In this document: positions 1 through 9,563 of the stretch, piece by piece
Numbering within the stretch: position 1 is the stretch's first letter
Layout: each line of letters starts with the position of its first letter
Virus record (IMG/VR): IMGVR_UViG_2703718802_000013
Coordinates: 1-9,563 of that record
Reading direction: 5' to 3' (one strand)
Length of the DNA: 9,563 nucleotides
Source of the DNA: a virus
Taxonomy: Duplodnaviria; Heunggongvirae; Uroviricota; Caudoviricetes
Notes under the pieces: generated by a model
Told to the model about the DNA's origin: nothing
The model's database searches: none
Seen by the model: the letters and a program-made list of their open reading frames with translations, nothing else
Program-made: the position numbers and the translations under genes

Positions 1-210
1 ATGCGTGAAATAAATGAAGATCGCGTAATCCGTGAGGATGAATGTCGTAAGTTAACTGGAGTGTGCCGCACTACACGTTACGAACTGGAGAAAAAAGGGC
101 GCTTTCCGTCACGTCTTAATCTGGGCGGTCGTTCTGTAGGGTGGCTGCTGTCCGAGGTTATGGAATGGGTTAAAAGCAGGGATCGCATTAATTCAGGTAA
201 GGCAGCGTAG
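1..210 (+). CDS. alpA: AlpA-family phage transcriptional regulator (small winged-HTH, excisionase-like)
   Basis: 69 aa ORF from the track. The segment RKLTGVCRTTRYELEKKGRFPSRLNLGGRSVGWLLSEVMEWV matches the AlpA/Vis pattern (HTH followed by G.FP...LG.RSVGW...EV..W) as I recall it. The ORF begins at window position 1, so the true start could lie upstream. Confidence 0.7.
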   Translation: MREINEDRVIREDECRKLTGVCRTTRYELEKKGRFPSRLNLGGRSVGWLLSEVMEWVKSRDRINSGKAA

Positions 211-287
211 GGGGAACATATGACACATAAAACAAAGGCGACCTGGGGCGGTCGCCAATGGGAAAACACTAAACATAAGCCCGAACA

Positions 288-503
288 TCATAGCGATTTG
301 CTGGCTGGTGGGCAATTATCTTGCTTGTTGGGGCCGTATTGTGCTGCCATTTTCATCCGTTCAGAACGTGAATATTTTTTTAGAAACTCATCAAGGACAA
401 AAGCGCATGGTGCGAATCTTTCTGATTCATGCTCTGGCGCCATATTTTCGTGCTCTCTGTCCGTTTTTTGCGATGGTGTATTGGTTGATTCTTTGTTGGT
501 CAT
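288..503 (-). CDS. small hypothetical protein (71 aa), partner gene of RHH cassette 1; paralog of 954-1181
   Basis: Track ORF starting MTN. Its C-terminal region (FVLDEFLKKYSRSER) resembles that of the 954-1181 product (FALEDFVDKYPRRLK). It sits 57 nt downstream, on the minus strand, of the RHH gene 561-734, and the intergenic element is conserved with the one before 954-1181. The SD is weak. Confidence 0.4.
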   Translation of the reverse strand: MTNKESTNTPSQKTDREHENMAPEHESERFAPCAFVLDEFLKKYSRSERMKMAAQYGPNKQDNCPPASKSL

Positions 504-560
504 TGTGTGTACCTGTAAAGCAATGCGCCGTAGTACCTCACGCCACGGCGCTGATGTTTT

Positions 561-734
561 TTATCCTTTGGGTTCAATACCGCGTTGCTGTAATTCTTTT
601 CGGAGTACTCGCTTGATCCAGGTGGCTAAAGAAGTGTCACCGTCTGCTTTCGCTGCCTCTTCAAGTTGTGCTCTGAATTCTTCTGGTAGCCGCATTTGGT
701 ATGGAGGCGATCGCTTTTCCAATGGTGTTGACAT
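561..734 (-). CDS. ribbon-helix-helix (Arc/MetJ-like) DNA-binding protein, 57 aa
   Basis: Not in the ORF track because it is under 60 aa. My minus-strand translation is MSTPLEKRSPPYQMRLPEEFRAQLEEAAKADGDTSLATWIKRVLRKELQQRGIEPKG. The beta-strand then two-helix pattern (YQMRLPEEF...LATWIKRVLRKEL) resembles Arc-type repressors. The start codon overlaps a palindromic operator. Confidence 0.5.
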   Translation of the reverse strand: MSTPLEKRSPPYQMRLPEEFRAQLEEAAKADGDTSLATWIKRVLRKELQQRGIEPKG

Positions 735-776
735 GGTAATTACCCTTAATTACTATAGTTACATGGTAATTACCAT
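733..776. promoter_or_regulatory. two copies of a palindromic operator-like site (ATGGTAATTACC at 733-744; perfect 14-bp palindrome ATGGTAATTACCAT at 763-776)
   Basis: Read directly from the sequence. GGTAATTACC is self-complementary. The two copies are 30 bp apart and overlap the start codon and presumptive promoter of the minus-strand RHH gene 561-734. Confidence 0.45.
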
Positions 777-792
777 TGTACTTACCGTTATA

Positions 793-834
793 CAAAAAAC
801 AACGCCCCGCAGTGGTGGCTCACATACGGGGCGT
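793..834 (-). terminator. hairpin (ACGCCCCG / CGGGGCGT, 8-bp stem) followed by a T-run on the minus strand
   Basis: Stem arms at 802-809 and 827-834 with a 17-nt loop. The plus-strand A-run 794-800 reads as a T-run on the minus strand. It lies downstream of minus-strand gene 954-1181. It could instead be an RNA structural element of the duplicated module. Confidence 0.4.
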
Positions 835-865
835 CTAACCAAACCATTAATTGAGGTAACGATTA

Positions 866-920
866 TGGCTATAAAAGAGCATAGCTTACTCTTTATACAC
901 ACACAAACGCCCCGGAAACG
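866..920 (+). pseudogene. 5' remnant of an Icd-like gene (first ~18 codons only)
   Basis: ATG at 866 with a GAGG RBS. The translation MAIKEHSLLFIHTQT parallels MVAVNHIPHLVHTQT at the start of the Icd-like gene 1604-1801. Homology is lost after about 55 nt and no FVWRF or TEREAR motif follows. Confidence 0.3.
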
Positions 921-953
921 GAATAATCCGTTTCATAGTTCGGTTTTGTGCAC

Positions 954-1181
954 TCATCCTGGCGGTCGGTTTTTGCCGGATTTAAGCCGCCGTGGGTATT
1001 TATCGACAAAATCTTCAAGGGCAAATTTTTCTGGTGGCATTAAGCGCGGCGCTGGTGGTGGTATTTTTGTTCTGGTTAGTTCTTCCTCAACTCTGGCGCA
1101 GGCTTCTGACTGCCTTTGCCGGATGATTTCATCATCTTGCGTTTGCGTGTCTTGTATTGGTGATAGTGTGTTGTTGGTCAT
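954..1181 (-). CDS. small hypothetical protein (75 aa), partner gene of RHH cassette 2; paralog of 288-503
   Basis: Track ORF starting MTN. It lies directly downstream, on the minus strand, of RHH-like gene 1239-1418, separated by a conserved ~50 bp element that contains a hairpin. Confidence 0.4.
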   Translation of the reverse strand: MTNNTLSPIQDTQTQDDEIIRQRQSEACARVEEELTRTKIPPPAPRLMPPEKFALEDFVDKYPRRLKSGKNRPPG

Positions 1182-1238
1182 GATACTGCCCTGTAAAGTA
1201 ATGCGCCATAGTACCTCACGCCACGGCGCTGATAGTGA

Positions 1239-1418
1239 TTATTCTGATTCTTTGGCCTTGCGACGCTGGCGGCGTTTGATTTCGCCGCGCATGGCAGTAA
1301 CGATAAATTGTGCGTCTGTTTCGTTTTCTTCTTTTACCAAATTCATTTCGCTTAAAACGTCTAGAGGTACTCTAGCAGTTTTTTGTTGTGACTTGTTGTT
1401 GGTTGTACCTGTTGGCAT
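1239..1418 (-). CDS. small DNA-binding protein, probably ribbon-helix-helix (59 aa)
   Basis: Shares the track ORF 1239-1586 frame, but I start it at the internal ATG at 1418, which is preceded by a strong SD (minus-strand AGGAGAACAGAG then ATG). The product MPTGTTNNKSQQKTARVPLDVLSEMNLVKEENETDAQFIVTAMRGEIKRRQRRKAKESE aligns loosely with the 561-734 RHH protein (RLPEEF...LATWIKRVLRKEL versus RVPLDV...AQFIVTAMRGEIKR). Confidence 0.45.
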   Translation of the reverse strand: MPTGTTNNKSQQKTARVPLDVLSEMNLVKEENETDAQFIVTAMRGEIKRRQRRKAKESE

Positions 1419-1484
1419 CTCTGTTCTCCTTACTGTTAGGTGGTGTTCAGTATACGGAGAAAAAAAAATAAAAAAAGACTTGAA

Positions 1485-1529
1485 GTGCAAGTCACCTAAA
1501 AGTAACCTAGATTTCAAGGTGACTTGCAC
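1485..1529. promoter_or_regulatory. perfect 13-bp inverted repeat GTGCAAGTCACCT - N19 - AGGTGACTTGCAC (operator-like) in the divergent intergenic region
   Basis: Read directly. It lies between the minus-strand RHH-like gene (start 1418) and the plus-strand Icd-like gene (start 1604). A TATACT -10-like hexamer for the minus-strand gene is at 1451-1456. Confidence 0.45.
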
Positions 1530-1530
1530 C

Positions 1531-1572
1531 AAAAAAACAACGCCCCACAGTGCTGGAACACATGCAGGGCGT
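1531..1572 (-). terminator. hairpin (ACGCCC / GGGCGT) with a minus-strand T-run; paralog of the 793-834 element
   Basis: Stem arms at 1540-1545 and 1567-1572. The plus-strand A-run 1531-1539 is a T-run on the minus strand. About 75 percent identical by eye to 793-834 and its flank. Function uncertain (terminator or RNA structure). Confidence 0.35.
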
Positions 1573-1603
1573 CTAACCACAAACACTATAGAGAGGTAAA
1601 TTT

Positions 1604-1801
1604 ATGGTTGCCGTAAATCATATACCACACCTTGTACACACACAAACTGCCTTTGTGTGGCGTTTTCTGGCACTGAGTGCCGGAGAATCTCAAATCATCC
1701 ACGTAACCGCCTGGACGGAACGCGAAGCGCGTAACCTTTGCCCGTCCGATTGTGTTGCTGTATACGCCGCCCGTATTCGCCAGGGGTCACATCATGCGTA
1801 A
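1604..1801 (+). CDS. Icd-like small protein (host cell division inhibitor Icd-like family), 65 aa
   Basis: Track ORF with RBS GAGAGG. The motifs FVWRF ... TEREAR ... AARIRQG match what I recall of the Icd-like proteins annotated in enterobacterial P4-like and PICI elements. Paralogous to 2088-2261. Confidence 0.5.
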   Translation: MVAVNHIPHLVHTQTAFVWRFLALSAGESQIIHVTAWTEREARNLCPSDCVAVYAARIRQGSHHA

Positions 1802-1988
1802 AAACCGCTTGCAAAAAATTATAACGGGGCTGTATGCTTCCCCCGTCGCCCACATGGCGACCGGGTTTAGCAGCCTGAATACTACAGCGGACAGCCGCTT
1901 ACATTCCGATATGCGGTTTTTTTGTGTCCGTAAGCCTACCCATACCCGCATTATGGCGGGGCGTAACGGGGGAGCCTTTGCGCTCGCT

Positions 1989-2081
1989 GGTTCCTGTAGT
2001 GCCAGTCTGCTAACCCTGTTACGTCTCGCCACCCCGTTTAGCAGCGTAGTAGCGAGACTCCTTAATTTCACTACAGGAGCC
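1989..2081 (+). promoter_or_regulatory. candidate antisense pairing pair: 1989-2003 (GGTTCCTGTAGTGCC) is complementary to the RBS region of the second Icd-like gene at 2068-2081 (TCACTACAGGAGCC)
   Basis: The reverse complement of 1989-2003 is GGCACTACAGGAACC, against ACTACAGGAGCC at the RBS: 12 contiguous pairs if one G-U wobble is allowed, covering the AGGAG SD. This resembles the seqB/seqC logic of P4 CI RNA and P1 c4 RNA. RNA boundaries are unknown. Confidence 0.3.
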
Positions 2082-2087
2082 TTTCAC

Positions 2088-2261
2088 ATGGCTGTATCCG
2101 CACGCCCTTACTTTGTCTGGCGCTTTATGCAGTGCCACCACAGCAGCATTGCAATATTCACCGTTACCGCTGCCACTGAGTGCGAAGCCCGCGCCCAGCT
2201 GCCGCGCGCACATCTGATTTTTGTCGCCCGCATTCGCCAGGGGGAAACCTATGCACAATAA
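2088..2261 (+). CDS. Icd-like small protein, second paralog (57 aa)
   Basis: Internal ATG at 2088 of track ORF 1752-2261, preceded by AGGAG at 2075-2079 with an 8-nt spacer. The product MAVSARPYFVWRFMQ...TECEARAQLP...FVARIRQGETYAQ shares FVWRF, EAR and ARIRQG with 1604-1801. Confidence 0.5.
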   Translation: MAVSARPYFVWRFMQCHHSSIAIFTVTAATECEARAQLPRAHLIFVARIRQGETYAQ

Positions 2262-2481
2262 AACCACACCGGACGCAGCAGAAGAAGCAATGCAAATACT
2301 GATACGTGCGCTCGTTGATGTTACCCACATGGTGGAGATTATGGAGAGAAAATCACAGTCGGAGCACGACAAAAGAAAACTTAAAACAATAAAAATAATT
2401 GCCAAAAACTCGCTGATAAAAGTTACAGACATCCTTAATGAGGACATTAAAAGAATAAGGGAGAAAATTTGTGATGCATAA
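2251..2481 (+). CDS. hypothetical protein (76 aa)
   Basis: ATG at 2251 preceded by AGGGGGA. It overlaps the end of the Icd-like gene and sits in the same-strand operon leading to the primase. No recognisable motif. Confidence 0.4.
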   Translation: MHNKTTPDAAEEAMQILIRALVDVTHMVEIMERKSQSEHDKRKLKTIKIIAKNSLIKVTDILNEDIKRIREKICDA

Positions 2482-2701
2482 AATCCCTTTTGAAGTATTA
2501 ATCCACTCTGAAAACGCATTAATTAAAGCACGCGAAATGAATGCGTTGTTAATTAAATTAATTGAAGTGCCGGAAGGTGGTGAGGAATCAGGTGTATTAA
2601 TGTTTGCAGCCATTCAGACATTACTATCGCCTGTTATTGATGAACTGGATAAGGCAATGGCAATTCACGAAAATAATAACGCGCCCCACACCGGAGAATA
2701 A
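2474..2701 (+). CDS. hypothetical protein (75 aa)
   Basis: ATG at 2474 (the track starts at GTG 2471), with GGGAG upstream. Overlaps the previous ORF by a few nt. No recognisable motif. Confidence 0.4.
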   Translation: MHKIPFEVLIHSENALIKAREMNALLIKLIEVPEGGEESGVLMFAAIQTLLSPVIDELDKAMAIHENNNAPHTGE

Positions 2702-2706
2702 AAATA

Positions 2707-3006
2707 ATGAAACTTAAATATTCTGGCTTAACTGCCAGTGGCAACACTCACCCTAAATTTACGCGCGGTGATATTTACCGCGACCAGTACGGCGGCACGG
2801 TAATGATTAAGGGCGTGGCGGGACGGTGCGTAACTTACCGCCGTGAAGGTTACGAATATGATTGCGTGATGCCTGTTTATCAGTTCCGGCGTGATTTTTC
2901 TCTGGTACAGACCGCGCCGCATAACGTGCCCACCAGCAGGGAGAAAGCACGCGCCAATATTCAGGAAATAAAAAAGATGCTTAACGTATTCAGGGGTAAA
3001 AAATGA
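2707..3006 (+). CDS. hypothetical protein (99 aa)
   Basis: Track ORF with RBS GGAGAA about 9 nt upstream. Its stop overlaps the start of the primase gene (3003), suggesting translational coupling. Confidence 0.45.
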   Translation: MKLKYSGLTASGNTHPKFTRGDIYRDQYGGTVMIKGVAGRCVTYRREGYEYDCVMPVYQFRRDFSLVQTAPHNVPTSREKARANIQEIKKMLNVFRGKK

Positions 3007-5147
3007 AACTGGCACCGAACGTAAAACAGCAGTCACGCGGCATAAAACACAAAGAAACAGAAGTCATTATTTTTGCGGGTAGTGATGCCTGGTCACACGC
3101 AAAACAATGGCAGGAACATGACGCGCGTATGGCCGGAGATAATGAGCCTCCTGTGTGGCTTGGGGAGCAGCAGTTATCCGAACTGGATAAGCTGCAAATT
3201 GTGCCGGAAGGCAGAAAATCAGTACGCATATTCAGGGCCGGACATCTTGAGCCAGTAATGATCAAGGCGATTGGTCAGAAACTGGCGGCGGCAGGCGTAC
3301 AGGATGCAAATTTTTACCCTGAGGGAATGCACGTTCAGAAGGTGGAGAACTGGCGCGAATATCTGGCCCGTGAGCGGCAGAATCTTTCTGATGGTCTGGT
3401 TATTGAGCTTCCGGTAAAGAAAAAAGATACCGGAAGTCATAGCGATGACGAATTAAAGCCACGCGTTGAAAGTCGCGCCGATGGTGTTTTCTGGGTAACG
3501 CCCAAAGTGGATAAGCAGTCAGGCGAAATTATCCGGCCTGAGACGTGGTTATGTTCTCCGCTTGAACTACTGGGAACGGGGACGATCGGTAAAGAGCATT
3601 ACCGCGTGATGCGCTGGAAAAAAACCGCAAACCATGAAGTCATCACAATGGCGATCCCGTGTGGTGGTATCGGCGACCGTGACGGCTGGCGGTTACTTAA
3701 AGATCACGGGCTGAACGTGACAACCAACGGCAAATACAGGGCAATCCTGGCGGACTGGATGCAGTTAAGCGGAAGCCATGAGGAATGGCAGTTAAGCACA
3801 ACAACGGGCTGGCATTTTGGCGCGTACATCATGCCGGACGGTTCGATCATTGGTGATTCTGAAAAACCGATCCTGTTTACCGGAAAAAGCGCCGCGATTA
3901 ACGGTTATTCCGTGGCGGGTACGGCGGAGGGCTGGCGCGAGAGTGTGGCGCGGCTGGCTGGCGGTAATGCCTCAATGATGCTGGGTGTGGCAACGTCACT
4001 GGCAGCGCCTTTAATTGGCCTTGTGGGTGCTGACGGCTTCGGGGTGCATCTTTTCGAACAGTCATCGGCAGGTAAGACCACCACGCAGAACATCGCATCA
4101 AGTTTATGGGGAGAGCCGGACGCGCAGCGGCTGACCTGGTACGGCACGGCGTTAGGTATTGCCAATGAGGCCGAGGCCCATAATGACGGGCTTTTACCAC
4201 TGGATGAGATAGGCCAGGCCGGAAATGCGCGGGAAGTGTCAACGTCTGCTTATACGCTGTTTAACGGTTCAGGGAAATTGCAGGGGGCGAAGGATGGCGG
4301 CAACAGGGAGATCAAACACTGGCGAACGGTGGCAATCAGCACCGGAGAAATGGACGTTGAGACATTCCTCAAAAGTGAGGGGATAAAAGTTAAGGCGGGG
4401 CAGCTTGTCCGACTGCTTAACGTTCCGATGGAAAAAGCCACGAAATTTCACGAATACAGCAACGGTAAGGAACATGCTGACGCGTTAAAGGATGCCTGGA
4501 CAGCAAATCACGGGGCGGCGGGTCGTGAGTGGGTTAAATGGCTGGCAGGCCACCAGCAGGAGGCAAAGGACACGGTAAGGGAATGCCGCGAACGGTGGCG
4601 CAACCTGATACCGGAGAGTTACGGCGAGCAGGTCCACCGCGTGGGTGAACGTTTCGCCATACTGGAGGCCGCGCTTGTGCTTTCCGGTCATGTAACTGGC
4701 TGGGTCGTGCAGGAATGCCGCGACGCGATACAGCATAACTTTAATGCCTGGGTGAAAGAGTTCGGTACGGGCAACAGGGAACACAGGCAGATTATTGAAC
4801 AGGCTGAGGCGTTTCTTGCGGCCTATGGCCTGAGCAGGTTCGCCCCTGTCAATTATGACCCTGCCAGCCTGCCGATTTCAGAACTGTACGGCTACAGGGA
4901 AAGCGACGGGCGTTATGACGAGCCTGTTTTGTTTTACGTGCTGCCGGAGCCGTTTAGCTCACATGTGGCGAAGGGATTTAACAAGGATGCCGTAGCAAAG
5001 ACCCTTCATGAAGCCGGAATGCTGAGAAAACCAGCCAGCGGGCGGGGATGGCAAATCAGGACACCACGACTAAAACACCTGAAAGGGGCGCGGCTAAGAG
5101 TGTATGGCCTTTTGCTGACGCAGGACCACGATGCTGAAAATGATTAA
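3003..5147 (+). CDS. satellite-type primase/replication initiator (P4 alpha-like or PICI Pri-Rep-like, with a P-loop NTPase motif)
   Basis: 714 aa track ORF with an AGGGG RBS. It contains a deviant Walker A-like motif (SSAGKTT, encoded around 4068-4090). Its size and its position just upstream of an iteron array match replication proteins of P4-like and PICI elements. The domain assignment (DUF927-like) is from memory, not a search. Confidence 0.65.
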   Translation: MKLAPNVKQQSRGIKHKETEVIIFAGSDAWSHAKQWQEHDARMAGDNEPPVWLGEQQLSELDKLQIVPEGRKSVRIFRAGHLEPVMIKAIGQKLAAAGVQDANFYPEGMHVQKVENWREYLARERQNLSDGLVIELPVKKKDTGSHSDDELKPRVESRADGVFWVTPKVDKQSGEIIRPETWLCSPLELLGTGTIGKEHYRVMRWKKTANHEVITMAIPCGGIGDRDGWRLLKDHGLNVTTNGKYRAILADWMQLSGSHEEWQLSTTTGWHFGAYIMPDGSIIGDSEKPILFTGKSAAINGYSVAGTAEGWRESVARLAGGNASMMLGVATSLAAPLIGLVGADGFGVHLFEQSSAGKTTTQNIASSLWGEPDAQRLTWYGTALGIANEAEAHNDGLLPLDEIGQAGNAREVSTSAYTLFNGSGKLQGAKDGGNREIKHWRTVAISTGEMDVETFLKSEGIKVKAGQLVRLLNVPMEKATKFHEYSNGKEHADALKDAWTANHGAAGREWVKWLAGHQQEAKDTVRECRERWRNLIPESYGEQVHRVGERFAILEAALVLSGHVTGWVVQECRDAIQHNFNAWVKEFGTGNREHRQIIEQAEAFLAAYGLSRFAPVNYDPASLPISELYGYRESDGRYDEPVLFYVLPEPFSSHVAKGFNKDAVAKTLHEAGMLRKPASGRGWQIRTPRLKHLKGARLRVYGLLLTQDHDAEND

Positions 5148-5172
5148 TCTCGCGTGTAGGAGGTAAAAATAT

Positions 5173-5474
5173 GTTGTCCCAGTCGTCCCAGTAAGCAACA
5201 AGCAATCGTAACACATTGAATTACATAAATTTCACTTACAAAAAGTGGGACAACAGCGGGACAACATTCAGGCATTTTGGGACAACATAGCGGCATTTTG
5301 GGACGACACGACACGTATTTTTTACCGTGCTGGAGGGTGGGACAACACAAAAACCCTCATGTCGTCCCAAAATCGCCTTATGTCGTCCCACTTTGTGGAG
5401 TATGTTTTTAATAAAATCAACAGGTTAACATTAAGTGGGACAACCGGGACAACTGGGACGACGTGTTTTGTATA
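5173..5474. repeat. iteron array (about 12 copies of GGGAC(A/G)AC in both orientations) with an adjacent AT-rich stretch; presumptive origin of replication
   Basis: Read directly. Plus-orientation copies are at 5247, 5258, 5279, 5300, 5339, 5447, 5456 and about 5465. Minus-orientation copies (GTTGTCCC or GTCGTCCC) are at 5173, 5182, 5361 and 5382. AT-rich TGTATATATATAC lies at 5477-5490. It is immediately downstream of the replication gene. Confidence 0.6.
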
Positions 5475-5502
5475 TATATACGAAAAAATCGAGATCTGAA
5501 CT

Positions 5503-5751
5503 ATGAAGTTAAACCGCAAACAACCACACTACCGCGCCATTGACCTTACAGAGCACTGGCTGAGAGTGGCGATAAAAATCATCGACCGCAACACGGTGGA
5601 AGGATACGCGAAAGCACATCCCGAACTGATAAGCGCATTCATGACCACAGCGGCGGCAAACTTTGCCACGCTGACAGAACGGGAGATTGCCGAAGCGGAA
5701 CAGGTAACAACCATCAACGTAAAAACCGGAGAGTCAGGCGATGATACATGA
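5503..5751 (+). CDS. hypothetical protein (82 aa)
   Basis: Track ORF following the iteron region. No recognisable motif. Confidence 0.45.
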   Translation: MKLNRKQPHYRAIDLTEHWLRVAIKIIDRNTVEGYAKAHPELISAFMTTAAANFATLTEREIAEAEQVTTINVKTGESGDDT

Positions 5752-5989
5752 CCGCATAGCGGAGGAACTCGAGGCGAAAGGATTTTACCGGAGGGCGGCG
5801 GCGCGATGGGGTGAAGTCATGCAGCTGGTGGAGACAGACAAGGAACGGCATCAGGTTACGATGCGACGGCTGGAATGTTCCAGGAAGGCACAGAGGCCAC
5901 CGGAGCCGCCAACGGAGAACTATGCAGACCTGAGAAATGCAGTAAATCGCACTTACGCAGACATGGGGCTGAGCAAATTAGCAGAGTAG
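5741..5989 (+). CDS. small regulator, possibly PerC-family transcriptional activator (82 aa)
   Basis: ATG at 5741 preceded by GGAGAG with a 7-nt spacer. The N-terminus MIHDRIAEELEAKGFYRRAAARW resembles my recollection of PerC-like proteins common in P4-like islands. The family assignment is tentative. Confidence 0.45.
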   Translation: MIHDRIAEELEAKGFYRRAAARWGEVMQLVETDKERHQVTMRRLECSRKAQRPPEPPTENYADLRNAVNRTYADMGLSKLAE

Positions 5990-6012
5990 GAATACCAGAA
6001 CCACACCACACA

Positions 6013-6034
6013 GCCGGAGCAATCCGGCTTTTTT
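6013..6034 (+). terminator. rho-independent terminator (GCCGGA-gcaa-TCCGGC followed by TTTTTT)
   Basis: Read directly: stem arms at 6013-6018 and 6023-6028, T-run 6029-6034, downstream of the 5741-5989 stop. Confidence 0.6.
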
Positions 6035-6040
6035 GCGCCC

Positions 6041-6082
6041 AAAAAAAGCCCGATAAGGTCAGAGGTGGCTTATCGGGCTTTT
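6041..6082. terminator. second, bidirectional-looking terminator (A7 - GCCCGATAAG ... CTTATCGGGC - T4)
   Basis: Read directly: 10-bp stem arms at 6048-6057 and 6069-6078, flanked by an A-run and a T-run. Confidence 0.6.
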
Positions 6083-6158
6083 GCATATGAGGCTTTTTGG
6101 TGCACTGACACACATGATCGGGATAATCATTTCATAATTTGCAATACAACTCAATATC

Positions 6159-6190
6159 ATTGCACAAAATGCAATCATGATTATAATCAT
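6159..6190 (+). promoter_or_regulatory. near-consensus sigma-70 promoter (TTGCAC - N16 - TATAAT) embedded in two dyad elements
   Basis: -35 TTGCAC at 6160-6165 and -10 TATAAT at 6182-6187. The dyad ATTGCA-caaaa-TGCAAT (6159-6175) overlaps the -35, and the perfect 14-bp palindrome ATGATTATAATCAT (6177-6190) contains the -10. It lies 54 bp upstream of the capsid operon start at 6244. Confidence 0.5.
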
Positions 6191-6243
6191 AACTGGATGA
6201 ACATACAGTTATGATTTTTTAAGTCAAAGAGGAATTTCTTACT

Positions 6244-6450
6244 ATGGCTGAAGAGAAAAAAGGCGGTGTTTCGGTGTACATAAGCCCCGACATCGTGAAG
6301 GCGCTCAAGGAACGCCACCAGCAGAACGTAAAAGCAGGCATTGCGGCAGGACTTGATCCGCTGGCGATGGTTGAGCCGTCAACAGGCTGGCAGGTACGCG
6401 CCTATTTACGCGCGGCGCTGGGTATGAATCAGGTTCACGGGGGTGAATAA
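6244..6450 (+). CDS. hypothetical small protein (68 aa), first gene of the capsid operon
   Basis: Track ORF with RBS AAGAGGA. Its stop overlaps the start of the capsid gene (TAATG at 6448-6452). No recognisable homolog. Confidence 0.5.
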   Translation: MAEEKKGGVSVYISPDIVKALKERHQQNVKAGIAAGLDPLAMVEPSTGWQVRAYLRAALGMNQVHGGE

Positions 6451-7505
6451 TGACAGGCAAAGCAACAGCACTTACCACTAATCAGCTTTTCACGTACCTG
6501 AATCGCGGGGATATTGCGGAATTTAAATTCAGTCCGCTGTTTACCACGCTGTTTTTCCCGAACGTGGCGACATTCAGCACCCAAAACATCATGCTGGATA
6601 CCCTGGACATTGAAGAAGTCACCATGTCGGCGTTTTGTTCGCCTATGGTTGGCAGCCAGGTCCAGCGCGATAAAGGGTACGAAACCAGCACGATTAAACC
6701 AGGCTACATGAAGCCAAAGCACGAAATCGATCCAACAAAAACCATCATGCGCATGGCTGGAGAAGATCCGGCACAGCTTAACGACCCTACCTACCGACGT
6801 ATGCGCCTTATTACTGGCAACATGCGCCGCCAGATAAACGCCATTAAAGCGCGCGTGGAATGGCTGGCGGTGAATGTGATAACGACCGGAAAAAACATCA
6901 TTGAGGGCGAAGGCATAGAACGCTATGAAATCGACTGGAAAATACCGGAAAACTGCATCATAGAGCAGGCCAAGGGTAAAAAATGGTCCGAGCATGATAA
7001 AGATATTTACGATCCAATCTATGACATCGAACTATACGCAGATCAGGCAGGTTGCCCCGCCAACGTCATGATTATGGGCGCTGAGGTATGGCGCACGTTA
7101 CGCAGCTTTAAAAAATTCCGCGAACTGTACGATCTTTCCCGTGGTTCAGAATCCGCCGCAGAACTGGCCTGTAAAAACCTGGGTGAAGTAGTGAGCTTTA
7201 AAGGCTATCTGGGCGATATTGCCCTTATCGTCTATTCCGGCAAATACACTGACAGCGACGGTACCGAAAAATATTTCCTTGAGCCTGATTTGCTGGTCCT
7301 GGGTAACACCAACAACAAAGGGCTGGTGGCCTATGGTGCGATTATGGATCAGGAAGCTGTAAGAACAGGCGCAACGCAAAACATGTACTACCCGAAAAAC
7401 TGGATTGAGGACGGCGATCCGGCGATTGAGTACGTGCAGACGCACAGCGCACCGCAGCCGGTACCGGCAGACATTCGCAAATTTGTTACCGTCAAAATTG
7501 GTTAA
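6450..7505 (+). CDS. major capsid protein, lambda gpE family
   Basis: 351 aa. Several blocks match lambda gpE as I recall it: FKFSPLF..LFF (lambda FKFDPLF..LFF), KPGYMKPKHEIDP (TPGYVKPKHEVNP), EDPAQLNDPTYRR (EDPQNLADPAYRR), SFKGYLGDIALIVYSG (SYKGMYGDVAIVVYSG), YPKNWIEDGDPA...SAP (YPKNWVTTGDPA...SAP). Confidence 0.8.
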   Translation: MTGKATALTTNQLFTYLNRGDIAEFKFSPLFTTLFFPNVATFSTQNIMLDTLDIEEVTMSAFCSPMVGSQVQRDKGYETSTIKPGYMKPKHEIDPTKTIMRMAGEDPAQLNDPTYRRMRLITGNMRRQINAIKARVEWLAVNVITTGKNIIEGEGIERYEIDWKIPENCIIEQAKGKKWSEHDKDIYDPIYDIELYADQAGCPANVMIMGAEVWRTLRSFKKFRELYDLSRGSESAAELACKNLGEVVSFKGYLGDIALIVYSGKYTDSDGTEKYFLEPDLLVLGNTNNKGLVAYGAIMDQEAVRTGATQNMYYPKNWIEDGDPAIEYVQTHSAPQPVPADIRKFVTVKIG

Positions 7506-7516
7506 CTGGGGATTCT

Positions 7517-7852
7517 ATGAACACTCCATACATTGAGTTATTTGCAGGCAGTCAGCAGGTATCAACGACGCTGGTACATTTTGCCGCTGATGCTGGCTTT
7601 ATTCAGGAATTTACCCCGCTGATGCTGTCAGACAATGGCGAGTTTAAGCCGTGGGATGGTCAGGAATCTGGCAAGGCTGTTTATCTGACTTCGTACCCCG
7701 TGGACACGTCGACGCAGAAATCAGCACAGTGTTACAAGACGGGGATATTTAATATCGCCGCCGTAAACTGGCCTGAGAGCGCCGACACTGACGCGAAAAA
7801 ATGCGCCGCCTTTGCGGGTTCTGGCGTATCCGTTCAGCCGCTGGCGCGATAA
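7517..7852 (+). CDS. head decoration protein, lambda gpD family
   Basis: 111 aa. TPLMLSDNGEFKPWDG matches lambda gpD TPLMLDTSSRKLVAWDG, and KTGIFNIAAVNWPESADTDAKKCAAFAGSGVSVQ matches [34 protein letters not shown], both from memory. Confidence 0.75.
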   Translation: MNTPYIELFAGSQQVSTTLVHFAADAGFIQEFTPLMLSDNGEFKPWDGQESGKAVYLTSYPVDTSTQKSAQCYKTGIFNIAAVNWPESADTDAKKCAAFAGSGVSVQPLAR

Positions 7853-7864
7853 GCAGGGGAAACG

Positions 7865-8278
7865 ATGGCAACGAATGAAAGCATCATGGCGCTACCGCTG
7901 GCGAGTAAATTTAAAGCAGAAGCGCGGGCAATGGCTGACAGAGGTTTATCAACCTACGAGGCCGTATATCAACTCAACAAACTGGAAGAGCAGGACAAGC
8001 CGCGCGCTGATGCGATTATGGCGCTTCATGAACATAACGACTATCAGCCGCTGTTACGTGCAATGGCAAACGTGCCATGTATTAGCGTCGATAATGCTCG
8101 TGAAATCCTGAACATGACCATAGAGCAGGAGCGCCCAAAGGTTGCGCCGGAGCTTACCGCAGCCTTTGAAAACTTTATGGACATGCACAGCCCGAAAGCC
8201 GTATCACCCGGCATGGCATACGACGGCAGAAACCAGGGCGATGAAGGCGACGTCGATCGCATACTGAAAACCATCTGA
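7865..8278 (+). CDS. hypothetical protein (137 aa), last gene of the capsid operon
   Basis: Track ORF with RBS GGGGAA, followed directly by a terminator. I see no similarity to lambda FI, FII or W. Function unknown. Confidence 0.5.
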   Translation: MATNESIMALPLASKFKAEARAMADRGLSTYEAVYQLNKLEEQDKPRADAIMALHEHNDYQPLLRAMANVPCISVDNAREILNMTIEQERPKVAPELTAAFENFMDMHSPKAVSPGMAYDGRNQGDEGDVDRILKTI

Positions 8279-8284
8279 CATAAG

Positions 8285-8307
8285 GCCGGAGAAATCCGGC
8301 TTTTTTT
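8285..8307 (+). terminator. rho-independent terminator (GCCGGA-gaaa-TCCGGC followed by TTTTTTT)
   Basis: Read directly. The hairpin is nearly identical to the terminator at 6013-6034. Confidence 0.6.
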
Positions 8308-8470
8308 ACGGGTCCTTTCCGGCATATGGACCCGTTACGGGGCGGCGACCTCGCGGTTTTTCGCTATTTATGAGCTTTTTCAGGGTGGTGGTGGTGGTTT
8401 TGTTGTTTGCTCTATCTTTATGAATAAAAAGGGAAATATAAAACCAATACACCAACCTGAAACCTTAACT
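8308..8470 (+). other. lambda-type cohesive-end site cos1: cosQ-like flank, cosN (GGGCGGCGACCT at 8340-8351), and a divergent cosB-like region
   Basis: TTACGGGTCCTTTCCGG...GTTACG-GGGCGGCGACCT-CGCGGTTTTTCGCTATTTATGA closely matches the lambda right-end/left-end junction as I recall it (TTTACGGGTCCTTTCCGG...GGTTACG-GGGCGGCGACCT-CGCGGGTTTTCGCTATTTATGAAAATTTTCCGG). Beyond about 8375 it diverges from lambda cosB, with a (GGT)n tract at 8385-8398 and AT-rich sequence. Confidence 0.7.
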
Positions 8471-8484
8471 AAGTGGGGATATTG

Positions 8485-9027
8485 ATGAAATCGCACCTGA
8501 TGAACAAAAAAACTATGGCGCAAAGCTGCCGTGTAAGTGCGACAGCGTTCGACAAGTGGGGAGTGACTCCCGTTGAACGTAAAGGCCGCGAGGCTTTTTA
8601 CGATGTTGCCAGCGTGATAGACAATCGGGTAAGCAATGCAATTGACCAGGTTACAAACGACAAAGGCGATATCGACGATGATGAACTTTTACGCGTAAGA
8701 ATCCGATTACTGACGGCCCAGGCGGAGGCGCAGGAGCTTAAAAACGAGCGCGAACGCGGCGACGTGATTGATACAGGTTTTTGCCTGTACGCGCTTTCAA
8801 AGCTGGCGAGCCAGATTTCATCAATCATGGACAGCCTCCCGCTGACTATGCAAAGGAGCTTCCCACAGATTACCCCCGCCATGCTGGATAGGCTTAAAAG
8901 GGAAGTGGTTAAAGCCTGTAATGCCAGTGCCAGAGTTGCCGACAACCTCCCACAGATACTGGCTGATTACTTGAAAGAAACAACCGGAAACGTACCGGAA
9001 AAGTTGCTACAGAAGAAAGGCGAGTAA
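8485..9027 (+). CDS. terminase small subunit, lambda Nu1 family
   Basis: Same frame as track ORF 8473-9027. LTAQAEAQELKNERERGDVIDTGFCLYALSKLASQISSIMDSLPLTMQRSFP matches lambda Nu1 LTRAQADAQELKNARDSAEVVETAFCTFVLSRIAGEIASILDGLPLSVQRRFP, and the N-terminal NKK..wHTH region and C-terminal tail also align. I chose the ATG at 8485 (GGGGA SD); the ATG at 8500 is also possible. Confidence 0.75.
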   Translation: MKSHLMNKKTMAQSCRVSATAFDKWGVTPVERKGREAFYDVASVIDNRVSNAIDQVTNDKGDIDDDELLRVRIRLLTAQAEAQELKNERERGDVIDTGFCLYALSKLASQISSIMDSLPLTMQRSFPQITPAMLDRLKREVVKACNASARVADNLPQILADYLKETTGNVPEKLLQKKGE

Positions 9028-9054
9028 CAGACGCGCAATTATTGAACAAAAATG

Positions 9055-9116
9055 AGAAAGGATCTGATAATGGCATTTTCTGGCTAAAATGCCATTATCA
9101 GATCCTTTCTTTTTTT
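9055..9116. terminator. perfect 25-bp inverted repeat (AGAAAGGATCTGATAATGGCATTTT / AAAATGCCATTATCAGATCCTTTCT) with a 6-nt loop, followed by T6
   Basis: Read directly. It acts as a strong intrinsic terminator after the Nu1-like gene. It also occupies the position, relative to the inverted cos2, where lambda has its own cosB inverted repeat. Confidence 0.6.
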
Positions 9117-9119
9117 AAT

Positions 9120-9250
9120 ATTTTCATTGTTAAACAGTCTGTTACAGAGAAGAAGAACGGATCTGACTTTTGCCGGAAAATTTTCATAAACAGATAAAAA
9201 CCGCGAGGTCGCCGCCCCGTAACGGGCCATAATTCCAGGAAGGACCCGAC
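9120..9250 (-). other. second lambda-type cos site (cos2) in inverted orientation: cosN reverse complement at 9205-9216, lambda-like cosB on the minus strand
   Basis: The minus strand reads GTTACG-GGGCGGCGACCT-CGCGGTTTTTATCTGTTTATGAAAATTTTCCGGCAAAAG...TCCGTTCTTCTTC. This matches recalled lambda cosB (CTATTTATGAAAATTTTCCGG...TCCGTTCTTCTTCG) better than cos1 does. The cosQ-like flank lies at 9217-9250 on the plus strand. Confidence 0.65.
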
Positions 9251-9281
9251 GACACCAGACTATCAGAACGATGGGGGCACA

Positions 9282-9563
9282 ATGACAGAAGCCGAACTAC
9301 TGCGATTAATCCGTCGCGTTGCCGGAATCAGCCAGCAGGCTGACGAACAGGCCACGCAGCCGGACAGCGTGACCGCCGAAAATTATGCGCGTGTGGTTGC
9401 TGAGGTGATGCGCCGTGATGGTATTGAGCTTAACGGCGTGGATATGCGCAACATACGAACCAGAGTCCTTGAGTTGCTGGCATACCGTCGCCGCGTGGAG
9501 ATGTATCGGGAGAAGGAGAAAATCACGTACCACTGGAAGAAGCCGGAGCGGTTACGGCGGTAA
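9282..9563 (+). CDS. hypothetical protein (93 aa)
   Basis: Track ORF with a G-rich RBS (GGGGG) before the ATG. It lies on the cosQ side of cos2. No recognisable homolog. Confidence 0.4.
   Translation: MTEAELLRLIRRVAGISQQADEQATQPDSVTAENYARVVAEVMRRDGIELNGVDMRNIRTRVLELLAYRRRVEMYREKEKITYHWKKPERLRR

What the first reader, a model, noticed from the sequence alone, without database searches (positions are those of the whole stretch)
288..1572. Two paralogous minus-strand cassettes (RHH repressor-like gene plus ~70 aa partner), each with its own distinct palindromic operator
Cassette 1 is RHH 561-734 plus partner 288-503, with operator ATGGTAATTACC(AT) twice at 733-776. Cassette 2 is RHH-like 1239-1418 plus partner 954-1181, with operator GTGCAAGTCACCT-N19-AGGTGACTTGCAC at 1485-1529. 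The RHH proteins and the partners are each divergent paralogs, and the operators differ, as expected if the DNA-binding specificities have diverged. Both are transcribed divergently from the Icd-like/primase operon. The layout resembles a repressor/early-operon switch or an antitoxin-toxin-like pair. E. coli-type PICIs are not known to me to carry an Stl-like master repressor, so a duplicated RHH switch here would be worth testing. The partner proteins have no motif I recognise.
Basis: partly seen in the sequence, partly recalled or inferred. Interest (0 to 1): 0.65.

Follow-up and report, generated by a model that had tools for sequence, protein, structure and literature searches.

The report
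Tandem repressor switches in phage satellite
Two small leftward genes in this E. coli phage-parasitising island encode ribbon-helix-helix repressors, each matched to its own short DNA boxes on a rightward promoter facing the island's replication genes, which looks like the "off switch" that such islands in Gram-negative bacteria were reported to lack.

Summary
In detail: all four minus-strand ORFs and both perfect inverted repeats are at the stated coordinates. About 0.02 such repeats are expected per random window.

The window is an EcCICFT073-type PICI (alpA, icd-like genes with a C4 RNA, primase, capsid, terS). Both "RHH" genes are real. RHH2 belongs to the uncharacterised YlcI/YnfO family, and its model matches solved RHH repressors.

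In 43 cassettes from E. coli and about 20 other Enterobacterales genera, the boxes fit GTG-N5-CAC. Their N5 core co-varies with the residues that align with Arc's DNA-contacting strand, giving 9 specificity classes. The boxes sit in the spacer and over the start of a rightward promoter facing icd-primase. A weaker box sits at the RHH gene's own start. I read this as an operator-specific repressor switch.

The model island EcCICFT073 carries one such cassette, although the literature calls these islands unidirectional with an unclear repressor. Arrays of 2-3 heterospecific cassettes recur; their junction is in 114 of 5,426 E. coli genomes.

The "partner" genes are Escherichia-only orphans, absent from all 34 non-E. 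coli loci, so a toxin-antitoxin reading is not supported.

Unexpectedly, the opposite strand stays stop-free from alpA to icd, recalling P4 eta.

The parts
1..210 (+). alpA (activator/excisionase family). This is the upstream end of the rightward transcription unit.
   Evidence: Pfam Phage_AlpA 1.7e-16. AlpA is the activator of EcCICFT073 (PMC6092414).
220..1599 (+). Stop-free rightward frame (459 codons), antisense to all four small genes and their control regions. Its ATG lies 10 nt after the alpA stop. Its TAA lies 4 nt before the icd1 ATG. The icd' ATG at 865 is in the same frame. I read it as a P4 eta-like translated bridge, not as a protein of its own.
   Evidence: ORF listing. It has 0 stops in the intergenic segments, against 14 and 20 in the other two frames and 10.2 +/- 3.0 in shuffles. 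The same frame is stop-free in 29/40 distinct RHH-upstream regions, with 32 stops in total against 215 and 208. Tiling ORFs cover the interval in L001-L007 and L043-L046. The P4 precedent is described in PMC10111431.
237..256 (-). Intrinsic-terminator-like hairpin ending the leftward cassette-1 transcript. There is no T-run on the + strand.
   Evidence: 7 pairs, 6 GC, then TTTGTTTTAT. The hairpin is conserved after alpA in other genera.
288..503 (-). Partner A, a 71-aa Escherichia-only orphan.
   Evidence: PHROG 21027 at 2e-12, unknown function. A variant is present in EcCICFT073. Substitutions are more conservative in this frame than in the antisense frames.
525..551 (-). Conserved hairpin (D1) between the RHH1 stop and the partner A start. 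It may be a leaky terminator or attenuator.
   Evidence: 9-bp stem, -16.9 kcal/mol, followed by AUUGCUUUAC. The stem is also kept in EcCICFT073.
561..734 (-). RHH1, a type-a RHH repressor of 57 aa.
   Evidence: PHROG 228 Arc-like repressor 4.9e-7. Pfam Arc 0.0079, below cut-off. NF041551 4.8e-4, below cut-off. It is the sole icd-proximal repressor gene in L045 and L046.
728..776 (.). Cassette-1 control region. The rightward promoter is TTGACA (728-733), 17 nt, TACTAT (751-756). Box O1 GGTAATTACC (735-744) lies in the spacer. Box O2 ATGGTAATTACCAT (763-776) lies over the predicted start. The leftward -10 TATAGT overlaps the rightward -10.
   Evidence: (10/12 promoter match). The same arrangement drives a full icd gene in L046.
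794..841 (-). D2 hairpin, copy 1 (stem about 802-834). On the minus strand it is followed by TTGTTTTTTG and so terminates cassette-2 transcripts. On the + strand it has no T-run.
   Evidence: 88% identical to 1532-1579; -23.9 kcal/mol, z -2.35.
865..909 (+). icd' remnant: RBS plus the first 15 codons of an icd-like gene (MAIKEHSLLFIHTQT). It marks the recombination junction of the array.
   Evidence: 64% identical to 1604-1648. The junction fragment 842-960 is present in 114 of 5,426 E. coli genomes.
954..1181 (-). Partner B, a 75-aa Escherichia-only orphan.
   Evidence: AF2 model: helix 8-38 and helix 55-61, pLDDT 74.7. dN/dS is 0.35 against a 67%-identical variant.
1203..1229 (-). D1 hairpin, copy 2.
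1239..1418 (-). RHH2, a YlcI/YnfO-family RHH repressor of 59 aa (specificity class b).
1439..1457 (-). Leftward promoter -10 (TATACT, 1454->1449) abutting a degenerate third box (GGTGGTGTTCAG, 1439-1450).
   Evidence: GTATACTG followed by a box-like sequence is conserved in nearly all cassettes. In this allele the box differs from the consensus at 5 of 11 positions.
1480..1529 (.). Cassette-2 control region. The rightward promoter candidate is TTGAAG (1480-1485), 17 nt, TAACCT (1503-1508). Box O1 GTGCAAGTCAC(CT) is at 1485-1497, in the spacer. Box O2 is at 1517-1529, just after the predicted start.
   Evidence: A TTGA(A/C)G hexamer immediately precedes O1 in almost all alleles and genera. The promoter is below the threshold of the scan tool.
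1532..1579 (.). D2 hairpin, copy 2, followed by CTAACC. It lies in the 5' leader of icd1.
1604..1801 (+). icd-like gene 1, the first gene of the controlled rightward operon.
   Evidence: NF033153 at 1.8e-17.
1949..2036 (+). C4-type antisense RNA, a second (RNA) layer of immunity downstream of the RHH-controlled promoter.
   Evidence: Rfam RF01695 at 72.2 bits against a gathering score of 45.

Best explanation
Each cassette is a complete divergent repressor/operator module of an EcCICFT073-type PICI.

What the repressor does (inferred). The small RHH protein (YlcI/YnfO family, or the related type a) binds 11-14 bp boxes. These lie in the -35/-10 spacer and just after the start of a rightward promoter that faces the icd-C4-primase (replication) operon. 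A weaker box lies at the start of the RHH gene's own leftward promoter. The protein would therefore hold the early operon off in the resident island and limit its own synthesis. This rests on box position and protein/box co-variation, not on binding data.

What sets specificity (inferred). Specificity appears to be set by two hypervariable residues of the N-terminal beta-strand, the equivalents of Arc Q9 and N11. These read the N5 core of GTG-N5-CAC. The invariant Arg (equivalent to Arc R13) and the invariant GTG/CAC arms are common to all classes.

How the array arose. The window carries two heterospecific modules in tandem. Recombination inserted a second module at the 5' end of icd, leaving 15 icd codons behind. 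Only RHH2 sits on the promoter next to the real operon. RHH1 controls an intact upstream promoter whose transcript enters the same rightward frame.

How the switch is overridden (inferred by analogy with P4 eta). All hairpins terminate only leftward transcripts. The rightward strand is kept translatable from the alpA stop to the icd start. The most likely override is therefore helper-triggered, AlpA-activated rightward transcription. This would run translationally coupled, and so protected from Rho, through the antisense repressor genes into icd-primase. In doing so it would also interfere with repressor synthesis.

The partners. The partner genes are lineage-specific additions co-transcribed behind a leaky hairpin. 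Their role is unknown. They may be accessory or modulatory proteins expressed while the island is quiescent.
For: - **Co-variation.** There are 9 box classes among 43 cassettes. Pairs sharing a box have 0.84 N-terminal identity (minimum 0.48); pairs with different boxes have 0.53 (maximum 0.74). The same protein class keeps the same box from E. coli to Pectobacterium, Yersinia, Xenorhabdus and Edwardsiella.
- **Position.** TTGA(A/C)G is followed directly by box 1, then a -10-like hexamer 17 nt on, then box 2. GTATACT plus box 3 lies before the RHH ribosome-binding site. In cassette 1 the scan tool itself calls TTGACA-17-TACTAT.
- **Synteny.** The order alpA ... RHH (leftward) | icd ... primase (rightward) holds in E. 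coli and in many of the other loci, including EcCICFT073.
- **Orthogonality.** Each exact box occurs only in its own cassette.
- **Override model.** Stop depletion is specific to one frame. The frame starts after alpA and runs into, or stops at, icd. Terminators are called on the minus strand only at 237-256 and at D2. The P4 precedent is in PMC10111431. AlpA activates expression downstream of itself and induces the island (PMC6092414).
Against: - There are no binding, transcript or genetic data. Every promoter is a consensus guess, and the cassette-2 rightward promoter falls below the scan threshold.
- The third box of the window's RHH2 is poor (5 of 11 mismatches).
- Spacing between boxes varies from 22 to 35 bp, so cooperative geometry is not conserved.
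- Published work induced EcCICFT073 through AlpA without needing to remove any repressor. RHH may therefore be a modulator rather than a master repressor.
- C4 RNA, if processed from the same promoter's transcript as in P1/P4, needs that promoter to fire at some level.
- The 40 upstream regions behind the stop-free statistic are related by descent, although strongly diverged.
- For partner B, the sense and wobble-aligned antisense frames are not distinguished by dN/dS (0.35 against 0.37) or by substitution quality.
Confidence: 0.65

Rival explanations
1. The pairs are type II toxin-antitoxin or addiction modules: an RHH antitoxin followed by a small toxin, autoregulated at the palindromes.
Against: The partner is absent from all 34 non-E. 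coli loci that keep the RHH gene and its boxes, and from E. coli islands L045 and L046. The RHH proteins are minimal (57-59 aa) with no C-terminal toxin-binding extension. The partner model is one long helix plus a basic tail, with no PDB fold match. There are no Pfam, NCBIfam or PADLOC hits. The boxes overlap the promoter of the neighbouring operon, not only the RHH gene's own promoter.
Confidence: 0.05
2. Only the icd-proximal cassette matters for this island. The distal cassette (RHH1 and partner A) is a recombination leftover whose value, if any, is in trans. For example, it could repress incoming islands of another immunity type (satellite-satellite exclusion).
For: Cassette 1 faces only a 15-codon icd remnant. 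Arrays mix alleles freely and number 2 or 3. Type-a RHH is the sole proximal repressor in other islands (L045, L046), so a resident RHH1 could act on those. Several islands with different alleles coexist in one genome (for example NZ_CP129259.1).
Against: The distal promoter, boxes, RBS and ORF are intact and identical to functional-looking single-copy versions. The icd' ATG is in frame with the stop-free bridge that ends at the icd1 start. The same holds in L004, L007 and L044. This suggests that distal promoters still feed the operon.
Confidence: 0.2
3. The long + strand ORF (220-1599) is the real gene, and some of the small minus-strand ORFs, especially the partners, are shadow ORFs in its wobble-aligned frame.
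For: The + frame is significantly stop-free, even in intergenic DNA. For partner B, dN/dS and substitution quality do not favour the minus frame. The 2018 description treated these islands as unidirectional.
Against: The RHH genes are clearly real (family models, fold, sense-specific conservative substitutions). The + strand product is Cys/Ser-rich and has no family hit. Its conserved 'N-terminus' is just the translated leftward terminator. Partner A against its EcCICFT073 variant, and A against B, favour the minus frame (-0.19 and -0.26 against -1.54 and -1.37). Partners keep a fixed ATG 57 nt after the RHH stop and a conserved C-terminal motif across variants 30-96% identical.
Confidence: 0.1
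4. The cassettes are cargo of a variable hotspot, such as anti-phage defence or helper interference, unrelated to control of the island.
For: They lie in the zone between alpA and the replication genes that a survey calls 'dynamic' (PMC10111431). Content varies between islands.
Against: There are no PADLOC hits. The RHH gene and its boxes keep a fixed position and geometry relative to the icd promoter in about 20 genera, which is unlike cargo.
Confidence: 0.05

Closest known systems
P22 immI repressors Arc and Mnt (ribbon-helix-helix), and the RHH repressors CopG and omega
   Different: Sequence similarity is marginal: Pfam Arc is below cut-off for RHH1 and absent for RHH2. The boxes are 11-bp GTG-N5-CAC units in variable number, orientation and spacing, rather than a 21-bp Arc operator. 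The controlled operon is a satellite's icd/C4/primase operon rather than ant.
YlcI/YnfO family (NCBIfam NF041551; DUF3950) of lambdoid prophages DLP12 and Qin
   Same: RHH2 passes the family cut-off. RHH1 resembles K-12 YlcI in helix 2.
   Different: The family has no described function in the papers held. K-12 ylcI lies next to cos/nohD, not next to icd, and has no GTG-N5-CAC boxes upstream.
Stl/Rpr master repressors of SaPIs and other Gram-positive PICIs
   Same: The repressor gene is transcribed divergently from the excision/replication operon of a phage-inducible island. Allelic diversity is expected to define who represses whom.
   Different: The protein is unrelated (RHH of 57-59 aa, versus a larger repressor). 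Nothing here shows that a helper protein inactivates it. In these islands induction is known to go through the activator AlpA (PMC6092414).
P4 immunity region (P_LE, CI RNA/seq sites, eta/kil) and P1/P7 immI (c4-icd-ant)
   Same: A C4/CI-type RNA with target repeats and icd-like genes lies directly downstream. A rightward frame coupled to the alpA homologue stays open up to the immunity region, as described for P4 eta, whose translation prevents termination (PMC10111431).
   Different: As far as I know, P4 and P1 immI have no protein repressor gene embedded antisense in that frame. Here the bridging frame carries no Bro-N domain and consists of the antisense of the repressor cassettes.
Type II toxin-antitoxin loci with RHH antitoxins (HicB, TacA, CopA-type)
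   Same: The fold of the first gene, the two-gene leftward operon, and likely autoregulation.
   Different: The second gene is not conserved with the first, is not toxin-like, and the boxes control a neighbouring operon.

Membership tests
YlcI/YnfO family (NCBIfam NF041551) | Score at or above the curated cut-off (30 bits) of the family model | tested here: met
   RHH2 (1239-1418): 61.7 bits, E 4.7e-17. RefSeq annotates its close homologues under this name.
YlcI/YnfO family (NCBIfam NF041551) | Same criterion, applied to RHH1 | tested here: not met
   RHH1 (561-734): 20.1 bits, below 30, E 4.8e-4. It is a relative, not a scored member.
Ribbon-helix-helix (Arc/MetJ/CopG) DNA-binding superfamily | beta-alpha-alpha topology with a G-x-S/T turn between the helices | tested here: met
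Ribbon-helix-helix (Arc/MetJ/CopG) DNA-binding superfamily | Sequence match to a curated RHH model (Pfam Arc PF03869, cut-off 20.4) | tested here: not met
   RHH1 scores 16.5 bits (E 0.0079). RHH2 has no Pfam hit. hhalign of the family profile against Arc gives 55% probability, E 1.2e-4.
Ribbon-helix-helix (Arc/MetJ/CopG) DNA-binding superfamily | Dimer whose paired beta-strands read the major groove of repeated sites | not testable with these tools
   This is only inferred: the residues aligned to Arc Q9/N11 co-vary with the N5 core of the boxes.
Type II toxin-antitoxin system | Antitoxin and toxin genes are conserved together as a pair | tested here: not met
   There is no partner homologue in 34 of 34 non-E. 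coli loci that keep the RHH gene, nor in L045/L046. The partner family is restricted to Escherichia/Shigella.
Type II toxin-antitoxin system | The second gene encodes a recognisable toxin fold or family | tested here: not met
   No Pfam, NCBIfam or PADLOC family. The AF2 model is a helix with a basic tail, and there are no PDB matches.
PICI master repressor (Stl/Rpr-like role) | Repressor gene divergent from the early (excision/replication) operon, with operators in the intergenic promoter region | tested here: met
   Gene order and box positions hold in the window, in EcCICFT073 and in many other loci. Binding itself is inferred.
PICI master repressor (Stl/Rpr-like role) | Loss of the repressor induces the island; a helper-phage product lifts repression | not testable with these tools
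   This needs genetics. Published induction runs through AlpA (PMC6092414).
P4 eta-type translated read-through frame | Open frame starting at or after the alpA homologue and reaching the immunity/early region | tested here: met
   Frame 220-1599. Frame-specific stop depletion. Equivalent frames or tiling ORFs occur in other loci.
P4 eta-type translated read-through frame | Its translation prevents transcription termination | not testable with these tools
   This is an analogy to P4 as summarised in PMC10111431.
EcCICFT073-type PICI (element context) | int-alpA, icd-like/DUF4222/primase, capsid plus decoration homologues, terS-like | tested here: met
   Window ORFs and families. A near-identical locus has an integrase upstream next to cspD. 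The layout matches EcCICFT073, where c1499 is the capsid gene and c1500 the decoration gene. int itself lies outside the window.

The most novel reading that the evidence does not exclude
The YlcI/YnfO-type RHH proteins are the missing maintenance repressors of Gram-negative PICIs, and their box classes (at least 9, plus 2 of type a) define immunity groups of these satellites. Tandem arrays of 2-3 heterospecific cassettes would then act as a multi-input gate: several separately repressed promoters all feed one translated read-through frame into the replication operon. Alternatively or additionally, they would act as a stack of immunities against rival satellites. The repressor genes are embedded antisense inside a P4 eta-like frame, so that AlpA-driven, translation-protected transcription both bypasses and silences them.
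Probability: 0.35. Interest if true: 0.8.

Novelty: new variant of a known kind. Interest (0 to 1): 0.66.

Why it matters
Phage-inducible chromosomal islands spread virulence and defence genes. In Gram-positive cocci their quiescence is explained by the Stl/Rpr repressor. For the E. coli-type islands, the founding paper found only an activator (AlpA). It called a global repressor "unclear" and described the islands as unidirectional.

A conserved leftward RHH gene, with protein-matched boxes on the promoter of the replication operon, gives that open question a concrete and cheap test. The gene is present in the model island EcCICFT073.

If the reading holds, box classes would predict which islands are immune to each other. 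The two specificity residues would give a compact recognition code that can be re-engineered. The arrays would be a natural example of stacked orthogonal repressors.

The stop-free antisense frame suggests that the P4 trick of translation-protected read-through is general among these satellites.

Tried and rejected
- **Solved structures by sequence.** Nothing meaningful was found for the YlcI profile or for RHH1: designed helical repeats, and AmrZ at E 0.62.
- **tblastn of RHH2 and both partners against 50,697 phage records.** No match. A phage origin of the cassettes could not be shown.
- **PADLOC.** No defence family. One weak Cas8g match to partner A (E 0.0078, 14 bits) was judged to be chance.
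- **The search for related loci with both RHH types together.** This failed because no conserved stretch was available. It was repeated with the YlcI type only, so the cross-genus survey covers type b-f relatives, not type a.
- **Rfam.** Nothing at the D1 or D2 hairpins. SymR at 1536-1609 has E 0.17, far below the gathering score.
- **Literature.** Searches for YlcI/YnfO function, and for a described repressor of E. coli PICIs, found none in the held library. Papers outside the library cannot be excluded.
- **dN/dS as a discriminator between the partner frame and the + strand frame.** It was inconclusive, because the two frames share wobble positions. A substitution-quality test helped for partner A but not for partner B.
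- **The conserved 'MxxKTKAA..GRQ' start of the + frame.** I considered it as protein evidence and rejected it, because it is the translation of the conserved leftward terminator.
Full report
**1. The observation.** Both inverted repeats are perfect: 733-744/765-776 and 1485-1497/1517-1529. Perfect repeats with arms of at least 12 nt and a gap of at most 40 nt occur four times in the window, against a mean of 0.02 in first-order Markov resyntheses. Exact copies of each box are confined to their own cassette. RefSeq annotates all four ORFs in a 99.4%-identical E. coli locus.

**2. Context.** The window starts with alpA (Pfam 1.7e-16). It continues with two icd-like genes that flank a C4-type antisense RNA with its target repeats (72 bits). 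Then come DUF4222, a DUF927 primase, capsid and decoration homologues, and a terS-like gene. The near-identical locus has an integrase upstream and sits next to cspD. The layout matches EcCICFT073, the experimental E. coli PICI. I located that island in CFT073 by its capsid (c1499) and decoration (c1500) genes.

**3. The two cassettes are diverged copies of one module.** Conserved DNA brackets variable cores.
- The linker from the RHH stop to the partner ATG, which holds a 9-bp-stem hairpin (D1), is 77% identical between cassettes.
- The hairpin-plus-RBS (D2) is 72% identical, and the first 45 nt of icd are 64% identical.
- By contrast, the RHH coding sequences are 40% identical, the partners 41% and the operator zones 9%.

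Cassette 1 is followed by only 15 icd codons (ATG 865). The array therefore arose by recombination at the 5' end of icd. That junction fragment occurs in 114 of 5,426 complete E. coli genomes. Arrays occur in islands with different integrases, integration sites and replication proteins. One locus carries three RHH genes (L007).

**4. The RHH genes are real repressor-type genes.**
- RHH2 passes the NCBIfam YlcI/YnfO cut-off (61.7 against 30 bits). RHH1 hits the same model below the cut-off, and hits an Arc-like PHROG at 4.9e-7.
- An AF2 model of RHH2 (pLDDT 85.4) has an extended N-terminus and two helices.
- Within a specificity class, dN/dS is 0.05-0.12. Replacements are conservative only in the annotated frame: mean BLOSUM62 of about 0 to +0.2, against -1.0 to -1.4 in the antisense frames.

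**5. Protein/box co-variation is the core result.** I collected 34 loci from other Enterobacterales and a dozen E. coli loci.
- In 43 YlcI-type cassettes the repeated boxes fit GTG-N5-CAC, and the N5 core tracks the protein. There are nine classes.
- For example, the window's class (..QQKTARVPLD..) pairs with CAAGT; ..QMTTVRIPH.. with TATTT; ..KKLEARVPH.. with TCAGC; and EcCICFT073's ..QALKARVPH.. with TGGCC.
- Each pairing is kept across genera.
- Pairs sharing a box have 0.84 N-terminal identity, against 0.53 for pairs with different boxes.
- hhalign puts residues 12-16 on Arc's DNA-reading strand QFNLR. The two hypervariable positions then correspond to Arc Q9 and N11, and the invariant Arg to R13. 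The Arc sequence and the roles of those residues come from my own knowledge.
- Type-a proteins behave the same way: PYQMRLP with GGTAATTACC, and PPFQFRLD with ATGTGTATATACACAT.

**6. Where the boxes sit.** Read rightward, a TTGA(A/C)G hexamer is followed immediately by box 1. A TAnnnT-like hexamer follows 17 nt later, and then box 2. On the other side, GTATACT (the -10 TATACT of the leftward gene) abuts a weaker third box, about 30 nt before the RHH ATG and its GGAG.

In cassette 1 the scan tool itself calls TTGACA-17-TACTAT at 728-756. One box lies in the spacer and the other over the predicted start, and the leftward -10 overlaps the rightward one. In the single-cassette island L046 exactly this region precedes a full icd gene.

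This is the geometry of a repressor that shuts the early rightward promoter and autoregulates. It is inferred, not shown. The unit of recognition is the 11-bp box.

**7. The partners are not an integral half of the system.**
- No partner homologue exists in any of the 34 non-E. coli loci, nor in L045 or L046.
- A word-indexed search found 17 clusters and a full HMM scan of 1.84 billion representatives found 18 hits. All the small proteins among them that carry an organism name come from Escherichia or Shigella, and none has a functional name.
- The family shares a central helix and a C-terminal motif, FALEDFVxKYPRRLKSGKNRPPG. The AF2 model is a long helix plus a short one (pLDDT 74.7) with no PDB match. 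No defence or toxin family matches.
- Coding evidence is moderate. Partner A comparisons favour the annotated frame; partner B comparisons do not discriminate.

I therefore reject the TA reading. I treat the partners as lineage-specific additions transcribed through a leaky hairpin.

**8. An unexpected feature bears on mechanism.** The + strand frame 220-1599 has no stop. It begins 10 nt after the alpA stop, behind a GGGGGA. It contains the icd' ATG in frame. It ends 4 nt before the icd1 ATG.
- Within the small genes this is not remarkable (P 0.07 by synonymous permutation).
- In the intergenic segments it is remarkable: 0 stops, against 14 and 20 in the other frames, and 10.2 +/- 3.0 in shuffles.
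- Across 40 distinct RHH-upstream regions, the corresponding frame has 32 stops against 215 and 208, and is stop-free in 29.
- In other genera the frame typically starts just after alpA and runs in frame into icd.
- In the other E. coli loci checked, most of the interval is likewise covered, by a single long frame or by overlapping long ORFs.
- The hairpins at 237-256 and at D2 look like terminators only on the minus strand.

A survey paper summarises the P4 precedent. [quoted passage not shown] I infer the same logic here. AlpA-driven transcription stays translated, and so protected from Rho, across the antisense repressor genes. It thereby both bypasses the repressors and interferes with them. 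This fits the published finding that AlpA activates expression downstream of itself and induces EcCICFT073 (PMC6092414). It remains untested.

**9. Comparison with what is known.**
- By fold and operator logic, this is an Arc/Mnt/CopG-type switch.
- By position, it is the counterpart of Stl/Rpr of Gram-positive PICIs, though it is unrelated to them.
- By neighbourhood, it is bolted onto a P1 immI / P4-type RNA immunity module.
- The family name YlcI/YnfO exists, but I found no functional study. K-12 ylcI sits next to cos/nohD, without such boxes.
- The founding PICI paper states that Gram-negative PICIs are transcribed unidirectionally and that a global repressor is unclear. Later papers in the library do not mention these genes.

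**10. Verdict.** It carries a directly testable claim about a model satellite, and two further leads: heterospecific arrays and the antisense-embedded read-through frame.

Confidence is 0.65 in the repressor/operator reading. It is lower, about 0.35, for the full model with AlpA read-through and array logic.

Noticed in passing
window 220-1599 (+): A 459-codon stop-free frame runs antisense to all four small genes and every intergenic region. It starts 10 nt after the alpA stop and ends 4 nt before the icd1 ATG. The same frame is stop-depleted in 40 related loci (32 stops against 215 and 208). It recalls P4 eta, whose translation prevents termination.
   Followed up: partly
window 1832-2045 (+): A P1 immI-like RNA module lies between the two icd-like genes: c4-a1b1 (45.5 bits, just under the gathering score), an isrK-like hit (36.6 bits), C4 antisense RNA at 1949-2036 (72.2 bits) and a b2-like repeat at 2028-2045. 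An ORF from ATG 1794, which overlaps the icd1 stop, is open across the RNA gene and in frame with icd2.
   Followed up: partly
window 1639-1659 (+): A terminator-like hairpin (CACACAAACTGCCTTTGTGTG followed by GCGTTTTCTG) lies inside the 5' coding region of icd1. It could be a translation-sensitive attenuator. The CACACAAAC motif also marks the icd' junction at 893-914.
   Followed up: no
window 9047-9117: A long, near-perfect hairpin (perfect arms 9055-9066/9099-9110) lies just after the terS-like gene. It produced spurious plant and animal miRNA hits in Rfam. It may be a terminator or a packaging-related site.
   Followed up: no
window 6044-6082: A perfect 12-nt inverted repeat (AAAAGCCCGATA, 15 nt apart) lies upstream of the capsid region. 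It is probably a terminator.
   Followed up: no
L043 3267-~3630; L045 1693-2376; L046 1222-2022: In single-cassette E. coli islands, including EcCICFT073, the slot between alpA and the RHH gene holds rightward genes of the Bro-N/ORF6N/AntA-AntB antirepressor family. The window has none there. An AlpA-dependent antirepressor acting on the RHH protein or on the helper repressor is conceivable.
   Followed up: no
L007 2291-3896; L044 2501-3484: One E. coli locus carries three RHH cassettes in a row. An O111:H8 island combines RHH type a with a 101-aa YlcI-type protein. The array size is therefore not fixed at two.
   Followed up: partly
L047 16252-16446 (K-12 DLP12): The name-giving gene ylcI lies divergently next to the cos site and nohD (terminase small subunit) of a lambdoid prophage. 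It has no GTG-N5-CAC boxes upstream, so the family sits in a different context in phages.
   Followed up: partly
window 794-841, 1532-1579 and related loci: The D2 hairpin is always followed by CTAACC(A/C). Its stem changes by paired substitutions between alleles (ACGCCCCG/CGGGGCGT against AGCCCCGC/GCAGGGCT). It lies in the icd leader on one strand and acts as a terminator on the other. A role as an RNA element on the + strand was not examined.
   Followed up: no

What the first reader, a model, noticed from the sequence alone, without database searches (positions are those of the whole stretch)
505..1234. Conserved ~50-bp hairpin-containing element between each RHH gene and its partner gene
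The segments 505-556 and 1181-1234 are near-identical (core AGTACCTCACGCCACGGCGCTGAT). Each contains a 7-bp stem (GCGCCGT / ACGGCGC at 525-531/545-551; GCGCCAT / ACGGCGC at 1203-1209/1223-1229, which pairs with one G-U in RNA) and sits exactly between the RHH stop and the partner start on the minus strand. Conservation that is higher than in the flanking coding sequence suggests a functional RNA or DNA element: an attenuator, processing site, internal promoter or recombination site.
Basis: seen in the sequence. Interest (0 to 1): 0.5.

Follow-up and report, generated by a model that had tools for sequence, protein, structure and literature searches.

The report
Conserved leader hairpin of satellite genes
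The repeated ~57-base hairpin element is real: it is the conserved leader that sits in front of a family of small, uncharacterised genes in Escherichia coli phage satellites, most likely a sense-strand mRNA stem-loop that controls their expression, and it marks the point where neighbouring genes are shuffled.

Summary
Blocks 493-567 and 1171-1245 are 81% identical with a 24-nt exact core, although the flanking proteins are essentially unrelated. The element is a fixed-length 57-nt spacer between an upstream stop codon and the ATG of a "partner"-family gene. Similar sequence is found in 1663 of 5426 complete E. coli genomes, and none in 50,697 phage records. It is not specific to RHH genes: it precedes partner-family genes in 116 of 130 contexts, including arrays with no RHH. 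On the sense (window minus-strand) RNA it forms a 6-9 bp GC-rich stem with a UGAGG loop. A U-rich tract and a weak SD follow at fixed spacing. Support for the structure is modest: 89% of cells pair, there are few compensatory changes, G.U pairs favour the sense strand, and RNAalifold does not recover the helix. There is no promoter signal, and terminator features are weak. Genes on either side reassort freely, with breakpoints flanking the hairpin. My best reading is a cis-acting mRNA leader that insulates or stabilises the partner's translation start and also serves as a recombination junction. Separately, the opposite strand keeps one stop-free frame (median 357 codons) through the element, which is unexplained.

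The parts
504..560 (-). Element copy 1: the 57-nt spacer between RHH1 stop (563-561) and partner1 ATG (503-501)
   Evidence: covariance-model hit 498-566, 91.5 bits
525..551 (-). Hairpin 1 on the minus-strand RNA: arms 551-543 and 533-525, loop 542-534 (CGUGAGGUA)
   Evidence: MFE -18.5 kcal/mol; pair counts
512..524 (-). Single-stranded U-rich tract AUUGCUUUAC followed by the weak SD AGG (514-512); the AGG lies 8 nt before the ATG
   Evidence: Low column entropy at cols 43-55 against 1.41 bits for spacer cols 56-63
1182..1238 (-). Element copy 2: the 57-nt spacer between RHH2 stop (1241-1239) and partner2 ATG (1181-1179)
   Evidence: covariance-model hit 1176-1244, 84.4 bits
1203..1229 (-). 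Hairpin 2: arms 1229-1221 and 1211-1203, with one G.U pair from the C-to-U change at 1208 as read on the minus strand
   Evidence: MFE -16.8 kcal/mol
288..503 (-). Partner1 (71 aa), a partner-family gene with the FAPCAFVLDEFL motif
   Evidence: phrog_21027, unknown function; family of 105 clusters, all Escherichia/Shigella; mostly disordered with one helix
954..1181 (-). Partner2 (75 aa), partner family, the type ending in PPG
   Evidence: Alignments A1 and A6
561..734 (-). RHH1, an Arc-like ribbon-helix-helix protein (57 aa)
   Evidence: phrog_228 E 4.9e-7; Pfam Arc E 0.008, below cut-off
1239..1418 (-). RHH2, a YlcI/YnfO-family protein (59 aa)
   Evidence: NF041551 E 4.7e-17; PGAP annotation in L001
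237..256 (-). Canonical intrinsic terminator that ends the leftward RHH1-partner1 operon
   Evidence: GGCGACCGCCCCAGGTCGCC followed by TTTGTTTTAT
220..1599 (+). Stop-free antisense frame (459 codons) that passes through both element copies. It starts 10 nt after the alpA stop and ends 4 nt before the icd-like ATG. In-frame ATGs lie inside the elements at 523-525 and 1201-1203.
   Evidence: 0 stops against 15.3 expected, 0 of 5000 shuffles; conserved across 137 contexts

Best explanation
The element is the conserved 5' leader, or intercistronic leader, of a family of small genes specific to E. coli satellites (the 'partner' family, with an F-A-L-E-x-F-L helix motif). It acts on the sense mRNA, which is the window's minus strand. 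A GC-rich stem of 6-9 bp presents a purine-rich UGAGG loop. The stem ends exactly 21 nt before the AUG. A single-stranded U-rich tract and a weak SD (AGG) follow. I infer that the stem-loop works in cis after transcription, as an insulator and stabiliser of the partner's translation-initiation region. It would stop variable upstream coding RNA from pairing with the RBS. After intercistronic cleavage it could protect the ends of the RNAs. This would make partner expression independent of whichever gene lies upstream. Because it is the only DNA shared between hypervariable neighbours, it also serves as the homologous-recombination crossover point that reassorts upstream (RHH) and partner alleles. 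Shown here: the anatomy, the fixed spacing, the link to partner-family genes, the strand bias of the pairing, the lack of promoter and of strong terminator signals, and the mosaicism. Inferred: any effect on translation or mRNA stability.
For: The length is fixed at 57 nt, with no indels in the 51 unique variants collected first or in the 61 collected later. The element precedes an ATG at column 64 in 122 of 130 distinct contexts, and a partner-family gene in 116 of 130. It precedes three successive paralogs in L349, which has no RHH, and the first of those copies lies upstream of the first gene of the array. The hairpin is in the MFE structure of 54 of 61 variants. The sense-strand fold is more stable than the antisense fold in 55 of 61 (-14.5 vs -11.1 kcal/mol). 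On 37 distinct stem-loops, 89.2% of cells pair (0 of 500 shuffles reach this). Seven cells in 4 pairs change on both sides (4 of 500), and the covariation score is reached by 7 of 500 shuffles. Examples are C-G to U-A at pair 5 in L348, with U.G intermediates in L355 and L349, and pairs 1 and 2 both U-A in L354. Non-Watson-Crick cells are 49 G.U plus 36 mismatches on the sense strand, against 9 G.U plus 76 mismatches on the antisense strand. Conservation is at nucleotide level: entropy is about 0.4-0.6 bits for cols 12-55 and 1.41 bits for the SD-ATG spacer, with no codon periodicity. The hairpin persists, with compensatory changes, in L354/L357, where the long antisense frame is absent. Mosaicism: 13 of 17 upstream-gene clusters join two or more partner clusters, and breakpoints fall on either edge of the hairpin.
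Against: There are no expression data of any kind. Covariation is thin. The family is confined to Escherichia, so sequences are close. The two stricter measures are not significant (pairs changed on both sides 44 of 500; further pair types 55 of 500). RNAalifold does not recover the helix at all. The inner three pairs are often broken: pair 22-36 in 11 of 37 variants, and three pairs in the most abundant 'ATAG/CGCA' variant. Fold energy against shuffles is unremarkable. The loop and the 3' tail are as conserved as the stem, so sequence rather than structure may be what is selected. The element survives in variants that have lost the partner gene. One partner paralog (gene D of L349) lacks it.
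Confidence: 0.5

Rival explanations
1. The element is a weak intrinsic terminator or attenuator. Part of the transcription from the RHH promoter would stop at the hairpin, giving more RHH than partner. A ribosome terminating 9 nt upstream could modulate this.
For: The stem is GC-rich at -14.5 kcal/mol on average and is followed by AUUGCUUUAC. The TransTermHP-like tail score is at or below -2.5 in 53 of 61 variants. The upstream stop codon sits at a fixed column 4-6 in 80 of 122 contexts. The element is retained after RHH when the partner is deleted.
Against: The terminator scan did not call it. No variant has a tail score at or below -3.5, and the common AUUGCUAUGC variants are poorer still. 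The loop is 9 nt. Three copies occur in series in one operon and one lies upstream of its first gene, which would nearly silence the distal genes. A canonical terminator already ends the operon at 256-237.
Confidence: 0.15
2. The element is only a recombination linker. It would be a patch of homology kept, or repeatedly homogenised, because crossovers there reshuffle immunity (RHH) and partner alleles, and it would have no RNA function.
For: Reassortment is extensive and breakpoints cluster at both edges of the hairpin. The RHH tail codons and the first partner codons are also conserved at nucleotide level.
Against: This does not explain the strand-biased G.U pattern, the compensatory changes in divergent copies, or the fixed distance to the ATG. 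It also does not explain why the 8 nt between SD and ATG vary freely while cols 12-55 do not. The breakpoint result is partly circular, because the conserved block defines where divergence starts.
Confidence: 0.15
3. Conservation is imposed from the + strand. The element would be part of, or the internal start of, the long stop-free + frame that runs antisense through the RHH gene to the icd-like gene.
For: One + frame is open through every element copy that lies between alpA and icd. An in-frame start codon inside the element (523-525, 1201-1203) is ATG in most variants and GTG in L348 and L310. It is the first ATG of the frame in partner-less and BRO-N variants. The spacer length is always a multiple of 3 (57 nt, or 39 nt in L349/L352).
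Against: Variability shows no codon periodicity. No SD lies upstream of the + strand ATG. The translated + ORF matches no protein family. The element keeps its hairpin in L354/L357, where no long + frame exists. The + strand hairpin is weaker.
Confidence: 0.1
4. The element is a double-stranded DNA site, with inverted repeats GCGCC/GGCGC 22 bp apart, bound by an island or helper protein such as AlpA or the partner.
For: The outer half-sites are the most conserved columns.
Against: One-sided transitions break the DNA symmetry but keep RNA pairing. The RHH proteins next to it are unrelated, and their own operators are elsewhere (733-776, 1485-1529). The partner model is mostly disordered.
Confidence: 0.05
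5. The element encodes a P22 sar-like cis-antisense RNA, transcribed on the + strand from inside the partner gene and ending at the hairpin.
For: The arrangement of an Arc-like gene, a hairpin and a downstream gene recalls P22 arc-ant (from my own knowledge). In copy 1 a T-run follows the + strand hairpin.
Against: There is no conserved promoter on the + strand. The T-run exists only behind Arc-type RHH genes, and YlcI-type copies have GATAGTGATTATTC. A + terminator would conflict with the open + frame.
Confidence: 0.03

Closest known systems
Intercistronic or 5'-leader stabilising stem-loops in bacterial operons (for example the papB-papA processing region and the ompA 5' hairpin; from my own knowledge)
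   Same: A stable hairpin lies in a short untranslated spacer just upstream of an RBS, inside a polycistronic mRNA, with an AU-rich single-stranded tract beside it (GC|AUU fits the loose RNase E motif RN|WUU).
   Different: No processing or half-life data exist here. The loop sequence (UGAGG) and the 3' tail are conserved as strongly as the stem. The element is a portable unit repeated before each paralog.
Conserved linker or boundary sequences at module junctions of lambdoid phages (from my own knowledge)
   Same: A short conserved block lies between highly mosaic genes, alleles on both sides reassort, and breakpoints sit at its edges.
   Different: This block also has a strand-biased hairpin, a fixed distance to the start codon, and some compensatory changes.
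P22 immI arc-ant intercistronic region with sar antisense RNA (from my own knowledge)
   Same: An Arc-like RHH gene is followed by a hairpin-containing spacer and a second gene, in an immunity-type region. The same island carries a P1-type C4 antisense RNA.
   Different: There is no conserved antisense promoter or terminator. The downstream gene is a 57-80 aa disordered protein, not an antirepressor of the Ant type.
Integron attC (59-base element) sites (from my own knowledge)
   Same: An imperfect inverted repeat of about 57 nt is repeated at the junctions of small-gene arrays.
   Different: I saw no GTTRRRY core by eye. No IntI-type integrase was looked for; the island integrases seen in related loci are tyrosine recombinases annotated at chromosomal att sites. 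The length is fixed rather than variable, and the repeat lies upstream of the gene it travels with.

Membership tests
Any Rfam 15 RNA family | A covariance-model match at or near the family's gathering score | tested here: not met
   cmscan of the whole window at E<=1 gives nothing at 493-567 or 1171-1245. The only hits above or near gathering score are C4 (1949-2036) and c4-a1b1.
Intrinsic (Rho-independent) terminator | A GC-rich stem-loop | tested here: met
   A 6-9 bp stem with mean energy -14.5 kcal/mol
Intrinsic (Rho-independent) terminator | A U-tract directly after the stem | tested here: not met
   Not called by the scan. Tail score has mean -2.58 and best -3.11, where a perfect run gives -7.1.
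Intrinsic (Rho-independent) terminator | A position at the end of a transcription unit | tested here: not met
   It lies before a gene in 122 of 130 contexts and occurs up to three times in series. The operon's own terminator is at 256-237.
Sigma-70 internal promoter | -35 and -10 hexamers with 16-18 nt spacing, conserved among copies | tested here: not met
   No site in or next to the element on either strand. The best candidate by eye, TTGTTG-17-TAAAGC/T, is 8/12 at most and is lost in common variants.
P22 sar-type cis-antisense RNA | An antisense promoter inside the downstream gene and a terminator in the spacer | tested here: not met
   no promoter, and the T-run is present only behind Arc-type RHH genes
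Structured cis-regulatory mRNA leader (generic class) | A helix conserved on the sense strand, with covariation | tested here: inconclusive
   89.2% of cells paired (0/500), 7 compensatory cells (4/500), covariation score 7/500. But pairs changed on both sides 44/500 and further pair types 55/500, and RNAalifold does not recover the helix. G.U bias favours the sense strand, 49 vs 9.
Structured cis-regulatory mRNA leader (generic class) | A fixed position relative to the start codon of the gene it travels with | tested here: met
   The stem ends 21 nt before the ATG in all 61 variants, with no indels. A partner-family gene lies downstream in 116 of 130 contexts.
Structured cis-regulatory mRNA leader (generic class) | A measurable effect on expression of the downstream gene | not testable with these tools
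   Needs reporter fusions and RNA end mapping
CsrA-type leader (GGA in a hairpin loop plus GGA at the SD) | Two GGA motifs, one in the loop and one overlapping the SD | tested here: inconclusive
   GAGGAA loops and CAGGAC SDs occur in many variants, but both window copies have AGGU/AGGG instead. Judged by eye only.
Integron attC | R''/L''-L'/R' boxes with a GTTRRRY core, and an IntI integrase nearby | not tested
   No GTTRRRY core was seen by eye in the aligned element. No formal attC model or IntI search was run.

The most novel reading that the evidence does not exclude
The element may be a two-strand device inside an unusual regulatory layout. On the sense strand it would be the partner leader hairpin. 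On the antisense strand it carries a conserved in-frame AUG/GUG and is threaded by a stop-free reading frame. That frame runs from the end of alpA (or from the element itself) antisense through the partner genes, the RHH repressor gene and its operators. It is then fused to, or ends within 30 nt of the start of, the icd-like gene at the head of the replication operon. The frame would exist to keep a helper-induced alpA read-through transcript covered by ribosomes, and so resistant to Rho and able to pass repressor-bound operators. This would let the satellite bypass its own RHH and C4-RNA immunity while silencing the repressor operon by convergent transcription.
Probability: 0.15. Interest if true: 0.75.

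Novelty: new member of a known kind. Interest (0 to 1): 0.45.

Why it matters
The element marks an unannotated and very common regulatory module. Sequence similar to it is found in about 30% of complete E. coli genomes, up to 7 places per genome, inside phage satellites that spread virulence and defence genes. It gives a compact handle, a 69-position covariance model, for finding the uncharacterised partner-gene family and the immunity region of these islands. If the hairpin is an RBS insulator or stabiliser that lets partner genes be swapped behind any repressor allele, it shows how satellites keep expression constant while shuffling modules. The stop-free antisense frame around it is a separate, statistically solid anomaly. 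It could expose a translation-coupled read-through switch in satellite induction.

Tried and rejected
1. My genome contigs pattern scan (ATCAGCGCC-N12-24-GGCGCATT) was too loose. Loci L006-L125 were ignored.
2. Rfam at E<=1 has no family at the element.
3. The promoter and terminator scan found nothing in the element.
4. Among close relatives (A2, 27 sequences) there is no compensatory change and shuffles do as well. Covariation appeared only after I fetched divergent partner genes.
5. RNAalifold on A5 gives essentially no structure.
6. I searched the window for a trans RNA complementary to the loop. There were 22 matches to GTACCTCAC at up to 2 mismatches against 17 expected, and the only notable ones are the reverse complement of the icd RBSs. 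I rejected this.
7. Coding explanations fail. There is no 3-periodicity. The in-frame read-through peptide between RHH and partner is interrupted by stops in common variants. The + ORF has no Pfam or NCBIfam match.
8. The partner structure has mean pLDDT 65 with one helix and is too poor for a fold search.
9. Collections: no match in phages, and only 8 E. coli/E. albertii 'plasmid' records.
10. Literature: I found no description of the element, the partner family or the antisense frame in the held library.
11. Several look-ups failed for technical reasons.

Full report
**Setting.** The window is a phage-inducible chromosomal island (PICI)-type satellite of E. coli.
- On the + strand it carries AlpA (1-210), two Icd-like genes (1604-1801, 2088-2261), DUF4222, a DUF927 primase (3003-5147) and PerC.
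- It also carries a lambda-E-type major capsid protein, a head-decoration D homolog and a Nu1-like small terminase.
- The first 2.6 kb is 99.7% identical (87% of it aligned) to an island between cspD and clpS in strain STEC17-190.
- Rfam finds a P1-type C4 antisense RNA (1949-2036, 72 bits) and its a1/b1 target (1832-1881), so this is an immI-like control region.
- On the minus strand lie two tandem modules:
  - RHH1 (734-561, Arc-like), a spacer, then partner1 (503-288), ending at a canonical terminator (256-237).
  - RHH2 (1418-1239, YlcI/YnfO family), a spacer, then partner2 (1181-954).

**Observation.**
- Blocks 493-567 and 1171-1245 are 81% identical, with an exact 24-nt core.
- The two RHH proteins are unrelated by BLASTP (E 1.9) and the partners barely related (E 0.01).
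- Each spacer is exactly 57 nt.
- On the minus-strand RNA the helix is 9 bp (GCGCCGUGG/CUACGGCGC) with a 9-nt loop, at -18.5 and -16.8 kcal/mol. These energies are not exceptional against shuffles.
- The single stem difference in copy 2 gives a G.U pair on the minus strand and an A.C mismatch on the + strand.

**Distribution.**
- The block matches 2769 places in 1663 of 5426 complete E. coli genomes. Often only about 80 nt match.
- It is absent from 50,697 phage records. It occurs in 8 E. coli/E. albertii 'plasmid' records, one only 10.8 kb long, which I take to be an excised island without having inspected it.
- A profile search for the partner protein against 5.8 billion proteins finds 105 clusters. 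Every one that carries a source name is from Escherichia or Shigella. All are 'hypothetical' and none has a Pfam domain.
- AlphaFold models the partner as mostly disordered, with one confident helix over the conserved F-A-L-E-x-F-L motif.

**What the element belongs to.** I collected 61 unique variants from IMG/VR contigs and genome assemblies.
- All are ungapped and in register.
  - The upstream stop codon is at column 4-6 in most variants.
  - The stem occupies columns 16-24 and 34-42.
  - The loop is columns 25-33, with consensus YNUGAGGNA.
  - A U-rich tract occupies columns 43-52, the AGG of the SD columns 53-55, and the ATG columns 64-66.
- In 130 distinct contexts an ATG sits at column 64 in 122, and a partner-family gene follows in 116.
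- In L349 there is no RHH at all. Four partner paralogs lie in a row, the element precedes the first three, and the first copy lies upstream of the first gene of the array.
- About 10% of islands have lost the partner but keep the element after the RHH.
- So the element is the leader of partner-family genes, not a feature of RHH-partner pairs.

**Is it RNA, and on which strand?**
- Among close relatives there is no covariation.
- Divergent copies add real compensatory changes:
  - Pair 5 goes from C-G to U-A in L348, with U.G intermediates in L355 and L349.
  - Pairs 1 and 2 are both U-A in L354.
  - Pair 9 goes from G-C to A-U in two degenerate copies.
- On 37 distinct stem-loops:
  - 89.2% of cells pair, reached by 0 of 500 shuffles.
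  - 7 cells change on both sides (4 of 500).
  - The covariation score is reached by 7 of 500 shuffles.
  - The two stricter measures are not significant (44 of 500 and 55 of 500).
- RNAalifold does not recover the helix.
- Non-Watson-Crick cells are 49 G.U plus 36 mismatches when read as minus-strand RNA. They are 9 G.U plus 76 mismatches when read as + strand RNA.
- The sense fold is the more stable in 55 of 61 variants.
- Variability shows no codon periodicity: 0.66, 0.54 and 0.73 bits for the three phases.
- The 8 nt between SD and ATG are about three times more variable (1.41 bits) than columns 12-55. This argues against mere recency and against a coding constraint.
- I conclude that a sense-strand RNA hairpin is the best-supported reading, at moderate strength.

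**What it is not.**
- No sigma-70-like promoter lies in or beside it on either strand.
- It is a poor terminator. It was not called by the scan, the tail score averages -2.58 and is never at or below -3.5, and up to three copies occur in series.
- A sar-like antisense RNA lacks both a conserved promoter and a conserved terminator.
- No Rfam family matches.

**Recombination.**
- 13 of 17 upstream-gene clusters are joined to two or more partner clusters. One RHH allele is joined to nine.
- 9 of 16 partner clusters are joined to two or more upstream clusters.
- In pairs that share the partner but differ upstream, the identity breakpoint falls at columns -30 to +14 in 551 of 617 pairs.
- In pairs that share the upstream gene, 49 of 68 breakpoints fall between columns 15 and 99, with 32 at columns 43-69.
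- The hairpin is therefore the shared homology between two hypervariable flanks. This is partly circular but shows sharp module boundaries.

**Mechanism (inferred).** The hairpin keeps a fixed distance to the RBS, the tract downstream is open and U-rich, and the element travels with the partner gene while upstream genes are exchanged freely. I therefore favour a portable translation-initiation leader. Its stem-loop would insulate and/or stabilise the partner's RBS region in whatever transcript it lands in. A loose RNase E motif (GC|AUU) directly 3' of the stem makes processing plausible. An attenuator role, a pure recombination linker, and a + strand role are the main rivals.

**An unexpected finding.** The + strand has one frame with no stop codon from 211 to 1596 (ORF 220-1599, 459 codons). 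This frame runs antisense to all four minus-strand genes and every spacer.
- Codon-order and dinucleotide-preserving shuffles expect 15.3 stops, and 0 of 5000 shuffles have none.
- The same holds in 137 distinct complete contexts. The median is 357 codons, and the other two + frames carry a median of 20 and 22 stops over the same interval.
- The frame is fused in phase to the icd-like gene in 89 of 134 contexts. It ends 0-30 nt before the icd ATG in 28 more.
- In 65 of 102 contexts it begins within 100 nt of the alpA end.
- In the window, all four minus-strand genes share one phase with it, so third codon positions coincide.
- In partner-less and BRO-N variants the first ATG of the frame is the conserved ATG inside the element.
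- The only clear exceptions are L354 and L357, where the partner array is divergent from alpA.
- The translation matches no family. PGAP labels fragments of it as 'Icd-like, incomplete'.
- I could not explain this. A translation-coupled read-through from alpA into the replication operon is my working hypothesis.
- It may explain why the spacer length is always a multiple of three.
- It does not explain the element, because the hairpin persists where the frame is absent.

**Verdict.** The element is real, widespread and unannotated. It is most likely an ordinary kind of cis-acting mRNA leader, in an uncharacterised and recombination-prone satellite module. The surrounding antisense open frame is the more surprising feature and deserves its own follow-up.

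Noticed in passing
window 211-1599 (+); also L001-L005, L126-L358: One + strand frame is free of stop codons across the whole antisense RHH/partner region (459 codons; 0 stops against 15.3 expected, 0 of 5000 shuffles). This is conserved in 137 distinct contexts (median 357 codons). The frame starts near the alpA stop and is fused to, or ends just before, the icd-like gene. It is absent only where the partner array is divergent from alpA (L354/L357).
   Followed up: partly
window 1832-2036 (+): Rfam finds a P1/P7-type C4 antisense RNA (1949-2036, 72.2 bits), its a1/b1 target (1832-1881, 45.5 bits, just under gathering score) and a sub-threshold IsrK-like match (1845-1923). All lie between the two icd-like genes and inside an open frame (1794-2261) that is in phase with the second icd-like gene.
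   Followed up: no
window 794-841 and 1532-1579: A second repeat is conserved between the two modules (88% over 48 nt). On the minus strand it is a terminator-like hairpin plus T-run, lying opposite the 5' leader and RBS of the icd-like gene. There is a weak SymR-antitoxin-like Rfam match at 1536-1609 (-), E 0.17. This may be a cis-antisense RNA against the icd RBS.
   Followed up: no
window 733-776 and 1485-1529: Perfect inverted repeats lie in the RHH-icd divergent promoter regions: ATGGTAATTACC/GGTAATTACCAT, and GTGCAAGTCACCT/AGGTGACTTGCAC. They differ between the two modules, as expected for operators specific to each RHH type.
   Followed up: no
window 866-953: Module 1 ends in a truncated icd-like start (ATGGCTATAAAAGAGCAT...ACACACACAAACGCCCCGG), which shares a 22-nt repeat with 788-809. 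The two modules therefore look like a tandem join of two island regulatory regions, and most related islands carry only one.
   Followed up: partly
L349 2258-3247; L354/L357: Some islands carry arrays of three or four partner-family paralogs, all in the same reading phase and with no RHH gene. This suggests a diversifying family of small, mostly disordered helix-motif proteins, possibly aimed at helper or host targets.
   Followed up: partly
L130 (IMG/VR) about 350 nt downstream of the element; L005 2179-2756: The slot between alpA and the element is variable. Some islands hold an AT-rich cargo gene there (a 178-aa predicted membrane protein). Others hold a BRO-N domain gene that is frameshifted in L005.
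   Followed up: no

What the first reader, a model, noticed from the sequence alone, without database searches (positions are those of the whole stretch)
793..1660. Duplicated ~130-bp module (hairpin, RBS, Icd-like 5' end) with one copy decayed to a remnant
Segment 794-920 parallels 1531-1660: the same A-run, the ACGCCCC...GGGGCGT hairpin, CTAACC, an RBS and the first ~18 codons (MAIKEHSLLFIHTQT versus MVAVNHIPHLVHTQT). Only the second copy continues into an intact Icd-like gene. This implies that a whole regulatory unit (RHH cassette plus divergent Icd arm) was duplicated or acquired by recombination between related satellites and then partly decayed. The immunity region may be a mosaic hotspot.
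Basis: seen in the sequence. Interest (0 to 1): 0.4.

Follow-up and report, generated by a model that had tools for sequence, protein, structure and literature searches.

The report
Duplicated antisense small-RNA gene module
The repeated ~130-bp piece is real, and it most likely carries a previously undescribed small antisense RNA gene that covers the start of a cell-division-inhibitor-like gene in E. coli phage satellites; it occurs twice here because two different repressor cassettes sit in tandem.

Summary
Segments 794-920 and 1531-1660 are 73% identical (z=16 against shuffles), and only copy 2 leads into an intact Icd-like gene. The interpretation needs revising.

1. This is not a recent duplication. 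The two repressors show no detectable similarity, and only two short blocks are shared. Two heterologous immunity cassettes lie in tandem in a highly mosaic region. Related islands carry unit 1 joined to an intact Icd-like gene, or one unit alone, or both units without copy 1.

2. The module coincides with a predicted ~80-nt RNA gene on the minus strand. It has an invariant TAnnnT -10 element inside Icd-like codons 5-7. Exactly 7 nt downstream a 5' stem-loop begins, with the anti-Shine-Dalgarno sequence in its loop. A terminator hairpin and U tail follow.
- 55 distinct relatives keep both helices: 94% of cells pair, and 11 pairs show compensatory changes.
- 202 G-U cells pair only on the minus strand, against 7 that would pair only on the plus strand.
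- Rfam has no matching family.
- Copy 1 is a canonical member (91 bits), so it is not simply decayed.

Expression and function are inferred, not shown.

Separately, a plus-strand reading frame stays stop-free through both antisense cassettes.

The parts
792..870 (-). Predicted antisense sRNA, copy 1 (~79 nt). 5' stem-loop at 870-837 with the anti-SD CCUC in a 7-nt loop; terminator hairpin at 834-802; U tail at 801-794.
   Evidence: Covariance model R1 scores it 91.2 bits, E=1.5e-20. MFE is -34 kcal/mol, z=-5.3, against z=-2.9 for the + strand. Coordinates.
878..906 (-). Predicted promoter of sRNA copy 1: -35 TTGTGT (906-901), 17-nt spacer, -10 TATGCT (883-878). It lies inside codons 5-14 of the truncated Icd-like leader.
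   Evidence: TAnnnT is invariant in 56 of 56 aligned modules and always sits 7 nt from the start of the 5' stem. The -35 matches the consensus at only 3 of 6 positions. This is an inference from sequence; no transcription start site data exist.
853..914 (+). Copy 1 of the Icd-like translation start: SD GAGG at 853-856, ATG at 865, about 15 leader codons (MAIKEHSLLFIHTQT). Homology to intact genes ends near 907-914, just before the FVWRF start of the Icd-like domain.
   Evidence: The intact counterpart is in L002. The domain spans residues 17-60 of the copy-2 protein.
1530..1609 (-). Predicted antisense sRNA, copy 2 (~80 nt). 5' stem-loop at 1609-1575; terminator hairpin at 1572-1540; U tail at 1539-1531.
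   Evidence: R1 scores it 69.1 bits, E=2.7e-15. MFE is -30.4 kcal/mol, z=-4.1, against z=-2.05 for the + strand. A terminator-like site on the - strand was found by the scan.
1617..1645 (-). Predicted promoter of sRNA copy 2: -35 TTGTGT (1645-1640), 17-nt spacer, -10 TATGAT (1622-1617). It lies inside codons 5-14 of Icd-like gene 1.
1604..1801 (+). Intact Icd-like gene 1 (65 aa), the cis target of sRNA copy 2.
   Evidence: NF033153, 63.1 bits against a cutoff of 25. Annotated as Icd-like in STEC17-190.
561..734 (-). Unit 1 putative repressor (57 aa), Arc/RHH-like.
   Evidence: Sequence matches are all weak: Pfam Arc E=0.008 (below cutoff); YlcI_YnfO_N E=5e-4 (below cutoff); AmrZ E=0.62. The model shows an extended N-terminus plus two helices. 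Foldseek was inconclusive. The protein is 98% conserved in L002 at 88% DNA identity.
288..503 (-). Unit 1 small ORF (71 aa), downstream of RHH1 on the minus strand.
   Evidence: It matches no family.
728..776 (+). Unit 1 rightward promoter, TTGACA-17-TACTAT (728-756), flanked by the inverted repeat ATGGTAATTACC / GGTAATTACCAT (733-744, 765-776). These are putative operators.
   Evidence: Promoter scan, 10 of 12 matches. Inverted repeat I3 and direct repeat D5.
954..1181 (-). Unit 2 small ORF (75 aa), a distant paralogue of the 71-aa ORF.
1239..1418 (-). Unit 2 putative repressor (59 aa), YlcI/YnfO family.
   Evidence: NF041551, 61.7 bits against a cutoff of 30. The single-sequence model is one long helix, so the fold is unresolved.
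1485..1529 (.). Unit 2 perfect 13-nt inverted repeat GTGCAAGTCACCT / AGGTGACTTGCAC (putative operator pair). It flanks a by-eye rightward promoter, TTGAAG-17-TAACCT.
   Evidence: Inverted repeat I2. The promoter was read from the sequence and is an inference.
493..567 (-). Conserved block D1, copy 1: the intercistronic hairpin GCGCCGUGG...CUACGGCGC between the repressor and the small ORF, plus the start of the small ORF.
   Evidence: 81% identical to 1171-1245. Highly conserved across loci. Its G-U pairs favour the minus strand; this was read from the sequence.
1171..1245 (-). Conserved block D1, copy 2.
788..914 (.). 22-nt direct repeats D3 (788-809 and 893-914, 82% identical) bracketing module copy 1. 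The relative L098 lacks exactly 810-914.
211..1599 (+). Stop-free + reading frame of 462 codons. It runs from the alpA stop to a TAA 4 nt before the Icd-like ATG, antisense through both cassettes. ATG 865 lies in this frame.
   Evidence: It has 1 stop against 13.5 expected (minimum 3 in 5000 simulations). The pattern recurs in relatives.
1832..2036 (+). Context: a1/b1-like target (1832-1881), isrK-like element (1845-1923) and C4 antisense RNA (1949-2036), lying between the two Icd-like genes.
   Evidence: Rfam: C4 72.2 bits (gathering score 45); c4-a1b1 45.5 bits (gathering score 46.7); isrK 36.6 bits.

Best explanation
The window comes from an E. coli phage satellite (PICI/P4-like). Its gene order is int, alpA, an immunity zone, Icd-like/c4, a primase-like gene, capsid and terS.

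The immunity zone holds two heterologous leftward cassettes in tandem. Each has a small Arc/YlcI-type repressor, an intercistronic hairpin and a 71- or 75-aa ORF. Each faces a rightward promoter with its own inverted-repeat operators.

The repeated ~130-bp module is the conserved element next to each rightward promoter. On the + strand it is the 5'UTR, Shine-Dalgarno sequence, ATG and first ~15 codons of an Icd-like gene. On the minus strand it is a complete small-RNA gene with these parts:
- a promoter whose -10 (TAnnnT) and weak -35 lie inside Icd-like codons 5-14
- a transcript of about 80 nt that starts 7 nt after the -10
- a 5' stem-loop that displays the anti-Shine-Dalgarno sequence CCUC in its loop
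- an intrinsic terminator hairpin with a U-rich tail, which abuts the -35 of the leftward repressor promoter

Inferred mechanism. The cis-antisense RNA pairs with the translation-initiation region of the Icd-like mRNA and blocks its translation. As in the P1 c4/icd and P4 CI systems, this probably lets Rho terminate the untranslated early operon. It would be an RNA layer of immunity on top of the protein repressor.

The module occurs twice because recombination in this mosaic zone placed a second cassette between unit 1 and its Icd-like gene. That event cut the unit 1 Icd-like ORF after the HTQT leader and left the sRNA gene intact.

Shown: the homology, the truncation, the architecture, the minus-strand-specific conserved structure, the invariant -10 motif and the distribution. 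Inferred: transcription of the sRNA, its regulatory effect and any involvement of Rho.
For: Homology: 73% identity, z=16; tandem layout with two conserved blocks.

Truncation: L002 carries unit 1 joined to an intact 121-aa Icd-like gene that starts at the ATG equivalent to window 865.

Heterologous cassettes: RHH1 vs RHH2 gives E=1.9. orf71 vs orf75 gives 31% identity, E=0.01.

Mosaicism and census:
- Matches to window 1-2300 are fragmentary.
- 98 single-module against 8 double-module strands.
- The copy-1/orf75 junction occurs in 110 of 5426 genomes.
- The module occurs in 1050 of 5426 genomes.

Minus-strand RNA:
- 30 of 34 distinct hairpins are more stable as minus-strand RNA, by a mean of 2.8 kcal/mol.
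- The alignment of 56 modules gives a 13-bp hairpin with 98.9% of cells paired and 65 double-change cells; 0 of 500 shuffles reach this.
- All 54 distinct sequences fold into the same two-hairpin shape with the anti-SD in the first loop.
- The covariance model finds only the two minus-strand copies in the window (91 and 69 bits). The best + strand hit on the same DNA scores 12 bits.
- All 66 hits in 85 sources lie on the strand opposite the Icd-like gene wherever that gene was mapped.
- On the model-fitted alignment 93.9% of cells pair, 11 of 27 pairs have changes on both sides (86 cells), and 0 of 500 shuffles reach this.
- 202 G-U cells are valid only on the minus strand, against 7 C-A cells. 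That gives 93.9% paired on the minus strand and 80.6% if read on the plus strand.

Promoter: TAnnnT is invariant in 56 of 56 modules. It includes the wobble T of codon 6, although that residue varies between His, Ser and Leu. It sits exactly 7 nt from the start of the stem in 56 of 56 modules.

The family logic of translational repression coupled to termination is established for P1 c4/icd and for P4 CI (prior knowledge). A C4-family RNA sits 350 nt downstream.
Against: - There is no expression evidence: no RNA-seq, no TSS mapping and no Northern blot.
- The -35 is weak (3 of 6) in all members, and the generic promoter scan did not report these sites.
- The U tail is interrupted in many relatives: mean 5.2 U in 9 nt, for example GUCGUUUAC.
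- The 55 distinct sequences are related by descent, and the A3 alignment was fitted to the model, so the covariation counts lean towards the structure.
- L098 carries both cassettes but lacks copy 1 entirely, so copy 1 is dispensable in at least one lineage.
- The 100% identity of copy 1 across lineages could reflect recent spread by recombination rather than selection.
- The direction of the event that created the tandem array cannot be determined.
Confidence: 0.62

Rival explanations
1. A whole regulatory unit was duplicated or acquired. The module is only the 5'UTR hairpin, RBS and N-terminus of Icd-like genes. Copy 1 is a functionless remnant drifting towards loss.
For: Copy 1 lacks the Icd-like domain. 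L098 has lost exactly copy 1 between 22-nt direct repeats and keeps both cassettes. Most islands have one unit.
Against: The cassettes are not paralogous at any detectable level. Copy 1 shows no decay. It is the better match to the family model (91 bits). It keeps the promoter motifs, both helices and the U7 tail. It is identical in lineages whose flanks have diverged. The hairpin's conservation pattern is specific to the minus strand, which a + strand 5'UTR reading does not explain.
Confidence: 0.15
2. The hairpin is only a leftward intrinsic terminator or insulator. It stops stray antisense transcription from the early operon before it reaches the repressor promoter. There is no dedicated sRNA promoter and no regulatory pairing.
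For: The hairpin and T-run directly abut the -35 of the predicted leftward repressor promoter (sequence). In the tandem array copy 1 lies downstream of the unit 2 leftward operon, where a terminator is expected. The predicted sRNA -35 is weak.
Against: A bare terminator does not explain three things:
- the second conserved helix with covariation and G-U pairs, which presents the anti-SD in its loop in 54 of 54 sequences
- the invariant TAnnnT exactly 7 nt upstream of that helix
- the nucleotide-level conservation of codon-6 wobble

In addition, single-unit islands have no leftward gene upstream of the hairpin.
Confidence: 0.15
3. The structure acts on the + strand, as a 5'UTR stem-loop that stabilises or regulates the Icd-like mRNA. 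An example would be protection from RNase E or service as a protein-binding site.
For: The complementary hairpin also forms in the + RNA (-13 to -24 kcal/mol). It lies between the rightward promoter and the RBS.
Against: There are 202 G-U cells against 7 C-A cells. Read on the + strand, pairing falls to 80.6%. The + strand folds have z-scores of only -2 to -3. The + strand scores 7-12 bits against the model.
Confidence: 0.05
4. The long + strand ORFs are genuine protein genes: 220-1599 here, and a 550-aa 'Icd-like' protein as annotated in strain 2011C_4247. The module would then be internal coding sequence.
For: The frame is significantly depleted of stops. It is often in frame with the Icd-like ORF. 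PGAP annotated one such ORF.
Against: It matches no family. Its composition looks like antisense translation. The sequence is completely different for different cassettes. The minus-strand repressor is under purifying selection: 98% protein identity at 88% DNA identity. A conserved SD and ATG mark the short Icd-like start.
Confidence: 0.03

Closest known systems
Phage P22 immI region: Mnt and Arc (RHH repressors) plus the sar antisense RNA that controls ant
   Same: Small RHH-type repressors sit at divergent promoters. A short cis-antisense RNA is transcribed convergently with the regulated operon. It covers the ribosome-binding site of the first regulated gene and ends at an intrinsic terminator. 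P22 immI has two protein repressors and the sar antisense RNA controlling ant (PMC2629481); the remaining details of sar are prior knowledge.
   Different: There is no Rfam match to a sar family or to any other family at E<=1, apart from a weak SymR hit. The target is an Icd-like gene, not ant. The promoter lies inside the target's first codons. The element is found in satellites and has no match in 50,697 phage records.
P1/P7 immI: c4 antisense RNA, icd, ant (Rfam RF01695 C4; RF03163 a1/b1)
   Same: It is an immunity RNA that blocks translation of an Icd gene, and thereby downstream transcription. A bona fide C4 member and an a1/b1-like target lie 300-400 nt downstream in the same operon.
   Different: c4 is encoded on the same strand as its targets and is processed from the operon transcript. 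It acts through short a'/b' loops. The module RNA is encoded on the opposite strand, is fully complementary to its target and has its own promoter and terminator. It does not match the C4 model.
P4 CI RNA with seqA/seqC, and the immunity RNAs of Gram-negative PICIs
   Same: It is RNA-based immunity in a satellite. C4 and isrK profile hits in the 'dynamic zone' of Gram-negative PICIs have already been reported (PMC10111431).
   Different: That report concerns the C4/isrK elements, not this minus-strand RNA and not the repressor cassettes.
Type I toxin-antitoxin cis-antisense RNAs such as SymR/SymE
   Same: A ~77-80-nt antisense RNA overlaps the SD and AUG of a potentially toxic gene. There is a weak Rfam hit to SymR at 1536-1609 on the minus strand.
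   Different: The hit scores 25.9 bits against a gathering score of 61 (E=0.17), so it is not a member. The context is a satellite early operon rather than a stand-alone TA pair. Toxicity of these Icd-like proteins has not been tested.
Mosaic immunity regions of temperate phages and satellites (lambdoid imm modules, SaPI Stl diversity)
   Same: Conserved linker segments flank highly variable repressor/operator modules, and there is abundant recombination.
   Different: Here two complete heterologous repressor cassettes are stacked in series upstream of one early operon.

Membership tests
Icd-like protein (NCBIfam NF033153) | The protein matches the phage_ICD_like domain above the curated cutoff (25 bits). 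| tested here: met
   The copy 2 ORF at 1604-1801 scores 63.1 bits, over residues 17-60.
Icd-like protein (NCBIfam NF033153) | The same feature, tested on the ORF opened by the copy 1 ATG at 865. | tested here: not met
   The 459-aa frame that contains it matches no Pfam or NCBIfam family. Only the ~15-codon leader upstream of the domain is retained.
Recent tandem duplication of a regulatory unit | The two units are paralogous along their whole length. | tested here: not met
   RHH1 vs RHH2 gives E=1.9. The operators are unrelated. Only 493-567/1171-1245 and 788-915/1526-1655 align well.
Intrinsic (Rho-independent) terminator | A G+C-rich hairpin is followed directly by a U-rich tract on the transcribed strand. 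| tested here: met
   On the minus strand there are 13-15-bp stems followed by UUGUUUUUU in both window copies. In relatives the tail is less regular, with a mean of 5.2 U in 9 nt.
Structured RNA (conserved secondary structure) | Base pairs are maintained by compensatory changes across homologues, on one defined strand. | tested here: met
   93.9% of cells pair, 11 of 27 pairs have changes on both sides, and 0 of 500 shuffles reach this. Slid controls pair at 34-49%. There are 202 G-U cells against 7 C-A cells.
cis-antisense regulatory sRNA | It has its own promoter and a discrete transcript. | not testable with these tools
   Only sequence evidence is available: an invariant TAnnnT 7 nt upstream of the 5' stem in 56 of 56 modules, and a weak -35.
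cis-antisense regulatory sRNA | It is complementary to the translation-initiation region of the target, and the contact sequence is exposed. | tested here: met
   It overlaps the SD and AUG by construction. The anti-SD lies in the apical loop in 54 of 54 predicted folds.
Rfam C4 antisense RNA (RF01695) | The score reaches the gathering threshold of 45 bits. | tested here: not met
   The module has no C4 hit. The window's only C4 hit is at 1949-2036 on the + strand, at 72.2 bits.
Rfam SymR (RF01809) | The score reaches the gathering threshold of 61 bits. | tested here: not met
   1536-1609 on the minus strand scores 25.9 bits, E=0.17.
Ribbon-helix-helix (Arc/MetJ) repressor | The protein matches an RHH family above threshold, or has a beta-alpha-alpha fold. 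| tested here: inconclusive
   RHH1: Pfam Arc 16.5 bits against a cutoff of 20.4; AmrZ E=0.62; the model shows an extended N-terminus plus two helices at pLDDT 69; Foldseek found nothing significant. RHH2: YlcI/YnfO family 61.7 bits, but the single-sequence model is one long helix.

The most novel reading that the evidence does not exclude
The immunity zone may be wired through translation. A + strand reading frame is kept free of stop codons all the way from alpA, and from the copy 1 ATG at 865, through the antisense repressor cassettes and their intergenic promoters. It ends at a TAA 4 nt before the Icd-like ATG.

In this reading, transcripts from upstream promoters escape Rho-dependent termination only while ribosomes translate this sequence-irrelevant leader ORF. 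Each copy of the antisense sRNA gates entry into that frame by masking an SD and AUG.

Copy 1 would then be a working gate rather than a remnant. It would connect the unit 1 promoter in series to the early operon, so that the satellite could respond to two different repressor/inducer specificities.
Probability: 0.15. Interest if true: 0.8.

Novelty: new variant of a known kind. Interest (0 to 1): 0.5.

Why it matters
How Gram-negative PICI/P4-like satellites stay silent, and how they sense helper phages, is poorly understood. Published descriptions of this 'dynamic zone' mention Bro-N proteins and C4/isrK-type RNAs. They do not mention small Arc/YlcI-type repressor cassettes or a cis-antisense RNA.

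If the predicted sRNA is real, it is an unannotated RNA family present in about 19% of complete E. coli genomes. It would add a third layer to satellite immunity, alongside the protein repressor and the c4-like RNA, and would combine features of the P22 and P1 immI regions.

Three practical points follow:
- The 5' ends of these Icd-like genes carry a dual coding constraint.
- Annotation pipelines currently mis-call long 'Icd-like' ORFs across the zone.
- Tandem cassettes give a natural system for testing whether satellites stack immunity specificities.

Tried and rejected
- The genome-contig scan with the Icd-like protein returned only one locus, in Shigella flexneri, so it gave no cross-species breadth.
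- GenBank phages (50,697 records) have no match to the module plus Icd-like gene, so no phage homologue can be used for comparison.
- A full-text literature search for the conserved 12-mer on either strand returned only unrelated eukaryotic papers.
- The EcCIMP1 paper and the helper-embedded PICI paper do not describe this RNA or the cassettes.
- Rfam at E<=1 gives only a sub-threshold SymR hit for the module. I rejected it as family membership.
- The generic promoter scan did not report the sRNA promoters, because their -35 matches only 3 of 6 positions.
- I looked for pairing between the module's CTAACC motif and the c4 b' loop or its targets and found no convincing complementarity. This was a by-eye check, and I dropped it.
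- An alternative -10 (CATAAT, overlapping the ATG) is not conserved in the copy-2 or L001 classes, so I rejected it.
- The single-sequence AlphaFold models of the two repressors and a Foldseek search of the PDB did not establish the RHH fold.
- I could not decide whether the window-type junction or the L098-type junction is ancestral.
Full report
CONTEXT. The window is a phage satellite of the Gram-negative PICI/P4-like kind.
- alpA lies at 1-210 (Pfam Phage_AlpA, E=1.7e-16).
- A 714-aa DUF927 primase-like gene lies at 3003-5147.
- Capsid-like and small-terminase-like ORFs lie further right.
- A 99.6% identical copy sits next to cspD/yljB in E. coli STEC17-190, preceded by an integrase gene.
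- Rfam finds a C4 antisense RNA at 1949-2036 (72 bits), an a1/b1-like target at 1832-1881 and an isrK-like element. These lie between two Icd-like genes at 1604-1801 and 2089-2261.

So the finding sits in the immunity zone of a satellite whose early operon resembles P1 immI.

OBSERVATION. The two segments are clearly homologous.
- 92 of 126 aligned positions are identical (73%). The score is 117 against 27 +/- 5.6 for 1000 dinucleotide shuffles (z=16).
- The part after the hairpin is 64% identical (z=5.8).
- Only copy 2 continues into a protein that matches the Icd-like family. That domain begins at residue 17, with the FVWRF motif.
- Copy 1 keeps only the ~15-codon leader that precedes the domain.

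THE LARGER LAYOUT. The minus strand carries two cassettes in tandem.
- Unit 1 has a 57-aa Arc-like protein at 734..561 and a 71-aa ORF at 503..288.
- Unit 2 has a 59-aa YlcI/YnfO-family protein at 1418..1239 and a 75-aa ORF at 1181..954.
- Each cassette faces a rightward promoter region with its own inverted repeats. Unit 1 has ATGGTAATTACC/GGTAATTACCAT around a TTGACA-17-TACTAT promoter. Unit 2 has a perfect 13-nt repeat at 1485-1497/1517-1529.
- Aligning unit against unit shows only two well-conserved islands: 493-567/1171-1245 (81%) and the module.
- The two repressors are not detectably similar (E=1.9). The small ORFs are only distantly related.

This is therefore a juxtaposition of two different immunity cassettes that share conserved linker blocks. 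It is not a recent duplication.

WHAT RELATIVES CARRY.
- Matches to window 1-2300 in 5426 complete E. coli genomes are fragmentary. 1361 genomes match something, and only one matches at least 80%.
- STEC346 (L002) has the unit 1 repressor (56 of 57 residues identical), the same operators, a hairpin with a compensated stem, and the same RBS and ATG. There these lead into an intact 121-aa Icd-like gene. This shows directly that copy 1 is a truncated Icd-like start.
- L004 and L006 have a single cassette. L003 has two.
- A pattern scan of IMG/VR returned about 95 genuine modules. In that set plus the E. coli loci, 98 strands carry one module and 8 carry two. BLAST mapping shows about 11 loci with two repressor genes and none with three.
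- In every two-module locus the first copy is the same sequence (MAIKEHSLLFIHTQT...). It is fused to the 3' flank of the 75-aa ORF, while the hairpin and repressor to its left vary. This junction occurs in 110 of 5426 genomes.
- In O111:H8 (L127) and strain 00-3076 (L128) the block 836-950 is 100% identical to the window. The body of the 75-aa ORF on its right is strongly diverged in both. The operators and hairpin loop on its left differ in L128.
- L098 carries the same two repressors but lacks exactly 810-914. That is the interval between the 22-nt direct repeats at 788-809 and 893-914.
- L049 has the 75-aa-ORF cassette alone, next to alpA, with no homology to 907-953.

I cannot tell whether the window-type or the L098-type junction came first.

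THE MODULE IS A MINUS-STRAND RNA GENE. The hairpin stems differ between loci through compensatory changes, and the mismatches are telling.

Strand of the hairpin:
- Of 34 distinct hairpins, 30 fold more stably as the minus-strand RNA, by a mean of 2.8 kcal/mol. They contain 45 G-U pairs on the minus strand against 16 on the plus strand.
- An alignment of 56 distinct modules in minus orientation gives a 13-bp consensus hairpin. 98.9% of cells pair and 65 cells changed on both sides. 0 of 500 shuffles reach this, and slid controls pair at 37-54%.

Two-hairpin shape:
- Folding the 80 nt from just right of the ATG to the T-run gives the same shape for both window copies and for L002. The MFEs are -34, -30 and -36 kcal/mol (z = -5.3, -4.1 and -6.6).
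- The + strand folds of the two window copies have z-scores of only -2.9 and -2.05.
- All 54 distinct sequences adopt this shape. The anti-Shine-Dalgarno sequence (CCUC, CUCC or GCUC) lies in the apical loop of the 5' hairpin in 54 of 54.

Covariance model built from these sequences:
- In the window it finds only 792-870 on the minus strand (91 bits) and 1530-1609 on the minus strand (69 bits). The same DNA read on the + strand scores 7-12 bits.
- It finds 66 hits in 85 sources. Wherever the Icd-like gene was mapped, the hit lies on the opposite strand. The unrelated contigs that had matched the search 15-mer by chance gave no hit.
- On the resulting alignment 93.9% of 1467 cells pair, and 11 of 27 pairs have changes on both sides.
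- 202 cells are G-U, valid only on the minus strand. Only 7 are C-A. Read on the plus strand, pairing would fall to 80.6%.

Promoter:
- In the 46 aligned columns that correspond to Icd-like codons 2-16, only three are invariant. They spell TAnnnT on the minus strand: TATGCT in 38 modules, TATGAT in 10, TAGACT in 5, TACTAT in 2 and TAAGCT in 1.
- One of the three is the wobble position of codon 6, which stays T although the residue varies between His, Ser and Leu.
- The hexamer lies exactly 7 nt from the first base of the 5' stem in 56 of 56 modules.
- In the window both copies read TTGTGT-17-TATGCT or TATGAT.

That explains why the block is conserved as a unit.

Rfam 15 has no matching family. 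The only hit is sub-threshold, to SymR (25.9 bits against a gathering score of 61). GenBank phages have no match. The module is detectable in 1050 of 5426 E. coli genomes.

MECHANISM (INFERRED). The RNA is fully complementary to the 5'UTR, SD, AUG and first two or three codons of the Icd-like mRNA. It presents the anti-SD in a loop and is transcribed convergently with the repressor-controlled rightward promoter, about 105 nt away.

The closest functional analogue is P22 immI, where two small repressors and the sar antisense RNA control ant (PMC2629481). In P1 (c4/icd) and P4 (CI with kil/eta), blocking translation of the first ORF causes termination of the early operon; this is established prior knowledge. 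The same logic would make this RNA an immunity factor.

None of this has been shown experimentally. The -35 is weak, and the U tail is interrupted in many relatives.

IS COPY 1 A REMNANT? As a protein-coding start it is truncated. As an sRNA gene it is intact and canonical.

It also lies where a terminator for the unit 2 leftward operon is expected. There it is preceded by a second terminator-like hairpin at 916-935.

Against a required function, one lineage (L098) has lost it cleanly. Its perfect conservation may also reflect recent recombinational spread.

NOTICED: A STOP-FREE PLUS FRAME.
- The + frame beginning right after the alpA stop (211) has no stop until the TAA at 1597-1599, 4 nt before the Icd-like ATG. 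It runs antisense through four genes and five intergenic regions. ATG 865 of copy 1 lies in this frame.
- The other + frames contain 23 and 38 stops.
- A null model that keeps the minus-strand proteins, pools their codon usage and shuffles the intergenic dinucleotides expects 13.5 stops. The minimum in 5000 runs was 3.
- The + frame shares wobble positions with all four minus-strand genes.
- Long open frames upstream of the Icd-like ATG recur in relatives. The median is 356 codons over 86 distinct loci, and 58 of the 84 frames of at least 100 codons are in frame with the Icd-like ORF.
- 9 of 18 sequence clusters are stop-free over the 520 nt upstream of the module, while 4 clusters show no depletion.
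- PGAP has annotated one such frame as a 550-aa 'Icd-like protein'.
- The translated sequences match no family and differ completely between cassettes.

I read this as possible selection for translatability, that is, protection from Rho polarity. That fits the family's logic but is speculative. A weak + strand terminator-like site at 1361-1375 counts against unobstructed read-through.

VERDICT. The feature is best described as two copies of a previously unannotated cis-antisense sRNA gene that overlaps Icd-like translation starts. The copies are stacked because two heterologous repressor cassettes lie in tandem in a mosaic satellite immunity zone.

Noticed in passing
window 211-1599 (+); also L001, L002, L004-L006 and many IMG/VR loci: One + strand reading frame is kept free of stop codons from the alpA stop to 4 nt before the Icd-like ATG, running antisense through the repressor cassettes and their intergenic regions. 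It has 1 stop against 13.5 expected. The pattern recurs in 9 of 18 sequence clusters and is often in frame with the Icd-like ORF. PGAP annotates one such frame as a 550-aa Icd-like protein.
   Followed up: partly
window 493-567 and 1171-1245: This is a second conserved block of the tandem units. It holds an intercistronic hairpin (minus strand GCGCCGUGG...CUACGGCGC) between each repressor gene and the small ORF. It is nearly invariant across E. coli loci, and its G-U pairs favour the minus strand. In unit 1 the complementary + strand hairpin is followed by a T6 run (558-563), so it looks like a terminator on that strand as well.
   Followed up: partly
window 788-809 and 893-914; L098 2555-2580: 22-nt imperfect direct repeats (TTATACAAAAAACAACGCCCCG and TTATACACACACAAACGCCCCG) bracket module copy 1. 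The relative L098 lacks exactly the interval between them. This fits deletion by repeat recombination, or the reverse event.
   Followed up: yes
window 1794-2261 (= L001 4801-5268): RefSeq annotates a 155-aa 'Icd-like protein' whose N-terminal two-thirds reads straight through the a1/b1 target and the C4 RNA gene (1832-2036). The real Icd-like ORF is probably the 57-aa one starting at 2089. In other genomes the same stretch is annotated as frameshifted.
   Followed up: no
window 9047-9118: A long, nearly perfect AT-rich inverted repeat (AAAAAUGAGAAAGGAUCUGAUAAUGGCAUUUU ... AAAAUGCCAUUAUCAGAUCCUUUCUUUUUUU) lies between the terS-like ORF and the next ORF. Rfam picked it up only as spurious plant/animal microRNA precursor hits. 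It may be a bidirectional terminator or a packaging-related site.
   Followed up: no
window 1361-1375 (+): A + strand terminator-like site (CTAGAGGTACTCTAG followed by CAGTTTTTTG) lies antisense within the unit 2 repressor gene. If it works, it would limit rightward read-through from unit 1 into the Icd-like operon.
   Followed up: no
window 731-789: There are three copies of a 17-nt operator-like motif (ACATGGTAATTACCCTT, ACATGGTAATTACCATT and the degenerate CCATTGTACTTACCGTT). Each is centred on the palindrome GGTAATTACC, and they overlap the rightward promoter of unit 1.
   Followed up: no
E. coli plasmids: 33 of 1222 BLAST places for the module lie on plasmid records rather than chromosomes, for example a 68.9-kb record from strain fM51a at 76% identity.
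   Followed up: no

What the first reader, a model, noticed from the sequence alone, without database searches (positions are those of the whole stretch)
1604..2261. Tandem Icd-like paralogs separated by a GC-rich noncoding stretch with an anti-RBS element
Two Icd-like genes (1604-1801 and 2088-2261) are separated by about 285 bp that has open frames on both strands but no convincing gene. Inside it, 1989-2003 is complementary to the SD region of the second Icd-like gene (2068-2081) over 12 positions, counting one G-U wobble. In P1 the icd gene follows the c4 antisense RNA, and in P4 the CI RNA (seqB) pairs with seqA and seqC. This stretch may therefore encode a CI/c4-like immunity RNA controlling the downstream operon, including the primase. 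Nearby stems (AACGGGG ~1968 with CCCCGTT ~2033; GTCTCGC 2022 with GCGAGAC 2052) suggest structure.
Basis: partly seen in the sequence, partly recalled or inferred. Interest (0 to 1): 0.6.

Follow-up and report, generated by a model that had tools for sequence, protein, structure and literature searches.

The report
P4-type immunity RNA in a satellite

Summary
Window 1949-2036 (+) is a full-length Rfam C4 antisense RNA (72.2 bits; cut-off 45). Its hairpin loop b' (1992-2001) pairs perfectly over 10 nt with b2 (2069-2078), which covers the Shine-Dalgarno of Icd-like-2 (ATG 2088). A second loop element a' (2007-2013) matches a2 (2038-2044). Upstream copies of both targets (a1 1867-1873, b1 1881-1887) sit in a c4-a1b1/IsrK-like leader with a terminator-like hairpin.

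In relatives, b' changes together with b1 and b2: about 90% of positions stay paired, against 62-68% in shuffles.

The RNA sequence is about 80% identical to phage P1/P7 c4. The architecture matches satellite phage P4:
- an internal constitutive-type promoter (1809-1838);
- seqA-like leader, CI-like RNA, seqC-like targets;
- a kil-like gene (Icd-like-2) nested in an eta-like frame (1794-2261);
- a replication operon with a DUF927 primase/helicase.

The element is a capsid-encoding PICI-like satellite. The open frame over the RNA shows no amino-acid constraint but is kept open, as expected for P4 eta. C4/isrK hits in Gram-negative PICIs were reported in 2023. This is a new member of a known kind; interest is low.

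The parts
1604..1801 (+). Icd-like-1 gene (65 aa). Its stop overlaps the start of the long frame (ATGCGTAA).
   Evidence: NF033153, 63.1 bits. The overlap with ATG 1794 is conserved in all type-A relatives.
1794..2261 (+). Eta-like long open frame (155 aa). It begins upstream of the internal promoter, runs through the RNA module and ends as Icd-like-2.
   Evidence: RefSeq CDS in the 100%-identical E. coli locus. The frame is open in 26 of 28 unique relatives. pN/pS is about 0.9. Compensating +1/-1 indels preserve the frame. P4 has the same arrangement.
1809..1838 (+). Internal promoter-like element TTGCAA-18 nt-TATGCT, the analogue of P4 PLE and the P7 promoter in front of c4.
   Evidence: The hexamers and spacing are kept at the same aligned position while the spacer sequence differs: type B TTGACT-18-TATCGT, L301-type TTGATC-18-TATGAT, P7 TTGACC-17-TATAGT, P4 TTGCCT-18-TATAGT. 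It matches only 8 of 12 consensus positions, so the promoter scan missed it.
1832..1887 (+). Upstream target region (seqA-like): the c4-a1b1 motif 1832-1881 containing a1 (1867-1873, in a hairpin loop), followed by b1 (1881-1887), which overlaps its last base.
   Evidence: RF03163, 45.5 bits against a cut-off of 46.7. a1 and b1 are exact 7-nt complements of a' and b'. b1-b' covariation: 88.0% paired against 62.3% in shuffles, 0/500.
1888..1930 (+). Terminator-like hairpin AGCCGC/GCGGUU plus U7 (1893-1923), enclosed by the outer stem CGGACA/TGTCCG. It would end a short IsrK/seqA-like RNA spanning about 1845-1923.
   Evidence: isrK RF01394 match at 1845-1923, 36.6 bits. A hairpin plus T-run is present at this position in 94 of 134 unique modules, with different stem sequences. 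The outer stem shows a compensatory change in type B. The hairpin itself is weak.
1949..2036 (+). C4/CI-family antisense RNA. The predicted mature form is 1955-2033, with b' loop 1992-2001 and a' 2007-2013.
   Evidence: RF01695, 72.2 bits, full model. The fold gives -45.4 kcal/mol, z -4.5. The ends are mapped from the annotated 77-nt P7 c4.
2023..2058 (+). Alternative hairpin: the C4 3' strand GTCTCGC (2023-2029) pairs with GCGAGAC (2052-2058), placing a2 (2038-2044) in the loop.
   Evidence: Exact 7-nt complement. It appears in the MFE fold of the leader. Across the family, own-pair complementarity of at least 5 nt occurs in 86% of cases against 32% for cross pairs.
2038..2079 (+). Downstream target region (seqC-like): a2 2038-2044 and b2 2069-2078, overlapping the SD AGGAG 2075-2079.
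   Evidence: b'-b2 covariation: 90.5% paired against 67.7% in shuffles, 0/500.
2088..2261 (+). Icd-like-2 (57 aa), the kil-like first gene of the controlled operon.
   Evidence: NF033153, 52.3 bits. It is 51% identical to P7 Icd. It occupies the same position as the 65-aa Icd-like gene of P4.
2251..5147 (+). Downstream, tightly overlapping operon: ORFs 2251-2481 and 2474-2701, a DUF4222 gene 2707-3006, and a DUF927 primase/helicase-type replication gene 3003-5147.
   Evidence: Start/stop overlaps. Pfam DUF4222 and DUF927. NCBIfam weak helicase match.

Best explanation
This is the immunity region of a P4-type satellite, here a capsid-encoding PICI-like island of E. coli. It is built from a c4/CI-family antisense RNA.

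Repressed state:
1. An internal, probably constitutive promoter (1809-1838) starts transcription at about 1845.
2. The leader carries decoy/target sites a1 and b1, then a terminator-like hairpin.
3. Read-through RNA is processed to a stable RNA of about 79 nt (1955-2033).
4. The a' and b' elements of that RNA pair with a2 and b2 on the same or other transcripts. This occludes the Shine-Dalgarno of Icd-like-2 (kil-like).
5. Without translation the transcript is prematurely terminated (polarity), so the overlapping downstream operon with the DUF927 replication gene stays silent.

Induced state:
1. Transcription that starts further upstream includes Icd-like-1.
2. Its stop overlaps the ATG of the long frame 1794-2261 (eta-like).
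3. Ribosomes translating through the leader, RNA gene and targets would then make these transcripts insensitive to the RNA and to termination, as described for P4 eta.

Shown here: family membership of the RNA; its fold; complementarity to both target sets; covariation of the specificity loop with both targets; the conserved promoter-like element; the conserved open frame without amino-acid constraint; and the identical layout in P4.

Inferred by homology: expression and processing of the RNA; repression of translation; polarity on the primase operon; and the bypass by translation of the long frame.
For: RNA family hits:
- Rfam C4, 72.2 bits, full length.
- c4-a1b1, 45.5 bits, and isrK-like, 36.6 bits, directly upstream.
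- About 80% DNA identity to P1/P7 immI, with c4 annotated in P7.
- The C4 fold has z -4.5. The MFE fold of the leader pairs b' with b2.

Pairing and covariation:
- Exact complements: b'/b2 10 nt; b'/b1 7 nt; a'/a1 and a'/a2 7 nt each.
- Family-wide own-versus-other test.
- Formal counts on 19 relatives: b'-b2 90.5% paired against 67.7% in shuffles, 0/500; b1-b' 88.0% against 62.3%, 0/500.

Promoter:
- Hexamers and spacing are conserved over divergent spacers in four lineages.

P4 comparison:
- P4 has the same order: promoter, isrK/c4-a1b1 hit, C4 hit at 74.9 bits, b2 over the SD, a 65-aa Icd-like gene nested in a frame open for 456 nt that starts upstream of the promoter with an ATGA overlap, then the alpha primase.
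- PMC10111431 summarises the P4 kil/eta mechanism and reports C4 and isrK hits in Gram-negative PICIs.

Long frame:
- Open in 26 of 28 unique relatives.
- Its start overlaps the upstream stop in all relatives that have an upstream gene.
- pN/pS is about 0.9 against 0.45 in Icd-like-2.
- Single-base indels occur in compensating pairs.

Operon and element type:
- Downstream genes overlap.
- AlpA, DUF927, capsid E, head decoration D and Nu1 domains identify a capsid-encoding satellite.
Against: - There are no expression data, so RNA production, processing and repression are all inferred.
- The promoter matches only 8 of 12 consensus positions and was not called by the scan.
- The terminator-like hairpin is weak: a 6-bp stem with a 14-nt loop. 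The 81-nt short RNA folds no better than shuffles (z -1.6).
- The upstream, immunity-insensitive promoter has not been located.
- Icd-like-2 does not align with P4 Kil by BLASTP. Pfam Phage_ASH hits P4 Eta but not the extension here. The eta analogy therefore rests on architecture, not sequence.
- An open frame of this length arises by chance in about 2% of shuffles for this frame and 7% for any frame. The close relatives share ancestry.
- Two of 28 modules have a broken frame.
- P1/P7 lack the long frame, so it is not needed for the RNA mechanism itself.
Confidence: 0.78

Rival explanations
1. A purely P1-type module. The RNA represses Icd-like-2 translation and, by polarity, the downstream operon. 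The long open frame 1794-2087 is an inherited accident that is never translated or has no role.
For: - The RNA and Icd-like-2 are closest in sequence to P1/P7, which lack the long frame.
- pN/pS is about 0.9 in the extension.
- The chance of an open frame is 2-7%.
- Two relatives have a broken frame.
- More distant Icd-like subfamilies have stops in this frame.
Against: - The frame is open in 26 of 28 unique modules, across at least 14 different loop specificities and three upstream architectures.
- Two independent pairs of +1/-1 indels restore the frame.
- The start codon always overlaps the upstream stop.
- P4, with a very different sequence, has the same nested arrangement, for which a function is reported.
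- The two broken cases are mosaics, and possibly assembly chimeras.
Confidence: 0.2
2. IsrK-type positive control. The short leader RNA that ends at the terminator (about 1845-1923, carrying a1 and b1) acts in trans as an anti-antisense or activator. It frees the ribosome site of the long transcript, as shown for Gifsy-1 IsrK-orf45-anrP. This could operate alongside repression by the C4-like RNA.
For: - isrK model match at 1845-1923, including the hairpin and U7.
- A terminator at this position in 94 of 134 modules.
- a1 and b1 mimic a2 and b2.
- The AUG at the C4 5' end (1953) is in frame with, and exactly 45 codons before, ATG 2088, recalling orf45.
- The Gifsy-1 mechanism is shown experimentally (PMC4825925).
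Against: - The isrK score is below Rfam's cut-off (36.6 against 50).
- The hairpin is weak.
- In the L246 group the frame from AUG 1953 stops at the UAG inside a2. Family-wide, this frame usually ends before the downstream gene.
- No data on the abundance of a short RNA.
Confidence: 0.25
3. The stretch is simply the N-terminal coding part of a 155-aa Icd-like protein, as annotated in RefSeq, with no RNA gene.
For: RefSeq annotates 1794-2261 as one CDS. The frame is open in close relatives.
Against: - A full-length C4 hit well above threshold.
- Homology to the experimentally defined c4 of P7 and to the region that holds CI of P4.
- No amino-acid constraint, and locally frameshifted peptide sequences among relatives.
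- No Pfam or NCBIfam domain in the extension.
- Substitutions follow RNA pairing, not codons.
Confidence: 0.02

Closest known systems
Satellite phage P4 immunity region (PLE - seqA - CI RNA - seqC - kil nested in eta - ... - alpha primase)
   Same: - The order of elements is the same: promoter-like hexamers, isrK/c4-a1b1-type leader with terminator, C4-family RNA, a target over the SD, and a short Icd-like gene nested in a long frame. That frame starts upstream of the promoter and overlaps the stop of the upstream gene.
- A replication/primase operon lies downstream.
- The host element is a satellite.
   Different: - The sequences are distant. a' is UUCUCAC in P4 and CUGCUAA here.
- Icd-like-2 does not align with Kil by BLASTP.
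- Phage_ASH does not hit the extension here.
- The gene coupled upstream is an Icd-like paralog, not the AlpA homolog.
- The replication protein is DUF927-type, not P4 alpha.
- The element carries lambda-type capsid and packaging genes.
Phage P1/P7 immI operon (a1 b1 - c4 - a2 b2 - icd - ant1/2)
   Same: - The closest in sequence: about 80% DNA identity over 1857-2046.
- Identical a', a1 and a2.
- b2 lies over the SD of an Icd homolog that is 51% identical.
- The same promoter position.
   Different: - The b' specificity differs from P1, P7 and three other P1-like types.
- The controlled genes are a replication operon, not the antirepressor ant.
- P7 has no long frame through c4.
- A C1 operator is annotated upstream in P7 and has no counterpart here.
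Gifsy-1 IsrK - orf45 (STnc1160) - anrP locus of Salmonella
   Same: - A leader RNA ending at an intrinsic terminator.
- A processed stable RNA downstream.
- A translated frame of 45 codons across that RNA, whose nucleotide sequence but not amino-acid sequence is conserved, coupled to the next gene (PMC4825925).
- Here AUG 1953 lies 45 codons before ATG 2088.
   Different: - The isrK match here is below threshold.
- The frame is fused to Icd-like-2 and does not stop at its start codon.
- The Gifsy-1 short RNA is an activator and the controlled gene is an antirepressor.
C4/isrK hits reported in Gram-negative PICIs and helper-embedded PICIs (PMC10111431, 2023)
   Same: The same class of element (integrase, AlpA, Bro/immunity zone, primase, late genes), and the same inference that the Bro zone provides P4-like immunity.
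   Different: That paper reports the hits only in general terms. It gives no anatomy of this locus, no target covariation and no account of loop diversity.

Membership tests
Rfam RF01695 C4 antisense RNA | Covariance-model score above the curated gathering threshold over the full model | tested here: met
   72.2 bits against 45, model positions 1-87 of 87, E 5.9e-13.
Rfam RF01695 C4 antisense RNA | A long closing stem enclosing two hairpins, with the second loop (b') and the following single strand (a') exposed | tested here: met
   The MFE and centroid folds reproduce the model structure: -45.4 kcal/mol, z -4.5, 0 of 200 shuffles as stable.
P1/P7-type c4 system | a' and b' complementary to two target sets, a1 b1 upstream and a2 b2 downstream, with b2 over the ribosome-binding site of the next gene | tested here: met
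   Exact complements of 7, 7, 7 and 10 nt. b2 overlaps AGGAG 2075-2079. Covariation is shown.
P1/P7-type c4 system | A stable RNA of about 77 nt processed from a longer transcript (RNase P at the 5' end, from my own knowledge of the P1 literature) | not testable with these tools
   Only the homologous ends can be mapped from the P7 annotation: 1955-2033.
Rfam RF03163 c4-a1b1 | Score above the gathering threshold | tested here: not met
   45.5 bits against 46.7. P4 itself also falls just short at 44.1 bits. The two hairpins and a1 are present.
Rfam RF01394 isrK | Score above the gathering threshold, with a terminal hairpin and U-run | tested here: not met
   36.6 bits against 50. P4 seqA scores 60.8 bits. 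The hairpin plus U7 is present, but the 81-nt short leader RNA that contains it folds no better than shuffles.
P4-type immunity region (kil nested in eta) | The first translated gene after the RNA is a short Icd-like/Kil gene that is the terminal part of a longer frame starting upstream of the internal promoter and coupled to the upstream gene | tested here: met
   Frame 1794-2261 is open. ATG 1794 lies upstream of the promoter at 1809-1838 and overlaps the stop of Icd-like-1. This is conserved in relatives. P4 has the same arrangement.
P4-type immunity region (kil nested in eta) | Translation of the long frame prevents immunity-specific (Rho-dependent) termination | not testable with these tools
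   Known for P4 only through the summary in PMC10111431. The original paper is not held.
NCBIfam NF033153 Icd-like protein | Profile score above the curated cut-off | tested here: met
   63.1 and 52.3 bits against 25 for the two ORFs. P4 ORF 73.9 bits. Inhibition of cell division was not tested; for P1 Icd it is reported in PMC11897509.
Capsid-encoding PICI-type satellite | Integrase, AlpA, replication module and a partial set of head/packaging genes in an island of about 11 kb | tested here: met
   AlpA, DUF927, capsid E, decoration protein D and Nu1 in the window. The related E. coli locus lies between cspD/yljB and clpS and carries an integrase. Helper dependence was not tested.

The most novel reading that the evidence does not exclude
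The locus may be a three-layer RNA switch specific to these satellites.
1. A hypervariable b' loop, with at least 14 types in this one subfamily, changes together with b1 and b2. It would define many mutually non-cross-reacting immunity groups, letting several related satellites (up to 6 places per E. coli genome) coexist or compete. Mosaic recombinants would then escape their own repressor.
2. The short a1b1 leader RNA may act as an anti-antisense decoy.
3. The upstream paralog Icd-like-1, through which the immunity-insensitive transcripts must pass, may itself be guarded by an undescribed cis-antisense sRNA of about 80 nt (1612 to 1532, minus strand), in the manner of a type I toxin-antitoxin pair.
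Probability: 0.3. Interest if true: 0.45.

Novelty: new member of a known kind. Interest (0 to 1): 0.25.

Why it matters
It matters mainly for annotation. RefSeq labels 1794-2261 as a 155-aa "Icd-like protein" and shows no RNA gene. The master switch of a common E. coli satellite is therefore invisible in the records, even though matches to this region occur in 927 of 5426 complete genomes. Recognising the P4-type immunity region predicts which genes are silent in the resident state (Icd-like-2 and the primase operon). It also predicts how they would be released. Finally, it suggests that the short b' loop sets immunity specificity, which could be used to classify satellites and to predict which of them can coexist. 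None of this changes current understanding of the mechanism.

Tried and rejected
- A 15-mer scan of genome contigs returned mostly chance matches. Only some loci, mainly P1-like and Acinetobacter/Pseudomonas modules, were real.
- The consensus promoter scan found nothing in 1380-2300. The internal promoter was recognised only by comparison with relatives.
- I first read the 155-aa RefSeq CDS as a plain mis-annotation. I withdrew that after finding the same nested frame in P4 and the kil/eta description.
- I tested whether a frame from the AUG at the C4 5' end to the next gene (orf45-like) is a general family feature. It is not: 61 of 118 modules stop earlier, mostly at the UAG in a2.
- The test for amino-acid constraint in the extension was negative. 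In that test about 15 nt at the 5' end are misaligned by a 3-nt indel, which affects all three frames equally.
- BLASTP of Icd-like-2 against P4 Kil gave no alignment. Pfam has no hit on either Icd-like ORF or on the extension.
- The original P4 kil/eta paper (PMC94026) is not held.
- Literature searches with 'icd' or 'Icd-like' returned mostly unrelated papers.
- The weak symR match (E 0.057) is not treated as evidence of membership.
Full report
**Observation**

The two flanking ORFs are Icd-like. ORF 1604-1801 and ORF 2088-2261 match NCBIfam NF033153 at 63.1 and 52.3 bits against a cut-off of 25. They are 45% identical to each other. The interval between them is richer in G+C (54-58%) than its surroundings (37-50%).

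The reported complementarity is real. Positions 1992-2001 (TCCTGTAGTG) are the exact complement of 2069-2078 (CACTACAGGA). With one U-G wobble and two G-C pairs, the helix extends to 13 pairs, 1989-2001 with 2069-2081. It covers the Shine-Dalgarno AGGAG at 2075-2079, 8 nt before ATG 2088.

**What it is**

A scan of the whole window against Rfam gives one hit above threshold: C4 antisense RNA (RF01695) at 1949-2036 on the + strand. It scores 72.2 bits against 45 and matches the full model. With relaxed thresholds, the c4-a1b1 target motif appears at 1832-1881 (45.5 bits against 46.7). An isrK-like match appears at 1845-1923 (36.6 bits against 50) and ends in a hairpin followed by seven U.

The RNA alone folds into the family structure at -45.4 kcal/mol, z -4.5. 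Exact-match searches show the complete set of pairing elements known from phage P1:
- b' (1992-2001, second hairpin loop) matches b2 (10 nt) and b1 (1881-1887, 7 nt).
- a' (2007-2013) matches a1 (1867-1873) and a2 (2038-2044), 7 nt each.

Window 1857-2046 is about 80% identical in DNA to the immI region of P1, P7 and related phage-plasmids. In the P7 record this region carries the annotated 77-nt c4 RNA, followed by icd and ant1/2. By alignment with that annotation, the mature RNA here should be 1955-2033.

**Covariation of the specificity loop**

Between P7 and the window, a', a1 and a2 are identical. The b' loop, b1 and b2 all differ, and they differ concordantly.

Pattern scans of viral and metagenome contigs gave more than 130 unique modules. 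Among 70 distinct loops:
- The loop matches its own b2 over at least 7 nt in 83% of cases, against 3.4% for other elements' b2.
- It matches its own b1 in 60% of cases, against 2.1%.

On an alignment of 19 members of the closest subfamily:
- The b'-b2 helix has 90.5% of cells paired against 67.7% in shuffles (0 of 500). Seven of 10 pairs change on both sides, and slid controls give 38-62%.
- The b1-b' helix has 88.0% against 62.3% (0 of 500), with 6 of 7 pairs changing on both sides.

This subfamily alone holds at least 14 loop types. None is shared with the five P1-like types seen.

**Other conserved parts of the leader**

- *Promoter.* A promoter-like element, TTGCAA-18-TATGCT (1809-1838), aligns with TTGACT-18-TATCGT, TTGATC-18-TATGAT, P7 TTGACC-17-TATAGT and P4 TTGCCT-18-TATAGT. 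The spacers are unrelated in sequence. It has 8 of 12 consensus matches and was missed by the scan.
- *Terminator.* A hairpin plus T-run between b1 and the RNA is present in 94 of 134 unique modules, with different stems. Here it is weak.
- *Alternative hairpin.* The 3' strand of the closing stem (2023-2029) is complementary to 2052-2058, which places a2 in a loop. This alternative hairpin covaries in distant members: own at least 5 nt in 86%, cross 32%.

**The open frame**

RefSeq annotates 1794-2261 as a 155-aa Icd-like protein in a 100%-identical E. coli locus.

- The frame is open in 26 of 28 unique modules of the subfamily.
- pN/pS in the extension is 0.8-0.95, like the two other frames (0.7-1.4). 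In Icd-like-2 it is 0.43-0.51 for the same sequence pairs.
- Some relatives read a 30-codon segment in another frame because of paired +1/-1 indels that restore the frame.
- Shuffles give an open frame in 2.3% of cases for this frame and 6.7% for any frame.
- More distant Icd-like subfamilies and P7 have stops in this frame.
- The two broken cases are mosaics whose b' does not match b1 or b2. They may be assembly chimeras.

**P4 comparison**

P4 explains the open frame. In the P4 genome the same order is found on the strand of the alpha primase gene:
1. promoter hexamers;
2. an isrK hit (60.8 bits) and a c4-a1b1 hit (44.1 bits);
3. a C4 hit (74.9 bits);
4. TTCACAGGA over AGGAGG;
5. a 65-aa ORF matching the Icd-like profile (7.8e-21).

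That ORF is the end of a frame open for 456 nt. The frame starts upstream of the promoter, with an ATGA overlap to the AlpA-homolog gene.

PMC10111431 summarises the published P4 mechanism:
- Kil is a truncated Eta.
- Full-length Eta is translated only from an upstream late promoter, coupled to the AlpA homolog, and its translation prevents termination.
- Rfam C4 and isrK hit several Gram-negative PICIs.

The original paper (Forti et al. 1999) is not held. My recollection of its abstract agrees with that summary.

In the window and its relatives, the first in-frame ATG lies upstream of the internal promoter. It overlaps the stop of the upstream gene (ATGnnTAA) whenever there is one. In the architecture without Icd-like-1, the frame starts about 354 nt upstream of the kil-like ATG. 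A frame kept open without amino-acid constraint is what the eta role predicts.

A related precedent is Gifsy-1. There a 45-codon frame across the processed RNA is translated and coupled to the next gene, and the short leader RNA IsrK acts as an activator (PMC4825925). Here AUG 1953 is 45 codons before ATG 2088, and in P4 the equivalent AUG is 46 codons before. This shorter frame is not conserved family-wide.

**Context**

The window carries AlpA (1-210), DUF4222, a 714-aa DUF927 protein, major capsid protein E, head decoration protein D and Nu1-type small terminase. The related E. coli island lies between cspD/yljB and clpS and has an integrase. The genes from 2088 to 5147 overlap or abut one another. 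Matches to 1400-2500 occur in 927 of 5426 complete E. coli genomes, with up to six places per genome. The element is a capsid-encoding PICI-type satellite.

**Mechanism**

The most likely mechanism is the P4/P1 one. A constitutively made antisense RNA blocks the ribosome site of the kil-like Icd-like-2. By polarity, this silences the replication operon. Transcripts started upstream are translated through the region and escape. The sequence evidence and comparative evidence are shown here. Expression, processing, repression, Rho dependence and the bypass are inferred from homologs.

**Comparison and novelty**

In sequence the RNA and Icd-like-2 are nearest to P1/P7. In architecture and host element they match P4, whose Kil does not align with Icd-like-2 by BLASTP. 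Pfam Phage_ASH hits P4 Eta but not the extension here.

The kind is well known: P1 c4 since 1990, P4 CI in the 1990s, Rfam families since 2010 (PMC2864571), and hits in PICIs noted in 2023. This locus is a new, uncharacterised member. Its practical value lies in annotation and in the documented diversity of the specificity loop.

Noticed in passing
window 1532-1612 (minus strand); second copy 783-872 (minus strand): A candidate cis-antisense sRNA of about 80 nt lies opposite the SD and start codon of Icd-like-1. It has a hairpin with the anti-SD CCUCUC in its loop, then a GC-rich hairpin plus U7 (z -3.6). The second copy (z -4.2) lies opposite a truncated Icd-like start at 865. A TTGTGT-17-TATGAT/TATGCT element is conserved upstream in both copies. 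The element is conserved in 11 unique sequences, with one clear compensatory pair and several G-U changes. Only a weak symR-like Rfam match was found (E 0.057). Many E. coli matches to the region begin exactly at its 3' end.
   Followed up: partly
window 288-870 versus 954-1610: A tandem duplication of about 680-740 bp. Each copy has a YlcI/YnfO-like small gene on the minus strand (561-734; about 1239-1418), a 71-75 aa minus-strand ORF (288-503; 954-1181), a conserved 75-nt element between them (493-567 and 1171-1245, 81% identical), and the antisense element plus an Icd-like start.
   Followed up: partly
loci L260, L297, L282, L291 (module region): Mosaic modules in which the b' loop matches only one, or neither, of b1 and b2 (for example b' TTTCCCAATTTG with b2 AAACATAGGAG). 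These are either recombinants between immunity types that would escape their own repressor, or chimeric metagenome assemblies of co-resident satellites.
   Followed up: partly
L306 4169-4768 (minus strand; phage P4): Pfam Phage_ASH (PF10554) matches residues 22-146 of P4 Eta, which is the translation of the seqA-CI-seqC RNA region. It does not match the equivalent extension in the window. The 'protein family' may therefore largely reflect conserved RNA-coding DNA. The P4 record still labels a 137-aa ORF over CI as 'cI gene product'.
   Followed up: partly
window 1485-1496 and 1518-1529: A perfect 12-nt inverted repeat, GTGCAAGTCACC / GGTGACTTGCAC, separated by 21 nt. It lies in the divergent region between the YlcI-like gene and Icd-like-1, next to long A/T runs. 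It could be an operator or a minus-strand terminator. A smaller terminator-like site was called at 1493-1477.
   Followed up: no
loci L007, L008, L011, L033, L050, L052, L081 and others (Acinetobacter genomes): Many Acinetobacter species carry C4-type modules with the same a' core. Each has its own b' loop matching an SD site in front of a very short ORF (22-40 aa), not an Icd-like or antirepressor gene.
   Followed up: no
loci L157 and L186: L157 has two complete C4 modules on one contig, with different b' loops, each in front of an antirepressor-like gene. In L186 the ORF after the module appears to run into a second module.
   Followed up: no
window 1639-1668 (+): A terminator-like hairpin, CACACAAACTGCCTTTGTGTG followed by GCGTTTTCTG, lies inside the Icd-like-1 coding sequence, overlapping the region that would hold the minus-strand promoter of the antisense candidate.
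   Followed up: no

What the first reader, a model, noticed from the sequence alone, without database searches (positions are those of the whole stretch)
5150..5500. Dense bidirectional iteron array immediately downstream of the primase gene
About 12 copies of GGGAC(A/G)AC or its complement occur in clusters (for example 5247/5258, 5447/5456/5465, inverted copies at 5173/5182 and 5361/5382) next to an AT-rich stretch (5477-5490). This is the expected structure for an origin recognised by the upstream replication protein, as in SaPI, PICI and P4 origins. A strong SD (TAGGAGGT) with ATG at 5171 opens a 7-codon micro-ORF (MLSQSSQ) overlapping the first iterons. This is probably incidental but could couple translation to origin access.
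Basis: partly seen in the sequence, partly recalled or inferred. Interest (0 to 1): 0.45.

Follow-up and report, generated by a model that had tools for sequence, protein, structure and literature searches.

The report
Replication origin of an E. coli PICI
The repeat cluster is real and is almost certainly the replication origin of a phage-inducible chromosomal island (a phage satellite), read by the winged-helix tail of the helicase gene next to it; this kind of origin is already known, so the find is solid but ordinary.

Summary
Observation confirmed. GGGACRAC occurs exactly 12 times, all within 5173-5462 (0.53 expected in the whole window). Three quoted positions are off by 10.

The window is an EcCICFT073-like Gram-negative PICI. 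The upstream 714-aa gene is a DUF927 helicase-initiator related to SaPIbov1 Rep and Cch. It has no recognisable primase domain.

In about 30 homologous loci the same layout follows the stop codon:
- 2-3 inverted sites
- an AT-rich spacer
- 4-5 phased direct sites
- 1-3 inverted sites
- a second AT-rich spacer
- 3 abutting direct sites
- a conserved TTTTGyTTATATATA box

The Shine-Dalgarno (SD)/ATG micro-ORF is incidental.

Verdict: a SaPI/PICI-type origin and a new member of a known kind. Function is inferred by comparison and has not been tested.

The parts
3003..5147 (+). rep: 714-aa helicase-initiator. It has three modules: an N-terminal alpha/beta module (aa 1-~140), a DUF927 MCM-like helicase core (aa ~171-600) and a C-terminal winged-helix domain (aa ~602-714).
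   Evidence: Pfam DUF927 E 1e-48. PDB 8tch SaPIbov1 Rep E 9e-14 and 5dgk Cch; Foldseek gives the same two. NCBIfam gives a weak Cch1 hit. No primase domain was found.
4806..5144 (+). Codons for the C-terminal winged-helix domain of Rep, the proposed iteron reader.
4805..5461 (+). Specificity cassette: the Rep C-terminal domain plus the whole iteron array, exchanged as one block between otherwise near-identical islands.
   Evidence: Window versus L041: 83-100% identity over 3485-4804 and 90-98% over 5462-5701, but only 22-53% over 4805-5461. L041 carries TAACCCGC iterons in the same layout.
5150..5170 (.). Left flanking box (TCGCGTGTAGGAGGTAAAAAT). This is the window's version of a family-wide CACATGTGAGG-AAAA element just outside the first iterons, and it contains the SD-like TAGGAGGT.
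   Evidence: Related boxes sit at the same place in loci with unrelated iteron words. The GGAGG itself is not kept in the same-iteron relatives H13, H14 and L007.
5173..5190 (-). Iterons 1-2: abutting 9-mers GTTGTCCCA and GTCGTCCCA.
   Evidence: The same 2-3 abutting inverted sites lie 21-47 nt after the stop codon in most homologous loci.
5191..5245 (.). AT-rich spacer 1 (candidate melting region).
   Evidence: GC 27.5% minimum. Second least stable 25-mer of the region. A spacer of ~55-65 bp is present family-wide.
5246..5346 (+). Iterons 3-7: direct TGGGACRAC copies starting at 5246, 5257, 5278, 5299 and 5338 (steps of 11, 21, 21 and 39 bp).
   Evidence: The 11/21/21 phasing is conserved in most homologous loci.
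5361..5390 (-). Iterons 8-9: inverted, 21 bp apart.
5391..5435 (.). AT-rich spacer 2 (candidate melting region).
   Evidence: GC 27.5% minimum. Third least stable 25-mer.
5436..5462 (+). Iterons 10-12: three abutting direct 9-mers.
   Evidence: A terminal triple at a 9-bp step is present in most loci.
5466..5489 (.). Right flanking box TTTTGTATATATATACGAAAAAAT. It is conserved across the family whatever the iteron word or the downstream gene, and is the best candidate for a DNA-unwinding element (DUE).
   Evidence: Consensus (N2-4)TTTTGyTTATATATAcgAAAAA starts 2-4 nt after the last iteron in ~22 loci. Least stable 25-mer of the region, dG -24.4 against a window mean of -34.1, sd 3.3. No sigma-70-like promoter match.
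5171..5194 (+). Seven-codon micro-ORF MLSQSSQ*. I judge it incidental.
   Evidence: The ATG is the CAT flank of the extended iteron TGGGACAACAT; the same ATG occurs at 5359 and 5380. The SD is degraded in H13 (GGCGG) and H14 (GGGGG) and absent in L007. No equivalent ORF exists in loci with other iteron words.

Best explanation
Region 5148-5490 is the vegetative replication origin of an EcCICFT073-like phage-inducible chromosomal island.

Inferred mechanism: after induction and excision, the adjacent 714-aa Rep acts as a self-loading hexameric helicase-initiator of the SaPI Rep/Cch (DUF927) family. Its C-terminal winged-helix domains bind the twelve TGGGACRAC iterons.

The sites form two tandem units. 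Each unit has two inverted sites, an AT-rich spacer of about 50 bp and a set of direct sites. Fixed helical phasing (9-bp abutting sites at the ends, 11/21-bp steps in the middle) would let bound Rep distort and melt an adjacent AT-rich segment. The candidates are the two internal spacers or, more probably, the conserved TTTTGTATATATATA box at 5466-5489. The helicase rings would then load there.

Specificity lies in the pairing of C-terminal domain and iteron, which evolves and recombines as one cassette (4805-5461).

Shown here:
- the array and its statistics
- the homology of Rep
- the conserved layout
- purifying selection on the sites
- co-variation with the C-terminal domain and the cassette swap

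Inferred: binding, melting, the site of melting, the stoichiometry and replication itself.
For: - Twelve exact sites occur, confined to 290 bp, against 0.53 expected.
- The Rep core is homologous to SaPIbov1 Rep (E 9e-14) and Cch. The literature describes these as self-loading initiator-helicases whose C-terminal winged helix binds 6-12 iterons immediately downstream of rep, around an AT-rich region (PMC9371898).
- Homologous loci from Escherichia, Klebsiella, Citrobacter, Serratia, Pectobacterium, Rahnella, Erwinia and Pseudomonas, among others, keep the same layout and flanking boxes but use different words: GGGATAAG, TAACCCGC, TAACCCAC, TGAACCAAC, TGAACCACG, TGAACCGAC, TACCCGAC, TGGTACAAC, TGAGACAAC and TGAAACCAC. 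Exactly 12 sites are found in 16 of 27 loci.
- Iteron distance correlates with C-terminal domain distance: Mantel rho 0.64, p<=0.0005. The partial correlation controlling for the helicase core is 0.64. The core controlling for the C-terminal domain gives -0.26.
- The natural cassette swap between window and L041 is limited to 4805-5461.
- Iteron columns are 94% invariant against 36% for spacers (Fisher 7e-24).
[quoted passage not shown] The EcCICFT073 rep-ori segment drove plasmid maintenance (PMC6092414).
- A closed circular 16-kb K. pneumoniae PICI, deposited as a plasmid with no other replication gene, has the same layout.
- cosN sites lie elsewhere, at 8340 and 9206.
Against: - No experiment has been done on this element or on any Gram-negative DUF927-type Rep. 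The tested E. coli replicon (EcCICFT073) uses a different helicase family, D5_N/DUF5906/Pox_D5.
- The full-length AF2 model is poor (pLDDT 53.5) and the C-terminal model is only moderate (73.8). The C-terminal domain has no sequence-level match in PDB or Pfam.
- The cassette comparison formally excludes only the Rep core and the downstream orf82 as readers. Other island genes also differ between the two loci.
- The protein has no recognisable primase, so how priming occurs is unknown.
- The melting site is not identified. There are three AT-rich candidates.
Confidence: 0.85

Rival explanations
1. The repeats are operator sites for a transcription regulator of the island (AlpA, PerC, an Icd/antirepressor-zone factor, or Rep acting only as an autorepressor). 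On this view they control the downstream orf82-perC-capsid operon and are not an origin.
For: The array lies in the 355-bp gap between rep and the next operon. Islands of this type are transcribed in one direction and need internal control points (PMC6092414). Iteron-binding initiators in plasmids often also autoregulate (general knowledge).
Against: - No sigma-70-like promoter is found in 5000-5700.
- The array and its right-hand box keep their position relative to the rep stop codon, not relative to the next gene. That gene varies (orf82, SSB, others) and lies 330 to more than 1000 bp away.
- The word co-varies with the Rep C-terminal domain.
- orf82 is 93-98% identical in L041, whose iterons are completely different.
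Confidence: 0.06
2. The array is bound by Rep but serves mainly for copy-number control, incompatibility or handcuffing, or as a helicase-loading accessory like P4 crr. The true start site would then lie elsewhere in the island.
For: P4 needs two separate iteron clusters, ori and crr (own knowledge; crr is named in PMC6092414). Twelve sites are more than minimal origins need.
Against: All 12 copies are in one cluster and none occurs elsewhere in the 9.5-kb window. In other loci, 0-3 stray core matches occur in about 10 kb. Conserved AT-rich elements are built into the array. SaPI origins of the same design are sufficient for replication (PMC9371898).
Confidence: 0.06
3. The array is a packaging signal: cosB/pac-like binding sites for the Nu1-like small terminase or Rpp (the PICI protein that redirects phage packaging).
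For: The island encodes a Nu1-family protein. Lambda cosB consists of repeated R sites (own knowledge).
Against: Two exact lambda cosN 12-mers flank the Nu1-like gene at 8340-8351 and 9206-9217, about 3 kb away. This matches the cos1/cos2 arrangement of EcCICFT073 (PMC6739421). The same array layout occurs in a capsid-forming PICI (cf-PICI) with a P27-type terminase.
Confidence: 0.01
4. The SD/ATG micro-ORF (5171-5194) is translated, and ribosome traffic over the first iterons modulates access to the origin.
For: GGAGG lies 7 nt upstream of the ATG, an ideal spacing, and the ORF covers iterons 1-2.
Against: - The ATG is the flank of the iteron consensus and recurs at 5359 and 5380.
- The GGAGG is a local variant of a family-wide non-coding box.
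- It is GGCGG in H13 and GGGGG in H14, and absent in L007, which has the same iterons.
- Loci with other words have no start codon or ORF there.
Confidence: 0.02

Closest known systems
SaPI replicons (SaPIbov1/SaPI1/SaPI5 Rep plus ori) and the SCCmec Cch helicase
   Same: The helicase core is homologous (8tch E 9e-14, 5dgk). The C-terminal winged helix is structurally closest to the SaPIbov1 Rep chain. The origin lies immediately 3' of rep, with 6-12 short iterons in both orientations around AT-rich DNA (PMC9371898).
   Different: - This is a Gram-negative island with 9-bp words rather than penta- or hexanucleotides.
- It has two tandem iteron/AT-rich units instead of one central AT-rich region.
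- It has a conserved terminal TTTTGyTTATATATA box and a conserved left box.
- No separate or fused primase is present in this 714-aa form.
- Sequence identity to SaPI Rep is only ~14% in the structural alignment.
EcCICFT073 pri-rep-ori, the experimentally tested Gram-negative PICI replicon
   Same: - The island type and gene order are the same: DUF4222, rep, ori, PerC, capsid E, decoration D, orf, Nu1-like/Rpp, and two cos sites.
- Rep aa 1-140 match the EcCICFT073 Pri-Rep N-terminus (88% identity over the 163 aligned residues).
- The origin begins about 14-26 nt after the stop codon with two abutting inverted iterons followed by AT-rich DNA, and has ~11-12 sites.
   Different: The EcCICFT073 helicase is SF3, D5_N/DUF5906/Pox_D5, not DUF927. 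Its iteron word is GGTAGAYA. The detailed spacing differs and the TATATATA box is absent.
Satellite phage P4 alpha protein with ori and crr
   Same: One polypeptide combines origin recognition through a C-terminal DNA-binding domain with helicase activity. It uses octamer iterons (P4 type I TGTTCACC, from my own knowledge). P4 is also a satellite that replicates independently of the helper.
Iteron plasmids (pPS10, F, R6K, RK2 type)
   Same: Directly repeated initiator-binding sites lie next to an AT-rich unwinding element, and the initiator uses winged-helix DNA recognition.
   Different: Those initiators are not helicases. They rely on DnaA boxes and host DnaB/DnaC. No DnaA box occurs in this origin, and the initiator is itself the helicase.

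Membership tests
SaPI/PICI-type replicon (self-loading Rep helicase-initiator with the origin 3' of rep) | The origin lies immediately downstream of the rep stop codon. | tested here: met
   The first iteron starts 26 nt after the stop codon at 5145-5147. The same holds in ~30 homologous loci.
SaPI/PICI-type replicon (self-loading Rep helicase-initiator with the origin 3' of rep) | Six to twelve short iterons, with at least two on each side of an AT-rich region pointing in opposite directions. | tested here: met
   There are 12 sites. Inverted pairs sit to the left and direct sets to the right of both AT-rich spacers, 5191-5245 and 5391-5435. The definition is from PMC9371898 and PMC6092414.
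SaPI/PICI-type replicon (self-loading Rep helicase-initiator with the origin 3' of rep) | Rep belongs to the SaPI Rep/Cch (DUF927, MCM-like) helicase family. | tested here: met
   Pfam DUF927 1e-48. phmmer hits 8tch at 9e-14 and 5dgk at 4e-3. Foldseek finds only these two at E<1e-3.
SaPI/PICI-type replicon (self-loading Rep helicase-initiator with the origin 3' of rep) | A C-terminal winged-helix domain determines iteron specificity. | tested here: met
SaPI/PICI-type replicon (self-loading Rep helicase-initiator with the origin 3' of rep) | Rep binds its cognate origin, and rep-ori drives autonomous replication. | not testable with these tools
   Only indirect support: a closed circular 16-kb PICI record with this layout and no other replication gene. 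Experiments exist for SaPIs and EcCICFT073 only.
Gram-negative PICI (EcCICFT073-like island) | Unidirectional int-alpA-...-rep-ori-late gene order, island size 10-20 kb, helper cos sites. | tested here: met
   A near-identical island of ~11 kb lies in E. coli caiT with an integrase and an HTH (helix-turn-helix) regulator. The gene order matches EcCICFT073. Two exact cosN sites are present. The integrase itself lies outside the window.
EcCICFT073-type Pri-Rep (D5/SF3 primase-helicase) | D5_N, DUF5906 and Pox_D5 helicase domains. | tested here: not met
   The window protein has DUF927 only. EcCICFT073 Pri-Rep has D5_N/DUF5906/Pox_D5. Only aa 1-140 are shared.
P4 alpha / ori-crr system | A primase plus D5-type helicase polypeptide, and two separate iteron clusters (ori and crr). 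| tested here: not met
DnaG-type primase-helicase fusion (Zn-ribbon + Toprim + DUF927) | Zn_Ribbon_Prim and Toprim domains N-terminal to the helicase. | tested here: not met
   Both are absent from the window protein even at E<=10. The N-terminal model (pLDDT ~85) gives only weak flavodoxin/REC-like matches. Both domains are present in the ~900-aa relatives L010, L013 and L019.
Classical iteron plasmid origin | DnaA boxes, and an initiator that recruits the host DnaB. | tested here: not met
   No TTWTNCACA occurs in 5100-5560; the single window match is at 893. The initiator carries its own helicase.

The most novel reading that the evidence does not exclude
The DUF927-type PICI origins follow a strict, previously undescribed layout. 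There is a modal count of exactly twelve sites: two outward-facing abutting sets at the ends, plus helically phased inner sets.

Twelve would match the twelve winged-helix domains of two Rep hexamers. On this reading the array is a stoichiometric double-hexamer loading platform. Melting would occur not in a central AT-rich region, as proposed for SaPIs, but at the sequence-conserved terminal box TTTTGyTTATATATA (5466-5489), with the CACATGTGAGG-AAAA box marking the other end.

Because the C-terminal domain and the word are exchanged as a cassette, the family would also offer a natural, readable recognition code for a helicase-borne winged helix.
Probability: 0.2. Interest if true: 0.5.

Novelty: new member of a known kind. 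Interest (0 to 1): 0.3.

Why it matters
The result fixes the origin and the specificity module of a common E. coli phage satellite. About 2,000 of 5,426 complete E. coli genomes carry DNA related to this rep gene.

It also shows that the gene called a primase is really a SaPI-Rep-like helicase-initiator without a primase domain.

The family-wide comparison gives more than ten matched pairs of C-terminal domain and iteron word, plus a natural cassette swap. This is a ready-made design for origin-specificity and incompatibility experiments, and for engineering orthogonal PICI vectors.

It does not reveal a new kind of biological system.

Tried and rejected
- A full-text search for the word GGGACAAC returned only unrelated primer hits. 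The supplements of PMC6092414 do not contain the word, so I could not tell whether this exact origin is drawn in that paper's Fig. 2a.
- A homology search with the C-terminal domain alone returned only short fragments.
- A profile of 35 C-terminal domains against PDB sequences found nothing meaningful. Pfam at E<=10 found nothing for the N- or C-terminal segments.
- The full-length AF2 model was poor outside aa 1-130, so only the separate C-terminal model was used for fold comparison.
- Rfam found no RNA family in the origin. The only hit is C4 at 1949-2036.
- The promoter scan found no sigma-70-like site, and only two weak terminator-like hairpins lie outside the array.
- There is no DnaA box in the origin.
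- PADLOC and NCBIfam gave nothing for the flanking unknown ORFs.
- I considered and rejected the array as a cos/pac site (cosN lies elsewhere), as a chance cluster, and as coding sequence. The overlapping ORFs 5245-5499 (+), 5144-5350 (-) and others are by-products of the repeats, and the spacers are not conserved.

Full report
**1. Observation**

The motif GGGACRAC occurs 12 times on the two strands of the 9563-bp window. Every copy lies between 5173 and 5462. Dinucleotide-preserving shuffles give a mean of 0.53 and a maximum of 3. The longer word is TGGGACRAC.

The layout:

| Element | Coordinates |
|---|---|
| Two abutting 9-mers, minus strand | 5173-5190 |
| AT-rich spacer | 5191-5245 |
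| Five direct copies (steps 11, 21, 21, 39 bp) | start 5246, 5257, 5278, 5299, 5338 |
| Two inverted copies, 21 bp apart | 5361 and 5382 |
| Second AT-rich spacer | 5391-5435 |
| Three abutting direct 9-mers | 5436-5462 |
| TTTTGTATATATATACGAAAAAAT | 5466-5489 |

The next ORF starts at 5503.

The AT-rich tract is longer than stated, and there are two more. The three are the least stable 25-mers of the region, with 5466-5490 the weakest. The SD-like TAGGAGGT, the ATG at 5171 and the ORF MLSQSSQ* are present.

**2. Context**

The window is a Gram-negative phage-inducible chromosomal island. A 99.6% identical copy of the region lies in an ~11-kb island inserted in caiT of E. coli 94-3024. That island carries an integrase, an HTH regulator, Ash, Icd-like, DUF4222, the DUF927 protein, orf82, PerC, major capsid protein, decoration protein, a hypothetical protein and a small terminase.

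The downstream gene order is the same as in EcCICFT073, the model E. coli PICI. The window also has two exact lambda cosN 12-mers flanking the Nu1-like gene, like cos1/cos2 of EcCICFT073 (PMC6739421).

**3. The upstream gene is a helicase-initiator, not a recognisable primase**

The 714-aa product has only a DUF927 domain in Pfam. It matches SaPIbov1 Rep (8tch, E 9e-14) and the SCCmec helicase Cch (5dgk) by sequence, and matches only these two by fold. NCBIfam gives a weak Cch1 hit.

No Zn-ribbon, Toprim or other primase domain is detected, even at E<=10 on the N-terminal 170 residues. The confidently modelled N-terminal alpha/beta domain (pLDDT ~85) gives only weak flavodoxin/REC-like matches.

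About 900-aa relatives do carry Zn_Ribbon_Prim plus Toprim_3 ahead of DUF927, which explains the PHROG label 'DNA primase'.

Residues 1-140 of the window's Rep match the N-terminus of EcCICFT073 Pri-Rep (88% identity over the 163 aligned residues). The rest of that protein is an unrelated D5-type helicase. The same N-terminal module is joined to 'DNA primase family', DUF5906 and RepA-type proteins in other E. coli islands. Rep is therefore a three-module mosaic.

**4. Comparative test of the array**

I collected 39 genomic loci encoding homologues plus four E. coli loci found by exact protein look-up. Nearly every locus with sufficient downstream sequence has 7-14 copies of one 7-9-bp word within ~450 bp after the rep stop, and almost none elsewhere in ~10 kb.

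The layout is conserved:

- 2-3 abutting inverted sites, 21-47 nt after the stop
- a spacer of ~55-65 bp
- 4-5 direct sites at +11/+21/+21
- 1-3 inverted sites
- a spacer of ~50 bp
- three abutting direct sites

Exactly 12 sites (at most 1 mismatch) occur in 16 of 27 loci. The count is 18 if isolated distal matches in two loci are discounted.

The word is lineage-specific: GGGACAAC, GGGACAAG, GGGATAAG, TAACCCGC, TAACCCAC, TGAACCAAC, TGAACCACG, TGAACCGAC, TACCCGAC, GACCCGAC, TGGTACAAC, TGAGACAAC and TGAAACCAC.

Two flanking boxes are conserved whatever the word:

- (N2-4)TTTTGyTTATATATAcgAAAAA lies just beyond the last site. It keeps this position whatever the downstream gene and however far away that gene is.
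- A CACATGTGAGG-AAAA-like box lies just before the first site.

**5. What reads the word**

Protein alignments show that the last ~112 residues fall into discrete types while the core stays similar.

- Iteron distance correlates with C-terminal distance: Mantel rho 0.64, p<=0.0005.
- The partial correlation controlling for the helicase core is 0.64.
- The core controlling for the C-terminal domain gives -0.26.

The clearest case is E. coli locus L041. Against the window it is 83-100% identical over 3485-4804 and 90-98% over 5462-5701, but only 22-53% over 4805-5461. That interval is exactly the Rep C-terminal domain plus the whole array, and L041 has 14 TAACCCGC sites in the same layout. The downstream orf82 and the TATATATA box are unchanged, so they do not specify the word.

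- The short (~700 aa) and long (~900 aa, Toprim-bearing) forms share TGAACCAAC when they share the C-terminal type.
- EcCICFT073 shares the N-terminal module but uses GGTAGAYA.

Among four loci with the GGGACRAC word, iteron columns are 94% invariant against 36% for the remaining columns (Fisher 7e-24). The E. albertii relative has changed all six remaining copies to GGGACAAG.

**6. Fold of the C-terminal domain**

There is no sequence-level match in Pfam or PDB. An AF2 model of aa 585-714 built on 46 sequences has pLDDT 73.8 and pTM 0.66.

SaPI Reps are reported to recognise their iterons through a C-terminal winged helix. They are reported to have 6-12 iterons directly downstream of rep around an AT-rich region, and are thought to load two hexamers (PMC9371898).

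**7. Mechanism**

Best-supported: this is the island's origin. Rep hexamers bind the twelve sites through their winged helices. The phased array bends or wraps the DNA, an adjacent AT-rich element melts, and the helicase self-loads.

- Shown: the array, the homology, the conserved layout, selection on the sites and co-variation.
- Inferred: binding, melting, stoichiometry and replication.

I favour the 5466-5489 box as the unwinding element for two reasons. It is conserved in sequence across the family, and it is the least stable segment. The two internal spacers are the alternatives and correspond better to the SaPI model.

The absence of a primase domain leaves priming unexplained. Host DnaG is the obvious guess, and I did not test it.

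**8. Rivals**

- **Operator array for downstream transcription.** This is unlikely. There is no promoter match. The array is positioned relative to rep, not to the variable downstream gene. The word co-varies with the Rep tail.
- **Packaging site.** This is excluded in practice by the cosN sites ~3 kb away.
- **Accessory or copy-control role only.** This cannot be excluded, but nothing suggests a second cluster.
- **The micro-ORF.** The ATG is the CAT flank of the extended iteron and recurs at 5359 and 5380. The GGAGG is a local variant of the family-wide left box. It is GGCGG in H13, GGGGG in H14 and absent in L007. There is no equivalent ORF in loci with other words.

**9. Comparison with known systems and novelty**

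Fillol-Salom et al. [quoted passage not shown] They showed that the EcCICFT073 rep-ori segment maintains a plasmid (PMC6092414). The present array is a member of that known kind.

It belongs to the DUF927 (SaPI-Rep-like) allele rather than the tested D5-type allele. It is not a P4-type or iteron-plasmid origin (see the membership table).

Details I did not find described in the papers I read are:

- the fixed 12-site layout
- the conserved terminal boxes
- the clean cassette of C-terminal domain plus array
- the lack of a primase domain in this form

A closed circular 16-kb K. pneumoniae capsid-forming PICI, deposited as a plasmid, carries the same layout. This is consistent with episomal replication but does not prove it.

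**10. Verdict**

This is a new member of a known kind. Interest is modest (0.3). The comparative data set is a useful resource for specificity experiments.

Noticed in passing
window 1949-2036 (+), next to 1604-1801 (+): An Rfam C4 antisense RNA (72 bits, gathering score 45) lies just downstream of a 65-aa Icd-like ORF (NCBIfam phage_ICD_like). This is a P1/P7-type C4-icd immunity-like module inside the island.
   Followed up: no
window 8340-8351 (+) and 9206-9217 (-): Two exact copies of the lambda cosN 12-mer GGGCGGCGACCT lie in inverted orientation, flanking the Nu1-like (probably Rpp-type) gene 8473-9027. This resembles cos1/cos2 of EcCICFT073.
   Followed up: partly
window 220-1599 (+): A 459-aa ORF has no hit in Pfam, PHROGs, PADLOC or NCBIfam. 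The near-identical island L001 has a different gene set at this position, upstream of the Icd-like ORF. It is a possible accessory or defence cargo gene.
   Followed up: partly
window 3003-3425 (Rep aa 1-140): The N-terminal alpha/beta module of Rep matches the N-terminus of the EcCICFT073 Pri-Rep (88% identity over the 163 aligned residues). In other E. coli islands its DNA is fused to 'DNA primase family', DUF5906 and RepA-type helicases at 72-97% nucleotide identity. It is a shuffled module of unknown function with no primase motifs.
   Followed up: partly
L002 6137-6380 (Escherichia albertii): The origin is truncated after the fourth direct site. Only 6 sites remain, all changed to GGGACAAG, and the right half and the TATATATA box are missing. 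The origin is possibly defective or remodelled.
   Followed up: no
L003, about +151 to +320 after the rep stop: An extra ~170 bp separates the fourth and fifth direct iterons in an otherwise canonical 12-site TGAACCAAC array. This looks like an insertion inside the origin.
   Followed up: no
L049 (NZ_CP069874.1) and L050 (NZ_CP148430.1): Two records deposited as plasmids (16.0 and 12.2 kb, closed circles) are whole PICIs with an integrase, a DUF927 Rep and no plasmid replicon; L049 also has AlpA. L049 is a capsid-forming PICI with the full 12-site layout. L050 has only the left half.
   Followed up: partly
window 7865-8278 (+): The 137-aa ORF after the decoration gene matches phrog_1999 (unknown function) and, weakly, the C-terminal part of a head maturation protease family (phrog_53, 1.5e-9). 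It is possibly a scaffold-like fragment.
   Followed up: no

What the first reader, a model, noticed from the sequence alone, without database searches (positions are those of the whole stretch)
6013..8307. Near-identical terminator hairpins bracket the capsid operon
GCCGGAGCAATCCGGC-T6 at 6013-6034 and GCCGGAGAAATCCGGC-T7 at 8285-8307 differ by one loop base. Reuse of the same terminator at both ends of the operon may mark module boundaries where recombination exchanged the capsid cassette.
Basis: seen in the sequence. Interest (0 to 1): 0.2.

Follow-up and report, generated by a model that had tools for sequence, protein, structure and literature searches.

The report
Shared terminator hairpin at satellite module joints
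Two copies of one small transcription-terminator hairpin flank the capsid genes of an E. coli phage satellite, and in related satellites the same hairpin sits where alternative gene modules are joined, so it marks and may help create the swap points; this is a tidy but fairly ordinary example of mosaic evolution.

Summary
GCCGGAGCAATCCGGC-T6 (6013-6034) and GCCGGAGAAATCCGGC-T7 (8285-8307) are both present. They differ by one loop base and both fold as GC-rich stems with GNRA tetraloops and a U-tract, which is the form of a canonical intrinsic terminator.

The window is an EcCICFT073-type phage-inducible chromosomal island (PICI). T1 ends the replication operon. T2 ends a lambda-like capsid, decoration and scaffold-like operon and lies 2 nt before the cos1 site.

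In about 220 related loci the same hairpin occurs up to three times per island and almost always on the coding strand. It lies after ssb or perC, after a 74-aa moron, and after the capsid operon. Twelve upstream contexts join 17 downstream contexts through it in 35 combinations. These include the HK97-type cf-PICI packaging module, a ClpP-capsid fusion, or no capsid at all.

Homology edges cluster at both flanks of T1 and at the 3' edge of T2 (8309), so both hairpins mark cassette boundaries.

Three caveats apply:
- Alternative cassettes do not carry T2.
- No T1xT2 deletion product was found.
- Enrichment over an intergenic-only null is marginal (P about 0.04).

Whether the 22-nt homology drives the exchange is inferred, not shown. 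Interest is modest.

The parts
5741..5989 (+). perC-family activator gene, the last gene of the replication (early) operon that T1 terminates
   Evidence: Pfam PF06069 PerC, E = 5.8e-36. RefSeq annotation of homologues in L003 and L004.
6013..6034 (+). T1: intrinsic terminator hairpin GCCGGA-GCAA-TCCGGC plus T6. It is a copy of the island-family hairpin 'T' and forms the left joint of the capsid cassette.
   Evidence: Sequence; fold -12.6 kcal/mol, z = -4.0; terminator scan hit; homology edges at 6002-6012, 6033-6039 and 6042; junction matrix.
6041..6082 (.). Second terminator in tandem with T1. It is bidirectional: A7, a 13-14 bp stem, then T4. It is the first element of the capsid cassette proper.
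   Evidence: Fold -23.6 kcal/mol, z = -4.1. In 19-21 loci homology to the window begins at 6042, because another segment (a second cos type) lies between T and this element.
6131..6160 (+). Sigma-70-like promoter candidate for the capsid operon (TTCATA-18-TATCAT)
   Evidence: Consensus scan, 9 of 12 matches. This is weak evidence: the window has fewer such hits than its shuffles.
6185..6220 (+). AT-rich leader hairpin followed by U6, just upstream of the hyp68 ribosome-binding site. It may be an attenuator.
   Evidence: Fold of 6160-6245, z = -3.5. The homologue in L001 has a perfect 14-bp stem. It is conserved in L001-L005.
6244..8278 (+). Capsid operon: hyp68 (6244-6450), lambda E-like major capsid protein (6450-7505), lambda D-like decoration protein (7517-7852), and a 137-aa protein resembling the C-terminus of head protease/scaffold (7865-8278)
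   Evidence: Pfam Phage_cap_E 7.3e-50 and HDPD 2.9e-17. PHROG 29, 49, 1999 and 53. RefSeq annotations.
8285..8307 (+). T2: intrinsic terminator hairpin GCCGGA-GAAA-TCCGGC plus T7. It ends the capsid operon and lies directly upstream of cos1.
   Evidence: Sequence; fold -14.0 kcal/mol, z = -5.2. Every T2 copy found by the hairpin pattern has a GAAA loop and lies between hyp137 and cos: 101 of 101 copies with 45 nt of flank on both sides. Homology with alternative-cassette islands starts at 8309 or 8282.
8309..8384 (+). cos1: cosQ-like GGGTCCT (8310-8316), lambda-type cohesive end GGGCGGCGACCT (8340-8351), and the start of cosB
   Evidence: 82-96% identical (mostly about 84%) to lambdoid phage cos regions, including the phage 21 cos annotated 'terminase | IHF'. 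It forms an inverted repeat with 9173-9248. The identity of cosQ and cosN is from my own knowledge of the lambda ends.
8473..9027 (+). Nu1-like small-terminase homologue, of the Rpp type that redirects packaging
   Evidence: Pfam Phage_Nu1 2e-22. The Rpp role is known for EcCICFT073 (PMC6739421); I did not test orthology directly.
9173..9248 (-). cos2: a second cos copy in inverted orientation
   Evidence: Inverted repeat I1, 76 nt, 82% complementary. Homology edges at 9173-9184. Two cos sites are described for EcCICFT073.

Best explanation
Both hairpins are Rho-independent terminators, and both are copies by descent of one hairpin ('T', GCCGGA-loop-TCCGGC-T5-9). This family of E. coli phage satellites, the EcCICFT073-type PICIs and EcCIEDL933-type cf-PICIs, uses T at the 3' end of successive rightward transcription units.

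T1 stops the replication operon (DUF4222, primase, hyp82, [ssb], perC). The capsid cassette is then a self-contained, moron-like unit made of a bidirectional terminator, a promoter, a leader hairpin and four genes. It ends in T2, which also shields the adjacent cos1 site (cosQ starts 2 nt after the T-tract) from read-through.

Every unit ends in the same roughly 22-nt sequence. T therefore sits at the joints where units are gained, lost or swapped between islands. Crossovers within or beside this short homology are the most likely way the joints were made. Possible agents are RecA or a helper-phage recombinase acting between co-resident or co-induced islands.

Shown here: the structure, position, orientation, family-wide reuse, many-to-many joining and a precise T-to-T cassette indel. 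Inferred: termination activity, insulation of cos, and a causal role for hairpin homology in recombination.
For: Terminator anatomy:
- 6-9 bp GC-rich stems, GNRA tetraloops and a U6-7 tract, with z = -4 to -5.
- Placed 24 and 7 nt after stop codons.
- 187 copies lie on the coding strand against 1 on the other strand in 137 de-duplicated loci.
- At equivalent positions some islands carry G.U-compatible transitions (L035, L037), a compensated stem insertion (L148, L335), or an unrelated terminator (GGCGGCGATAGCCGCC-T7) directly before cosQ. This points to selection on structure and position.

Common descent rather than chance:
- None of 200 shuffles gives two sites.
- The hairpin has no exact match in 50,697 phage records.
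- It is found in only 1,216 of 5,426 E. coli genomes.
- All 5 inspected hits are PICIs, with the hairpin lying after ssb or perC.

Joints:
- 262 copies link 12 upstream to 17 downstream contexts in 35 combinations.
- The same replication module is joined through T to the lambda-E-type capsid operon, the HK97-type cf-PICI module, a ClpP-capsid fusion, or directly to cos and the last gene.
- Loop variant and T-tract length travel sometimes with the upstream and sometimes with the downstream partner. This is what crossovers inside the hairpin would produce.
- A 364-nt [mor74 + T] unit is precisely present or absent between T copies.
- Homology edges cluster at T1 and at the 3' edge of T2, P = 2.8e-5 against a uniform null.
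- In capsid-less or fusion-type islands T is followed immediately by a cos site. The T2-cos adjacency therefore looks ancestral, and the capsid operon looks like an insertion between T and cos.
Against: - There are no transcript 3'-end or reporter data, so termination is inferred from sequence.
- Against a null restricted to intergenic DNA the clustering of edges is marginal (P = 0.044). Selection for intact genes alone would place most joints in intergenic DNA.
- T2 is never a breakpoint among islands that share this capsid operon.
- Alternative cassettes lack T2, so hairpin homology cannot explain exchange at the right end.
- No T1xT2 recombinant (perC-T-cos1-rpp) was found in 5,426 genomes for this perC allele, or in 68 Rpp-anchored loci.
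- 22 nt is at the lower limit for RecA-dependent recombination (my own knowledge).
- Loop differences are single substitutions that could recur independently.
- The same 21-mer arises in more than 120 unrelated genomes, so the sequence is an easily reached terminator.
- The loci are related, not independent.
Confidence: 0.7

Rival explanations
1. The hairpin is a passive marker only. Joints fall next to the terminators because only recombinants with intact genes and operons survive. Each terminator is inherited with its neighbouring module, and the hairpin sequence plays no part in recombination.
For: Enrichment over an intergenic-only null is weak (P = 0.044). The right-hand exchange at 8309 involves cassettes that lack T2. 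Other strong edge clusters lie at gene boundaries with no hairpin: 5732-5739, 9028-9034 and 9277-9282.
Against: The same 16-nt stem-loop is kept while both flanks vary independently: 35 combinations of 12 by 17 contexts. Under pure illegitimate joining the terminator should co-vary with one side only. Loop and T-tract length segregate with either side. The [mor74 + T] indel is exact to the repeat unit.
Confidence: 0.25
2. Convergence or chance. T1 and T2 are independent terminators that happen to share a favourable stem and GNRA loop.
For: The sequence is therefore reached repeatedly.
Against: Those genomes have one copy per locus, whereas these islands have up to three within 2.5 kb. None of 200 shuffles gives two copies. 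The hairpin is restricted to PICIs within E. coli and has no exact match in phage records. Short flanking similarity (a CACA motif upstream; T-tract then ACGGGTCC or GCGGGTCC downstream) extends beyond the stem.
Confidence: 0.03
3. T is a sequence-specific regulatory site, for example a target of a helper-phage or island antiterminator, an RNA-binding protein or an RNase. On this view its exact sequence is kept for that reason, and termination and joint formation are secondary.
For: The stem is nearly invariant across hundreds of copies, although any GC-rich stem would terminate. The capsid operon also has a leader hairpin that suggests regulated read-through.
Against: The islands differ by only 5-10% overall, so an unchanged 12-nt stem is expected under ordinary purifying selection. 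Structure-preserving variants and a wholly different hairpin occupy the same positions. The loop varies freely (GCAA, GAAA, GTAA, GAAAA, GAAG, ACAA). No candidate binding protein was identified.
Confidence: 0.07

Closest known systems
Rho-independent (intrinsic) transcription terminators of enterobacteria
   Same: GC-rich 6-9 bp stem, stable GNRA tetraloop, U-tract of 6-7, placed just after a stop codon and co-oriented with the gene. T1 is followed by a second, bidirectional terminator.
   Different: The same hairpin sequence is reused up to three times within one small element and across a whole family of elements. Activity was not measured.
Mosaic joints, 'boundary/linker sequences' and morons of lambdoid phages (modular theory of Susskind and Botstein; Hendrix and Juhala; my own knowledge)
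   Same: Alternative modules are joined at short conserved intergenic sequences. An optional gene (mor74) or operon has its own terminator, and probably its own promoter, and is inserted between otherwise collinear genes.
   Different: Here the conserved joint is a terminator hairpin specific to a satellite family. It has no exact match in 50,697 phage records. It links classical PICI and capsid-forming PICI packaging modules.
EcCICFT073 (classical Gram-negative PICI) and EcCIEDL933 (cf-PICI)
   Same: alpA, DUF4222, primase, perC, a lambda-like capsid and decoration gene pair, two cos sites flanking a Nu1-like Rpp-type gene, and a conserved last gene. L086 is EcCIEDL933 itself and carries T twice.
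   Different: The three PICI papers I searched for the word describe shared int/alpA/rep genes and different packaging modules but contain no occurrence of 'terminator', so the joint is not discussed there. This window is a different mosaic: a DUF927 primase, no ssb, and its own perC allele.
Integron attC sites and other hairpin recombination sites
   Same: Repeated imperfect palindromes at the 3' end of each cassette in an array.
   Different: There is no integron-type integrase. The palindrome is a perfect short stem with a U-tract and no extrahelical bases, and cassettes are whole transcription units with varied joints on the right. I rejected this as a membership.

Membership tests
Intrinsic (Rho-independent) terminator | GC-rich stem of about 5-14 bp with a 3-8 nt loop that folds stably | tested here: met
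   6-9 bp stems with GCAA or GAAA loops, -12.6 and -14.0 kcal/mol, and 0 of 200 shuffles as stable.
Intrinsic (Rho-independent) terminator | Run of U immediately 3' of the stem | tested here: met
   T6 at 6029-6034 and T7 at 8301-8307. T4-T9 in 262 related copies.
Intrinsic (Rho-independent) terminator | Located downstream of, and co-oriented with, a transcription unit | tested here: met
   24 nt after the perC stop and 7 nt after the hyp137 stop. 187 copies on the + strand against 1 on the - strand.
Intrinsic (Rho-independent) terminator | Transcripts end in the U-tract (termination activity) | not testable with these tools
   No transcript data are available. This needs Term-seq, 3'-RACE or a reporter assay.
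EcCICFT073-type PICI (phage satellite) | int, alpA and pri-rep backbone with an origin 3' of the primase | tested here: met
   alpA-like HTH gene at 1-210, primase at 3003-5147 and iteron-like inverted repeats at 5166-5469. The integrase lies just outside the window in L002 and L004, whose left part is 99% identical.
EcCICFT073-type PICI (phage satellite) | Lambda-like capsid and decoration genes, two cos sites and a Nu1-like Rpp gene | tested here: met
   Pfam Phage_cap_E, HDPD and Phage_Nu1. cos copies at 8309-8384 and 9173-9248 match lambdoid cos. This layout is described for EcCICFT073 in PMC6092414 and PMC6739421. I did not check direct orthology to c1499, c1500 or rppA.
EcCICFT073-type PICI (phage satellite) | Induction, packaging and high-frequency transfer by a helper phage | not testable with these tools
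   Experimental property.
Moron-like or mosaic cassette bounded by terminators | Presence/absence or replacement polymorphism between otherwise collinear relatives, with sharp joints | tested here: met
   mor74 + T indel. The capsid operon is replaced by the cf-PICI module, by a ClpP-MCP fusion, by a divergent E/D cassette, or by nothing. Edges at 6002-6042 and 8309.
Moron-like or mosaic cassette bounded by terminators | Own promoter | tested here: inconclusive
   Only a 9-of-12 consensus match at 6131-6160. The window has fewer such matches than its shuffles.
Integron-like attC cassette array | Integron integrase and attC-type imperfect palindromes with extrahelical bases | tested here: not met
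   No such gene appears among the annotated island genes. The hairpin is a perfect 6-bp stem with a U-tract.

The most novel reading that the evidence does not exclude
The hairpin is more than a terminator. On this reading it is a family-specific short-homology 'linker' kept at the end of every transcription unit. Helper-phage or host recombinases use it to shuffle packaging modules (classical Rpp/cos, lambda-like capsid, HK97-type cf-PICI, ClpP-capsid fusion) among co-resident satellites. That would explain how classical PICIs and capsid-forming PICIs interconvert on one replication backbone.
Probability: 0.3. Interest if true: 0.5.

Novelty: new member of a known kind. Interest (0 to 1): 0.3.

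Why it matters
E. coli carries these satellites in a large share of genomes: 2,306 of 5,426 complete genomes match part of this window. The satellites come in versions that either hijack helper capsids or build their own.

The analysis shows that all versions share one replication backbone and are joined to their different packaging modules at the same 22-nt terminator. This gives a concrete, testable site for how such hybrids arise. It also provides a practical landmark for delimiting modules in satellite annotation and for engineering synthetic PICIs, for example cassette swapping at T. A third point is that a terminator abuts cosQ in many, though not all, of these islands, which suggests that cos is kept free of read-through transcription.

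None of this overturns current understanding. It is a clean instance of modular evolution at intergenic boundary sequences.

Tried and rejected
- A capsid-protein scan of one genome per species (genome contigs) found no relative, so I took relatives from IMG/VR and the E. coli genome set instead.
- A chimeric query (perC-T1 fused to cos1) looked for a precise hairpin-to-hairpin loss of the capsid operon. No record covered 80% or more of it. The test is limited to this perC allele. Rpp-anchored loci also gave no capsid-less perC/ssb-T-cos1-rpp island.
- Origin of the hairpin from helper phages is rejected. There is no exact match in 50,697 phage records. Only the adjacent cos region matches phages.
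- Concerted evolution of T1 and T2 within an island is rejected. T2 is always GAAA, while T1 varies among GCAA, GAAA, GTAA, GAAAA and GAAG.
- A breakpoint inside hyp137 (7870 to 8220) turned out to be an internal deletion unrelated to T2.
- Contig ends at 8278 in three IMG/VR loci (L027, L029, L046) fall at the hyp137 stop codon, not at real joints. I take these to be provirus trimming at a gene end, but I did not test that.
- An integron-like reading is rejected (see the membership test).
- The 459-aa ORF at 220-1599 is spurious. RefSeq annotates small reverse-strand genes there.
- Literature searches found no paper discussing a conserved terminator at PICI module joints. These searches covered open-access texts only.
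Full report
**1. The observation**

- T1 is GCCGGAGCAATCCGGC at 6013-6028, followed by T6 at 6029-6034.
- T2 is GCCGGAGAAATCCGGC at 8285-8300, followed by T7 at 8301-8307.
- They differ at one loop base (C6020 versus A8292) and by one T.

A search allowing three mismatches finds only these two sites, and none of 200 dinucleotide-preserving shuffles gives two. Each folds as a 6-bp GC-rich stem that A-U or G-U pairs extend to 7-9 bp. Each closes a GNRA tetraloop (GCAA or GAAA). The energies are -12.6 and -14.0 kcal/mol, with z = -4.0 and -5.2.

The consensus scan lists T1 but not T2. My untested reading is that the T2 stem extends into its own T-tract and leaves too few T in the scored tail.

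**2. What the window is**

The genes are alpA-like (1-210), DUF4222 (2707-3006), a DUF927 primase (3003-5147), hyp82 and PerC (5741-5989). Next come hyp68, a lambda E-type major capsid protein, a lambda D-type decoration protein and a 137-aa protein resembling the C-terminus of a head protease or scaffold. A Nu1-like small-terminase homologue and a conserved 93-aa gene follow.

The 76 nt after T2 (8309-8384) match lambdoid cos regions, including the annotated phage 21 cos. They contain the lambda cohesive end GGGCGGCGACCT at 8340-8351. A second copy lies inverted at 9173-9248.

This layout is the published architecture of EcCICFT073-type PICIs: capsid c1499, decoration c1500, two cos sites and Rpp. 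In that element, deleting the capsid or decoration gene gave no phenotype (PMC6092414, PMC6739421). Parts of the window occur in 2,306 of 5,426 complete E. coli genomes, always as mosaics.

**3. Position of the hairpins**

T1 lies 24 nt after the perC stop. After it come a strong bidirectional terminator (6041-6082, -23.6 kcal/mol), a weak promoter-like site (6131-6160) and an AT-rich leader hairpin with U6 (6185-6220). The operon follows. T2 starts 7 nt after the last stop codon, and its T-tract ends 2 nt before the cosQ-like GGGTCCT.

**4. Related islands**

I collected about 220 related loci: 10 annotated E. coli regions and about 210 IMG/VR loci. The IMG/VR loci were anchored on the capsid protein, the last gene or the Nu1-like gene.

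The hairpin family 'T' (GCCGGA, 3-6 nt loop, TCCGGC, T4-9) occurs up to three times per locus. It is on the coding strand in 187 copies and on the other strand in 1. It is found in three places:
- after the replication operon, following ssb or perC;
- after an optional 74-aa gene (mor74) that sits between two T copies;
- after the capsid operon, where it is T2. Every T2 copy the hairpin pattern found has a GAAA loop and lies next to cos: 101 of 101 copies that have 45 nt of flank on both sides.

The first position is shared by islands with quite different packaging regions:
- the lambda-E-type operon;
- the complete HK97-type module of EcCIEDL933 (L086 is that element);
- a ClpP-capsid fusion;
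- a divergent E/D cassette;
- nothing at all (L087).

**5. Joints**

Left side. At least seven unrelated upstream sequences end in the same hairpin and then continue into the same downstream sequence. Over 262 copies, 12 upstream contexts are joined to 17 downstream contexts in 35 combinations.

The loop variant and the T-tract length travel sometimes with the upstream partner and sometimes with the downstream one. Two examples:
- GAAAA always follows one ssb allele whatever lies downstream.
- GCAA with T5 nearly always precedes the cf-PICI module whatever lies upstream.

This is what crossovers on either side of the loop would produce. L010 and L016 differ by a precise 364-nt unit made of mor74 plus one T.

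In 137 de-duplicated loci, homology edges to the window fall at 6002 (14), 6009-6012 (14), 6042 (19) and 6033-6039 (18).

Right side. Islands that share this capsid operon never break at T2. Their right edges are at the cos arm (8373-8385) or at the end of the Nu1-like gene. Islands with a different capsid cassette regain 84-88% identity exactly at 8309 (28 loci) or at 8282 (2 loci). So the 3' edge of T2 is the right boundary of the exchangeable capsid cassette.

In capsid-less and fusion-type islands, T after ssb or perC is followed directly by a cos site. In ClpP-capsid islands an unrelated hairpin (GGCGGCGATAGCCGCC-T7) occupies the same place before cosQ. Terminator-then-cos is therefore a recurrent arrangement, though not universal: the divergent E/D cassette islands have no terminator before cos. 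The capsid operon looks like an insertion between T and cos that left T on both sides.

**6. Controls and limits**

- The exact hairpin has no match in 50,697 phage records. Among plasmids only a few E. coli records match the T2 region well; one overlaps a gene annotated as phage head-tail connector, and I did not inspect them.
- It occurs in 1,216 of 5,426 E. coli genomes. All five hits I inspected are PICIs.
- The same 21-mer also occurs once each in more than 120 unrelated genomes of many phyla. It is therefore an easily evolved terminator, and sequence identity alone is weaker evidence than it looks. The within-element repetition and the family restriction carry the argument.
- Six of 30 edge clusters lie within 12 nt of a hairpin. 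P = 2.8e-5 against a uniform null, but only 0.044 against a null confined to intergenic DNA.
- The loci are related, not independent.
- I found no T1xT2 recombinant.
- Variants at T positions include G.U-compatible transitions, a compensated stem insertion and a few disruptive singletons. This fits a structural RNA terminator rather than a sequence-specific site.

**7. Explanation and comparison**

Most likely these are ordinary intrinsic terminators of common descent that end successive transcription units of the satellite. Because each unit ends in the same 22 nt, they coincide with the joints of module gain, loss and exchange, and may promote those events.

This matches what is known of mosaic boundaries and terminator-flanked morons in lambdoid phages (my own knowledge). 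The new detail is that one satellite-specific hairpin links the common replication backbone to both classical PICI and cf-PICI packaging modules. The three PICI papers I searched for the word contain no occurrence of 'terminator', and the broader literature searches found no paper on such a joint.

Termination activity, insulation of cos and a causal role of the homology remain untested.

**8. Verdict**

This is a new example of a known kind, of modest interest.

Noticed in passing
window 8309-8384 and 9173-9248: Two lambda-type cos sites in inverted orientation flank the Nu1-like (Rpp-type) gene. In about 26-29 related loci the segment between them is missing or replaced, with homology edges at 8373-8385 and 9173-9184. 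In L004 a piece (8309-8458) appears inverted. Two cos sites are known for EcCICFT073, but their role as boundaries of a replaceable or invertible segment is not discussed in the papers I read.
   Followed up: partly
window 6185-6220: An AT-rich hairpin followed by U6 lies between the promoter-like site and the hyp68 ribosome-binding site. In L001 it has a perfect 14-bp stem. It looks like a leader terminator or attenuator, which suggests the capsid operon is controlled by antitermination.
   Followed up: partly
window 7865-8278: The 137-aa last gene of the capsid operon matches the C-terminal 75 residues of PHROG 53 (head maturation protease). This recalls the lambda C/Nu3 scaffold arrangement. 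RefSeq calls it hypothetical or 'head-tail connector'. Several islands carry an internal deletion (7870-8220).
   Followed up: no
window 9049-9116: A near-perfect 31-nt palindrome (20-bp stem) with T-runs on both sides lies directly after the Nu1-like gene. It is a strong bidirectional terminator-like element.
   Followed up: no
window 270-1600: An approximately 700-bp unit is duplicated in tandem: direct repeats of 75 nt (81%) and 48 nt (88%) spaced 678-738 nt apart. It carries small reverse-strand genes (hypothetical plus YlcI/YnfO family in RefSeq relatives). The 459-aa forward ORF over this region is spurious.
   Followed up: no
window 5166-5469: A cluster of inverted and direct GGGACAAC/GTCGTCCCA-type repeats lies just 3' of the primase gene. 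This fits the iteron-type replication origin described for PICIs.
   Followed up: no
L335 and L336, about 5780-5830 (before the Nu1-like gene): In ClpP-capsid fusion islands an unrelated terminator (GGCGGCGATAGCCGCC-T7) lies directly against cosQ (ACGGGTCC), in the same position as T2. Terminator-cos adjacency therefore recurs with non-homologous hairpins.
   Followed up: partly
L152-L231 listed (genome-contig hits; the call reports 120 stretches): The exact 21-mer GCCGGAGNAATCCGGCTTTTT occurs once each in more than 120 unrelated genomes (Bacteroidota, Bacillota, Pseudomonadota and others). I estimated roughly one match by chance, assuming uniform base composition. This points to convergent evolution of the same terminator hairpin.
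   Followed up: no
L014 and about 20 similar loci, between T (about 6396) and the bidirectional terminator (about 6593): Some islands carry a second-type cos-like site immediately after T and then the whole capsid cassette with its own T2 and cos1. These islands therefore hold up to three cos-like sites.
   Followed up: no

What the first reader, a model, noticed from the sequence alone, without database searches (positions are those of the whole stretch)
6100..6243. Capsid operon is driven by a near-consensus sigma-70 promoter buried in palindromes
TTGCAC-N16-TATAAT (6160-6187) is close to consensus. That is unexpected for a morphogenesis operon in a satellite, which normally needs helper activation. 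The -35 sits inside the dyad ATTGCA-N5-TGCAAT, and the -10 sits inside the perfect palindrome ATGATTATAATCAT (6177-6190). This suggests the operon is held off by a repressor rather than switched on by an activator. That repressor could be one of the RHH proteins, a helper repressor, or the PerC-like protein acting as an anti-repressor.
Basis: seen in the sequence. Interest (0 to 1): 0.5.

Follow-up and report, generated by a model that had tools for sequence, protein, structure and literature searches.

The report
SOS (LexA) box guarding satellite capsid promoter
The promoter in front of this E. coli phage satellite's capsid and packaging genes carries a strong, conserved binding site for the host DNA-damage repressor LexA, so the operon is probably switched on by the same SOS signal that wakes the helper prophage, as already known for staphylococcal satellites.

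Summary
"Near-consensus" is too strong. The -10 is a perfect TATAAT, but the -35 (TTGCAC) matches 3 of 6 and the spacer is 16 bp. Nineteen sites in the window match as well by count.

AACTGGATGAACATACAGTT (6191-6210) starts 3 bp after the -10 and covers the predicted start site. It scores like the recA and sulA SOS boxes (HI 5.2, 22.5 bits; next best in the window 8.4 bits). No random control reached it.

All 31 distinct E. coli-type promoter variants keep the CTG and CAG triplets; they vary only where LexA tolerates change. Salmonella-type satellites keep the box too. A Lelliottia satellite has a box at the same place in otherwise unalignable DNA.

The -35 dyad is real and extends to ATnATTGCA-N5-TGCAATnAT. 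It has a degenerate second copy 30 bp upstream and recurs in four further lineages; its binder is unknown. The 14-bp palindrome is mostly the self-complementary ATTATAAT; its outer pair varies freely.

Best reading: a LexA-repressed, SOS-inducible sigma-70 promoter plus a second unidentified operator. This parallels SaPI operon I. No experiment supports it yet.

The parts
6012..6035 (+). Intrinsic terminator after the PerC-like gene: AGCCGGAGCAATCCGGCT followed by a T-run.
   Evidence: Terminator scan. RNA fold of 6005-6100 gives -40.8 kcal/mol, z -4.1.
6044..6087 (.). Second, bidirectional-looking terminator hairpin. It has 14-nt perfect arms (AAAAGCCCGATAAG / CTTATCGGGCTTTT), with an A-run before and a T-run after. 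It insulates the capsid operon from upstream transcription.
   Evidence: Inverted repeat I1, fold, conserved in all 9 E. coli copies.
6126..6148 (.). Distal, degenerate copy of the TTGCA dyad: ATCATTTCA-N5-TGCAAT. It contains the palindromic TTGCAA at 6139-6144 and is centred near -57.
   Evidence: Direct repeat D1, 30-bp spacing. One-mismatch match. The conserved block begins here even in E. coli copies that diverge further upstream.
6156..6178 (.). Proximal dyad ATCATTGCA-N5-TGCAATCAT. It overlaps the -35 and the spacer and is centred near -27. It is a candidate operator for an unidentified second regulator.
   Evidence: Inverted repeat I9. Exact match, unique in the window. Present in Salmonella-type, Edwardsiella (two copies), E. 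coli type B and Lelliottia relatives.
6160..6165 (+). -35 hexamer TTGCAC. Three of six positions match; the TTG core is conserved.
6182..6187 (+). -10 hexamer TATAAT (6 of 6). It is invariant in 31 distinct type-A promoters and in Salmonella-type relatives. It reads TAAAAT in type B.
6177..6190 (.). 14-bp perfect palindrome ATGATTATAATCAT around the -10. The core TGATTATAATCA is conserved within E. coli, but the outer pair is not constrained.
   Evidence: Broken in Salmonella-type loci.
6191..6210 (.). LexA (SOS) box AACTGGATGAACATACAGTT, with core CTG-N10-CAG at 6193-6208. It starts 3 bp after the -10 and covers the predicted start site (about 6192-6196).
   Evidence: HI 5.18 and 22.5 bits, against 8.4 bits for the next best site in the window. 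None of 300 random windows and none of 3000 random intergenic sequences reach it. One site with HI below 8 in 1.04 Mb of control DNA. Conservation pattern.
6185..6220 (+). Extended inverted repeat (15-nt arms 6185-6199 and 6202-6216) followed by a T-run. It would fold as a terminator-like hairpin only in RNA that starts upstream of the promoter.
   Evidence: Inverted repeat I2. Folds at -13.8 kcal/mol here and -19.9 in the majority variant. The flanks do not covary. The hairpin is not kept in Salmonella or Lelliottia.
6228..6234 (+). Shine-Dalgarno sequence AGAGGAA for the first ORF.
   Evidence: Read. Invariant in the alignments.
6244..6450 (+). First gene of the operon: a 68-aa protein (phrog_3255) of unknown function. 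Its stop overlaps the capsid start (TAATG).
   Evidence: AF2 model has two helices, pLDDT 74.6. No fold or family match.
6450..7505 (+). Lambda gpE-like major capsid protein.
   Evidence: PF03864, E 7e-50. phrog_29.
7517..7852 (+). Lambda gpD-like head decoration protein.
   Evidence: PF02924. phrog_49.
7865..8278 (+). 137-aa protein whose residues 45-119 resemble the C-terminal part of a head maturation protease, which suggests a scaffold-like role.
   Evidence: phrog_1999, and phrog_53 over residues 45-119.
8473..9027 (+). Nu1-like small terminase subunit.
   Evidence: PF07471. phrog_57.

Best explanation
Region 6100-6243 is the promoter and operator region of the capsid and packaging operon of an EcCICFT073-related E. 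coli phage-inducible chromosomal island. The operon encodes a 68-aa protein, a gpE-like capsid protein, a gpD-like decoration protein, a scaffold-like protein and a Nu1-like TerS.

Two terminators (6012-6087) isolate the operon from upstream transcription. Transcription starts from TTGCAC-N16-TATAAT at about 6192-6196 (inferred, not mapped). A host LexA dimer bound to the SOS box at 6191-6210 sits over the start site. It blocks open-complex formation or promoter escape in undamaged cells (inferred from sequence score, geometry and conservation).

DNA damage activates RecA, which triggers LexA self-cleavage. That is the same signal that induces a lambdoid helper prophage, so it would derepress the operon as the helper enters lytic growth. 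An array of TTGCA half-sites overlapping the -35 (centres near -27 and -57) is probably a second operator for a regulator I could not identify. That would give two-input control.
For: Site strength:
- The box scores HI 5.18 and 22.5 bits on a matrix of 26 E. coli SOS boxes. That is within the range of recA (5.56) and sulA (5.36).
- Six of those 26 boxes were verified exactly in K-12 promoter regions.
- The next best site in the window scores 8.4 bits. None of 300 random 9.5-kb sequences and none of 3000 AT-rich 144-nt sequences reach 22.5 bits.
- 1.04 Mb of unrelated viral DNA contains one site with HI below 8.

Geometry:
- The box begins 3 bp after a perfect -10 and covers the predicted +1.

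Conservation:
- Nine E. coli copies at 81-99% identity all keep the box.
- 31 distinct type-A promoters from IMG/VR keep CTG, CAG and TATAAT invariant.
- Variation is confined to the box centre (6199-6201), to C/A at 6205, and to the left flank (6190-6192). That is 1 of 12 half-site columns variable against 6 of 7 centre and flank columns (p=0.0017).
- Salmonella-type loci (capsid 68% identical) keep GACTGGATGAAAATCCAGTA while the -10 palindrome is broken.
- A Lelliottia satellite (capsid 58% identical) has CACTGTTTTTTCATACAGTT (HI 5.8) 45 nt before the orthologous first ORF, in otherwise unalignable DNA.

Precedent:
- SaPI operon I is LexA-controlled (PMC5052747).
Against: - There is no experimental evidence for LexA binding, SOS induction or the start site.
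- The box is absent from several related lineages: E. coli type B, Edwardsiella, ERZ17991793, and all rpp-type and Kluyvera-like satellites. LexA control is therefore not universal or essential for this module.
- The scoring matrix was built from boxes recalled from memory; only 6 of the 26 were checked against the genome.
- In Gram-negative PICIs the known induction route is helper-dependent AlpA, and alpA expression is not SOS-dependent (PMC6092414). LexA would therefore be an added layer, not the master switch.
- Helper infection without SOS would leave the operon repressed unless another route exists.
- The conserved TTGCA array overlapping the -35 shows that LexA is not the whole story.
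- Within E. coli the whole 120-bp block is highly conserved, which weakens the footprint argument there.
Confidence: 0.62

Rival explanations
1. The palindromes at the -35 (ATTGCA-N5-TGCAAT) and the -10 (ATGATTATAATCAT) are the operators of an island-encoded or helper-encoded repressor: an RHH protein or a helper CI, with PerC as anti-repressor. The LexA-like sequence is incidental.
For: - The -35 dyad is conserved across genera and has a second copy 30 bp upstream.
- Its centre near -27 is a position where a bound protein would occlude RNA polymerase.
- The dyad co-occurs with the small first ORF: 7 of 8 lineages with the ORF have it, against 0 of 8 without (p=0.0014).
- ATSAT pentamers are clustered here, with 7 of the window's 32 lying in 100 bp.
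Against: - The outer pair of the -10 palindrome shows no covariation, and the palindrome is broken in Salmonella-type loci.
- There is no support for an RHH fold in the 68-aa protein.
- No PerC gene is adjacent in four promoter-bearing islands.
- No phage operator cluster carrying the dyad was found.
- A 22.5-bit LexA box kept through sequence turnover in three lineages is very unlikely to be incidental.
- The dyad and small-ORF co-occurrence may simply reflect inheritance as one block.
Confidence: 0.12
2. The TTGCA/TGCAA/TTGCAA half-sites are bound by the host nucleoside-responsive repressor CytR. That would explain why the same pentamer recurs, inverted or direct and with variable spacing, upstream of capsid genes in satellites from many enterobacterial genera.
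For: - CytR operators are described as TGCAA/TTGCA pentamers, as TTGCAA, or as GTTGCATT octamers. They occur in inverted or direct orientation, with spacers from 0 to 3 helical turns (PMC3454398).
- Real K-12 operators show the same pentamers: udp has TTGCA...TGCAA, and nupG has two TTGCAA.
- The window has TTGCAA (6139-6144), TTGCA (6160-6164) and TGCAA (6170-6174).
- Kluyvera, Kosakonia, Superficieibacter and rpp-type E. coli satellites have direct repeats with a 10-bp period (TTGC-N6-TTGC), triple in the first three. One Kluyvera repeat is an exact GTTGCATT.
Against: - All known CytR-regulated promoters carry at least one CRP site (PMC3454398). Here only 3-mismatch CRP matches occur, at chance frequency (31 found, 32 expected).
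- Octamer-level matches are not above background in AT-rich DNA (P(>=3)=0.73).
- There is no obvious biological reason for nucleoside control of a capsid operon.
- The resemblance rests on a 5-bp word.
Confidence: 0.1
3. The extended palindrome 6185-6216 plus the T-run is primarily an intrinsic terminator or attenuator. It would be a third barrier to read-through from the replication and PerC module. The operon would then be expressed by antitermination, for example by an AlpA-like or Q-like factor, rather than by LexA derepression.
For: - RNA spanning 6176-6226 folds into a hairpin followed by U6. The energy is -13.8 kcal/mol (z -4.1) here and -19.9 (z -6.8) in the majority variant.
- Gram-negative PICIs are described as transcribed unidirectionally rightward (PMC6092414).
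Against: - The stem is AT-rich.
- Variation in the left flank (6190-6192) is not compensated on the right.
- In Salmonella-type and Lelliottia loci the hairpin shrinks to 5-6 bp, or the U-run is displaced, yet the LexA consensus persists.
- A transcript starting at the predicted +1 lacks the left arm and has no significant structure (z -0.7).
Confidence: 0.06
4. The promoter is essentially constitutive. The LexA-like box and the dyads have little regulatory effect, and control of particle formation lies elsewhere, for example in copy number after AlpA-driven replication or in the supply of helper proteins.
For: - The promoter has a perfect -10 with a TTG core at the -35.
- Type B relatives lack the box yet keep the operon.
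- No expression data exist for this promoter type.
Against: - Conservation is selective: the LexA half-sites are held while adjacent positions vary.
- A box persists at the same place in the otherwise unalignable Lelliottia promoter.
Confidence: 0.08

Closest known systems
SaPI operon I, the LexA-controlled packaging and interference operon of Staphylococcus aureus pathogenicity islands (Ubeda et al. 2007, as cited in PMC5052747)
   Same: In both cases a phage satellite places its packaging and capsid module, including a terS homologue, under the host SOS repressor. Expression is thereby coupled to the signal that induces helper prophages. In both, the operon lies downstream of the replication module.
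   Different: There is no sequence homology. The host is Gram-negative and the LexA box is the E. coli-type CTG-N10-CAG. The gene content is lambda-like (gpE, gpD and Nu1 homologues) rather than cpmAB, pti and terS. LexA control here is predicted, not shown. It is present in only some lineages of the family. A second conserved operator overlaps the -35.
Chromosomal E. coli SOS promoters (verified here: recA, lexA, sulA, umuDC, ruvAB) and, from memory, colicin promoters, which carry a LexA box close to or overlapping the promoter core
   Same: The box has the same consensus and similar strength. The majority variant CTGGATGAACATCCAG differs from the ruvAB box CTGGATATCTATCCAG only in the central four bases. 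The operator overlaps the start site.
   Different: The element is carried on a mobile satellite and drives virion structural genes. It is combined with an additional dyad array at -27 and -57.
EcCICFT073 and related Gram-negative PICIs (PMC6092414, PMC6739421)
   Same: The window carries the same gene families: a DUF4222 (RgdR-type) protein, a primase, a PerC-like protein, capsid and head-decoration homologues, lambda-type cos sequences, and a TerS or Rpp packaging module. About 11% of complete E. coli genomes (597 of 5426) carry this promoter region.
   Different: The published regulation concerns AlpA, which depends on the helper and not on SOS. I found no description of the packaging-operon promoter or of a LexA box in the searchable literature. 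The rpp-type relatives, which have an AlpA-like gene after the decoration gene as in the published EcCICFT073 type, lack both the small first ORF and the LexA box.
CytR operators (PMC3454398)
   Same: Both use TTGCA, TGCAA and TTGCAA half-sites in flexible orientation and spacing.
   Different: There are no flanking CRP sites here. Membership is not supported.

Membership tests
E. coli LexA (SOS) box | A 16-bp CTG-N10-CAG palindrome with an A/T-rich centre inside the 20-bp consensus TACTGTATATATATACAGTA. | tested here: met
   CTGGATGAACATACAG lies at 6193-6208. The 20-mer is AACTGGATGAACATACAGTT. The strict consensus with 3 or fewer mismatches does not match, as is true of many genuine boxes.
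E. coli LexA (SOS) box | A heterology index or PWM score within the range of experimentally bound boxes. | tested here: met
   HI 5.18 and 22.5 bits. The training boxes range from HI 2.1 to 12.1. Six training boxes were verified in K-12. The matrix was recalled from memory, so absolute HI values are approximate.
E. coli LexA (SOS) box | The site overlaps or adjoins the core promoter of the regulated gene. | tested here: met
   The box starts 3 bp after TATAAT and covers the predicted +1. The start site itself is not mapped.
E. coli LexA (SOS) box | The half-sites are conserved in orthologous promoters while the spacer and flanks drift. | tested here: met
   1 of 12 half-site columns is variable against 6 of 7 centre and flank columns, p=0.0017.
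E. coli LexA (SOS) box | LexA binds in vitro, and induction in vivo depends on RecA and LexA. | not testable with these tools
   No applicable expression data. The EDL933 datasets concern an island with a different capsid module.
Sigma-70 promoter | A -10 hexamer close to TATAAT. | tested here: met
   Six of six at 6182-6187, invariant in relatives.
Sigma-70 promoter | A -35 hexamer close to TTGACA with a 16-18 bp spacer. | tested here: inconclusive
   TTGCAC matches 3 of 6 (the TTG core) with a 16-bp spacer. It was not listed by the scan. Nineteen sites in the window score 9 of 12 or better.
Sigma-70 promoter | A mapped transcription start. | not testable with these tools
   Needs 5' RACE or dRNA-seq.
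LexA-controlled satellite packaging operon (SaPI operon I type) | The satellite packaging and capsid genes, including terS, form one unit downstream of the replication module. | tested here: met
LexA-controlled satellite packaging operon (SaPI operon I type) | Sequence homology to SaPI operon I genes. | not tested
   No direct comparison with SaPI proteins was run. The gene families found here are lambda-like: PF03864, PF02924 and PF07471. The relation is treated as analogy only.
CytR operator | TTGCA or TGCAA half-sites with flexible spacing and orientation. | tested here: met
   motif description in PMC3454398.
CytR operator | At least one flanking cAMP-CRP site. | tested here: not met
   Only 3-mismatch matches, at chance frequency.
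Ribbon-helix-helix repressor (68-aa first gene product) | A detectable RHH family or fold. | tested here: not met
Lambda CII-type activator site | TTGC-N6-TTGC straddling the -35. | tested here: not met
   No matches in the window. The pattern is present in rpp-type and Kluyvera-like relatives.

The most novel reading that the evidence does not exclude
A widespread lineage of Gram-negative PICIs has independently put its capsid and terminase operon under host LexA, converging on the SaPI solution. It combines this with a second dedicated operator: a TTGCA array bound by an unknown island, helper or host factor. Particle genes would then fire only when SOS and a second signal coincide. About 11% of complete E. 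coli genomes carry this promoter region, as do Salmonella and Lelliottia relatives.
Probability: 0.3. Interest if true: 0.55.

Novelty: new member of a known kind. Interest (0 to 1): 0.42.

Why it matters
How Gram-negative PICIs time expression of their packaging genes is not described in the literature I could search. Only the helper-dependent AlpA step is. If this operon is LexA-controlled, SOS-inducing antibiotics would directly raise satellite capsid and terminase expression in the roughly one in nine complete E. coli genomes that carry this promoter region, which include Nissle 1917 and some O157 and O145 genomes. That would link antibiotic exposure to satellite-mediated gene transfer, as was shown for SaPIs. 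It would also be a case of convergent regulatory logic in unrelated satellites. The TTGCA array gives a concrete handle for finding a second regulator.

Tried and rejected
1. A single-protein search of species genomes for the capsid found nothing. An alignment-based search was needed.
4. A scan of viral contigs for the idealised dyad CATTGCA-N5-TGCAATG, looking for a helper-phage operator. It returned single chance hits with no operator clusters.
5. tblastn of the 68-aa protein against phage genomes gave no match.
6. An Rfam search of 5900-6500 found nothing near any gathering score.
7. CRP sites to support a CytR cassette occurred at chance level. CytR octamer scoring was not above background.
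8. AlpA as the dyad binder. The int to HTH-gene intergenic regions of two related islands carry no TTGCA array. This is only weak evidence against.
9. A minus-strand promoter using the mirrored TATAAT (6185-6180) has no acceptable -35 (read).
10. Literature searches for LexA together with Gram-negative PICI or cfPICI found only reference-list citations of the SaPI paper.

Full report
**What the window is.**
Pfam and PHROG scans and the best E. coli match show a roughly 11-kb phage satellite of the EcCICFT073-related PICI kind, inserted in caiT in strain 94-3024. The window carries these features:
- an Icd-like gene (1604-1801);
- a DUF4222 (RgdR-type) gene (2707-3006);
- a DUF927 primase (3003-5147);
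- tandem repeats at 5258-5459 that are probably replication-origin iterons;
- a PerC-like gene (5741-5989);
- two terminators (6012-6087);
- an operon encoding a 68-aa protein, a lambda gpE-like capsid protein, a gpD-like decoration protein, a 137-aa scaffold-like protein and a Nu1-like TerS.

The 461-bp region around the finding occurs in 597 of 5426 complete E. coli genomes.

**Checking the observation.**
"Near-consensus" overstates the case:
- The -10 is a perfect TATAAT, but TTGCAC matches TTGACA at 3 of 6 positions and the spacer is 16 bp. The consensus scan therefore did not list it.
- Nineteen sites in the window reach 9 of 12 matches. A TTGnnn-N16-18-TATAAT pattern turns up in 24% of random sequences of this size.
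- The promoter call instead rests on position and conservation. It is the only + strand TATAAT in the window. It lies behind two terminators and 57 nt before the first ORF. TATAAT is invariant in all relatives of this type.

The 14-bp palindrome is improbable by chance, but 8 of its bases are the inherently self-complementary ATTATAAT. The -35 dyad is larger than described. It has 9-nt arms (I9) and a degenerate second copy 30 bp upstream (D1).

**The missed element.**
AACTGGATGAACATACAGTT (6191-6210) begins three bases after the -10. It contains CTG-N10-CAG and lies at the centre of a 15-nt-arm inverted repeat (I2).
- I scored it with a symmetrised matrix of 26 E. coli SOS boxes. The boxes were recalled from memory. 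Six of them (recA, lexA1, lexA2, ruvA, sulA, umuD) were then confirmed exactly in K-12 promoter regions.
- The site has a heterology index of 5.18 and scores 22.5 bits. That is comparable to recA (5.56) and sulA (5.36).
- The next best site in the window scores 8.4 bits.
- None of 300 random 9.5-kb sequences and none of 3000 AT-rich 144-nt sequences reach it.
- 1.04 Mb of unrelated viral DNA holds a single site with HI below 8.

**Comparative evidence.**
- Nine E. coli copies at 81-99% identity all keep the box. Most read CTGGATGAACATCCAG, which differs from the ruvAB box only in its central four bases.
- An unbiased sample was drawn from IMG/VR using only the ribosome-binding region as bait. 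It gave 31 distinct promoters of this type.
- In that sample TATAAT, CTGGAT, CAT and CAG never vary. Variation is confined to the box centre (6199-6201), to C/A at 6205, and to the left flank (6190-6192). That is 1 of 12 half-site columns variable against 6 of 7 centre and flank columns (p=0.0017).
- Two Salmonella-type loci (capsid 68% identical) keep GACTGGATGAAAATCCAGTA. Their -10 palindrome is broken: ATGCTTATAATCAT and AAGATTATAATCAT.
- A Lelliottia satellite (capsid 58% identical) has a box, CACTGTTTTTTCATACAGTT (HI 5.8), 45 nt before the orthologous first ORF. The surrounding DNA is otherwise unalignable.
- The box is absent from a second E. coli promoter type, "type B", which also has a weaker -10 (TAAAAT). 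It is also absent from an Edwardsiella satellite, from another metagenomic lineage, and from all satellites that lack the small first ORF, including the rpp-type.

- The outer pair of the 14-bp palindrome (6177/6190) is among the most variable positions and does not covary: A-T 10, C-G 8, A-G 8, C-T 4, A-C 1 (p=0.28). The palindrome is not being maintained as such.
- The -35 dyad, by contrast, is conserved. TTGCA-N5-TGCAA, allowing one mismatch, occurs upstream of the first gene in 7 of 8 lineages that have the small ORF, and in none of 8 that lack it (p=0.0014). Edwardsiella carries two copies 32 bp apart.
- The site centres lie near -27 and -57. The proximal one would occlude RNA polymerase, so a second repressor is plausible. 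It could not be identified.

Candidates examined for the dyad binder:
- The 68-aa protein looked RHH-like by eye, but no family, PDB, fold or profile comparison supports that. Its TAATG overlap with the capsid start suggests instead a structural partner of the capsid protein; this is inference only.
- PerC is not adjacent in four promoter-bearing islands.
- The int to HTH-gene regions of two related islands lack the motif, which argues weakly against AlpA.
- Host CytR recognises TTGCA, TGCAA and TTGCAA in flexible arrangements (PMC3454398). However, no CRP site flanks the array and the octamer match is at background level.

**Mechanism proposed.**
- Shown by sequence: a conserved -10, a strong LexA-type site directly over the predicted start, two upstream terminators, and a conserved TTGCA array overlapping the -35.
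- Inferred: LexA binds and blocks initiation in undamaged cells. RecA-stimulated LexA cleavage derepresses the capsid and terminase operon at the same time as a lambdoid helper prophage is induced. A second factor at the TTGCA array adds another input.

This is the logic already shown for SaPI operon I (PMC5052747, citing Ubeda 2007). It is new for Gram-negative PICIs as far as the searchable literature goes. There, the described control is helper-dependent, SOS-independent AlpA (PMC6092414).

**A rival reading.**
The extended palindrome plus T-run could be an intrinsic terminator for read-through RNA. This is disfavoured for two reasons. The flanks do not covary. The hairpin decays in Salmonella and Lelliottia while the LexA consensus persists.

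**A caution on public expression data.**
The EDL933 ciprofloxacin and antibiotic datasets list a "CP-933C capsid" gene that is not induced. EDL933's island carries a different HK97-type capsid module with an unrelated upstream region. Those data are therefore not evidence for or against this promoter.

**Verdict.**
This is a new member of a known kind, of moderate interest, and directly testable.

Noticed in passing
window 8340-8351 (+), 9206-9217 (-) and 9059-9106: Two copies of the lambda cohesive-end sequence GGGCGGCGACCT lie in inverted orientation on either side of the Nu1-like terS gene. A perfect 20-bp-stem hairpin sits just after terS. These are probably the island's cos sites.
   Followed up: partly
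L010 about 2335-2365; equivalent regions of L020, L012 and L028, upstream of the capsid genes: Satellites that lack the small first ORF (Kluyvera, Kosakonia, Superficieibacter, rpp-type E. coli) carry direct repeats with a 10-bp period, triple in the first three, for example ATTGCACTctATTGCACAtgGTTGCATT. These fit TTGC-N6-TTGC, the lambda CII site pattern, and also CytR direct octamers. The chance of one such pair in 220 nt is below 1%.
   Followed up: partly
L001 6582-6601 and 6693-6712; L283 (EDL933 CP-933C) 1588-1607 and 1699-1718: Weaker LexA-like sites (HI 7.4-11.5) are conserved between the integrase gene and the HTH gene annotated next to int (probably alpA-like) in two related islands. 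Published work reports that alpA is not SOS-dependent.
   Followed up: no
L025, L026, L058, L062, L115, L133 and L144 (position equivalent to window 6176-6215): A second E. coli promoter type, "type B", keeps the TTGCA dyad and the ATGATT..AATCAT arms. It has TAAAAT instead of TATAAT, and CTGACTTTTCGTTATG in place of the LexA box. It looks like a natural loss-of-box variant, useful as a control.
   Followed up: partly
L283 7832-8125 compared with window 6030-6243: EDL933's CP-933C has a left arm with the same gene families (DUF4222, DUF927 primase, PerC family) as the island here. Beyond the first terminator after its last left-arm gene, its sequence is unrelated and it carries a complete HK97-type capsid, protease, portal and terminase module. 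In the EDL933 sequence the packaging-module boundary lies just after that terminator.
   Followed up: partly
window 6114-6215: Seven of the window's 32 ATGAT/ATCAT pentamers fall within 100 bp. They flank the dyads, the -10 and the LexA box. About 18 are expected in the whole window. This is unexplained; the pentamer may be part of the half-site ATSATTGCA.
   Followed up: partly
window 5258-5459: Tandem 21-bp and 9-bp repeats (GGGACAAC-type) lie just after the primase gene. They are probably the replication-origin iterons.
   Followed up: partly
window 220-1599: A 459-aa ORF has no Pfam or NCBIfam match. It is not an integrase, and the left end of the window differs from the closest E. coli island (L001).
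   Followed up: no
window 6448-6452: The stop codon of the 68-aa ORF overlaps the capsid start codon (TAATG), which implies translational coupling. The small protein is found only with this capsid type and has no tblastn match in phage genomes. It could be a capsid-associated protein such as a scaffold or size determinant, rather than a regulator.
   Followed up: partly

What the first reader, a model, noticed from the sequence alone, without database searches (positions are those of the whole stretch)
6244..7852. Capsid gene order is E-like then D-like, reversed relative to lambda, with a coupled upstream 68 aa ORF
In lambda the order is D then E, preceded by C and Nu3. Here an unknown 68 aa ORF is translationally coupled (TAATG) to the E-like gene, and the D-like gene follows. 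The rearranged minimal set and the novel small protein in the scaffold position suggest a satellite-specific assembly factor, possibly a size-determination or scaffold protein.
Basis: partly seen in the sequence, partly recalled or inferred. Interest (0 to 1): 0.4.

Follow-up and report, generated by a model that had tools for sequence, protein, structure and literature searches.

The report
Known PICI satellite capsid-gene operon
This is the capsid-gene operon (small 68-aa gene, lambda-E-like capsid, lambda-D-like decoration, truncated scaffold) of the published E. coli phage satellite family EcCICFT073; the unusual gene order is real and found only in the satellites, but it is already known and its function is still untested on an intact copy.

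Summary
ORFs lie at 6244-6450 (68 aa), 6450-7505 (Pfam Phage_cap_E) and 7517-7852 (Pfam HDPD), with a TAATG stop/start overlap. The order E then D occurs in all 80 related viral-contig loci, in Salmonella and Pluralibacter relatives, and in EcCICFT073. All 33 phage records examined and four helper prophages have D then E. The 68-aa protein has no match in 50,697 phage records.

It is not new. The proteins are 98.5, 95 and 94% identical to c1498, c1499 and c1500 of EcCICFT073, and the operon is in 589 of 5,426 complete E. coli genomes.

It is homologous to the C-terminal scaffold part of the helper's gpC/Nu3 protein and is the better scaffold candidate. The 68-aa protein is an orphan under purifying selection, with only weak ribbon-helix-helix-like signals. 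Its alleles recombine independently of E.

Published deletions of c1499 and c1500 gave no phenotype, and c1498-c1501 can be replaced. However, every marked island tested carried its marker inside this operon. Function therefore remains open. My best guess is a satellite-own shell module.

The parts
6012..6034 (+). Terminator hairpin after the PerC gene; upstream boundary of the operon
   Evidence: Terminator scan. The same hairpin sequence recurs at 8285-8306 (D5).
6159..6175 (.). Conserved palindrome ATTGCAcaaaaTGCAAT; candidate operator in the -35 region
   Evidence: Unique in the window, with 0.08 expected by chance at one mismatch. Conserved across all three allele types of the 68-aa gene. 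The binding protein is unknown.
6182..6187 (+). TATAAT -10 box, inside the palindrome ATGATTATAATCAT
   Evidence: Read from the sequence. Conserved as TATAAT or TAAAAT in 53 distinct upstream sequences. Its promoter role is inferred; the consensus scan did not call it because the -35 hexamer is poor.
6193..6208 (.). LexA-box-like CTG-N10-CAG site, CTGGATGAACATACAG, just downstream of the -10 box
   Evidence: Unique in the window, 0 expected by chance (the pattern was chosen after seeing the site). Most relatives have the perfect palindrome CTGGATGAACATCCAG; type-C relatives lack it. The resemblance to the recA and ruvAB SOS boxes is from memory. LexA binding was not tested.
6244..6450 (+). 68-aa ORF (= EcCICFT073 c1498), first gene of the operon; orphan family, possibly ribbon-helix-helix-like
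   Evidence: 98.5% identical to the CFT073 homologue. phrog_3255 at E=8e-37. dN/dS 0.22-0.29. Only 14 clusters among 1.84 billion representatives. AF2 model: strand then two helices, pLDDT 74.5. Weak RHH_1 and BrnA hits.
6450..7505 (+). Lambda-gpE-like major capsid protein, 351 aa (= c1499)
   Evidence: PF03864 at E=7e-50. 95% identical to c1499 and 44% to the CFT073 helper's E. Best match among 50,697 phage records is 46.5%.
7517..7852 (+). Lambda-gpD-like head decoration protein, 111 aa (= c1500)
   Evidence: PF02924 at E=3e-17. 94% identical to c1500 and 44% to the helper's D.
7865..8278 (+). 137-aa acidic protein (= c1501 by gene numbering), homologous to the C-terminal scaffold (Nu3-type) region of gpC-like protease/scaffold proteins; no protease domain
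   Evidence: phrog_53 positions 494-567 of 583 at E=1.5e-9. 36% identity over 83 aa to residues 416-493 of the 501-aa helper S49 protein. The family HMM hits the C-terminal half of gpC-like proteins in four phages. pI 4.9. Low-confidence all-helical model.
8285..8306 (+). Terminator hairpin; downstream boundary of the four-gene operon
   Evidence: (D5): GCCGGAGAAATCCGGCTTTTTT, 95% identical to the hairpin at 6013-6034, which the terminator scan lists.
8309..8384 (+). cos arm with the lambda-type cosN GGGCGGCGACCT at 8340-8351; context only, not part of the operon
   Evidence: I1. Corresponds to one of the two cos sites of EcCICFT073 (PMC6092414).

Best explanation
SHOWN. The finding covers the first three genes of a discrete four-gene operon: promoter region 6159-6208, then orf68, E-like, D-like and a 137-aa scaffold-like gene, then a terminator at 8285-8306. 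This is the c1498-c1501 block of EcCICFT073-family Gram-negative phage-inducible chromosomal islands (PICIs). The module belongs to the satellite lineage. It is old (no more than 46.5% identity to any phage capsid, but 62-100% among PICIs of three genera). It is intact in at least 95% of copies and under purifying selection.

INFERRED mechanism. The operon is switched on during SOS or helper induction. It supplies the satellite's own shell proteins: a capsid subunit, its cementing decoration protein, and a truncated scaffold that keeps the C-terminal tail of the helper scaffold. These would assemble on, or mix with, helper portal, protease and capsid components to build or remodel heads for satellite DNA. 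This is analogous to Ccm of SaPIbov5 (capsid homologue), CpmB of SaPI1 (competing scaffold) and Psu of P4 (satellite decoration). The module is dispensable when full-size helper heads are available.

In this picture the scaffold or size-determining candidate is the 137-aa protein, not the 68-aa protein. The 68-aa protein has one conserved beta-strand followed by two helices and must pair that strand with something. Most likely it forms a ribbon-helix-helix-type dimer that binds DNA, for example the invariant palindrome in front of its own gene, and so regulates the operon. Less likely it adds its strand to a capsid component as an adaptor.
For: Identity: (94-98.5% identity to c1498-c1500, 90% to c1501); PMC6092414 names c1499 as a capsid protein and c1500 as a head decoration protein.

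Operon boundaries and tight spacing: (overlap of 1 nt, then spacers of 11 nt and 12 nt).

Conservation: 80 of 80 loci; Salmonella and Pluralibacter; 589 of 5,426 E. coli genomes; modal lengths kept in 79 of 81, 77 of 80, 75 of 77 and 68 of 71 copies; dN/dS 0.07-0.33.

Satellite-specific clade.

Scaffold homology of the 137-aa protein: with acidic pI.

Ribbon-helix-helix hints for the 68-aa protein: strand plus two helices in the AF2 model. The only Pfam families touched at E<=10 are two ribbon-helix-helix families, BrnA at 0.017 and RHH_1 at 0.2. The RHH_1 hit and the hhalign alignment both place the conserved strand and first helix in the ribbon-helix-helix register. The invariant strand VxVxI parallels the invariant upstream palindrome.

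Independence from E: the 68-aa alleles A and B (69% identical) both sit next to E proteins that are 92-98% identical to the window's; dS is 0.65 for the 68-aa gene against 0.125 for E in the same locus.
Against: No experiment assigns a function. Deleting c1499 or c1500 changed neither transfer nor lambda interference, packaged DNA was phage-sized, and no PICI monomer band was seen (PMC6092414). Expressed singly, only c1503 blocked lambda (PMC6739421). c1498-c1501 can be replaced by cas9 or melA and the island still transfers (PMC10530653, PMC10460865).

The island has no portal, protease or large terminase, so any shell would depend on helper parts that are only 36-44% identical.

Confidence: 0.4

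Rival explanations
1. One reading: the 68-aa protein is a satellite-specific scaffold, size-determination factor or chaperone that acts directly on the E-like capsid protein, for example by adding its single beta-strand to a capsid sheet.
For: It is always directly upstream of, and overlapping, the E-like gene. The family exists only in this context. A lone conserved strand needs a partner. Coupled translation would give high yield together with E.
Against: It has no similarity to any scaffold or head protein. Its net charge is about neutral, unlike the acidic scaffold-type proteins in these modules. Its alleles recombine freely against nearly identical E, D and 137-aa genes, which is not expected for a tight partner. 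A true scaffold homologue already sits in the operon. Stop/start overlaps are routine in phage operons. Published marked islands gave phage-sized DNA only (PMC6092414).
Confidence: 0.13
2. The operon is an interference or decoy module. Satellite capsid, decoration and scaffold look-alikes poison the head assembly of helper or non-helper lambdoid phages, or shield assembly from host defences that sense capsid proteins. It would not build heads for the satellite.
For: The proteins are 36-46% identical to phage head proteins, close enough to co-assemble yet divergent. PICIs are known to interfere with helpers (PMC6092414, PMC6739421). The module is dispensable for transfer (PMC6092414, PMC10530653).
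Against: Deleting c1499 or c1500 did not relieve lambda interference (PMC6092414). Of the genes expressed singly, only c1503 reduced lambda and phi80 plaques (PMC6739421). There is no hit to any PADLOC defence model.
Confidence: 0.15
3. The genes are captured helper late genes with no function of their own. At most they are a back-up copy for helper-embedded islands that interrupt the helper's E gene.
For: PMC10111431 proposes late-gene capture and a back-up role. Some relatives are embedded in helper head genes. No phenotype has been published (PMC6092414).
Against: The clade is old and separate from all phage homologues (no more than 46.5% identity), yet it is conserved across three genera. 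At least 95% of copies are intact. dN/dS is 0.07-0.33. The gene order differs from every helper. Most copies are in chromosomal sites, such as caiT in the closest relative.
Confidence: 0.08

Closest known systems
EcCICFT073 genes c1498-c1501 (Fillol-Salom et al. 2018, PMC6092414)
   Same: Same four genes in the same order and spacing, at 98.5, 95, 94 and 90% protein identity. Same backbone: AlpA, DUF927 primase, PerC, two cos sites and the 93-aa gene.
   Different: The window carries a full-length Nu1-like small terminase (184 aa) where EcCICFT073 has RppA (144 aa). The left part, with the C4 RNA region, also differs.
Lambda-type head module Nu3/C, D, E (lambda, phage 21, N15, Gifsy-1, CFT073 phage 4)
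   Same: Homologous capsid, decoration and scaffold-tail proteins.
   Different: The order is E, D, scaffold instead of scaffold, D, E. There is no portal, protease domain, W, FI or large terminase. An extra 68-aa gene is present that is absent from all phages. Identity is only 36-46%.
Ccm of SaPIbov5 (PMC5052747, PMC8569155)
   Same: A capsid-protein homologue encoded by a cos-type satellite next to its packaging functions.
   Different: Ccm demonstrably makes small isometric heads. No size change has been seen for EcCICFT073 (PMC6092414). The protein family and host differ.
CpmB of SaPI1 (competing internal scaffold; Dearborn et al. 2017, as summarised in bioRxiv 10.1101/2022.09.08.507074)
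   Same: A short satellite protein. That CpmB's C-terminus resembles the helper scaffold's capsid-binding end is from my own knowledge. The 137-aa protein keeps the helper scaffold's C-terminal tail.
   Different: No sequence relation was tested. The function of the 137-aa protein has not been shown.
Capsid-forming PICIs (EcCIEDL933)
   Same: An E. coli PICI backbone that encodes its own capsid protein.
   Different: cf-PICIs carry portal, protease, connectors, HNH and both terminase subunits. None of these is in the window or its relatives.

Membership tests
EcCICFT073-type Gram-negative PICI | AlpA regulator, primase/replicase with a downstream iteron origin, genes in one direction | tested here: met
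   AlpA PF05930 at 1-210 and DUF927 primase at 3003-5147. Iterons at 5258-5390. All named genes are on the + strand.
EcCICFT073-type Gram-negative PICI | Integrase at one end; island of 10-20 kb in a specific attachment site | tested here: inconclusive
   The window starts at alpA, so no integrase is visible. In the closest relative (98.7% identity over window 5500-9563, 99.9% over the operon), an integrase lies upstream and the island of about 11 kb splits caiT.
EcCICFT073-type Gram-negative PICI | Lambda-type cos site(s) plus Rpp or a small-terminase homologue | tested here: met
   GGGCGGCGACCT at 8340-8351 (+) and 9206-9217 (-). Nu1-like protein PF07471 at E=2e-22.
EcCICFT073-type Gram-negative PICI | Induction, replication and transfer by a helper phage | not testable with these tools
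   Shown only for EcCICFT073 itself (PMC6092414).
Lambda gpE major capsid family (PF03864) | Full-length profile match above the curated cut-off | tested here: met
   170 bits against a cut-off of 22.9, covering residues 26-349.
Lambda gpD decoration family (PF02924) | Profile match above the curated cut-off | tested here: met
   63.3 bits against a cut-off of 29.1.
gpC/Nu3 protease-scaffold family | C-terminal scaffold region homologous to Nu3-type proteins | tested here: met
   phrog_53 at E=1.5e-9. BLASTP E=4e-9 to the helper's C-terminus. HMM hits in four phages, including lambda at E=3e-3.
gpC/Nu3 protease-scaffold family | S49 protease domain | tested here: not met
   The 137-aa protein has no Pfam hit. 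It aligns only to residues 365-493 of the 501-aa helper protein.
Ribbon-helix-helix DNA-binding proteins (for the 68-aa protein) | Significant profile match to a ribbon-helix-helix family | tested here: not met
   Best hits are BrnA at E=0.017 and RHH_1 at E=0.2 (12.1 bits against a cut-off of 20.5), each in one member only.
Ribbon-helix-helix DNA-binding proteins (for the 68-aa protein) | Strand-helix-helix topology; strand-swapped dimer that binds an operator | tested here: inconclusive
   The model has a conserved strand at 9-13 and helices at 15-34 and 47-58, pLDDT 74.5. No structural match was found. Dimer formation and DNA binding are not testable here.
Satellite capsid-size redirection factors (CpmB, Sid, Ccm, TcaP) | Production of satellite-sized small capsids | not testable with these tools
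   The literature reports only phage-sized DNA for EcCICFT073, but from islands marked in c1501 or c1499 (PMC6092414, Table 1 and text).
Capsid-forming PICI | Own portal, protease, head-tail connectors and large terminase | tested here: not met
   None among the window ORFs. Among the 80 relatives, only helper genes flanking embedded islands match these.

The most novel reading that the evidence does not exclude
With the operon intact, these classical PICIs may build satellite-sized heads from their own E-like and D-like proteins on helper portals. A T=3 shell would hold about 28% of a T=7 head, roughly 13-14 kb against an island of about 11 kb (my arithmetic). The 137-aa truncated scaffold would set the size and the 68-aa protein would be a required cofactor. 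This would be an evolutionary intermediate between head-stealing PICIs and capsid-forming PICIs. It would have been missed because every marked EcCICFT073 derivative carried its marker in c1501 or replaced c1499.
Probability: 0.15. Interest if true: 0.7.

Novelty: already known. Interest (0 to 1): 0.27.

Why it matters
About one in nine complete E. coli genomes carries this operon, yet nobody knows what it does. If it builds or reshapes heads, 'classical' Gram-negative PICIs would not be pure head thieves, and the published view that EcCICFT073 lacks capsid morphogenesis genes would need revising. What this analysis adds is practical. It identifies c1501 as a scaffold-tail homologue. It points out that the published tests disrupted the operon. 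It flags a probable SOS box and operator, and it shows that the 68-aa gene evolves as an independent cassette. As a discovery, however, the arrangement is already in the literature and in routine annotation.

Tried and rejected
1. Homology of the 68-aa protein to solved structures by sequence: only designed helical repeats at E>=0.05. Rejected.
3. HMMs of the 68-aa family against all six-frame ORFs of eight phage or prophage head regions, including W, FI, FII and Nu3: no hit.
4. Weak 68-aa versus D-like similarity (34% over 29 aa): a short strand motif, judged to be chance.
5. Exhaustive profile search for fusions or distant relatives: 14 clusters. The only long protein hit (1,264 aa) matched a 13-residue repeat and was judged spurious.
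6. Scan of species-representative genomes for the 68-aa family: found nothing. The scan is pattern-based and uses one genome per species, so it is uninformative.
7. NCBIfam and PADLOC: no hits for any operon protein.
8. Structure of the 137-aa protein: pLDDT 50, too poor for a fold search.
10. A simple-deletion origin from a lambda head region was considered and rejected. The order E, D, scaffold, cos, Nu1-like cannot be obtained from cos, Nu1, ..., Nu3, D, E by deletion alone.

Full report
WHAT IS THERE

The window is an EcCICFT073-family Gram-negative phage-inducible chromosomal island (PICI). It holds these genes:
- AlpA, 1-210
- DUF927 primase, 3003-5147, followed by origin iterons at 5258-5390
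- an 82-aa gene
- PerC, 5741-5989
- the region of the finding
- a Nu1-like small terminase, 8473-9027
- a 93-aa gene

The region of the finding holds a 68-aa ORF (6244-6450), a lambda-E-like capsid gene (6450-7505; PF03864, E=7e-50) and a lambda-D-like decoration gene (7517-7852; PF02924, E=3e-17). The stop of the 68-aa ORF and the ATG of the capsid gene share one base, as TAATG.

THE OPERON HAS FOUR GENES

Twelve bases after the D-like gene lies a 137-aa ORF (7865-8278).
- It matches the C-terminal end of the 'head maturation protease' family phrog_53, positions 494-567 of 583, at E=1.5e-9.
- It is 36% identical over 83 residues to residues 416-493 of the 501-aa S49/gpC-like protein of the CFT073 helper prophage. 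That stretch is the Nu3-type scaffold region, not the protease domain.
- An HMM of the 137-aa family hits the C-terminal half of the gpC-like protein in four different phages, including lambda.
- The protein is acidic, pI 4.9, like the helper scaffold region.
- Its model is all-helical but low confidence, pLDDT 50.

The same terminator hairpin stands before the promoter region (6012-6034) and after this gene (8285-8306). The unit is therefore promoter, orf68, E', D', scaffold-like gene, terminator. The internal junctions are 1 nt of overlap, then 11 nt and 12 nt.

IT IS SATELLITE-SPECIFIC, BUT KNOWN

The four products are 98.5, 95, 94 and 90% identical to the corresponding genes of E. coli CFT073. 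The literature calls c1499 a putative capsid protein and c1500 a head decoration protein (PMC6092414). By numbering, the flanking genes are c1498 and c1501.

Evidence that the arrangement is conserved among satellites:
- The operon is present at 80% coverage or more in 589 of 5,426 complete E. coli genomes.
- All 80 IMG/VR loci that encode the 68-aa protein have the same order inside the same PICI backbone.
- Salmonella and Pluralibacter islands keep orf68, E' and D' with the same overlapping junction, at 60-66%, 67-69% and 54-59% identity.

Evidence that phages differ:
- The 68-aa protein has no tblastn hit in 50,697 phage records.
- The best phage match to the capsid protein is 46.5%.
- D lies directly upstream of E in all 27 phage records shared by the D and E hit lists.
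- The same holds in lambda, Alteromonas P24, Vibrio K243, Xylella Bacata, Hafnia Enc34 and Sinorhizobium phi2LM21.
- It also holds in the CFT073 helper and in three helpers that flank embedded islands.

SELECTION

Modal lengths are kept in 79 of 81, 77 of 80, 75 of 77 and 68 of 71 copies. Pairwise dN/dS is 0.07-0.33 for all four genes, and 0.22-0.29 for the 68-aa gene. All four are real, constrained genes.

THE 68-AA PROTEIN

It is an orphan. There are only 31 clusters in the 5.8-billion-protein set and 14 in an exhaustive profile search of 1.84 billion representatives. None is fused to another domain.

There are weak ribbon-helix-helix signals:
- The only Pfam families touched at E<=10 by any member are two ribbon-helix-helix families, BrnA at 0.017 and RHH_1 at 0.2.
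- The RHH_1 hit and the hhalign alignment both place the strand and first helix in that register, but hhalign gives only 1.7% probability.

This is a lead, not a result.

The conserved C-terminal HGGE is encoded by CACGGGGGTGAA, which also supplies the ribosome-binding site of the capsid gene.

The gene exists as three allele types: A (as in the window), B (69% identical to A) and C (65%). Types A and B each sit next to E proteins that are 92-98% identical to the window's. In one B-type locus, dS is 0.65 for orf68 but 0.125 for E. Such cassette-like exchange argues against a tightly co-evolving partnership with the capsid protein.

REGULATION (INFERRED)

Upstream of orf68 and conserved across relatives are:
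- a palindrome, ATTGCAnAAAATGCAAT (6159-6175)
- a TATAAT box (6182-6187)
- in types A and B, a CTG-N10-CAG site (6193-6208). In most relatives this is CTGGATGAACATCCAG.

From memory, that last site resembles the recA and ruvAB SOS boxes. Both motifs are unique in the window. LexA control would parallel operon I of the staphylococcal islands. The three PICI papers searched for LexA mention it only in their reference lists.

WHAT THE EXPERIMENTS SAY

- Deleting c1499 or c1500 changed neither transfer nor interference with lambda. Packaged DNA was phage-sized, and c1499 has 'no phenotype' (PMC6092414).
- Only c1503 (RppA) blocked lambda when genes were expressed singly (PMC6739421).
- c1498-c1501 can be replaced by cas9 or melA (PMC10530653, PMC10460865).

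Table 1 of PMC6092414 shows that the marked islands were c1501::tetA or c1499::cat. An island moved into a lambda lysogen must have been one of these (my inference). The operon has therefore never been examined intact. The statement that EcCICFT073 lacks capsid morphogenesis genes rests on disrupted copies.

VERDICT

It is also the known EcCICFT073 module, so novelty is low.

The scaffold or size-determination role proposed for the 68-aa protein has no support. The 137-aa scaffold-tail homologue is a better candidate.

My preferred reading (about 0.4) is a satellite-own shell module, with the 68-aa protein as a small, probably dimeric, DNA-binding or adaptor protein. The rivals are:
- a direct capsid cofactor (0.13)
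- an interference or decoy module (0.15)
- functionless captured genes (0.08)

Noticed in passing
window 7865-8278: The 137-aa gene directly after the D-like gene is a truncated homologue of the helper's scaffold (Nu3-type) C-terminus. Some NCBI records name it 'phage head-tail connector protein'. It is the c1501 gene that carried the tetA marker in the published EcCICFT073 experiments.
   Followed up: yes
window 6159-6208: Conserved palindrome ATTGCAcaaaaTGCAAT, a TATAAT box, and a LexA-box-like CTGGATGAACATACAG in front of the capsid operon. The LexA-like site is absent from the most divergent (type C) relatives.
   Followed up: partly
window 6244-6450 and loci L003-L082: The 68-aa gene occurs as three allele types (100, 69 and 65% identity to the window). 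Types A and B both sit next to E, D and 137-aa genes at least 88% identical to the window's, and both occur with either packaging-gene type, like an exchangeable cassette.
   Followed up: partly
window 8309-8384 and 9173-9248: Two 76-nt cos arms in inverted orientation, each with the lambda cohesive-end sequence GGGCGGCGACCT, flank the small-terminase-like gene. They match the two cos sites described for EcCICFT073.
   Followed up: partly
window 8473-9027: This island carries a full-length Nu1-like small terminase (184 aa, 33% identical to the helper's) where EcCICFT073 has the 144-aa RppA. Among the 80 relatives both types are common, and two carry a helper-like small-terminase homologue instead.
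   Followed up: partly
window 1949-2036: C4 antisense RNA (Rfam RF01695, 72 bits), as in the P1 and P4 immunity regions.
   Followed up: no
window 220-1600: A 459-aa ORF with an implausible translation spans two copies of a repeat unit of about 700 nt (493-567/1171-1245 and 794-841/1532-1579). It is probably non-coding or holds small genes on the other strand, such as a 57-aa ORF at 561-734 on the minus strand.
   Followed up: no
window 5258-5390: Direct and inverted iterons (GGGACAACAT..GCATTTT) downstream of the primase gene, the expected PICI replication origin.
   Followed up: no
window 9049-9116: A 31-nt near-perfect hairpin, called as a bidirectional terminator, lies right after the small-terminase-like gene.
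   Followed up: no
L093 1-564; three IMG/VR loci: Some relatives are embedded in helper head genes: one next to a split terminase A gene, others followed by helper portal, protease, D and E. These match the published helper-embedded PICIs.
   Followed up: no
L092 8638-8871; L093 8640-8846: In Pluralibacter and Salmonella islands the fourth gene is a shorter acidic protein (77 or 68 aa). The Salmonella 68-aa protein resembles one scaffold repeat of the 137-aa family only faintly (E=0.003 in a tiny search); the Pluralibacter 77-aa protein shows no detectable similarity (E=0.33).
   Followed up: partly

What the first reader, a model, noticed from the sequence alone, without database searches (positions are those of the whole stretch)
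8308..9250. Two lambda-type cos sites in inverted orientation flank the small-terminase gene
An exact lambda cosN 12-mer (GGGCGGCGACCT) occurs at 8340-8351 on the plus strand and again as its reverse complement at 9205-9216. About 853 bp separate them, and the Nu1-like gene lies between. cos1 sits in the canonical position upstream of Nu1 but has a divergent cosB ((GGT)n tract). cos2 has a more lambda-like cosB (TTTATGAAAATTTTCCGG, TCCGTTCTTCTTC and a long inverted repeat), yet it points toward the 3' end of the Nu1-like gene and has no terminase gene of its own. Terminase packages directionally from cosB, so a circular element with both sites could be packaged in either direction: by its own Nu1-like protein at cos1 and by a helper lambdoid terminase at cos2. 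Alternatively, cos2 could be a recombination scar or the edge of a neighbouring element.
Basis: partly seen in the sequence, partly recalled or inferred. Interest (0 to 1): 0.8.

Follow-up and report, generated by a model that had tools for sequence, protein, structure and literature searches.

The report
Two facing cos sites in PICI
This phage-parasitic island carries two facing lambda-type DNA-packaging (cos) sites around its own small-terminase gene, a layout already published for the related island EcCICFT073; here one site matches the island's own terminase and the other copies a real prophage's site, which may explain why such islands keep two.

Summary
The exact lambda cosN 12-mer occurs at 8340-8351 (+) and 9206-9217 (-), where chance predicts none. 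Each copy lies in a 76-nt inverted repeat that also contains cosQ.

The window is an E. coli-type phage-inducible chromosomal island (PICI) with the same layout as EcCICFT073. [quoted passage not shown] I found that they also face each other, around rppA. So the architecture is known.

What differs here:
- The gene between the sites is a full-length Nu1-family small terminase (TerS) with an N15 gp1-like DNA-binding domain, not Rpp.
- cos1 carries an N15-type cosB. The (GGT)n tract sits exactly where the N15 R3 element lies.
- cos2 carries R3, R2 and R1 elements that match (R3 and R1 exactly) those of a real E. coli lambdoid prophage class.

Across 56 related modules the facing order never changes. 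cos1's cosB always tracks the encoded protein. cos2 is always a phage-type cosB, of variable class.

Best reading: cos1 is a private site for the island's own TerS, and cos2 is a public site for a helper phage's terminase. The facing orientation keeps packaged genomes unit-length. Function in this element is inferred, not shown.

The parts
8309..8384 (+). Left arm of the 76-nt inverted repeat (cosQ1, cosN1 and the start of cosB1)
   Evidence: 82% complementary to 9173-9248
8310..8316 (+). cosQ1 core GGGTCCT, starting 30 nt upstream of cosN1, the same spacing as in the phage cos sites compared
8340..8351 (+). cosN1, the exact lambda cohesive-end 12-mer GGGCGGCGACCT
8364..8381 (+). Block CTATTTATGAGCTTTTTC. 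It matches the TTTATGAAAATTTT block that is invariant in the type D cos sites compared and also present in lambda, phi80 and other phage cos sites.
8384..8409 (+). cosB1 R3-equivalent, the (GGT)n tract. Bases 48-60 counted from cosN1 (8387-8399, GGTGGTGGTGGTT) occupy the position of N15 R3 (bp 48-60, GAGGTTGTTGTTT).
   Evidence: PMC9026076
8445..8460 (+). cosB1 R2-like element CAATACACCAACCTGA, the inverted copy of GGTTGGTGTATTG
8470..8484 (+). cosB1 R1-like element TAAGTGGGGATATTG. It is degenerate here; relatives have AAGTTGGTGTATTA.
8485..9027 (+). terS, a 180-aa Nu1-family small terminase with an N15 gp1-like N-terminal DNA-binding domain and a full C-terminal half
9049..9116 (.). Hairpin formed by cos2 R1 (9055-9067) and R2 (9098-9110). 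It looks like a terminator on both strands, just after the terS stop codon.
   Evidence: (dG -42.5 kcal/mol, z -8.7)
9149..9166 (-). cos2 R3, TCAGATCCGTTCTTCTTC. The core CAGATCCGTTCTTCTTC covers bp 53-69 from cosN2, the same register as the lambda R3 stretch CGTTTCCGTTCTTCTTC. It is identical to R3 of the E. coli Ecol_AZ146 prophage.
9175..9193 (-). Conserved block CTGTTTATGAAAATTTTCC of cos2
9206..9217 (-). cosN2, the exact lambda 12-mer on the minus strand
9241..9247 (-). cosQ2 core GGGTCCT, starting 30 nt upstream of cosN2 on the minus strand
9282..9563 (+). 93-aa ORF (PHROG 1561, function unknown). It follows cos2 in nearly every related island (all whose contig reaches that far), which shows that cos2 lies inside the element.

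Best explanation
The window is an E. coli-type cos PICI of the EcCICFT073 architectural family. Its packaging module has two convergent lambda-type cos sites that share cosQ and cosN but carry different cosB recognition regions.

cos1 is the private site. Its N15-type cosB is bound by the island's own N15 gp1-like TerS. The full-length C-terminal half of that TerS recruits a helper phage's large terminase (TerL) to nick cosN1, and packaging runs rightward.

cos2 is a public site. It is a faithful copy of the cos of a natural lambdoid prophage class, so that class's unmodified terminase can start at cosN2 and package leftward.

Because the sites face each other, neither presents cosQ-cosN in the orientation needed to terminate packaging that began at the other. 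Each route therefore ends at its own cos in the concatemer and yields unit-length multiples.

Shown: the sequence anatomy, its conservation, the co-variation of cos1 with the encoded protein, and the identity of cos2 to prophage cos sites. Taken from literature on the homologous element: both sites support packaging. Inferred: which protein binds which site here, the TerL recruitment, the direction of packaging and the role of orientation.
For: Anatomy.

Same architecture as EcCICFT073:
- The order MCP, gpD-like, 137-aa ORF, cosN(+), packaging gene, cosN(-), 93-aa ORF holds in CFT073.
- It holds in all 56 extracted modules, with no inversion of the inner segment.
- 487 of 5426 complete E. coli genomes hold at least 80% of 8280-9290.

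Published experiments on EcCICFT073:
- Both cos sites confer phage-mediated plasmid transfer.
- Deleting cos1 lowers island transfer, deleting cos2 raises it, and deleting both abolishes it.
- The cosB of cos1 is what RppA-TerS recognises.

cos1 belongs to the encoded protein:
- The 180-aa TerS is always next to cosB type A (28/28), and Rpp is always next to type B (19/19).
- In other lineages a 194-aa TerS with a phage-21-like DNA-binding domain sits behind a 21-type cosB while keeping the same cos2.
- TerS residues 1-55 are 57% identical to N15 gp1.
- The (GGT)n tract lies at the position of N15 R3 (PMC9026076).

cos2 is a phage-type cos:
- The Ecol_AZ146 prophage has the order lysis genes, cosQ, the same cosN, identical R3 and R1 and a near-identical R2, then TerS, TerL and portal.
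- The SerU-LTIIb prophage has the same R elements.
- This prophage class is found in 223 of 5426 genomes.
- R3, R2 and R1 stay invariant or nearly so across PICIs with four different cosN sequences and two prophages, while spacers vary.

The pattern generalises:
- EcCICFT073's cos2 matches the cosB of the common EDL933-type prophage class.
- Other cos2 variants are phage-21-like or match an N15-type cosB found in an O111 prophage.

TerS C-termini and TerL N-termini fall into the same three classes. This TerS is nearest the EDL933/O111/PhiR5_1 class (48-53% identity), not the class that owns the cos2 cosB (34-38%). That fits two routes serving different helpers.
Against: - There are no packaging, cleavage or binding data for this element or for any PICI with this TerS.
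- In EcCICFT073, deleting cos2 increased transfer by lambda and phi80. So cos2 can be a cost, at least with helpers that do not match it.
- I could not show that genomes carrying this island also carry a prophage of the matching cosB class. The one O157:H7 prophage I checked is 21-type.
- The cos2 class is partly linked to the gene type: D or E with TerS, C or A with Rpp or no gene. That could reflect cassette inheritance rather than selection by helpers.
- 48-53% identity in the C-terminal domain does not prove TerL binding.
- The cos1 R1-like element in this window is degenerate.
- No exact IHF consensus was found between R3 and R2 of either site.
Confidence: 0.6

Rival explanations
1. cos2 is a non-adaptive by-product of cassette exchange. 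The cosB-terS module was acquired by recombination with phage cos regions, and cos2 is a leftover copy that is tolerated or mildly harmful. Only cos1 matters for spread.
For: Deleting cos2 increased EcCICFT073 transfer by lambda and phi80. cos2 classes are linked to the adjacent gene type, and a conserved junction (TTTTGTTCAATAATTGCGC) marks where cassettes were swapped. No co-occurrence with matching prophages was shown.
Against: A leftover would decay. Instead cosQ, its 30-nt spacing, cosN and all three R elements are intact in every module and nearly invariant, while spacers diverge, even across lineages with four different cosN sequences. Gene-less islands keep two phage-type cos sites and nothing else. 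The EcCICFT073 double deletion loses the residual transfer that the cos1 deletion alone retains.
Confidence: 0.2
2. cos2 acts mainly as a decoy or interference site. It draws the helper's own terminase onto island DNA, or causes unproductive cuts, which lowers helper phage yield rather than packaging the island.
For: cos2 copies the helper-class cosB exactly. PICIs of this family are known to interfere with helper packaging (PMC6739421).
Against: A terminase bound at a complete cosQ-cosN-cosB on a concatemer should package it, so a decoy role and a packaging role are hard to separate. Published interference in EcCICFT073 maps to Rpp, not to cos2.
Confidence: 0.1
3. The R2-R1 hairpin is chiefly a bidirectional transcription terminator between terS and the 93-aa ORF, and the neighbouring cosN2 and cosQ2 have no packaging role.
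For: The hairpin has a 26-bp stem (dG -42.5 kcal/mol, z -8.7) followed by T runs on both strands, directly after the terS stop codon.
Against: This does not explain the conserved R3, the TTTATGAAAATTTT block, cosN2 or cosQ2 with phage-like spacing. The same hairpin lies upstream of TerS in true prophages, where it is cosB. The two roles can coexist.
Confidence: 0.1

Closest known systems
EcCICFT073 cos1/cos2 pair (Fillol-Salom et al. 2018 ISME J, PMC6092414; 2019 Mol Cell, PMC6739421)
   Same: Same island family and gene order. Two cos sites share lambda-type cosQ and cosN and lie between the 137-aa ORF and the 93-aa ORF. They converge on the packaging-specificity gene. The published cos1 and cos2 sequences match CFT073 coordinates L006:2559(+) and 3309(-).
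   Different: Here the gene is a full-length 180-aa Nu1-family TerS, not the 144-aa RppA. A PDB sequence search returned neither the RppC nor the Nu1 entries, and there is no tblastn match to RppA. cos1's cosB is N15-type rather than the Rpp type. cos2's cosB is the AZ146-prophage type rather than the EDL933-prophage type.
Phage N15 packaging specificity: gp1 and cosB-N15 with R3 at bp 48-60 (Feiss lab, PMC4669245; Murialdo & Feiss 2022, PMC9026076)
   Same: N15 gp1 is the best phage match to this TerS: 45% identity over 90% of its length, and 57% in residues 1-55. The G/T-rich R3-equivalent sits at bp 48-60 from cosN.
   Different: The sequence is GGTGGTGGTGGTT rather than GAGGTTGTTGTTT. cos1 here also has an inverted R2/R1-like pair, which N15 lacks. 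The cosN is lambda's, not N15's. The C-terminal half of the TerS is closer to other prophage classes than to N15.
Lambda cos (cosQ-cosN-cosB with R3-I1-R2-R1) and Nu1
   Same: Identical cosN 12-mer, the same cosQ core and spacing, R3 of cos2 in the same register, and R2/R1 as an inverted pair. The TerS belongs to Pfam Phage_Nu1.
   Different: The left half of each R element differs (CAGATCC against CGTTTCC). No exact IHF consensus was found. The two sites face each other, and the element has no TerL gene.
SaPI strategies: pac SaPIs that encode their own TerS, and cos SaPIs that carry the helper's cos (SaPIbov5; SaPIbov4 is reported to have two putative cos sites)
   Same: It works like both at once: its own TerS redirects the helper's TerL, and it also carries a copy of a helper cos. 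PMC6092414 notes the parallel with SaPIbov4's two cos sites.
   Different: Unrelated sequences and hosts. Here the island's TerS is of the cos (Nu1) type, and both strategies sit together in one 0.9-kb module.

Membership tests
Lambda-type cos site | 12-nt cosN cohesive-end sequence | tested here: met
   The exact lambda 12-mer occurs at 8340-8351 (+) and 9206-9217 (-). No shuffle out of 200 contained a match.
Lambda-type cos site | cosQ (GGGTCCT) at a fixed distance upstream of cosN | tested here: met
   Both sites have GGGTCCT starting 30 nt upstream of cosN, as in the phage and prophage cos sites compared.
Lambda-type cos site | cosB with R3 about 50-65 bp from the cosN start, plus an inverted R2/R1 pair | tested here: met
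   cos2 has R3 at bp 53-69, and R3 and R1 identical (R2 nearly so) to a true prophage's. cos1 has an N15-type R3-equivalent at bp 48-60 plus an R2/R1-like pair, with R1 degenerate in this window.
Lambda-type cos site | IHF site (I1) between R3 and R2 | tested here: inconclusive
   Neither site has an exact WATCAANNNNTTR match. IHF sites are often degenerate.
Lambda-type cos site | Nicked by terminase and able to support packaging | not testable with these tools
   Shown only for the homologous EcCICFT073 sites cloned on plasmids and by deletions in the island (PMC6092414, PMC6739421).
EcCICFT073-type (Rpp) cos PICI | Island gene order with two convergent cos sites between the 137-aa ORF and the 93-aa ORF | tested here: met
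   The order and orientation are the same in CFT073 and in 56 modules.
EcCICFT073-type (Rpp) cos PICI | Encodes Rpp (139-154 aa, no TerL-binding C-terminus), which heterodimerises with the helper's TerS | tested here: not met
   There is no tblastn match to RppA in the window. A PDB sequence search returned no Rpp or Nu1 entry at E<=1. The gene here is a 180-aa full-length Nu1 homologue.
EcCICFT073-type (Rpp) cos PICI | cos1 carries the Rpp-specific cosB (GGTGACACCACCACCAC) | tested here: not met
   The window's cos1 clusters with type A, not type B.
Nu1/gp1 small terminase (Pfam PF07471) | Profile match above the curated cut-off | tested here: met
   80 bits against a cut-off of 30, E 2e-22. 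PHROG 57 matches over the full length at 6e-52.
Nu1/gp1 small terminase (Pfam PF07471) | N-terminal DNA-binding domain cognate to the adjacent cosB | tested here: inconclusive
   The domain is 57% identical to the N15 gp1 domain, and it co-occurs strictly with type A cosB (28/28). Binding was not measured and no structure was predicted.
Nu1/gp1 small terminase (Pfam PF07471) | C-terminal TerL-binding domain | tested here: inconclusive
   The region aligns with TerS C-termini, at 48-53% identity to the EDL933/O111/PhiR5_1 class, and carries an extra tail of about 15 aa found only in PICI versions. No interaction data exist.
Capsid-forming PICI (cf-PICI) | Encodes a complete capsid and packaging set (TerL, portal, protease, HNH and others) | tested here: not met
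   Only MCP, gpD-like, scaffold-like and TerS homologues are present. Related complete islands end after the 93-aa ORF, with no TerL or portal.

The most novel reading that the evidence does not exclude
Gram-negative cos PICIs use a combinatorial two-key packaging module. One cos is private and is read only by the island's own specificity protein. Here that is an N15-like TerS that brings its own TerL-binding domain, so the helper's TerS may not be needed at all. The other cos is public, copied from a particular helper-phage class, and is swapped between classes (AZ146-type, EDL933-type, 21-type, N15-type). Some islands carry two public sites and no protein. The facing orientation is required so that neither site ends packaging begun at the other. 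[quoted passage not shown]
Probability: 0.45. Interest if true: 0.6.

Novelty: new variant of a known kind. Interest (0 to 1): 0.42.

Why it matters
Two cos sites in E. coli PICIs were shown to be functional in 2018-2019, but their purpose was left as an explicit open question. The later Feiss-lab review treats only cos1.

This comparison gives a concrete, testable answer. cos2 is not 'completely divergent' as published. It is the cosB of a different, common prophage class than the lambda, phi80 and phi4 helpers that were tested. That result names the helpers to test (AZ146-class for this island, EDL933-class for EcCICFT073). It also predicts that a cos2 deletion, which helped transfer with lambda, will hurt transfer with the matching helper.

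The window also shows a widespread PICI variant, present in about 9% of complete E. coli genomes including O157:H7. This variant replaces Rpp with a full-length cos-type TerS. That points to a different hijacking mechanism, in which the island recruits TerL directly. The variant matters for predicting which prophages mobilise these islands.

Tried and rejected
- **Invertible segment.** I tested whether the inner segment flips between the inverted repeats. In all loci examined the packaging gene keeps the same orientation relative to the MCP gene and the 93-aa ORF. Cases where the 'cos2-type' cosQ flank appears on the cos1 side are flank sequence variants, possibly gene conversion, not inversions.
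- **Third cos site.** A cosN-like 12-mer with one mismatch lies about 4 kb upstream in some loci. It is a coding-sequence coincidence with no cosQ or cosB, and it is absent from the window.
- **PDB sequence search with the TerS.** No Nu1 or Rpp entry was returned at E<=1, so it could not be used for classification.
- **Exact R2-R1 pattern of cos2 in IMG/VR.** It found only PICI-sized contigs. The phage counterpart appeared only with BLAST against annotated E. coli genomes and GenBank phages.
- **IHF consensus.** No exact match.
- **Co-occurrence of the island's cos2 class with a resident prophage of the same class.** This could not be computed because only sampled hit lists are returned. The single O157:H7 prophage I checked was 21-type.
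- **cf-PICI.** Considered and rejected: there is no TerL or portal.
- **Edge of a neighbouring prophage.** Considered and rejected: the island continues past cos2 to attR.
Full report
**Observation**

The lambda cosN 12-mer GGGCGGCGACCT occurs exactly twice in the window, at 8340-8351 on the plus strand and 9206-9217 on the minus strand. None of 200 dinucleotide-preserving shuffles contained even one exact copy.

The two copies lie in a 76-nt inverted repeat (8309-8384 / 9173-9248, 82% complementary). Each arm also holds the cosQ core GGGTCCT, starting 30 nt upstream of cosN. That spacing matches the phage and prophage cos sites I compared.

A 180-aa ORF (8485-9027) lies between the sites. It matches Pfam Phage_Nu1 (2e-22, above the curated cut-off) and PHROG 57 'terminase small subunit' over its full length (6e-52).

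**What the window is**

The window reads, in order:
- an AlpA-like ORF
- an unknown 459-aa ORF
- DUF4222
- a DUF927 primase
- small ORFs
- a gpE-like major capsid protein (MCP)
- a gpD-like decoration protein
- a 137-aa ORF
- cos1, terS, cos2
- a 93-aa ORF

In E. coli RM10466 the same set sits between an integrase and attR inside tqsA, as an island of about 12 kb with no TerL or portal gene. This is the layout of the Gram-negative cos PICI EcCICFT073. In CFT073 I found MCP, decoration protein, 137-aa ORF, cosN(+), the 144-aa rppA, cosN(-), the 93-aa ORF, and then phoQ.

**Already known**

[quoted passage not shown] Both sites let lambda and phi80 transfer a plasmid. Deleting cos1 lowers island transfer, deleting cos2 raises it, and deleting both abolishes it. 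The cosB of cos1 is what the RppA-TerS heterodimer recognises (PMC6092414, PMC6739421).

Their printed cos1 and cos2 sequences are the two sites I located in CFT073, and cos2 is the reverse-complement one. So the facing pair around the packaging gene is a published architecture, although the papers' text does not mention the orientation. [quoted passage not shown]' [quoted passage not shown] No other paper in the library discusses cos2.

**Conservation**

487 of 5426 complete E. coli genomes hold at least 80% of 8280-9290.

A scan of IMG/VR with the cos2-side flank returned 56 loci. Together with the E. coli loci and the window, I extracted 56 complete modules. Wherever the flanking genes lie on the contig, the order and orientation are MCP>, gpD>, 137-aa ORF>, cosN(+), [gene]>, cosN(-), 93-aa ORF>. 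No inversion of the inner segment was seen. cos2 is therefore part of the island, not a neighbouring element.

**cosB classes**

Clustering the DNA downstream of each cosN gave five types.

| Module | n | cos1 cosB | cos2 cosB |
|---|---|---|---|
| 180-aa TerS | 28 | type A (28/28) | D (15) or E (13) |
| Rpp | 19 | type B (19/19) | C (10) or A (9) |
| no gene (536-637 bp between sites) | 9 | A or C | C or A (one of each in every module) |

In other PICI lineages, found through the cos2 R-element pattern, the arrangement shifts in an informative way. There the TerS is 194 aa with a phage-21-like N-terminal domain, and it sits behind a 21-type cosB. The cosN sequences differ from lambda's. Yet the C-terminal half of the protein and the convergent type D cos2 are unchanged. 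So the DNA-binding domain co-varies with cos1, not with cos2.

**What cos1 is**

- N15 gp1 is the best phage match to the window's TerS: 45% identity over 90% of its length, and 57% over residues 1-55.
- Counting from cosN1, bases 48-60 are GGTGGTGGTGGTT (8387-8399). N15 has GAGGTTGTTGTTT at bp 48-60, which linker-scanning mutagenesis defined as R3-N15 (PMC9026076).
- An E. coli O111 prophage carries the same cosB type directly upstream of its TerS and TerL.
- The PICI version next to the TerS gene (R element GGTTGGTGTATT) differs slightly from the phage version (GGTTGTTGTAT). The phage version is the one used as cos2 in Rpp islands and in gene-less modules.

**What cos2 is**

Read on the minus strand, cos2 has:
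- the conserved TTTATGAAAATTTT block
- R3 TCAGATCCGTTCTTCTTC, whose core covers bp 53-69, the same register as the lambda R3 stretch
- an inverted R2/R1 pair, AGAAAGGATCTGA and TCAGATCCTTTCT

The lambdoid prophage of E. coli Ecol_AZ146 reads lysis genes, cosQ, the same cosN, identical R3 and R1 and a near-identical R2, then TerS, TerL and portal. The SerU-LTIIb prophage has the same R elements with a different cosN. This prophage class occurs in 223 of 5426 genomes.

I aligned type D sites from PICIs with four different cosN sequences and from the two prophages. cosQ and the TTTATGAAAATTTT block are invariant, R3, R2 and R1 are invariant or nearly so, and the spacers and hairpin loop vary. That pattern indicates purifying selection on the recognition elements.

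The same holds for the other cos2 classes:
- EcCICFT073's cos2 (CATGTCCGGTT, three copies) matches the cosB of the very common EDL933-type prophage class, which has its own distinct TerS.
- Type E is phage-21-like, and some copies carry R1 as CATGTCGGGCCT, which from memory is the phage 21 R consensus.

So cos2 is consistently a copy of a natural phage cos, from a class other than the lambda, phi80 and phi4 helpers used in the published tests.

**Mechanism (inferred)**

- Route 1: the island's TerS binds cos1 and recruits a helper's TerL through its C-terminal half.
- Route 2: a helper whose own TerS recognises the cos2 class packages from cos2 in the opposite direction.

TerS C-termini and TerL N-termini fall into the same three classes. 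This TerS is nearest the EDL933/O111/PhiR5_1 class (48-53% identity) and far from the AZ146/phi4 class that owns the cos2 cosB (34-38%). That fits the idea that the two routes serve different helpers.

From established knowledge of lambda, termination requires cosQ upstream of cosN in the direction of translocation. Facing sites therefore cannot terminate each other's packaging, and each route yields unit-length multiples. Directly repeated sites 0.9 kb apart would give molecules that gain or lose the terS segment.

Cutting both sites in one unit would leave fragments whose two ends carry identical, non-complementary overhangs. That is a plausible cost, and it fits the published gain in transfer when cos2 is deleted with non-matching helpers.

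The R2-R1 hairpin (9049-9116; dG -42.5 kcal/mol, z -8.7) also looks like a bidirectional terminator just after terS. That role could coexist with its cosB role.

**Limits**

- Nothing here shows cleavage, binding or packaging for this element.
- I could not establish that a matching prophage co-occurs with the island in the same genome.
- cos2 classes are partly linked to the adjacent gene type, so inheritance as a cassette is an alternative to selection by helpers.
- The cos1 R1-like element is degenerate in this window.

**Verdict**

The architecture, however, is a published feature of this PICI family. The window is a variant of it: its own N15-like TerS in place of Rpp, an N15-type private cosB, and a prophage-identical public cosB. 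The comparative result that cos2 is always a genuine phage-class cos is, as far as the searchable literature shows, not described, and it turns the open 'why two cos sites' question into specific experiments.

Noticed in passing
window 220-1599 (+): A 459-aa ORF directly after the AlpA-like gene (1-210) has no match in Pfam, PHROGs or PADLOC. It sits in a part of the island that varies among relatives (best E. coli hits cover only 55-76% of the window), so it is a candidate accessory gene.
   Followed up: partly
window 7865-8278 (+): The conserved 137-aa ORF between the gpD-like gene and cos1 matches the C-terminal part (positions 494-567 of 583) of the head maturation protease family PHROG 53. 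The island may therefore encode a scaffold-like protein (from memory, lambda's Nu3 scaffold is the C-terminal part of gpC) alongside its MCP and decoration homologues.
   Followed up: no
L029, L042, L048, L049, L018, L031, L063, L062, L058 (IMG/VR loci): Nine related islands have only 536-637 bp between the two cos sites and no terS or rpp gene. Each carries two phage-type cosB classes, N15/O111-type and EDL933-type, in either arrangement.
   Followed up: partly
L066-L075 (IMG/VR loci): PICIs with other cohesive-end sequences (for example GGGGGTAGCCATAC and ACGGGGCGGCAGAC) encode a chimeric 194-aa TerS: a phage-21-like DNA-binding domain joined to the same C-terminal half and about 15-aa tail (…TTGNVPEKLRQQKGE) as the window's TerS. 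They keep the same convergent cos2 cosB.
   Followed up: partly
L072 (IMG/VR locus): One island has a terS remnant in which a few N-terminal codons are fused to the last ~30 codons. The cos2 R elements next to it are intact.
   Followed up: no
L059 (IMGVR_UViG_2602041657_000001): This 8.3-kb IMG/VR contig encodes MCP, gpD-like and 93-aa proteins 100% identical to the window's. Its TerS is only 93% identical and the 137-aa ORF was not detected, which suggests recent cassette exchange within otherwise identical islands.
   Followed up: no
window 8283-8308: By eye, a short GC-rich hairpin (GCCGGAGAAATCCGGC) followed by a T run lies between the stop codon of the 137-aa ORF and cosQ1. It is conserved in relatives, but the terminator scan did not report it.
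   Followed up: no
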